A DNA stretch of 4,902 nucleotides. Source: a virus. Taxonomy: Duplodnaviria > Heunggongvirae > Uroviricota > Caudoviricetes. Shown here piece after piece: positions 1 to 4,902 of the stretch. Position 1 is the stretch's first letter. Every line of letters starts with the position of its first letter. Both the position numbers and the translations under genes were made by a program. Under the pieces are notes generated by a model, which was given only the letters and a program-made list of their open reading frames with translations, had not been told where the DNA came from and ran no database searches. The DNA lies in IMG/VR virus record IMGVR_UViG_2740892234_000005; one strand, 5' to 3'.

Positions 1-467
1 AATGTACCGTGAAAGCGACATCGTACCGGGAGAGCAGACCGCCACCATCATACTGAAGCAGCGCACAAAAAAATCTTGCGCCGCTGCCTCACGCCCACCA
101 GCAAAACCCGCCACAGGAAAAGACGGTGGTCAGCATTGCCGTTGATCCGGAGTCACCGGCTCAGTATCTCCAGCGCCAGAAACCACAACGGGAAGAGATG
201 CCTGTATACACGCGCTGGGTAAAAACGCAGAAATGCATGACGTGCGGTAATCAGGCAGATGATCCGCATCACATCATTGGTCATGGACTGGGAGGGATGG
301 GAACAAAGGCTGATGATTTGTTTGTTATTCCGCTGTGCCGTAAATGTCATAACGAACTGCACGCCGGGGTAAAAGATTTTGAAGAAAAACACGGCAGCCA
401 GCTGTTGTTGCTGATTCGTTTTTTAATGCACGCGAGAAATTCGGGTGTCCTGAAGTGGAAAGCATGA
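1..467 (+). pseudogene. DUF968-family protein with C-terminal HNH / Endo VII-like zinc-finger nuclease motif; 3' part of a gene that begins upstream of the window; broken by a +1 frameshift (or a homopolymer sequencing error)
   Basis: Frame 2 is open from the window edge (..MYRESDIVPGEQTATIILKQRTK) and matches copy 2 (from 2266) codon for codon up to an A7 run at 67-73, which is A6 in copy 2. After that, frame 2 hits TGA at 143-145, while the homologous reading (..NLAPLPHAHQQNPPQEKTVVSIAVDPESP..) continues in frame 3, open 57-467 (track ORF 126..467 from GTG). C-terminal motifs C-x2-C, DDPHH and LCRKCHNELH are shared with copy 2. Confidence 0.55.
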
Positions 468-833
468 ATGACTGAACGGATAGAATTTGTTTTGCCTTAC
501 CCGCCGACGGTGAATACCTACTGGCGACGTCATGGCAATACGTATTTCATCTCGGAAGCCGGAAAGCGTTATCGCCGTGATGTGGCGCTAATTGTTCGCC
601 AGCAGCGGCTGAAATTAAACCTGTCCGGAAGGCTGGTGATAAAGATTATTGCAGAGCCACCGGATAAGCGCCGTCGTGACCTGGACAATATCCTGAAAGC
701 ACCACTGGATGTGCTGACGCATGCCGGACTTCTCATAGACGACGAGCAGTTTGATGAAATCAATATTGTGCGCGGTCAGCTCGTTCCTGGTGGGCGGCTG
801 GGGATAAAAATCACAGAACTGGAGTGCGCATGA
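468..833 (+). CDS. rusA: RusA-family Holliday junction resolvase (crossover junction endodeoxyribonuclease), copy 1
   Basis: ATG 468 directly abuts the upstream TGA (465-467). The 121-aa product carries RusA hallmarks as I recall them from E. coli RusA: PPTVNTYW-like N-terminus, [10 protein letters not shown] acidic catalytic block, LIDDEQF, and GGRLG near the C-terminus. About 88% aa identity to the second copy at 2737-3108. Confidence 0.9.
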   Translation: MTERIEFVLPYPPTVNTYWRRHGNTYFISEAGKRYRRDVALIVRQQRLKLNLSGRLVIKIIAEPPDKRRRDLDNILKAPLDVLTHAGLLIDDEQFDEINIVRGQLVPGGRLGIKITELECA

Positions 834-1498
834 ATAACCACTATTTACAGTTTGTGCGTGAGCAGCTCATTATCGCCACCGCTGATTTGAGTGGGGCAAC
901 AAAAGGTCAGCTTGAAGCCTGGCAGGAGAATGCCATGTTCGATACAGGGCGTTACAGGCGAAAAAAAATCCGGTACCGCGATGAAGTGACTGGAAAAATG
1001 ATAACGCGGGATAATCCACCAATCCCGGGAAAGCAATCGCTGGCGAAGGTGACGTCAATTCCTCTGGTCAGTCCGGTTGAGTTTTCGACATCATCGTGGC
1101 GGCGGGCTGTTCTGTCTCTTGAAGAACATCATAAAGCCTGGTTGTTGTGGTGTTACAGCGGGAGTATTTGTTGGGAATATCAGATCGCGATAACACAGTG
1201 GGCGTGGAATGAATTTAATACTCAATCCGGTACCAGAAAAATTGCTGGGAAAACGCAGGAACGCCTGAAAAAATTAATCTGGCTGGCGGCGCAGGCAGTA
1301 AAAGCAGAACTTTTTGGTGGGGAAGGTTATGAATACCAGGAGCTGGCATTACTGGCGGGAGTGACAACCAAAAACTGGTCCAAAACATTTACTGGCCACT
1401 GGGTTGCAATGAAACACATTTTTCACCGGCTGGATAATGAGGCTTTATTGTTCGTGACGAGAACACGTTTAAAACAAAAGGCGGCATTTTCACAGTAA
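830..1498 (+). CDS. Late-gene antitermination protein Q (long, roughly 222-aa type)
   Basis: ATG 830 overlaps the rusA stop (ATGA at 830-833) with GGAG 5 nt upstream; GTG 824 is the alternative start used by the ORF track. The gene sits in the slot that lambdoid phages reserve for Q, immediately upstream of a sigma70 promoter plus intrinsic terminator. Family assignment is from position and recollection, not a search. Confidence 0.7.
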   Translation: MNNHYLQFVREQLIIATADLSGATKGQLEAWQENAMFDTGRYRRKKIRYRDEVTGKMITRDNPPIPGKQSLAKVTSIPLVSPVEFSTSSWRRAVLSLEEHHKAWLLWCYSGSICWEYQIAITQWAWNEFNTQSGTRKIAGKTQERLKKLIWLAAQAVKAELFGGEGYEYQELALLAGVTTKNWSKTFTGHWVAMKHIFHRLDNEALLFVTRTRLKQKAAFSQ

Positions 1499-1502
1499 AG
1501 TA

Positions 1503-1531
1503 TTGCAAAAGTAGATTAAAAGGCATATATT
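1503..1531 (+). promoter_or_regulatory. Candidate sigma70 late promoter (pR'-like): -35 TTGCAA (1503-1508), 17-bp spacer, -10 TATATT (1526-1531)
   Basis: Good match to TTGACA-N17-TATAAT, starting 5 nt after the Q stop codon. A -10-like repeat GATATT (1544-1549) lies in the predicted initial transcribed region, as expected for a sigma70-dependent promoter-proximal pause where Q loads. Confidence 0.45.
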
Positions 1532-1580
1532 TCATGCAAATCTGATATTTTGCCGATTTTGTACGTGATGGCAAAGTAGC

Positions 1581-1606
1581 AAAACCCGCCGCTGAGCGGG
1601 TTTTTC
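1581..1606 (+). terminator. Rho-independent terminator (tR'-like) ending a short promoter-proximal transcript
   Basis: Stem CCCGC (1585-1589) pairs with GCGGG (1596-1600) around loop CGCTGA; it is extendable by AAAA/TTTT and followed by T-run 1601-1605. It lies about 45-70 nt downstream of the candidate promoter. Confidence 0.75.
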
Positions 1607-1788
1607 TGTACCCGGAATTCTGTGGCTATCCAGAAAGCTCATGGAAAGAGGAGAAAGGCAATAATTTATAACAAAATCTTAAAGATCGCCTTGTATACTA
1701 TTAGTTTTGTAAATATTGTGTATTTTGAGTATTGCAGGATAACCCTGTGACGAAGTTAGTGTAACAACACTTTTGCTCTACGAGTTTC

Positions 1789-1817
1789 GCCAGCCTCCCC
1801 CAGTGGCTGGCTTTTTT
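1789..1817 (+). terminator. Rho-independent terminator in the non-coding region downstream of tR'
   Basis: 7-bp stem GCCAGCC (1789-1795) pairs with GGCTGGC (1805-1811) around a 9-nt loop, followed by TTTTTT (1812-1817). No ORF of meaningful size lies upstream in 1607-1788. Confidence 0.6.
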
Positions 1818-1836
1818 ATGTCCGTAGCGTCAAAGC

Positions 1837-1846
1837 NNNNNNNNNN
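1837..1846. other. Assembly gap (10 N), scaffold join
   Basis: Run of exactly 10 N. The frame of the downstream DUF968 gene is open right up to the gap, so the gene's 5' end is missing. Confidence 0.95.
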
Positions 1847-1860
1847 TGGAAGACAAAACA

Positions 1861-2724
1861 TTGCTGCCGTTTTTCAGTAACGCACGGGTGATTCGTGCTG
1901 CTGGTGGTGCTGGTGCATTGTCTGACTGGCTGTTGCGCCATATTAAATCCTGCCAGTGGCCACACGGCGATTATCATCACAGCGAAACTGTCATTCACCG
2001 TTATGGTACCGGCGCAATGGTGTTGTGCTGGCACTGCGACAACCAGCTGCGTGACCAGACATCCGAATCACTCGAGCAACTTGCTCATCAAAACCTGTCA
2101 GCATGGATGATTGACGTCATCGGTCACGCAATAAGCGGTACGCAGGAGCGTGAATTATCTCTGGCTGAATTATCCTGGTGGGCGGTCCGCAATCAGGTGG
2201 CGGACGCGCAACCGGAAGCGGTATTACGTCGTTCGCTGGGGGGGCGTGCGGAAAAAATCCGCTCAATGTACCGTGAAAGCGACATCGTGCCGGGAGAGCA
2301 GACCGCCACCAGCATACTGAAGCAGCGCACAAAAAATATTGCGCTACCGCCTCACACCCACCAGCAACAGAACCCACCACAGGAAAAGACGGTGGTCAGC
2401 ATTGCCGTTGATCCGGAGTCTCCGGAATCCTTCATGAAACGACCTAAACGTCGCCGCTGGGTAAATGAGAAATACACACGCTGGGTAAAGACACAGCCGT
2501 GTGCGTGTTGTGGTAAGCCAGCGGACGATCCTCATCATCTGATTAGTCATGGTCAGGGCGGAATGGGAATAAAATCCCACGATATTTTCACGCTACCGCT
2601 GTGTCGGGAGCATCACAACGAGCTTCATGCGGATCCGCTGGCGTTCGAAGAAAAGCATGGTTCCCAGGTTGATTTAATTTTTCGTTTTCTTGATCACGCT
2701 TTTGCAACCGGCGTGCTCGGGTAA
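1861..2724 (+). CDS. DUF968-family protein with C-terminal HNH / Endo VII-like zinc-finger nuclease motif, copy 2 (5'-partial; true start probably in or before the gap)
   Basis: Long open frame running from the gap edge (1847) to TAA 2722-2724; the first in-window candidate start is TTG 1861. The N-terminal region has a Cys/His cluster (C-x4-H..HH..C-x2-C). The C-terminus has C-A-C-C, DDPHH, and LCREHHNELH. A Chi octamer lies inside at 1900-1907. Confidence 0.7.
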   Translation: MLPFFSNARVIRAAGGAGALSDWLLRHIKSCQWPHGDYHHSETVIHRYGTGAMVLCWHCDNQLRDQTSESLEQLAHQNLSAWMIDVIGHAISGTQERELSLAELSWWAVRNQVADAQPEAVLRRSLGGRAEKIRSMYRESDIVPGEQTATSILKQRTKNIALPPHTHQQQNPPQEKTVVSIAVDPESPESFMKRPKRRRWVNEKYTRWVKTQPCACCGKPADDPHHLISHGQGGMGIKSHDIFTLPLCREHHNELHADPLAFEEKHGSQVDLIFRFLDHAFATGVLG

Positions 2725-3108
2725 AAGAGGTTACTGATGCGTATAGAGTTTGTTTTGCCTTACCCGCCGACGGTGAACACCTACTGGCGACGTCGTGGCA
2801 GCACATATTTTGTATCAAAAGCCGGTGAGCGTTATCGCCGGGCTGTGGCGCTTATTGTTCGCCAGCAGCGGCTGAAATTAAGCCTGTCCGGACGGCTGGC
2901 AATAAAAATTATTGCAGAACCACCGGATAAGCGCCGCCGTGACCTGGACAACATTCTGAAAGCACCGCTGGATGCGCTGACGCATGCGGAAGTGCTCATT
3001 GATGACGAGCAGTTTGATGAAATCAATATTGTGCGCGGTCAGCCTGTGCCAGGTGGACGGCTGGGCGTGAAGATTTACGAAATCAGAGGTGGTAACGATG
3101 GCGCGTGA
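2265..3108 (+). repeat. Paralogous segment B (DUF968 3' part + rusA); partner is 1-833
   Basis: See segment A. Copy B carries an intact reading frame through the A6 run at 2331-2336. Confidence 0.85.
2737..3108 (+). CDS. rusA: RusA-family Holliday junction resolvase, copy 2
   Basis: RBS AAGAGG (2726-2731) precedes ATG 2737. The 123-aa product has the same PPTVNTYW / [10 protein letters not shown] / LIDDEQF / GGRLG motifs; its C-terminal tail diverges from copy 1. Confidence 0.9.
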
Positions 3109-3469
3109 TATCCAGATGGTTCTTGAGCGATGGGGGGCATGGGCAGCAAATAATCATGAAGATGTAACATGGCCCTCGATAGCTGCTGGTTTTAAAGGAT
3201 TAATCCCGACTAAAGTGAAATCACGTCCTCAGTGTTCTGATGATGACGCCATGATAATTTGTGGTTGTATGGCACGATTAAACAAGAATAATCAGTATTT
3301 GCACGATTTGTTGGTGGATTATTACGTAGGTGGAATGACATTTATGGCTCTTGCACGTAAGCATAGATGTTCTGATGGGCTTATTGGTAAAAGGCTTTAT
3401 AAAGCGGAAGGTATTATTGAAGGAATGCTTATGGCTCTGAATGTCCGGTTAGATATGGATATGCGGTAG
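3098..3469 (+). CDS. quuD: Short antitermination protein Q (DLP12 QuuD-like)
   Basis: ATG 3098 with GAGGTGG 5 nt upstream; the 5' end overlaps the rusA stop (3106-3108). The 123-aa product ([32 protein letters not shown]..) matches my recollection of the roughly 127-aa QuuD from prophage DLP12. Not verified by search. Confidence 0.7.
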
Positions 3470-3561
3470 GGATATATAGTGATGAGGGTTATGTTTTCTG
3501 TGTTTATAATTAACATGTTTATTTTTTTGATGGTCATGTATTGTGGAAGGTAGATAAAATG

Positions 3562-3590
3562 TTGCCTGGTGAATTGAAAATATTGATAAT
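3562..3590 (+). promoter_or_regulatory. Candidate sigma70 promoter for the cargo gene: -35 TTGCCT (3562-3567), 17-bp spacer, -10 GATAAT (3585-3590)
   Basis: Found in the very AT-rich 3470-3615 spacer. An alternative perfect -10 TATAAT at 3505-3510 lacks a good -35. AT-rich DNA produces such matches by chance, so this is weak. Confidence 0.3.
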
Positions 3591-3621
3591 CAATCTTCAT
3601 CATTAAATAAAAGGAGTGCTT

Positions 3622-4440
3622 ATGTGGATTGTGTTAGTACTGTCACTGTCAACTCTCAGTTGGCATAAGGTAGTGGCTTTTTCATTGTTGACGGTGTCTG
3701 TTGTCCTGGCTGTGCTTAATGATATTATTGATTGGTCGGTGTTATTTTTTGTTGCTACAATCGTTTTTTTTATTATTTTGAAGTTCAACTGGAAATATAA
3801 CGCCTGGGCTAAATCTATATATGAAGTTGGCATAGTTTTATCAGCCATAGCATTATCTTTCCATCTATGGCCAGGGTTTCACAATCCTGTAGTGCTAAAT
3901 TCTGTTACTGTTGGCCCTCAAAGTACTCCCTATACAATGTATTTTAATTTTGATAAAGCGCTGGTGCCATTTTTGTTAGTCCTGTGTACATCTTCTTTGT
4001 TTAAAAAAGAAGTAAAATCAGAAGTGTCTTTGTGGAAGTGGGGGGCTCTGTCGCTCTCTGTTCCTCTTATCCTGTTTTTGGCTGTTTTTTTTGGTGGATT
4101 AAAGCCAGAGATTCATTTTCCTGAGTGGTTGCCAGAGTTTATATTGGCTAATTTGTTTTTTGTGTCTCTGGCAGAGGAATCATTATTTAGAGGGTATATT
4201 CAATCACGGCTATCAGAAGTAACGTCTCCATTGGTTGCATTAATTGTGGCGGCTTTGTTGTTTGGTTTTTATCACTATTCAGGTGGTGCTTTACTTGTAT
4301 TATTTGCCACGTTATCTGGTGTTGTGTATGGATTGTCATGGATGTGGAGTGGGCGTTTGTGGGTTGCCACCCTTTTCCATTTTGGTTTGAATCTGTGTCA
4401 CTTGTTATTCTTTACCTATCCATTTTTAAAACATAATTGA
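3622..4440 (+). CDS. CPBP (CAAX protease / bacteriocin-processing, Abi, PF02517-like) family polytopic intramembrane metalloprotease; prophage cargo (moron) gene
   Basis: RBS AAGGAG (3611-3616) precedes ATG 3622; the track starts at GTG 3616. The 272-aa product has roughly 8-10 hydrophobic helices. The three CPBP signature motifs sit in consecutive C-terminal helices in the canonical order: EExxxR (AEESLFRGY, nt 4174-4191), FxxxH (FGFYHY, nt 4261-4275), HxxxN (HFGLN, nt 4378-4392). The gene is AT-rich with T-rich codons, unlike the flanking phage genes. Confidence 0.8.
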   Translation: MWIVLVLSLSTLSWHKVVAFSLLTVSVVLAVLNDIIDWSVLFFVATIVFFIILKFNWKYNAWAKSIYEVGIVLSAIALSFHLWPGFHNPVVLNSVTVGPQSTPYTMYFNFDKALVPFLLVLCTSSLFKKEVKSEVSLWKWGALSLSVPLILFLAVFFGGLKPEIHFPEWLPEFILANLFFVSLAEESLFRGYIQSRLSEVTSPLVALIVAALLFGFYHYSGGALLVLFATLSGVVYGLSWMWSGRLWVATLFHFGLNLCHLLFFTYPFLKHN

Positions 4441-4578
4441 TTTTTTCTATGGTTTTAAATTTATAAGACTGAAAAATAGCAGGACGTGACATTTGCATGA
4501 AAAATATGCACGGCAAAGCATTTACGTACGTAAAAAATCAGGTATGCTGTTAAGAGTGGTTATTTCGCCGCATAGCTT

Positions 4579-4604
4579 GACCCCGCCTCTGAGCGGGTTT
4601 TTTG
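4579..4604 (+). terminator. Rho-independent terminator (tR'-like, paralogous to 1581-1606)
   Basis: Stem CCCGC (4582-4586) pairs with GCGGG (4593-4597) around loop CTCTGA, followed by TTTTTT (4598-4603). It shares the core CCCGC-CKCTGA-GCGGG-TTTTT and a nearby GCAAAGTAGC word with the copy 1 terminator. Confidence 0.7.
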
Positions 4605-4681
4605 TGCCCGCAAAGTAGCGCAGTGCGTTAAATGTGCTGGTAGTTATTAATACAGGTCTTTCAGCTTGCTGGCTTTTTCGG

Positions 4682-4709
4682 CAAGAGTTATTGGTGTGTC
4701 ACGTTAACC
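4682..4709 (+). repeat. 28-bp direct repeat, left copy (CAAGAGTTATTGGTGTGTCACGTTAACC)
   Basis: Identical 28-mer recurs at 4758-4785 on the other side of the N gap. Confidence 0.9.
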
Positions 4710-4744
4710 AAAAGGGAAAAAAGACATGCTAAAACAGCAGGATA

Positions 4745-4754
4745 NNNNNNNNNN
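4745..4754. other. Assembly gap (10 N), scaffold join
   Basis: Run of exactly 10 N, flanked by a 28-bp direct repeat. It truncates a gene that starts at ATG 4726 (MLKQQD..). Confidence 0.95.
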
Positions 4755-4757
4755 CGA

Positions 4758-4785
4758 CAAGAGTTATTGGTGTGTCACGTTAACC
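4758..4785 (+). repeat. 28-bp direct repeat, right copy
   Basis: Identical to 4682-4709. The downstream sequences are both purine-rich but diverge. Confidence 0.9.
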
Positions 4786-4902
4786 GGAAAAAGGAAAGTT
4801 TGAGAAACGCGATCTGGCACAGGCGGTTATTAATGCTGCCTACCTGGTGGCCTGTGCAGATGGTGAATGTGAGGCTTCCTAGAAAGCGAAGATCGAACAG
4901 GT

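Follow-up and report, generated by a model that had tools for sequence, protein, structure and literature searches.

Record CCQE01000134.1 raises the question of whether two late-control switches of lambdoid prophages, each with its own antiterminator Q, lie in tandem in one Escherichia coli prophage. The window analysed here is the whole of this 4902-bp record. A preliminary description of the sequence offered two explanations for the double switch: late-regulatory regions of two lambdoid prophages joined by scaffolding over N gaps, or a genuine tandem or chimeric prophage.

Structure of the Record

The record is a scaffold of three contigs separated by two runs of N.

1–1836 (+): contig A
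1837–1846 (unstranded): 10-N scaffold gap, contig A to contig B
1847–4744 (+): contig B
4679–4709 (+): post-terminator motif CGGCAAGAGTTATTGGTGTGTCACGTTAACC; contig C opens with a second copy
4745–4754 (unstranded): 10-N scaffold gap, contig B to contig C
4755–4902 (+): contig C, beginning with the second motif copy (4755–4785) and continuing in the interior of a TerB-family pseudogene

A reading in which each N run hides 10 real bases of an unbroken sequence was rejected, as their flanks are colinear in no reference. In the references, the end of contig A runs into a methyltransferase remnant and tRNAs. Contig B starts within a DUF968 gene; all references have this gene intact, with its 5′ part ahead of the point where contig B begins. 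The end of contig B continues there into a 65-aa ORF and not into contig C. The sequences that begin contigs A and C are also found inside contig B, so both look like branches of an assembly-graph fork. Contig C opens with the motif already present in contig B, which extends 30 nt past it, as the references do. In contig C, a CGGAAA microhomology marks the fusion of the motif copy to the TerB-family pseudogene interior, which has an in-frame TAG at 4880–4882. Searching the literature for the prefix CCQE01 turned up nothing on the assembler used.

Gene Content of the Two Modules

Contig A carries the first module (copy 1).

1–467 (+): DUF968/HNH-like gene, 3′ part (Pfam DUF968, E 1.6e-47; HNHc_6, E 3e-8)
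67–73 (+): A7 run causing a +1 frameshift in DUF968 (A6 in aligned homologues)
468–833 (+): RusA-family Holliday-junction resolvase, 121 aa (Pfam PF05866, E 5.6e-15)
830–1498 (+): Q antiterminator, 222 aa, Q82 family (Pfam PF06323, E 4.6e-90)
1503–1531 (+): candidate late promoter PR′ (promoter scan: TTGCAA, 17-nt spacer, TATATT)
1581–1605 (+): intrinsic terminator, tR′-like (fold: stem CCCGC/GCGGG, A-tract before, T5 after)
1789–1817 (+): second hairpin in the contig A tail (GCCAGCC..GGCTGGC TTTTTT; fold −14.7 kcal/mol, z −3.1)

The second module (copy 2) occupies contig B.

1847–2724 (+): DUF968/HNH-like gene (Pfam DUF968, E 1.3e-73)
2737–3108 (+): RusA-family resolvase, 123 aa (Pfam PF05866, E 1.1e-15)
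3098–3469 (+): Q antiterminator, 123 aa, Q21 family, QuuD-like (Pfam PF06530, E 4.5e-52)
3622–4440 (+): CPBP/Rce1-like intramembrane protease family gene, 272 aa (Pfam PF02517, E 1.4e-19)
4521–4548 (+): candidate late promoter PR′ (block conserved in 15 distinct Q21-type loci that differ in cargo)
4582–4603 (+): intrinsic terminator, tR′-like (stem CCCGC/GCGGG, then T6)

In copy 1, DUF968 is reduced to its last ~155 codons; the gene is cut at the contig start and split by the frameshift between frame 2 (until 145) and frame 3 (57–467). The A7 run also occurs in locus L010, an N-free contig of another strain, and in 2013C-3264, a complete genome whose annotation marks the gene as frameshifted. 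In copy 2, the contig edge cuts off the first ~57 codons; the references have an intact 349-aa gene. Despite the domain matches, neither copy holds a complete DUF968/HNHc_6 gene (PF06147, PF16784) in an intact frame. Both RusA translations match the family profile and retain DKRRRDLDN and the downstream DDE, residues whose roles we take to be those of the acidic motif in E. coli RusA. In copy 1, the RusA stop overlaps the Q start (ATGA).

The copy 1 Q aligned with PF06323 at 301.6 bits (cutoff 25) over profile positions 2–216 of 220 and is a full-length member of the Q82 family, named here after PMC9388147. A PDB sequence search with this 222-aa protein found no Q82-family structure; its match to the Listeria phage endolysin 1xov (E 5e-4) was weak and treated as spurious. 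The gene is followed, as in Q82-type layouts, by a candidate PR′ 5 nt past its stop and then by the intrinsic terminator. Judging by its sequence and position, the element at 1503–1531 presumably acts as the late promoter. The copy 1 hairpin escaped the consensus terminator scan but was confirmed by direct folding; 46-nt stretches around the two terminators folded at −15.6 and −15.7 kcal/mol. Downstream of the contig A equivalent, L010 has tRNAs, and holin and lysozyme genes lie further on in the related prophages L001 and L007.

The copy 2 Q covers positions 2–118 of the 118 in PF06530, which places it in the Q21 family, and it matches the Q21 structures 6P18 and 6JNX distantly (E 7e-8, residues 9–90). 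E. coli K-12 QuuD is presumably another member (PF06530). The CPBP gene is AT-rich (GC 34–39%) and is cargo in a slot between Q and PR′ whose content differs among relatives. Within the assembly collection, >10,000 blocks hold exactly this CPBP protein.

The promoter scan also reported promoter-like sites at 3531–3603, which more probably represent a promoter belonging to the cargo gene. A PR′ directly after Q, with CPBP between PR′ and tR′, was considered and rejected, since the cargo-independent conserved block begins only at 4521, just upstream of the terminator. This block comprises a −35-like TTTACG, a 16-nt spacer and a −10-like TATGCT (4543–4548); together with the terminator (4521–4603) it is conserved across diverse Q21-type loci. 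The −35-like element lies within a conserved 14-nt palindrome, TTTACGTACGTAAA (4521–4534). These elements were placed by cross-locus comparison, the published PR′21/QBE sequence being given only in figures, and the late-promoter function of 4521–4548 is likewise inferred. A sub-threshold Rfam match in the window to a snoRNA (23.9 bits; gathering score 35) was dismissed as chance.

Patchwork Similarity Between the Copies

Self-alignment of the window, Pfam matches and RNA folds confirmed two same-orientation DUF968-RusA-Q-terminator copies with mosaic identity. Contig A 1–802 aligned with contig B 2265–3065 at 77.6% over 812 columns (E 1e-174), and contig A 1585–1617, the terminator, with contig B 4582–4613 at 88%. 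Within the longer alignment, nucleotide identity was 91% over contig A 1–160, 57% over the HNH part (161–467) and 87% over the RusA region (468–802), close to the ~60% and ~88% first estimated for the last two. Beyond 803, similarity is gone. The DUF968 proteins share 62% identity and the RusA proteins 87%, while the 222-aa and 123-aa Q proteins have no similarity to each other and, as first described, are unrelated, falling into two Pfam families (PF06323 and PF06530).

Some points of the preliminary description needed adjustment. DUF968 is incomplete in both copies, as set out above. In copy 2, the CPBP gene and the late promoter stand between Q and the terminator, so the four parts of that module do not directly adjoin. 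The near-identical DUF968 stretch exists (91%), but it sits in the middle, or linker, of the gene and not at the 3′ end.

The steps in identity (91%, 57%, 87%, none) fall sharply on domain and gene boundaries, and the contig A body, the contig A tail and the contig B stem each have different best references. Abrupt changes at boundaries, with blocks whose closest relatives lie in different prophages, are the signature of lambdoid module exchange, as had been proposed; to judge from these alignments, the patchwork is ordinary, well-known lambdoid mosaicism. The suggestion that the two Q genes imply different late-promoter specificities is consistent with their assignment to the Q82 and Q21 families and with the unrelated promoter-proximal sequence upstream of the shared terminator.

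Placement in Reference Genomes

Contig A is identical at 1836 of 1836 positions to L010 (7172–9007). There it belongs to an ordinary prophage, with cI, cro, replication genes, paa, hok and the 5′ part of DUF968 ahead of it; behind it come the methyltransferase remnant and three tRNAs, not DUF968. The contig A tail (1613–1836) matches the RM12579 prophage L001 and the loci L010 and L100. A further match of this tail, in the Q21-type locus L040, lies downstream of that locus's terminator and not upstream of DUF968.

L005 and L007 show exact colinearity with contig B 1847–2264 followed by contig A, at a 418-nt offset. The first 24 nt of contig A equal contig B 2265–2288 (window coordinates), and mismatches begin at position 25 of contig A. 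Just upstream of the match to these 24 nt, L010 and contig B share ~107 + 45 nt of exact identity. Window positions 1847–2288 are a shared stem that forks into a branch A and a branch B. The first ~160 nt of contig B are closer to A-type references (98.6% to L005) than to B-type ones, so in the source genome the stem may belong to a prophage of either type.

Is the Adjacency Real?

No place covering at least 80% of the window was found in 5426 complete E. coli genomes, and the exact junction pattern of contigs A and B occurred in none of 185,579 species-representative genomes. Across 80 Q82-type and 80 Q21-type viral loci, neither a Q of the opposite type nor a DUF968 gene following Q was seen (0 of 160). 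Uninterrupted sequence joining cassette 1 to cassette 2 was found neither in the record, where only N runs connect them, nor in the complete genomes, species representatives or viral contigs. In the complete genomes RM12579, CFSAN004176 and 2013C-3264, close relatives of both modules are present ~360–690 kb apart. The evidence, though indirect, speaks strongly against a real adjacency, and the placement of the copies next to each other almost certainly arose in assembly. We therefore read the window, with a probability of about 0.88, as a draft scaffold joining the late-switch regions of different E. coli lambdoid prophages, two or three in number, in which the mosaicism is real and the adjacency is not. 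This agrees with the first of the two explanations offered initially, though with at least three late-regulatory regions in place of two; it is supported by the L010 context, the colinearity of the stem and the genome and viral searches.

Some observations sit less easily with an artefact. In an assembly graph, a real tandem of the form [stem-A][stem-B] would break into contigs at the same points, and the scaffolder set A ahead of B in the same orientation, which is not obvious from simple stem-to-A pair links. Both points, together with the minimal gap between A and B, would suit a locus in which illegitimate or homologous recombination placed a second DUF968-RusA-Q cassette ~240 bp past the first terminator, so that one prophage held two Q switches in tandem. 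Tandem lambdoid prophages are known, with 89-kb records annotated as carrying a PPompW prophage and an Stx2a-converting phage; however, the Q regions of known tandem prophages are separated by tens of kb instead of 0.3 kb. The junction would also truncate DUF968 at codon ~58, it is missing from all the collections searched, and contig A continues into tRNAs in another strain in which it is 100% identical. Moreover, the B-to-C join of the same scaffold is demonstrably redundant and non-contiguous. We consider such a locus very improbable, and the genuine tandem or chimeric prophage of the preliminary description is not supported. There is correspondingly little chance that the source strain has a Q82-type cassette with its own PR′ and tR′ and then, within ~250 bp, a 5′-truncated DUF968, RusA and a Q21-type cassette.

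The N runs might also be mere spacers from reference-guided or arbitrary joining of small repeat contigs, with order and orientation lacking physical meaning. Gaps of exactly 10 N in both places, the mapping of all three pieces to one region of a reference prophage, and a record of just 4.9 kb made wholly of prophage repeat fragments are in keeping with this. Sorting on reference start coordinates would, however, place B ahead of A. We regard this origin of the gaps as possible though rather unlikely, and it is a variant of the scaffold artefact, not a true competitor.

Proposed Origin of the Scaffold

Under the scaffold-artefact reading, the three contigs would derive from nin-to-late-operon junctions of different lambdoid prophages in one short-read draft E. 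coli genome. Each long contig would represent a standard cassette of a DUF968/HNH-like gene, RusA, Q, a constitutive PR′ and an intrinsic terminator. Loading of Q and read-through of the terminator are established for Q families. Here, each Q would be expected to load on RNA polymerase paused just past its own PR′ and to carry it through the terminator into lysis and morphogenesis genes. In copy 1, a Q82-family Q would be followed directly by its PR′; in copy 2, a Q21-family Q would be followed by the CPBP cargo, its own PR′ and a homologous terminator. Modular recombination among co-resident or ancestral lambdoid phages could have produced the patchwork, its breakpoints falling at the edges of domains and genes.

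The DUF968 genes of these prophages probably share a long near-exact stretch (window 2006–2288), and because it was common to them the assembler may have collapsed it into contig B. Branch A would then have been left beginning 24 nt ahead of the first distinguishing base, and contig C would be a further alternative branch past the post-terminator motif. The branches of the repeat graph would finally have been strung together with minimal 10-N gaps.

The record serves mainly as a caution: a short scaffold pieced together from prophage repeats can pass for a tandem or chimeric element, and a join over an N gap in a record of this type is not to be taken as physical linkage. The underlying biology is already known: modules are swapped between co-resident lambdoid prophages where genes meet, and one and the same slot is filled by non-homologous Q families. 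Were the adjacency true, two non-homologous Q switches with different promoter specificities would stand in series on one late-control region, an unusual arrangement in nature.

Comparison with Known Systems

Contig A most resembles the PPompW-type STEC prophage (LC567822.1, Enterobacteria phage PPompW_132418) and the paa prophages of CFSAN004176 and 2013C-3264, with 98.1–98.4% identity over contig A 1–1604/1612 and the same ydfU(DUF968)-rusA-Q order. The 2013C-3264 prophage shares the A7 frameshift of contig A. In contrast, these prophages run directly into tRNAs in place of the contig A tail (1613–1836). Contig B corresponds over its full length, in the same gene order and at 97.5–98.5% identity, to the DUF968-RusA-Q-CPBP module of O55:H7, O121 and O145 prophages (e.g., NC_017656.1, 2429752–2432650), but its first ~160 nt are nearer to A-type DUF968 alleles. 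Among deposited phage genomes, no contig B-type module was found beyond 42% coverage.

With Q82-family antiterminators (PF06323; phage 82 Q), copy 1 shares the full-length Pfam match, the position after rusA and the promoter and terminator immediately downstream; its Q has no sequence match to any solved structure. Copy 2 shares with phage 21 Q (PF06530; PDB 6P18/6JNX) the full-length Pfam match, the structure match and the genomic position, but its Q has 123 aa against 162 aa in Q21, to which it is only a distant match, and its PR′ is set apart from Q by a variable cargo slot of 0.5–1.7 kb. For the Q21 binding element, two 8-bp subsites in direct repeat have been reported (10.1101/651190), whereas the candidate promoter of copy 2 has a 14-nt palindrome.

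Scaffold structure

By exact protein sequence match, the window was identified as the entire record CCQE01000134.1 (4902 bp; NCBI assembly GCA_000752595.1). It is therefore a small three-contig scaffold of a draft genome and not a piece of a long contig. Its parts are as follows.

1-1836, segment A, with copy 1 of the cassette
1837-1846, run of exactly 10 N
1847-4744, segment B, with copy 2 of the cassette
4745-4754, run of exactly 10 N
4755-4902, segment C

Gaps that are negative or shorter than 10 bp are written as 10 N by some short-read assemblers, a convention that would fit the overlapping branches in this scaffold.

Comparison of the two cassettes

Segment A 1-802 aligned with segment B 2265-3065 (812 columns, 77.6% identity, E = 1e-174); the terminator stretches (A 1585-1617, B 4582-4613) aligned at 88%. 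In global alignment, the copies agreed at 91% over A 1-160. Identity fell to 57% across the HNH part (A 161-467), rose to 87% in RusA (A 468-802) and was lost beyond A 803. The DUF968 proteins were 62% and the RusA proteins 87% identical; protein comparison revealed no relatedness between the Q proteins of 222 and 123 aa. Pfam assigned DUF968 with HNHc_6, and RusA, to both copies, the 222-aa Q to PF06323 (E = 4.6e-90), the 123-aa Q to PF06530 (E = 4.5e-52) and ORF 3622-4440 to PF02517 (Rce1-like/CPBP). In PMC9388147, PF06323 corresponds to the Q82 family and PF06530 to the Q21 family, without obvious sequence similarity between the families. The 123-aa Q also matched 6P18 and 6JNX, solved structures of Q21 (E = 7e-8). 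RusA retains the DKRRRDLDN and DDE acidic motifs in both copies.

Alignments and Pfam agree with the figures and gene calls of the preliminary description, which were essentially correct. The DUF968 stretch it called nearly identical is 91% identical and maps to the middle of the gene rather than its 3' end. DUF968, RusA, Q and terminator all occur twice, as its four-part module implies, but Q and the terminator of copy 2 are separated by a cargo gene and the late promoter. Of DUF968, copy 1 retains only the 3' part, frameshifted, and copy 2 is missing about 57 codons at the contig edge.

The frameshift (+1) arises from an A7 run at 67-73, which is A6 in three homologous sequences. A homopolymer read error was ruled out by the same A7 in the complete genome 2013C-3264, where the gene is annotated as frameshifted, and in L010, a contig of another assembly; the A7 form is a shared natural pseudogene allele.

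Late-control regions and cargo slot

Segments A and B probably each span a lambdoid prophage's late-control switch together with the distal part of its nin region. RusA, from knowledge of its family, would resolve Holliday junctions, while Q, made from the delayed-early transcript, would load on RNA polymerase paused soon after initiation at PR'. Q-loaded polymerase resists the terminator that otherwise ends the short transcript from the constitutive late promoter PR' (10.1101/651190; PMC9388147). The following elements were located.

1503-1531, predicted PR' of copy 1, a good sigma-70 promoter (TTGCAA, 17-nt spacer, TATATT) beginning 5 nt past the Q stop
1581-1605, terminator of copy 1, hairpin and T-run (fold)
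1789-1817, strong second hairpin with T6 in the tail of segment A (fold)
3470-4520, variable cargo slot between the Q21-type Q and its late promoter
3531-3603, promoter-like sites of the CPBP gene's own
near 3575-3592, adjacent direct repeat ATTGAAAAT/ATTGATAAT
3622-4440, CPBP/Rce1-like membrane protease family gene (PF02517)
4521-4548, predicted PR' of copy 2: -35-like TTTACG (4521-4526), 16-nt spacer, -10-like TATGCT (4543-4548)
after the -10, about 35 conserved transcribed bases, a hairpin (4582-4597) and a T-run

A transcript from PR' of copy 1 would stop at 1581-1605, at a length of about 70 nt. For copy 2, the promoter scan gave none near the terminator. Across 15 distinct Q21-type loci, the Q gene and the block from 4521 are conserved and the 0.5-1.7 kb between them varies, which places the CPBP gene in a cargo ("moron") slot between Q and PR'. 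The gene is AT-rich (34-39% GC versus 50-57% in DUF968/RusA), and in relatives the slot is filled by different sequence, 0.5-1.7 kb long. More than 10,000 blocks of the assembly collection contain the exact CPBP protein, yet no deposited phage genome has the Q-CPBP module.

The cassettes have only the terminator hairpin in common here. No relationship is seen between their promoter-proximal regions; this is what different Q specificities would predict, in line with the different late-promoter specificities proposed previously. A 14-nt perfect palindrome, TTTACGTACGTAAA, overlaps the -35-like hexamer of the Q21-type PR' (within 4521-4548) and is conserved at aligned positions in 15 distinct loci (L041-L097); the variant TTTACGATCGTAAA is still palindromic, and the centre is GTAC or GATC. 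It could be a site for a dimeric protein, possibly the loading site of this Q subfamily. The Q21 binding element (QBE) was reported as a direct repeat (10.1101/651190), whereas the copy 2 PR' block has a palindrome, so the loading site of this subfamily may differ.

Adjacency of segments A and B

The side-by-side position of segments A and B is almost certainly not real. Scaffolding, one of two readings offered by the preliminary description, best accounts for the sole unusual trait of the window, the presence of two cassettes within 5 kb; six lines of evidence oppose the other, a tandem or chimeric prophage. Segment A recurs without a mismatch (1836/1836) at 7172-9007 of L010, a contig of 11.6 kb free of N in assembly GCA_019572835.1, and lies there within an ordinary lambdoid prophage, preceded by cI-like, cro, YdaT, DnaT-like, P, DUF1627, paa, hok, Rem and the DUF968 5' part. 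Directly 3' of its last base begins a DNA-methyltransferase remnant, not DUF968, and three tRNA genes come next. Segment B starts 172 nt into a DUF968 gene; in every uninterrupted relative this gene is intact, encodes 349 aa and has a 92-aa ORF and hok upstream.

The contig ends point the same way. B(1847-2264) and then A(1-...) line up exactly, in this order, with prophages resembling segment A (A-type references); the offset is 418 nt in L005 and in L007. This part of B is 98.6% identical to L005 and 96.4% to L007 versus 92-94% to B-type references. L010 and B share 107 identical nt, then differ at 2 nt, then share 45 identical nt. A[1-24] equals B[2265-2288], contig A beginning 24 nt ahead of the first distinguishing base. 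Such overlap and colinearity are what a collapsed repeat stem forking into A and B branches looks like. A true tandem of stem-A followed by stem-B would yield the same contig ends, which leaves a genuine chimera, with both cassettes adjoining in the source strain, a slim chance.

The scaffolding explanation also draws on the second join. Segment C begins with a 31-36-nt motif already present in B at 4679-4709; B runs 30 nt beyond it, exactly as in the references, into a 65-aa ORF, and C passes into the interior of a TerB-family pseudogene (about codon 17), joined across CGGAAA microhomology. A plain end-to-end join of B and C is therefore impossible, and C is an alternative branch, probably from a third prophage. 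Its TerB fragment has an in-frame TAG (4880-4882), as in the pseudogenes of CFSAN004176 and 2013C-3264.

Among 5,426 complete E. coli genomes, no place covered at least 80% of the window, and the exact A-B junction pattern, with a gap of 0-30 nt allowed, had no match in 185,579 species-representative genomes. The viral-contig survey (80 Q82-type and 80 Q21-type loci, 2.5-kb flanks) revealed no locus with the other Q type, with the CPBP gene beside a Q82 type, or with DUF968 downstream of Q. The one match to the tail of A in a Q21-type locus sits 3' of that locus's own terminator. Where one complete genome holds close relatives of both modules, they lie in different prophages each time, about 690 kb (RM12579), 390 kb (CFSAN004176) and 360 kb (2013C-3264) apart, on opposite strands in RM12579 and CFSAN004176.

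Four deposited records of about 89-94 kb (LC567818.1, LC567820.1, LC567824.1 and LC567834.1) carry annotations for a PPompW prophage as well as an Stx2a-converting phage and look like genuine tandem lambdoid prophages. Judging from the lengths of the records and prophages, tens of kb would separate their Q regions.

Mosaicism and known relatives

The first ~160 nt of segment B (1847-2005) are nearer to A-type DUF968 5' regions (L005 97-100%, L007 85-100%; B-type 77-95%); either the B-type prophage of the source is mosaic there, or contig B is chimeric. The next ~236 nt (2006-2241) are identical in both prophage types and are a candidate crossover stretch for a chimeric contig B. The motif-to-TerB junction of segment C would correspond to a deletion of about 1.5 kb (65-aa ORF, HTH gene, tRNAs) relative to O121-type prophages. 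The tail of segment A (1613-1836) behaves as a separate post-terminator module: it follows Q82-type cassettes at 100% identity in L010, L100, L112 and L113, follows a Q21-type cassette at 82% similarity in L040 (4165-4324), and is absent from L007 and L008, otherwise the closest relatives.

Identity between the copies shifts abruptly at the DUF968 linker/HNH boundary, the RusA start and the RusA end, and each block has a different closest relative. Such abrupt steps with block-wise relatives are the textbook lambdoid phage pattern, which bears out the module exchange put forward in the preliminary description. All parts belong to known families and known prophage modules, present in thousands of E. 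coli genomes, and are already known; the HNH allele of A occurs in 1,760 of the 5,426 genomes. The paa prophage of CFSAN004176 and 2013C-3264, like PPompW phages, matches segment A 1-1612 at 98.1-98.4% identity, whereas the tail of A matches RM12579, L010 and L100. For segment B, the relatives are prophages of O55:H7, O121 and O145 strains, at 97.5-98.5% identity.

Follow-up and report, generated by a model that had tools for sequence, protein, structure and literature searches.

The C-terminal domain of prophage DUF968 proteins is an HNH nuclease domain whose closest relatives appear to be PhiNM1 Gp16, YbcO and P1 Ref

The DUF968 proteins that lambdoid prophages encode near rusA and the antiterminator gene Q carry a C-terminal HNH nuclease domain, an assignment that rests on four independent lines of evidence. 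On sequence comparison, the closest relatives of this domain appear to be the HNHc_6 proteins (PhiNM1 Gp16-like), YbcO and Ref of phage P1, and not endonuclease VII (endo VII) of phage T4. We document its homology, fold and conservation pattern here, and we infer the DNA-cutting role; taken as a whole, we consider it probable that DUF968 proteins of the YdfU type are zinc-stabilised HNH, or His-Me finger, nucleases that act on recombination or replication intermediates. Neither the HNH assignment nor the RusA/Q neighbourhood is new: they were published in 2014 and 2017. The earlier paper noted a zinc-finger HNH motif (PMC4118853), and the later one assigned both DUF968 and DUF1364/YbcO to His-Me finger group 7 and Endonuclease_7 to a separate group 13, named YdfU, listed RusA and Q as neighbours and proposed that the role is in recombination, as for NinG and the RecA-dependent nucleases (PMC5714182). 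PHROGs and several phage GenBank records also already label the gene 'HNH endonuclease'. We found no nuclease assay or other experimental work on any YdfU-type protein in the literature searched.

The whole stretch of DNA analysed here (the window) is 4902 bases long and consists of three contig pieces joined by N10 runs at 1837-1846 and 4745-4754. Each of the first two pieces bears the end of the early-right operon of a lambdoid prophage, with genes for DUF968, RusA and Q, and the best explanation of the window is that the end of this ('nin') operon is present twice, each time in the order DUF968, rusA, Q. The DUF968, rusA and Q genes of both copies lie on the + strand. Near-identical modules in E. 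coli chromosomes are annotated alike, and the DUF968 protein encoded there, for instance at NZ_CP014583.1 341421-342470, has 349 aa.

In the first copy, the 3' part of the DUF968 gene occupies 1..467 (Pfam DUF968 E 1.3e-45, 155.9 bits), its 5' end being cut off by the start of the window. It is followed by rusA at 468..833 (Pfam RusA 56.5 bits) and by a Q gene of the PF06323 type at 830..1498 (Pfam Phage_antiter_Q E 4.7e-90; a related locus is annotated likewise), the start of which overlaps the rusA stop codon (ATGA). When the copies are aligned, an A-run at 66-72 is A7 in this copy and A6 in the second copy and in two E. coli relatives. The extra A produces a +1 frameshift: the frame 2..145 ends in a stop codon, after which the reading frame of the family is taken up again as far as 467, the HNH domain being encoded by 126..467. 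Given this frameshift, the first copy may be a pseudogene, or the change in the A-run is a homopolymer sequencing error.

The second copy comprises the DUF968 gene at 1849..2724 (Pfam DUF968 E 1.3e-73, 247.1 bits), rusA at 2737..3108 (Pfam RusA 58.8 bits; PHROG phrog_34, 'RusA-like Holliday junction resolvase', E 9e-56) and a Q gene of the PF06530 type at 3098..3469, which overlaps the end of rusA by 11 nt and was recognised both by Pfam (Phage_antitermQ E 4.9e-52) and by the annotation of a 97.7%-identical E. coli locus. The DUF968 product is 96% identical to the 349-aa proteins, and because the gap at 1837-1846 cuts the gene, this copy lacks its first ~58 codons relative to them. The gene just after the second Q (3616..4440) is AT-rich and encodes a CPBP/Rce1-like intramembrane protease (Pfam 70.6 bits); it is annotated at the 97.7%-identical E. 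coli locus too, and it has the look of a moron-type insert. On either side of the second gap, at 4683-4709 and 4759-4785, there is an exact direct repeat of 27 nt, AAGAGTTATTGGTGTGTCACGTTAACC, where none is expected by chance, and it probably marks the place where the assembly broke. An Rfam scan of the window returned no match, and a promoter/terminator scan of the window returned nothing bearing on the DUF968 finding.

Both DUF968 copies end in the same series of motifs, which a sequence-only reading had pointed out and which can be read directly from the DNA: a CxxC knuckle, DDPHH, a Gly-rich loop and LCxx[C/H]H..LH. In the second copy (frame 1849..2724), C-A-C-C-G at 2500-2514 is followed by D-D-P-H-H at 2524-2538, a G-Q-G-G-M-G loop and L-C-R-E-H-H-N-E-L-H at 2599-2628, and these core motifs (2500-2628) lie within a C-terminal HNH (beta-beta-alpha-metal) domain encoded at 2464..2721. 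The core of the first copy (234..359, in frame 126..467) contains C-M-T-C-G at 234-248, DDPHH at approximately 258-272, the Gly loop and LCRKCHNELH at approximately 330-359, and matches the Pfam models HNH (PF01844; E 0.0077) and HNH_5 (E 0.02). Of 240 retrieved homologs, 200 contain the composite motif; the fourth zinc ligand is His in 127 of them and Cys in 73. Given this recurrence and the strength of the Pfam DUF968 matches cited above, the motif set is not due to chance.

Profile searches uphold the reading of the C terminus as an HNH-type domain. Both copies score above the 27.8-bit gathering cutoff of DUF968 (PF06147) and belong to that family. For HNHc_6 (PF16784), the first copy exceeds the 26.6-bit cutoff (34.5 bits) and the second falls below it (22.5-24.5 bits); only positions 118-184 of the 204-position model are matched and the Orf/NinB-like N-terminal domain is absent, so the proteins are not full members of that family. 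When 21 diverse DUF968 members were scanned with Pfam, HNHc_6 was matched by all 21 and RecA_dep_nuc by 18. PHROG phrog_96, 'HNH endonuclease', spans the whole 349-aa protein with E 1.5e-174 (query P0124, 96% identical to the second copy). A family profile, built after the removal of many frameshifted fragments from the first homolog search, matched only HNH proteins among the sequences of solved structures, all of them weakly (YbcO 3g27, E 0.026; IscB, 0.63; McrA, 1.5), and a single-sequence search of PDB sequences with the 287-aa fragment returned only noise. The beta-beta-alpha-metal fold that defines the HNH / His-Me finger superfamily is present, and the AF2 models have pLDDT values of 80.4 and 85.9. 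Foldseek comparison of the full-length model with the PDB gave weak matches only, all with E >0.6, of which the better-scoring ones were mostly HNH domains.

The conservation pattern points in the same direction. The second homolog search listed only relatives that are at least 77% identical, and diversity was taken from a representative search. This library-wide profile search recovered 4073 cluster representatives at E <=0.001, and the conservation set consists of the 114 of 150 listed representatives that cover the core, with mutual identity of at most 50%. Among these 114 listed representatives, the proposed catalytic residues are kept in 96% (H47), 97% (H48), 99% (D63), 96% (H74) and 96% (H78; domain numbering) of cases, and the zinc ligands in only 63-82%, the fourth ligand being H, C or E. 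The proteins thus have the residues that characterise the HNH superfamily, namely a His in the first strand, an Asp before the helix and a His in the helix, to which we assign roles from the alignment with HNH profiles. As judged from this alignment, D63, within HD[IL]F, most likely replaces the 'N' of HNH.

Given that the catalytic residues are better kept than the zinc ligands, the pattern fits an enzyme, and it is the opposite of that expected of a purely structural zinc finger. This pattern, together with the retention of all five proposed catalytic residues in the window proteins and in 96-99% of the divergent members listed, makes it improbable that DUF968 is an inert DNA-binding or regulatory zinc-finger protein that merely keeps an HNH-like shape. 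In favour of such a protein, PMC5714182 lists a member of the family as a transcriptional regulator, and the loss of two helix histidines from a DUF968 member of phage P1 indicates that inert members exist. In this P1 protein of 312 aa (M95666.1 3041-3979, between doc and lpa; 170.5 bits), a middle LCWHHDN module is retained, as is the CxxC knuckle, but the HNH helix (CQSCQRDIE) has Gln in place of the metal-binding His and Glu in place of the last His. The protein is probably an inactive member of the family, and P1 has a gene for Ref as well.

Kinship with endo VII, which the sequence-only reading had also proposed, did not withstand comparison. When the DUF968 HNH domain was compared with candidate relatives by hhalign (profile to sequence), T4 endo VII was given a probability of 0.5% and E 0.11, with the zinc knuckles out of register. 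The T4 sequence used was checked and matches PF02945 with E 5e-22 and the dimerisation domain with 1.5e-33. No match to Endonuclease_7 (PF02945) was seen in the 21 members at a threshold of E 10, where HMMER speed filters drop most matches above ~0.1; no C-terminal dimerisation domain (PF09124) was matched in the window proteins or the 21 members; and no endo VII structure was returned by the profile, Pfam or Foldseek searches. Furthermore, the Asn of HNELH, which had been equated with that of the endo VII motif CxxCN, is poorly conserved: 13% of the 114 listed representatives have it, whereas 37% have Asp and 16% Thr at this position.

The second HNH junction enzyme compared, lambda Rap/NinG (PF05766), is encoded at a comparable place in the lambda nin region, two genes before Q, and likewise gave no specific match (hhalign 2.4%, E 0.019). 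Both T4 endo VII and lambda Rap have the HNH superfamily in common with DUF968 and are without specific sequence or structural similarity to it. Thus, even though endo VII has the same superfamily and the same zinc-bracketed layout (CxxC - His - CxxC), and Endonuclease_7 is a His-Me finger group in its own right (PMC5714182), the out-of-register alignment, the missing Pfam match, the poorly conserved Asn and the absence of a dimerisation domain that the T4 control sequence does show make it very unlikely that DUF968 is a dimeric junction resolvase of the T4 type that duplicates the Holliday junction role of RusA.

By the same hhalign comparison, the HNH domain was matched to phiMR25 orf17, a Gp16 ortholog of the HNHc_6 family (96.9%, E 1.5e-10), to YbcO (81.6%, E 1.1e-5) and to P1 Ref (71.8%, E 3.5e-5). 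The C-terminal HNH domains of orf17/Gp16 and DUF968 are clearly homologous, with 36% identity over 69 aa and reciprocal Pfam matches (orf17 to DUF968, 34.8 bits; the first copy to HNHc_6, 34.5 bits). Their CxxC and LCREHHNE.H motifs are identical, the helix reading CREHHNEQH in orf17 and CREHHNELH in the window. The orf17 residues Cys145, Cys148, His157, Cys181, His184, His185 and His189 have the numbers reported for Gp16 of PhiNM1, and the CxxC and C-R-E-H motifs of these two proteins are also alike. For Gp16 of PhiNM1, a Staphylococcus phage related to phiMR25, the binding of dsDNA, the nicking of DNA in vitro, an interaction with RecA and a contribution to phage propagation have been shown (PMC12817073). 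However, Gp16 has a NinB/Orf-like N-terminal domain and is encoded beside genes for SSB and an annealing protein in an early recombination module. In the DUF968 protein of the window, by contrast, the N-terminal ~190 residues form an unrelated module that includes a separate Cys/His site, and the gene precedes Q.

YbcO/DUF1364 (PF07102, PDB 3G27; prophage DLP12 and phage 82) is a stand-alone domain of 96 aa that forms a separate Pfam family, and the relationship is a remote one; the window proteins have no PF07102 match. Ref (PF16786 RecA_dep_nuc, PDB 3PLW) has the signature CxxC, LHHI.G and LPLCRWHH in common with DUF968; the window copy lies outside the RecA_dep_nuc family, with 14.9 bits against a cutoff of 26.9, and the best of the 21 members reaches E 8.6e-5. 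Ref has only 186 aa and is without a counterpart of the N-terminal and middle modules of DUF968. It cuts only DNA that is bound by RecA, within D-loops, and a charged and disordered N-terminal segment serves as its DNA anchor (PMC4330346). In the DUF968 protein, the HNH domain is preceded by a basic segment, RPKRRRW, and by a linker that is disordered (AF2 pLDDT <50 at residues 229-240), and these resemble the anchor of Ref.

An additional Cys/His cluster that had been noted toward the N terminus of DUF968 is indeed present and is conserved. In the second copy, this middle module is encoded at 1951..2043 (C..YHH..LCWHCDN; family consensus C..YCH..LCWHHDN) and is probably a second zinc site. 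Among 34 full-length members with 24-96% identity, C93 and C118 are invariant and W119 is nearly so. The AF2 model of the module consists of a helix, a beta hairpin and a second helix, a layout like that of an HNH unit, and hhalign aligns it co-linearly, if weakly, with the C-terminal HNH domain (P 0.012, 3.5% probability). As a lead only, we note that the middle module may be a degenerate internal duplicate of the HNH unit. No Pfam model covers it, and PHROG phrog_11007, of unknown function, matches it; for the N-terminal 190 residues, no similar solved structure was found by profile, Foldseek or 182-aa PDB sequence searches. Some members of 182-189 aa (e.g. P0061 and P0069) have the first ~50 residues joined straight to the HNH domain, the middle module being absent.

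The sequence-only reading had also described DUF968 and RusA as two nucleases encoded in tandem and, in the first copy, translationally coupled. The tandem is real in the window, where the DUF968 stop codon of the first copy (465-467) abuts the rusA ATG (468-470) as TGA-ATG and a 12-nt spacer with an AAGAGG Shine-Dalgarno sequence separates the stop codon of the second copy from the ATG at 2737, and it is common in E. coli. However, its order, adjacency and coupling are specific to the Escherichia arrangement. We used a sample of 80 loci from different Enterobacterales species, with HNH domains 63-98% identical to that of the window, in which RusA genes on the same strand within 3.5-kb flanks were called from Pfam scans of clustered neighbour ORFs and confirmed on representatives. 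A RusA-family gene is present in 53 of the 80 loci, and none was found within the 3.5-kb flanks in the other 27. It lies upstream of DUF968 in 52 loci (12 adjacent or overlapping, 38 with one or two genes between, 2 further away) and downstream, immediately so, in a single locus from Escherichia albertii. In other genera, the arrangement usually starts with RusA and ends with DUF968 and Q, frequently with a gene for an antirepressor (ANT/Rha/ORF6N/KilA-N) or a DNA methyltransferase between RusA and DUF968. Both the DUF968 and the RusA Pfam domains are matched in a single 447-aa E. coli database protein (P0171), which arose from the two neighbouring genes either by read-through fusion or as an artefact of a frameshift.

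That a His-Me finger gene precedes rusA is not new: in the K-12 prophage DLP12, ybcO overlaps rusA by 4 nt. The frequent association of DUF968 with RusA (53/80) fits a shared role in recombination, although the data do not call for a pathway with both enzymes, because RusA adjacency is not conserved. The nearly constant neighbour of DUF968 is Q, which is immediately downstream in at least 73 of the 80 loci (45 PF06530, 23 PF03589 and 5 PF06323). Phage HNH genes are often mobile or linked to packaging (PMC12315714; PMC12817073), and DUF968 might be imagined as a selfish or auxiliary enzyme of this kind, either a homing endonuclease or a terminase partner that aids cos cleavage like HK97 gp74. 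Its fixed place immediately upstream of Q and far from terminase genes, its occurrence as one orthologous, full-length protein of three modules across Enterobacterales, and the fact that the gene is not inserted within another gene render such an origin highly implausible.

We therefore return to the reading of DUF968 as a zinc-stabilised nuclease of recombination or replication intermediates, in which the protein would form one clade with HNHc_6 (PhiNM1 Gp16), YbcO/DUF1364 and P1 Ref. In 349-aa numbering, a structural zinc would be held by C276, C279, C310 and H/C313, H288 (the second His of DDPHH) would act as the general base, D303 in HD[IL]F would stand for the HNH 'N', and the catalytic metal would be bound by H314 and H318 of the helix. 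These roles are not secure, because the toxicity of Gp16 was not relieved when His157, which corresponds to the proposed general base, was changed to Ala (H157A; PMC12817073). By analogy with Ref and Gp16, the protein would nick or cut the DNA of intermediates of recombination or replication early in lytic growth; the substrate and any RecA dependence are conjecture on our part. RusA, where encoded nearby, might then resolve the resulting Holliday junctions. A more specific version of this scheme, which we put forward only tentatively and judge to be doubtful at present, is that YdfU-type DUF968 proteins are RecA-guided nickases like Ref, in which the middle module, as a degenerate HNH/treble-clef copy, recognises DNA or the RecA filament, and that together with RusA they form a lambdoid module for D-loop cutting and junction resolution in place of lambda Rap.

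These proteins are very common in prophages. The DUF968-Q module is matched in 4421 of 5426 complete E. coli genomes, often with rusA nearby, and such modules are present in many Stx-converting phages. For P1 Ref, an effect on sensitivity to DNA-damaging antibiotics has been shown (PMC4713147). If the DUF968 proteins are nucleases like Ref, their production early in induction could have consequences for recombination, for the mosaicism of prophages and for the response to DNA-damaging antibiotics.

Follow-up and report, generated by a model that had tools for sequence, protein, structure and literature searches.

A candidate moron cassette encoding a predicted CPBP-family intramembrane protease between Q and the late promoter PR' of lambdoid prophages

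The window analysed here, a stretch of 4,902 nt from a Caudoviricetes virus record (IMG/VR IMGVR_UViG_2740892234_000005), carries a gene for a CPBP/Rce1-like intramembrane protease between the gene for the Q antiterminator and the late promoter PR'. It is highly probable that this predicted-active CPBP protease is moron cargo of the Q|PR' junction. It is also reasonably probable that positions 3470–4520 are a single-gene moron cassette occupying a polymorphic slot, which extends from the stop codon of a Q gene of the Q933W/Q21 family to the −35 hexamer of the constitutive PR'. The best reading is a lysogenic-conversion moron whose product is a predicted-active inner-membrane protease. The protein family is a known one, and RefSeq already names the protein as CPBP.

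The Q gene (3089–3469, + strand, as are all features given below unless stated) encodes a 126 aa protein (PF06530, E=4.9e-52) of the family termed Q21/Q933W (bioRxiv 10.1101/651190), which shares 79–86% identity with Q of VT2-Sakai and of phage ev207. It is followed by a 152 nt AT-rich spacer (3470–3621, GC 0.34–0.35) that forms the left end of the cassette and that, by prediction, includes three promoter-like sites (3531–3603) and no terminator-like site. A Shine–Dalgarno sequence, AAGGAG (3611–3616), is seen 5 bp upstream of the ATG of the CPBP gene (3622–4440), which encodes a 272 aa protein (PGAP annotation, WP_000265267.1). The base composition of the cassette is foreign relative to its neighbours, with a GC content of 0.34–0.39 compared with 0.50–0.57 upstream, and the 3' half of Q is likewise AT-rich. 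An 81 aa reverse-strand ORF (3603–3848) was considered as a gene and dropped, as it is missing from the 83–84% and 62% alleles. Scans of the window with Rfam models and for tRNA genes gave no credible match in or around the cassette.

The preliminary description of this DNA, made by reading the sequence, had assigned the ORF to the CPBP/Rce1-like family on the basis of three motifs in canonical order, and the profile search bore this out. The 272 aa protein scored 70.6 bits with the PF02517 profile (E=1.4e-19), for which the curated cut-off is 22.4. All three motif sets (EExxxR, FxxxH and HxxxN) are complete and in the expected order, namely EESLFR (residues 185–190, with E185, E186 and R190; 4174–4191), FGFYH (residues 214–218, with F214 and H218; 4261–4275) and HFGLN (residues 253–257, with H253 and N257; 4378–4392). 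Across 70 homologues spanning 45–100% identity, each motif residue is either invariant or conserved to at least 90%. In the protein model the fold is a helical membrane fold of the Rce1 type, and the motifs sit on transmembrane helices. The product of the cassette is thus a polytopic protein with a CPBP/Rce1 fold and a full motif set, and we infer that it is located in the inner membrane, where it is predicted to act as a Glu/His-dependent intramembrane endopeptidase.

No subfamily assignment was obtained. The NCBIfam models for CPBP subfamilies (the myxosortases MrtP/C/X/Z/S/J and an ABC-permease fusion) all scored far under threshold, the best reaching 46 bits where 435 were required, and a sequence search of the PDB with the family profile gave no match at E≤1. 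Rce1 and SpdC were found by fold comparison only. The type II CAAX prenyl endopeptidase Rce1 of M. maripaludis (4CAD) shares 16–17% identity with the CPBP protein, but the latter carries an additional segment of four helices at its N-terminus and, at residues 80–109, a conserved beta-hairpin loop, and its gene is phage-borne. Loop conservation was noted at residues 80–112 and 158–169. To our knowledge, prenylated CAAX substrates are absent from E. coli, and no substrate has been defined for any CPBP protease of a Gram-negative bacterium. The best structural match was SpdC/LyrA of S. aureus (6U0O, 14% identity), a non-catalytic scaffold that positions the glucosaminidase SagB. As SpdC works without catalysis, the intact motifs of the phage protein are not proof of proteolysis.

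The late promoter was located by homology at 4521–4548, with a −35 hexamer TTTACG (4521–4526) that falls within the palindrome TTTACGTACGTAAA, a 16 nt spacer and a −10 hexamer TATGCT (4543–4548). The PR' transcript of Sakai has been mapped and is 258 nt long (PMC7547250), which places its start 6–7 nt past the homologous TATCAT; the corresponding start in the window would be near 4554–4555. Within the initial transcribed region, the −10-like element TATTTC (4561–4566) is a candidate sigma-dependent pause element, and a TAYNTY-like sequence is conserved at this position across the loci compared. A role for −10-like elements in the initial transcribed region has been described (bioRxiv 10.1101/651190). 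The PR' leader also includes a GC-rich hairpin followed by a T-run (4582–4603), the stem of which is retained in other loci with changes in loop and stem bases. This PR' module (4521–4603) is found directly after the Q stop codon in VT2-Sakai and EH2201 but on the 3' side of the cargo in ev207, in Stx2a_1447 and in all CPBP alleles. In the window it begins about 80 nt after the CPBP stop codon. As placed by this comparison, the −35 of PR' marks the point at which the cargo slot ends on its right. A location for PR' within the Q–CPBP spacer was considered and dropped, as the module follows the gene in every allele and comes right after Q when the slot is empty.

The distance between the Q stop codon and the PR' module varies with the content of the slot. 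It is 18–41 nt when the slot is empty (VT2-Sakai and EH2201), approximately 1081 nt with the CPBP gene, approximately 1560–1680 nt with a porin gene on the reverse strand and 810–1092 nt with genes for ORF6N proteins, with other lengths for unknown ORFs. In related phages, the slot is thus either empty or filled with cargo of another kind, of which at least five were seen, and the earlier suggestion that the gene belongs to the variable cargo and not to the phage core is upheld. A position next to Q had also been proposed and was found in every case, with Q just upstream (3089–3469 in the window) and the PR' module about 114 nt downstream in all 40 IMG/VR loci plus L008–L013. However, the proposal that the gene lies at the Q/late-promoter boundary in the hot spot used by stx genes was right only in its first part. 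Homology to VT2-Sakai, together with its 258 nt transcript, puts PR' downstream of the gene, and the CPBP gene is outside the Q-antiterminated late transcript because it is upstream of PR'. The slot is that of the lc/nmpC type rather than that of stx.

Like the CPBP gene, the stx genes are accessory and found near Q in related phages, but they lie downstream of PR' and tR', past the tRNA genes, and depend on Q antitermination. The stx1 gene has, in addition, a Fur-regulated promoter of its own, which may be compared with the Fur-like site described below. No deposited Stx phage carries the CPBP gene. The lc/nmpC-type porin moron of PA-2, DLP12 and ev207 is optional envelope cargo in the same slot between a Q gene of the Q933W/Q21 family and PR'. 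It differs in strand and product: the porin gene runs opposite to Q and specifies a beta-barrel of the outer membrane, whereas the CPBP gene is co-oriented with Q and its product is a predicted inner-membrane helical protein. The comparison sets the Q|PR' junction apart from the stx slot as a recombination site of its own, a distinction relevant to reading variation in the 'pR' region' when Shiga-toxin-producing strains are typed.

The phage CPBP alleles are 59–100% identical and form a single clade. All are 272 codons long with no indels, and dN/dS values of 0.10–0.29 show that the protein is under purifying selection in prophages. Q and CPBP identities change in step, with Q at 100, 96, 93 and 80–83% and CPBP at 100, 96–97, 83–85 and 59–62%, respectively. 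The Q–CPBP spacer is kept in the 83% allele and is not kept in the 59–62% alleles. Approximately one-tenth of complete E. coli genomes (572/5426), many of them from Shiga-toxin-producing strains, carry the gene. It is known from prophages and is absent from deposited genomes of propagated phages; megablast and tblastn searches of 50,697 deposited phage genomes did not find it, the only matches being two Listeria fragments with 29% identity.

Homologues that are 45–56% identical were found in other Enterobacterales, including Providencia, Proteus, Photorhabdus, Serratia and Dickeya, as solitary chromosomal genes. Their products match the phage protein in length and architecture and share with it all of the motifs and the loop residues specific to the subfamily. 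The order modF-X-gpmA was seen in 34 of the 80 species with a chromosomal orthologue. When the neighbours of the 80 orthologues were examined, the only recurrent ones were modF/modE upstream and gpmA/aroG downstream, and therefore no functional partner for the chromosomal CPBP is indicated. No Q gene was found near the chromosomal orthologues, whereas the phage alleles always follow Q. A sister lineage (L212) has its CPBP gene between a lambda-type Q gene and the holin gene, and candidate promoter/terminator pairs flank the gene on both sides.

A sigma-70 promoter, TTGCCT-17 nt-GATAAT, is predicted in the spacer at 3562–3590, with the counterpart TTGTCA-17-GATAAT in the 83% allele, though promoter-like hexamers are frequent in AT-rich DNA (17 hits in the window compared with 8.2±3.3 in shuffles). 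In a lysogen, the CPBP gene would probably be transcribed from this promoter, and we put its being active there at about an even chance. The cassette itself lacks a terminator, and the first one 3' of the gene is predicted to be the PR' leader hairpin and T-run, at which CPBP transcripts would stop. After induction, read-through from Q would be expected because no terminator is predicted between the two genes, and the early rightward operon would then end with CPBP.

A sequence resembling a Fur box, AATATTGATAATCAATCTT (3579–3597, no strand assigned), overlies the predicted −10 and matches the consensus at 14 of 19 positions. It is the best such site in the whole window, though 98 of 5000 spacer shuffles also reached 14, and it is treated as a lead only; Fur might possibly repress the predicted promoter. 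The sister lineage has Fur boxes with 17/19 and 15/19 matches in the same position as in the window, and no comparable box was found in the 59–62% alleles. In the chromosomal orthologues, the Fur-box scan gave the same result as shuffles, which means that Fur control does not extend to the family as a whole. The anatomy of the cassette, which lies upstream of PR' with a probable promoter of its own and possible iron control, makes the function of the gene directly testable.

With respect to function, the phage would bring about lysogenic conversion of the envelope by supplying a membrane protease for which there is a stable chromosomal gene in many other Enterobacterales. The likeliest pay-off would be that the lysogen is shielded from a membrane-inserting peptide or protein, as in immunity of the bacteriocin or microcin type, or that an incoming phage is excluded. 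We propose such a protective role, whether immunity or exclusion, only tentatively. A much more specific version, in which the gene is a Fur-repressed single-gene protective determinant whose product, under iron limitation, cleaves the membrane-inserting domain of a toxin or a phage ejection protein, is highly speculative. The same low weight is given to the associated view that the protease is made when the TonB-dependent receptors used by colicins, siderophore-microcins and several phages are derepressed. If this specific version were correct, Gram-negative bacteria would have a new form of immunity or exclusion, a catalytic one, derived from a housekeeping gene of Enterobacterales and disseminated through recombination between Q and PR'.

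Of the more particular explanations, immunity of the Abi type, with motif-dependent degradation or processing of a bacteriocin, a microcin or the pore domain of a colicin, fares best but is still unlikely. The catalytic motifs are intact and conserved, the PF02517 family provides a precedent, and Fur-type control would suit toxins that use iron-regulated receptors. Kjos and colleagues are said to have found in 2010 that Gram-positive Abi/CPBP immunity proteins, such as PlnI and SkkI, act in a motif-dependent manner. The immunity proteins of lactic acid bacteria resemble the phage protein in having a CPBP domain and intact motifs, and in being the products of small single genes often found in mobile DNA. 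However, the known Abi immunity genes adjoin their cognate bacteriocin genes, whereas no bacteriocin gene was found in the 31 kb prophage context, nor any bacteriocin or export gene near the prophage CPBP gene, the chromosomal orthologues or the sister-lineage gene. The host here is also Gram-negative.

Anti-phage defence or superinfection exclusion, which the preliminary description had put forward and in which the protease would cleave an incoming phage's ejection, pilot or tape-measure protein or else trigger abortive infection, is less probable again. Such a role would fit a gene that prophages carry as cargo in a polymorphic slot, and the porin carried by PA-2 in this Q|PR' slot lowers expression of the receptor OmpC. 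If Fur control occurs, the gene would be expressed at the same time as TonB-dependent phage receptors are derepressed. Against this, a scan of the CPBP protein with PADLOC-DB 2.0.0 matched no family at E≤1, in agreement with the earlier view that this is not a textbook defence system. Porins, ORF6N regulators and unknown proteins make up the rest of the cargo seen in the slot, and a PADLOC scan of 10 of these proteins gave only weak PDC-S05 domain matches, for the ORF6N proteins. The chromosomal orthologues are in housekeeping synteny rather than in defence islands. Our literature search found nothing on this gene, nor on CPBP proteins in lambdoid prophages or in phage defence.

It is comparably improbable that the protein is a non-catalytic scaffold or regulator that binds and retunes a host envelope enzyme or sensor. 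SpdC provides one model for this and Abx1, which binds the kinase CovS, another. Unlike SpdC, the phage protein has conserved catalytic residues and no candidate partner gene linked to it, and the conservation of these residues over 45–100% identity is most easily explained by retained catalysis. The weakest explanation, a lytic-cycle accessory that is co-transcribed with Q after induction and processes a membrane protein of the host or of the phage, for instance a holin or spanin, to the benefit of phage development, would fit the co-orientation with Q and the lack of a predicted terminator between them, the parallel divergence of Q and CPBP alleles and the place of the sister-lineage gene before the holin gene, but is very doubtful given that most phages with close Q, lysis and morphogenesis genes have no CPBP gene or have unrelated cargo and that no deposited genome of a propagated phage carries it.

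Beyond PR', a conserved 66 aa ORF begins at 4726, of which only the start (4726–4744) is present in the window before it is truncated by an N10 gap. This ORF is annotated in NZ_CP027544.1 and also in Stx2 phages that have no CPBP gene, and it is part of the shared backbone, outside the CPBP cassette.

The 4902-base window is not one contiguous locus but three contigs scaffolded together, as runs of ten Ns at 1837–1846 and 4745–4754 join three pieces. Piece 1 (1–1836) and piece 2 (1847–4744) are parallel segments from two different lambdoid prophages, and DUF968, RusA and Q genes are present in both. The CPBP gene and its neighbouring Q are wholly within piece 2. The complete chromosome of E. 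coli 2013C-3264 (NZ_CP027544.1) is 100% identical to window 3089–4744, and the match falls in an apparently complete prophage with integrase, exonuclease, RacR-type repressor, replication genes, Q, lysis genes, terminase, portal and capsid. Q and the CPBP ORF are therefore genuinely adjacent. caagagttattggtgtgtcacgttaacc flanks the second gap (4682–4709 and 4758–4785), indicating that a prophage repeat interrupted the assembly. In this complete genome (L001, 16638–17964), the PR′ module leads, 3′ of piece 2, into a 66-aa ORF, a helix-turn-helix protein, tRNA-Ile/Arg/Arg, a NanS-p-type esterase and then the genes for lysis. Stx2 phages bear stx on the same backbone, but here stx is absent.

The CPBP ORF (3622–4440, + strand) starts with an ATG five nt after AAGGAG, and the PGAP coordinates are identical. 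The protein matches the PF02517 Rce1-like profile at 70.6 bits (E=1.4e-19), well above the 22.4-bit cut-off, and carries motif 1 (EESLFR, residues 185–190), motif 2 (FGFYH, 214–218) and motif 3 (HFGLN, 253–257) in the canonical order, bearing out the preliminary description of a CPBP-family protease. In an alignment of 70 homologues of 48–84% identity, E185, E186, R190, F214, H218 and H253 do not vary, and N257 reaches at least 90% conservation. The AlphaFold2 model built from the same alignment is confident (pLDDT 91.4, pTM 0.90), with about ten helices and a beta-hairpin at 90–107. Helix 170–198 holds motif 1, the end of helix 203–217 motif 2 and helix 246–263 motif 3. In every testable respect the protein is a CPBP/Rce1-like family member, and none of the curated CPBP subfamily models reached its cut-off with it. 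The PHROGs entry is phrog_13291, function unknown. The cassette is a moron encoding a known protease family, already named in RefSeq as 'CPBP family intramembrane glutamic endopeptidase'; what is added here is its exact placement relative to the late promoter PR′, the polymorphic slot between Q and PR′, the likely chromosomal origin and a lead to Fur.

Q (3089–3469; PF06530, Q21/Q933W family) shares 79–86% identity with its counterparts in VT2-Sakai and phage ev207. An approximately 85-nt module, TTTACGTACGTAAAAAATCAGGTATGCTGTTAAGAGTGGTTATTTCGCC...CCCGCC-loop-GCGGG-T6, was found 3′ of the CPBP gene in every CPBP allele examined, at 4521–4603 in the window. The module starts at the Q stop codon itself in VT2-Sakai and <20 nt after Q in the Stx2 phage EH2201 (megablast match from 38 nt past the stop), while it comes after a reverse-strand porin gene and before the holin in ev207, and after two reverse-strand genes in Stx2a_1447. 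The late transcript from PR′ in strain Sakai is 258 nt (PMC7547250) and, counted back from the matching terminator, its start in VT2-Sakai lands 6–7 nt past the TATCAT hexamer of the module. The module is therefore PR′ with the early leader (−35 at 4521–4526, −10 at 4543–4548 and start near 4554, assigned by homology), and the CPBP gene lies between Q and PR′. In contrast, the stx genes are downstream of PR′ and the late terminator tR′ and need Q, whereas the CPBP gene is outside the Q-dependent transcript. The position beside Q originally proposed thus holds, but the proposed location in the stx hot spot does not, because the PR′ module follows the gene. The PR′ −35 region (4521–4534) is a perfect 14-bp palindrome, TTTACGTACGTAAA, which in VT2-Sakai is TTTACGATCGTAAA and includes the Q stop codon; GCGGTCCGC or GCGTACGC takes its place in more diverged phages. 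The palindrome may be part of the Q-binding element.

We measured how far the PR′ module lies from the Q stop in 80 IMG/VR loci found via the Q protein, and in reference phages. Empty slots measured 18–41 nt, and those with the CPBP gene about 1081 nt. Other slots held an opposite-strand porin (PF00267; about 1560–1680 nt), ORF6N-domain proteins of 162–239 aa (810–1092 nt), unknown proteins of 109–159 aa (about 520–630 nt) or, in one case, a 3 kb multi-ORF insert. Homologous prophages therefore do carry variable cargo at this position, and the original cargo reading stands. GC content is 0.34–0.39 over 3300–4650 and 0.50–0.57 upstream. PADLOC detected no known defence protein in the other slot cargo, the ORF6N proteins giving only weak PDC-S05 domain matches. 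A conserved core phage gene is ruled out, as relatives have an empty slot or other cargo. In IMG/VR (L153 and L050), one 85% CPBP allele is separated from the PR′ module by ~1 kb of additional sequence that includes ORFs of 75 and 124 aa, indicating that stacked cargo is possible.

The exact CPBP protein was found on at least 1000 contigs, and Q with CPBP in 572 of 5426 complete E. coli genomes. CPBP alleles of 96–97%, 83–85%, 62% and 59% identity directly follow Q of 96%, 93–94%, 80% and 83% identity, respectively, and each class precedes a PR′ module. All phage alleles have 272 codons with no indels, and pairwise dN/dS is 0.10–0.29, indicating that selection keeps the gene and that its residence at the Q|PR′ junction has been long. 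In 3 of 40 IMG/VR copies (L138/L054, L146/L049 and L148/L055) the frame is shortened or disrupted, leaving an ORF of 159 aa, 239 aa or none; either pseudogenization or errors in sequencing could account for this.

The phage alleles formed one clade in a neighbour-joining tree. Its sister group, the clusters P0007 and P0008 (55–58% identical), is likewise mobile; P0007 has a lambda-type Q (PF03589) on one side and a holin on the other, while P0008, from Salmonella, follows an IS-like ORF. Sister-lineage loci with the Q-to-holin arrangement (55% identical) include L212 (4741–6268), L213 and L216. In L212, a promoter-like TTGATT-18-TATGCT and a strong terminator (4831–4856) precede the CPBP gene, which, unlike that in the window, may sit inside the late transcript. 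More distant homologues (45–56% identical) stand alone on the chromosome in Providencia, Proteus, Photorhabdus, Xenorhabdus, Serratia, Enterobacter, Dickeya and others; no Q lies near any of them, and modF-X-gpmA synteny is seen in 34 of 80 species. The wider full-length family at E<=1e-10 comprises 992 clusters (50% identity). Among the best matches labelled E. coli or Shigella, none was outside the Q-linked clade and, to our knowledge, E. coli has no chromosomal PF02517 gene. Judged from these sequences, the phage gene looks like a captured housekeeping-type membrane protease. A few Helicobacter species have homologues ~50% identical, and large clusters labelled Pseudomonas aeruginosa are 59–60% identical over ~75% of the length (L065, L077 and L124 in genome_contigs; P0079 and P0095); horizontal transfer, gene chimeras or wrongly labelled assemblies could explain these.

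No terminator-like site was predicted between Q and the CPBP ORF, the first one 3′ of the ORF being the PR′ leader hairpin (4582–4603), so joint read-through of both genes would be expected after induction. Three promoter-like sites were predicted in the 152-nt spacer, of which TTGCCT-17-GATAAT (3562–3590) is the best, with TTGTCA-17-GATAAT as its counterpart in the 83% allele. Across the window, the sequence closest to the 19-bp Fur consensus (3579–3597, 14/19) overlaps the predicted −10; 98 of 5000 spacer shuffles reached this score. The sister lineage has a near-perfect Fur box (17/19; L212 4977–4995), with 15/19 in the Salmonella allele (L217 4951–4969), about 35 nt upstream of a conserved Met-Trp start. 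No comparable signal was found in the 59–62% alleles or chromosomal orthologues. Phage-borne CPBP genes of two lineages are thus closely preceded by Fur-box-like sequences. The stx1 promoter is iron-repressed, and these sequences suggest, as a lead and not a result, that the moron promoter may be too.

The protein has a CPBP fold with intact motifs and is selectively maintained as optional cargo upstream of PR′. The lysogen would probably make it as an active endopeptidase of the inner membrane, where it may alter the envelope or the response of the cell to membrane-inserting agents. Abi-type immunity to peptide toxins has the strongest family precedent, but Abi immunity genes are defined by linkage to bacteriocin genes, which is missing here from the prophage context, the sister lineage and the chromosomal orthologues, and we rate this role as unlikely. 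Phage exclusion would be consistent with prophage cargo status, but no database or published report backs it and we rate it as distinctly improbable; PADLOC did not place the protein among catalogued defence proteins, and our literature search found no experimental or comparative paper on the gene. We give equally little weight to a scaffold role like that of SpdC/Abx1: the fold match to SpdC, the non-catalytic function of SpdC and the invariance of N88, D111, K112, E163, H165 and W169 in predicted periplasmic loops (70-homologue alignment) point that way, but the catalytic residues do not vary either, which favours catalysis. A role in the lytic cycle would fit the shared orientation and parallel divergence of the gene and Q, but the gene is missing from close relatives and such a role is very unlikely. 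For the membrane endopeptidase favoured here, the narrower proposal that it acts as an iron-controlled, catalytic determinant of immunity or exclusion is also highly speculative.

In piece 1 the gene order (DUF968, RusA, Q) is that of piece 2, but its Q belongs to the Q82 family (PF06323, 224 aa) and is unrelated to that of piece 2. A promoter-like TTGCAA-17-TATATT (1503–1531) directly follows this Q with no cargo between them, and a hairpin with a T-run lies near 1583–1605. From this first hairpin on, window 1585–1836 closely matches the PR′-to-tR′ leader of VT2-Sakai, including the terminator at about 1785–1816; mean column identity in the alignment of the leader with the region 3′ of piece-1 Q was 86% overall. 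The VT2-Sakai leader gives rise to the Hfq-binding sRNA StxS (PMC7547250), and the match points to an StxS-like sRNA gene behind a different Q family and a different promoter.

Follow-up and report, generated by a model that had tools for sequence, protein, structure and literature searches.

The late regulatory region of the Stx phages 933W and VT2-Sakai consists of a -35 element TTTACG, a 16-nt spacer with CGTAAAAA, a -10 element of the form TATNNT, the motif TAAGAGTGGTTA and a promoter-proximal hairpin, and all of these elements recur at the prophage locus described here. The Q protein of 933W is longer (144 aa); the promoter overlaps the end of its gene, and the motif is situated 18 nt past the Q stop codon. 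For the Stx phages of strain Sakai, dRNA-seq and Term-seq have given a pR'-tR' RNA of 258 nt; transcription passes through the homologous proximal hairpin, and the 3' end of tR' has been mapped to +258. The binding element of Q21 has been described as two 8-bp direct-repeat subsites, accompanied by a sigma-dependent pause element.

The second related arrangement is the DLP12/ev207-type qsr' region of K-12, organized as quuD–nmpC porin–essD. In its hexamers and initial transcribed block, its cassette does not differ from that of the locus under study, and in both cases cargo of the lysogenic-conversion type separates Q from the late cassette. The lc porin gene of phage PA-2 presumably belongs to the same kind of arrangement. 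In DLP12, however, the porin gene is placed on the opposite strand, a bidirectional terminator follows Q and the holin gene lies directly 3' of the cassette, whereas the cargo gene described below, encoding a CPBP-family protein, has the same strand as Q and no terminator after Q. Lambdoid phages carry morons, autonomous promoter-gene-terminator units such as bor, lom and stx, which are characterized by a sigma-70 promoter active in the lysogen, a low G+C content and presence or absence at a single site. The CPBP/Abi family includes the bacteriocin self-immunity Abi proteins and LyrA/SpdC of S. aureus.

The window, i.e. the whole stretch of 4,902 nucleotides that was analysed, contains two post-Q regions on separate contigs joined by runs of ten N (1837-1846 and 4745-4754). 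The Q gene of the second copy (3098-3469, plus strand) is present at full length and encodes a protein of 123 aa; the RefSeq start is at 3098 and a longer version of the open reading frame opens with GTG at 3089. The same CDS is annotated in RefSeq in a 100% identical genome. The protein covers 117 of the 118 model positions of PF06530 (E=4.5e-52) and matches the PDB chains of the Q21 structures 6P18/6JNX (E=7e-8); it has accordingly been assigned to the Q21/Q933W family, a name taken, with PF06530, from Yin et al. Its amino acid identity is 79% with Q of VT2-Sakai/933W and 86% with QuuD of K-12. The conserved core ends with LDMD, two codons before the stop, and it is at these last Q codons that homology to other Q loci stops. 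Compared to 933W, Q is thus shortened, and 1051 nt separate its stop codon at 3469 from the -35 element at 4521; the promoter is not adjacent to Q.

Position by position, the segment 4521-4604 can be aligned with the pR', qut and first terminator annotated in 933W/VT2-Sakai. It is composed, successively, of (i) the -35 element TTTACG (4521-4526); (ii) a 16-nt spacer with the invariant CGTAAAAA; (iii) the -10 element TATGCT (4543-4548); (iv) the dinucleotide GT and the initial-transcribed block TAAGAGTGGTTA (4551-4562), near-invariant in 29 distinct cassettes; and (v) the hairpin, all on the plus strand. A 42-nt pattern built from 933W, DLP12 and other cassettes matches 4521-4562 without a mismatch, occurs once in the window and was found in none of 200 shuffles. 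All positions invariant over the 29 cassettes are kept at 4521-4604, and 76 of the 91 fetched loci have exactly one cassette, on the strand used to orient the loci for Q. What is annotated as qut in 933W lies directly downstream of the block TAAGAGTGGTTA, which presumably holds the signals for Q loading and pausing; the conserved blocks CGTAAAAA and TAAGAGTGGTTA are present in the cassette, in which no 8-bp direct repeat was recognised when it was compared with the verbal description of the Q21 element. The hexamers themselves are weak, with 8 of 12 consensus matches, and the scan with promoter consensus sequences missed them; for this reason the scan is uninformative on the position of the late promoter.

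The putative start of the late transcript is A4555, 7 nt past the -10 element, by analogy with the orthologous cassettes. The 258-nt length of the Sakai RNA fits such a start if the offset between the Sakai genome versions is taken as 142. In K-12, the Cappable-seq start at U00096.2 576452 is presumably the homologous A, on the assumption of a genome offset of 777. Orthology to these cassettes favours 4521-4548 as the late promoter of the CPBP locus. With its end at 4440, the cargo gene stops 81 nt short of the -35 element, and since the segment orthologous to pR', qut and terminator lies downstream of it, the gene is located upstream of pR' and outside the pR'-tR' leader. Of the two layouts considered in an earlier note on this DNA, the one with a late promoter in the AT-rich spacer and the CPBP gene within the leader therefore finds no support in that form. 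The other, with pR' at TTTACG/TATGCT (4521-4548) and a self-promoted cargo gene outside late transcription, is supported by the orthology of the cassette and by the start site in the spacer described next.

The spacer between Q and the CPBP gene (3470-3621, plus strand, 152 nt, 28% GC) forms the 5' part of the cargo module and bears the cargo promoters. The main one, TTGCCT-N17-GATAAT (3562-3590), has its start at 3597, which is 7 nt past GATAAT and 25 nt 5' of the CPBP ATG by a check of the sequence. In the published EDL933 Cappable-seq data (Zehentner et al. 2023), the homologous site is the main gTSS 1264544, recorded in all eight uninduced conditions with mean RRS values of 8.3-108.8; an RRS of up to 109 is high, the top class on the scale of that study being above 100. 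The CPBP coding sequence of EDL933 begins at 1264569 in NZ_CP008957.1. The same data list a minor TSS (1264465, one condition) 7 nt past the homologue of TATAAT at 3505-3510; this hexamer serves as -10 element to a minor cargo promoter, which has its start at G3517. Both spacer promoters put forward in the earlier note are thus seen to fire, at least in EDL933, and these published starts contradict the alternative that no transcript begins within 3470-3615 and that CPBP mRNA appears only through Q. In seven diverged variants the -35 element of the main promoter is TTGCCT, TTGCCA or TTGTCA, and GATAAT is invariant. The hexamers would not be significant on their own in a spacer of 28% GC, the window containing 17 promoter-like hexamers against 8.2 +/- 3.3 expected. 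A predicted RNA fold of 3470-3615 (z = -3.0) was rejected, its pairing arms showing no conservation in the diverged variants, and is regarded as an accident of AT-rich sequence.

A strong constitutive start at 3597 is also what one would expect if the spacer promoter 3562-3590 were itself pR', with CPBP inside the leader and Q acting on the transcripts from 3597: pR' promoters are constitutive by nature, and the first predicted terminator reached from there is the hairpin at 4582-4603. This reading is nevertheless highly improbable. The spacer does not resemble the cassette that goes with this Q clade, that cassette is intact 1 kb downstream, and no second copy or relic of it was found in the spacer at up to two mismatches. 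Across relatives, the spacer accompanies CPBP and not Q. Moreover, the cassette of the relatives occurs either directly after Q or after unrelated cargo; one such cargo gene, encoding a porin, lies on the opposite strand and cannot belong to a forward leader.

The distance between the Q stop codon and the cassette, counted to the motif TAAGAGTGGTTA, ranges from 18 to 3044 nt in the relatives in which Q was located, with differing cargo in between. Nine distance groups have been distinguished, most of them with identifiable, differing cargo: 18 nt (933W type); 41 nt; 517-528 nt (a small ORF with an N-terminal hydrophobic stretch and no Pfam match); 890-917 nt and 1092 nt (ORF6N protein); about 1080 nt (CPBP); 1558-1709 nt (porin on the reverse strand); 2383 nt (porin with IS200); and 3044 nt. 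Homology between the groups starts at the -35 element and stops past the T-run of the hairpin. In most of the sampled relatives pR' is not adjacent to Q, which means that adjacency is not universal in the clade; the textbook rule that pR' directly follows Q often fails in the Q933W/DLP12 clade. Annotation of pR' regions and the design of reporter constructs should consequently be anchored on the conserved cassette and not on the Q stop codon. Insertion of cargo between Q and the cassette is an ordinary, recurrent prophage slot, and the regulatory layout is not new. Prophage Sp10 of Sakai was considered as the counterpart of the CPBP locus and proved not to be that prophage. The HnrS preprint describes another late-region sRNA, in Sp9, Sp10 and Sp12, irrelevant to the CPBP locus.

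The cargo gene itself (3622-4440, plus strand) is preceded by a Shine-Dalgarno sequence AAGGAG (3611-3616), 5 nt before the ATG at 3622, and encodes a CPBP/Abi-family intramembrane glutamic endopeptidase of 272 aa. The match to PF02517 scores 70.6 bits at a cut-off of 22.4 bits. The catalytic motifs are intact, with EESLFR at residue 185, FGFYH at 214 and HFGLN at 253, and satisfy the family pattern EExxxR, FxxxH, HxxxN/D; the Pfam match and the three motifs are what the cargo protein has in common with the CPBP/Abi proteases. The protein matches phrog_13291 with E=1e-182, the RefSeq annotation agrees, and one source labels it "lysostaphin resistance A-like". The PADLOC defence models gave no match, the NCBIfam search returned only myxosortase-type matches far below threshold, and there is no bacteriocin gene beside CPBP. 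A literature search for CPBP/CAAX prophage genes of E. coli turned up nothing, experimental reports of activity included. Judged by its sequence, the protein would most likely be a protease or an immunity-type factor in the inner membrane of the lysogen.

The gene and its flanks have the properties of a separate module. The insert has 36% GC compared with 53% for the DUF968/RusA genes; its 3' flank (4441-4520, plus strand, 31% GC) contains no G+C-rich terminator, and homology to other cassette-bearing loci begins only at 4519-4521. Among 5426 complete E. coli genomes, 572 carry the module, and in every one of these the combined Q-CPBP-cassette query is represented to 80% or more. In a megablast search of a phage collection, the CPBP insert was present in no sequenced phage record; the leader part alone gave matches. 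With a high degree of confidence, the region from about 3470 to 4518 can be regarded as a self-contained moron that has entered a lambdoid prophage of the 933W/DLP12 type, between its Q gene and the cognate late cassette of this Q. It resembles the described morons in the lysogen-active sigma-70 promoter, the low G+C content and the presence or absence at one site. Most described late-region morons, such as stx, lie downstream of pR'/tR', where Q raises their expression, whereas CPBP is upstream of pR' and outside Q-modified transcription. A further difference is that the module seems to have borrowed the hairpin of the late leader as its terminator.

From the spacer starts in the uninduced EDL933 cultures it follows that CPBP is a moron with a promoter of its own, and that its expression in lysogens does not depend on Q. 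On this point the expectation that the gene would be expressed in lysogens without Q is borne out by the start at 3597 in eight of eight uninduced conditions, with the promoter in the spacer belonging to the cargo. Constitutive in the lysogen and outside Q control, CPBP becomes a candidate lysogenic-conversion or protection factor.

The absence of any predicted terminator-like site in 3470-3621, together with the position of CPBP on the Q strand 152 nt downstream, also suits a possible but less likely alternative, in which CPBP behaves chiefly as a delayed-early gene: after induction, the early rightward promoter would transcribe it together with Q, and the spacer starts would be minor and basal. 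The start at 3597, seen in 8/8 uninduced conditions of EDL933 with an RRS of up to 109, speaks against such a minor role. The two explanations are compatible and not exclusive of each other: during induction, the early rightward transcription that produces Q would, in the moron interpretation as well, read on into CPBP, there being no terminator in between.

The promoter-proximal hairpin (4582-4603, plus strand) corresponds to +28 to +49 of the pR' transcript and is conserved with the cassette. Its stem CCCGC/GCGGG encloses the loop CTCTGA and spans 4582-4597, with six T residues next to it; the stem has 5 bp here versus 7-8 bp in relatives, following an A-to-C change. No terminator was predicted in 4441-4520, and this shared hairpin is the earliest candidate past CPBP. 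The CPBP mRNA likely ends here, and the hairpin is probably a leaky first late terminator. Its designation as the real tR' is doubtful, given that the homologous hairpin of the Stx phages is read through to +258; the proximal hairpin, commonly labelled tR', probably does not act as the main late terminator. Behind it, a 65-aa ORF of a winged-helix (TrmB-like) protein starts at 4737-4744 on the plus strand and is cut by the N gap, in contrast to the 933W leader, which carries StxS at this place. In the full locus (L001) this ORF occupies 9638-9835 and ends at a stronger terminator (9822-9847), 330 nt past the hairpin.

In the proposed course of events, the cargo promoter would give rise in the lysogen to an mRNA of about 1.0 kb, from 3597 to about 4603, which would cross a silent or weak pR' and stop at the proximal hairpin; with a leaky hairpin, it would extend to the following terminator. 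After induction, Q would load on RNA polymerase that has begun at pR' (A4555) and carry it past the hairpin or hairpins into the late genes, namely the small winged-helix ORF, an AraC-like regulator, tRNAs, a NanS-type esterase and the lysis genes. CPBP would at no time be covered by late, Q-modified transcription.

It may be asked whether the cassette at 4521-4604 still functions, or whether the prophage is cryptic, its cassette a decayed remnant and its late transcription lost, leaving CPBP as a domesticated, autonomously expressed chromosomal gene. The A-to-C change that leaves the hairpin with five pairs, the -10 element TATGCT in place of TATCAT and the weak start of the near-identical K-12 cassette (RRS 1.7) are in line with decay. 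So is the EDL933 copy of the prophage, which is degraded: its small ORF carries a frameshift and its late region an IS, so that some hosts may have lost the function of Q/pR'. Against these signs stand the intactness of every position invariant in the 29 cassettes, the full-length Q, and the holin, lysozyme, Rz-type lysis protein and terminase genes retained by the prophage of the 100% identical genome. Decay is for these reasons unlikely, and it would bear on activity alone, leaving the architecture unchanged.

The moron reading would settle the position of the late promoter for a widespread EHEC/EPEC prophage. A more far-reaching idea, to which only a small probability is given, is that the gap between Q and pR' is a dedicated recurrent slot of the Q933W/DLP12 clade, in which constitutive cargo transcription from 3597, crossing the Q-binding region and pR' and ending at the shared hairpin, would by transcriptional interference damp or tune the basal activity of pR', the loading of Q and the output of leader RNA. 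Were this true, expression of a lysogen-fitness gene would be coupled to the threshold of late gene expression and, in Stx relatives, to toxin expression.

The first copy in the window (1503-1817, plus strand) serves as a comparator and lies behind a Q protein of the Q82 family; according to Pfam, the Q proteins of the two copies belong to unrelated families, PF06323 and PF06530. An Rfam scan of the window gave sub-threshold chance matches only, the leader being without any match. As had been noted earlier, a promoter and a terminator follow closely on the Q stop of copy 1, with the stop at 1498, a promoter-like site TTGCAA-N17-TATATT at 1503-1531 and a proximal hairpin at 1585-1606; a StxS-type leader and a second terminator (1789-1817) come next. 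The 933W leader, in which two terminators are annotated, shares 85.7% identity with the segment 1583-1836. The two post-Q regions of the window have no local similarity other than the hairpin block, in which 1585-1617 and 4582-4613 agree at 29 of 33 positions with one gap. Hence the description of the copy-2 terminator as a paralogue, separated from Q by the CPBP gene, holds, and it is the name tR' that is doubtful for it.

The window (4902 bases) is scaffolded from three contigs, with N10 runs at 1837-1846 and 4745-4754 between them. The first two contigs (copy 1 and copy 2) each contain the last genes of a lambdoid early-right operon, in the order DUF968 nuclease, RusA and Q antiterminator. 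The two Q proteins are unrelated and belong to different Pfam families: PF06323, the Q82 family, for copy 1 (830-1498), and PF06530, the Q21/Q933W family in the naming of Yin et al., for copy 2 (3098-3469). As far as 4744, copy 2 matches a prophage of E. coli 2013C-3264 at 100% identity; for prophages of O157:H7, O55:H7, O145:H28, O111 and further attaching-effacing lineages the identity is about 99.7%. At its start the third contig nearly repeats the copy-2 leader (CGRCAAGAGTTATTGGTGTGTCACGTTAACC; 4755-4797 versus 4679-4716), so the contig breaks lie in sequence common to several prophages.

Sequence, ORF, domain and hairpin checks located all the features listed in the earlier note. In copy 2, the Q stop at 3469 is followed by an AT-rich spacer of 152 nt (3470-3621; 28% GC), the CPBP cargo gene (3622-4440) with an AAGGAG ribosome site upstream, an AT-rich stretch of 81 bases, TTTACG-N16-TATGCT (4521-4548) and a CCCGC/GCGGG hairpin (4582-4597) with six T directly after. 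Copy 1 has its Q stop at 1498, TTGCAA-N17-TATATT at 1503-1531 and its hairpin at 1585-1606. Locally, the two post-Q regions resemble each other only in the hairpin block (1585-1617 versus 4582-4613, 29 of 33 bases identical), and the name of paralogous terminator is therefore fair for the copy-2 hairpin.

Two layouts had been put forward: a late promoter in the spacer, with CPBP inside the pR'-to-tR' leader, or a late promoter at about 4493-4548, with CPBP self-promoted. The copy-2 Q shares 79% identity with that of 933W and VT2-Sakai, and 86% with QuuD of the K-12 prophage DLP12. In the depositor annotation of 933W and VT2-Sakai, pR' lies over the end of Q and is followed by a qut site and two terminators. 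Read side by side, VT2-Sakai TTTACGatcgTAAAAAtctgcaTATCATgaTAAGAGTGGTTAcattgccacgcagtcgAACCCGCCgatgcGCGGGTTTTTTT matches window 4521-4603 TTTACGtacgTAAAAAatcaggTATGCTgtTAAGAGTGGTTAtttcgccgcatagcttgaCCCCGCCtctgaGCGGGTTTTTT; the promoter cassette of the window is that of 933W, and it stands 3' of CPBP instead of in the spacer. The first layout is thereby not supported as put forward, and the second is, with the late promoter at TTTACG/TATGCT. Searched with a 42-nt pattern from the cassette block, the window gave one match and 200 shuffles gave none. Exactly one cassette copy, on the strand of the Q-based orientation, is present in 76 of the 91 loci fetched via Q homology; the 15 others comprise truncated and unrelated loci and loci with a diverged Q.

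The two promoter candidates in the spacer are real; they belong to the cargo. The transcription starts of EDL933 (NZ_CP008957.1) have been mapped in four media at exponential and stationary phase, without inducer (Zehentner et al., PMC10469882). Its CPBP gene is RS06210 (CDS 1264569-1265387), with 1264544 as its main start under each of the eight conditions (mean relative read scores 24.7, 69.8, 8.3, 60.7, 65.7, 55.7, 57.6 and 108.8) and a second start at 1264465 in one condition only (PMC10469882). Because the run between the two promoters is one T shorter in EDL933, each start was mapped from its own -10 hexamer or the ATG. The main start corresponds to window 3597, which precedes the ATG by 25 nt and follows GATAAT of TTGCCT-N17-GATAAT (3562-3590) by 7 nt; the second corresponds to 3517, 7 nt after TATAAT. 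Uninduced cells thus transcribe CPBP from a promoter of its own, and the proposal that it is expressed in lysogens independently of Q holds. The main-promoter hexamers are retained in seven module variants diverging by up to 13%. Spacer, CPBP and 3' flank form a single block of 36% GC. Of 5426 complete E. coli genomes, 572 have this block, each of them together with 80% or more of the combined Q-CPBP-cassette query. Two weak starts inside CPBP, each from one Cappable-seq condition, are a sense start at about 3735 (EDL933 1264682) and an antisense start at about 3933 (EDL933 1264880).

Starts have also been mapped at orthologous cassettes. In both Sakai Stx phages, the PR' start (dRNA-seq) and the tR' 3' end (Term-seq) are 258 nt apart (Sy et al., PMC7547250). 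Absolute coordinates differ by 142 between that paper and the RefSeq version, so the mapping rests on transcript length. In VT2-Sakai, counting back exactly 257 nt from the final T of the second annotated terminator leads to the A that follows TATCAT by 7 nt. This sets the start at the homologue of window A4555. For K-12, the offset between U00096.2 and NC_000913.3 is here taken to be 777 (776 for the IS1 in crl and 1 in ylbE). With this offset, the base homologous to A4555, 577229, is a weak plus-strand Cappable-seq start reported at U00096.2 576452 (Ettwiller et al., PMC4782308).

In copy 2, Q is followed in turn by the cargo promoters, CPBP, the pR' cassette and the hairpin. As no terminator was predicted over 4441-4581, CPBP mRNA would run across pR' and end at the proximal hairpin. 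Nothing terminator-like was predicted between Q and CPBP, hence after induction the transcription that makes Q would also cover CPBP. Q would load at the cassette and act solely on polymerase started at 4555, so that late transcription would never include CPBP.

The fetched loci can be sorted into classes by how far the TAAGAGTGGTTA block lies from the Q stop. Nothing lies between at 18 nt (933W, Stx1 and Stx2 phages) or at 41 nt in Stx2_EH2201, one of the 15 exceptional loci, whose Q is just 47-48% identical and whose cassette version is still recognisable. The gap is occupied by a small ORF that has a hydrophobic N-terminal stretch and matches no Pfam family at 517-528 nt, by an ORF6N-domain protein at 890-917 and 1092 nt, by CPBP at 1073-1084 nt, by a porin gene on the opposite strand at 1558-1709 nt, by porin and IS200 at 2383 nt, and by a composite at 3044 nt. 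The Q-to-pR' gap of this Q clade therefore holds at least four cargo types besides CPBP: small ORF, ORF6N, reverse-strand porin (as nmpC of DLP12) and porin with IS200 (non-CPBP cargos: loci L031, L034, L037; L058, L081-L088; L004, L033, L040-L080; L066; L093). K-12 shows the same pattern, with quuD, reverse-strand nmpC and the cassette 162 nt before essD; the layout is of the same kind, whereas the cargo gene of the window differs and is forward-strand. Among 29 distinct aligned cassettes, similarity between classes begins at most 2 bases from the -35 hexamer and ends after the T-run, and the flanks on both sides are unrelated between classes. This restriction marks the cassette as a functional unit that is kept with its Q while the cargo changes on either side. 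The CPBP gene (RefSeq annotation) and its start site (a supplementary table) are already known; the position of pR' after the cargo and the several distinct cargos in the gap seem not to have been spelled out before.

GC content drops from 53% in the neighbouring upstream genes, DUF968 and RusA, to 42% in the Q gene of copy 2, so the fall begins within Q and not at the cargo boundary. The recombination joint is in the last Q codons (window 3460-3469; 2860-2938 in the fetched locus L003), where the conserved core ends ...LDMD. Q933W extends 23 residues beyond this core, with codons overlapping its own pR' -35 element, and the Q of the window stops two codons after it.

The CPBP protein matches PF02517, with the EExxxR, FxxxH and HxxxN motifs kept, and belongs to a phage family of unknown function, phrog_13291. 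It matched none of the known defence models, and a literature search for it returned no paper. A role benefiting the lysogen would fit its constitutive, Q-independent expression.

The proximal hairpin, earlier called a tR'-like terminator, belongs to the conserved cassette but is unlikely to be the main late terminator. In Stx phages its homologue is at +27 to +49 and is passed by the constitutive transcript of 258 nt (Sy et al., PMC7547250), which ends at the second annotated terminator. Owing to an A-to-C change relative to AACCCGCC of its relatives, the copy-2 hairpin has just five G-C pairs where they have 7-8 pairs, and in the predicted minimum-energy fold of 4555-4612 GCGGG pairs instead with the downstream CCCGC (4605-4609). 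Copy 1 has its second terminator at 1789-1817. Its leader (1583-1836, second terminator included) is 85.7% identical to the 933W/VT2-Sakai leader yielding the StxS small RNA; in copy 1 the leader follows a Q82-family Q (PF06323), whereas StxS has been tied to the 144-aa Q933W type (Sy et al., PMC7547250).

In the full locus extending past copy 2 (L001), a stronger terminator is located after a 65-codon winged-helix ORF starting at window 4737, and if a constitutive pR'-tR' leader contains a gene here, the candidate is this small ORF, not CPBP. The ORF is TrmB-like, is frameshifted in EDL933 and lies between the proximal hairpin and the stronger terminator (window 4737-4744; L001 9638-9847 for ORF and terminator together). 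The late leader region also holds an AraC-type HTH gene (L001 9910-10686, downstream of the window), a second self-promoted cargo gene, located downstream of pR'; its own promoter is ATGATA-N16-TATAAT, and its EDL933 start, 1265979, appears in all eight Cappable-seq conditions (PMC10469882).
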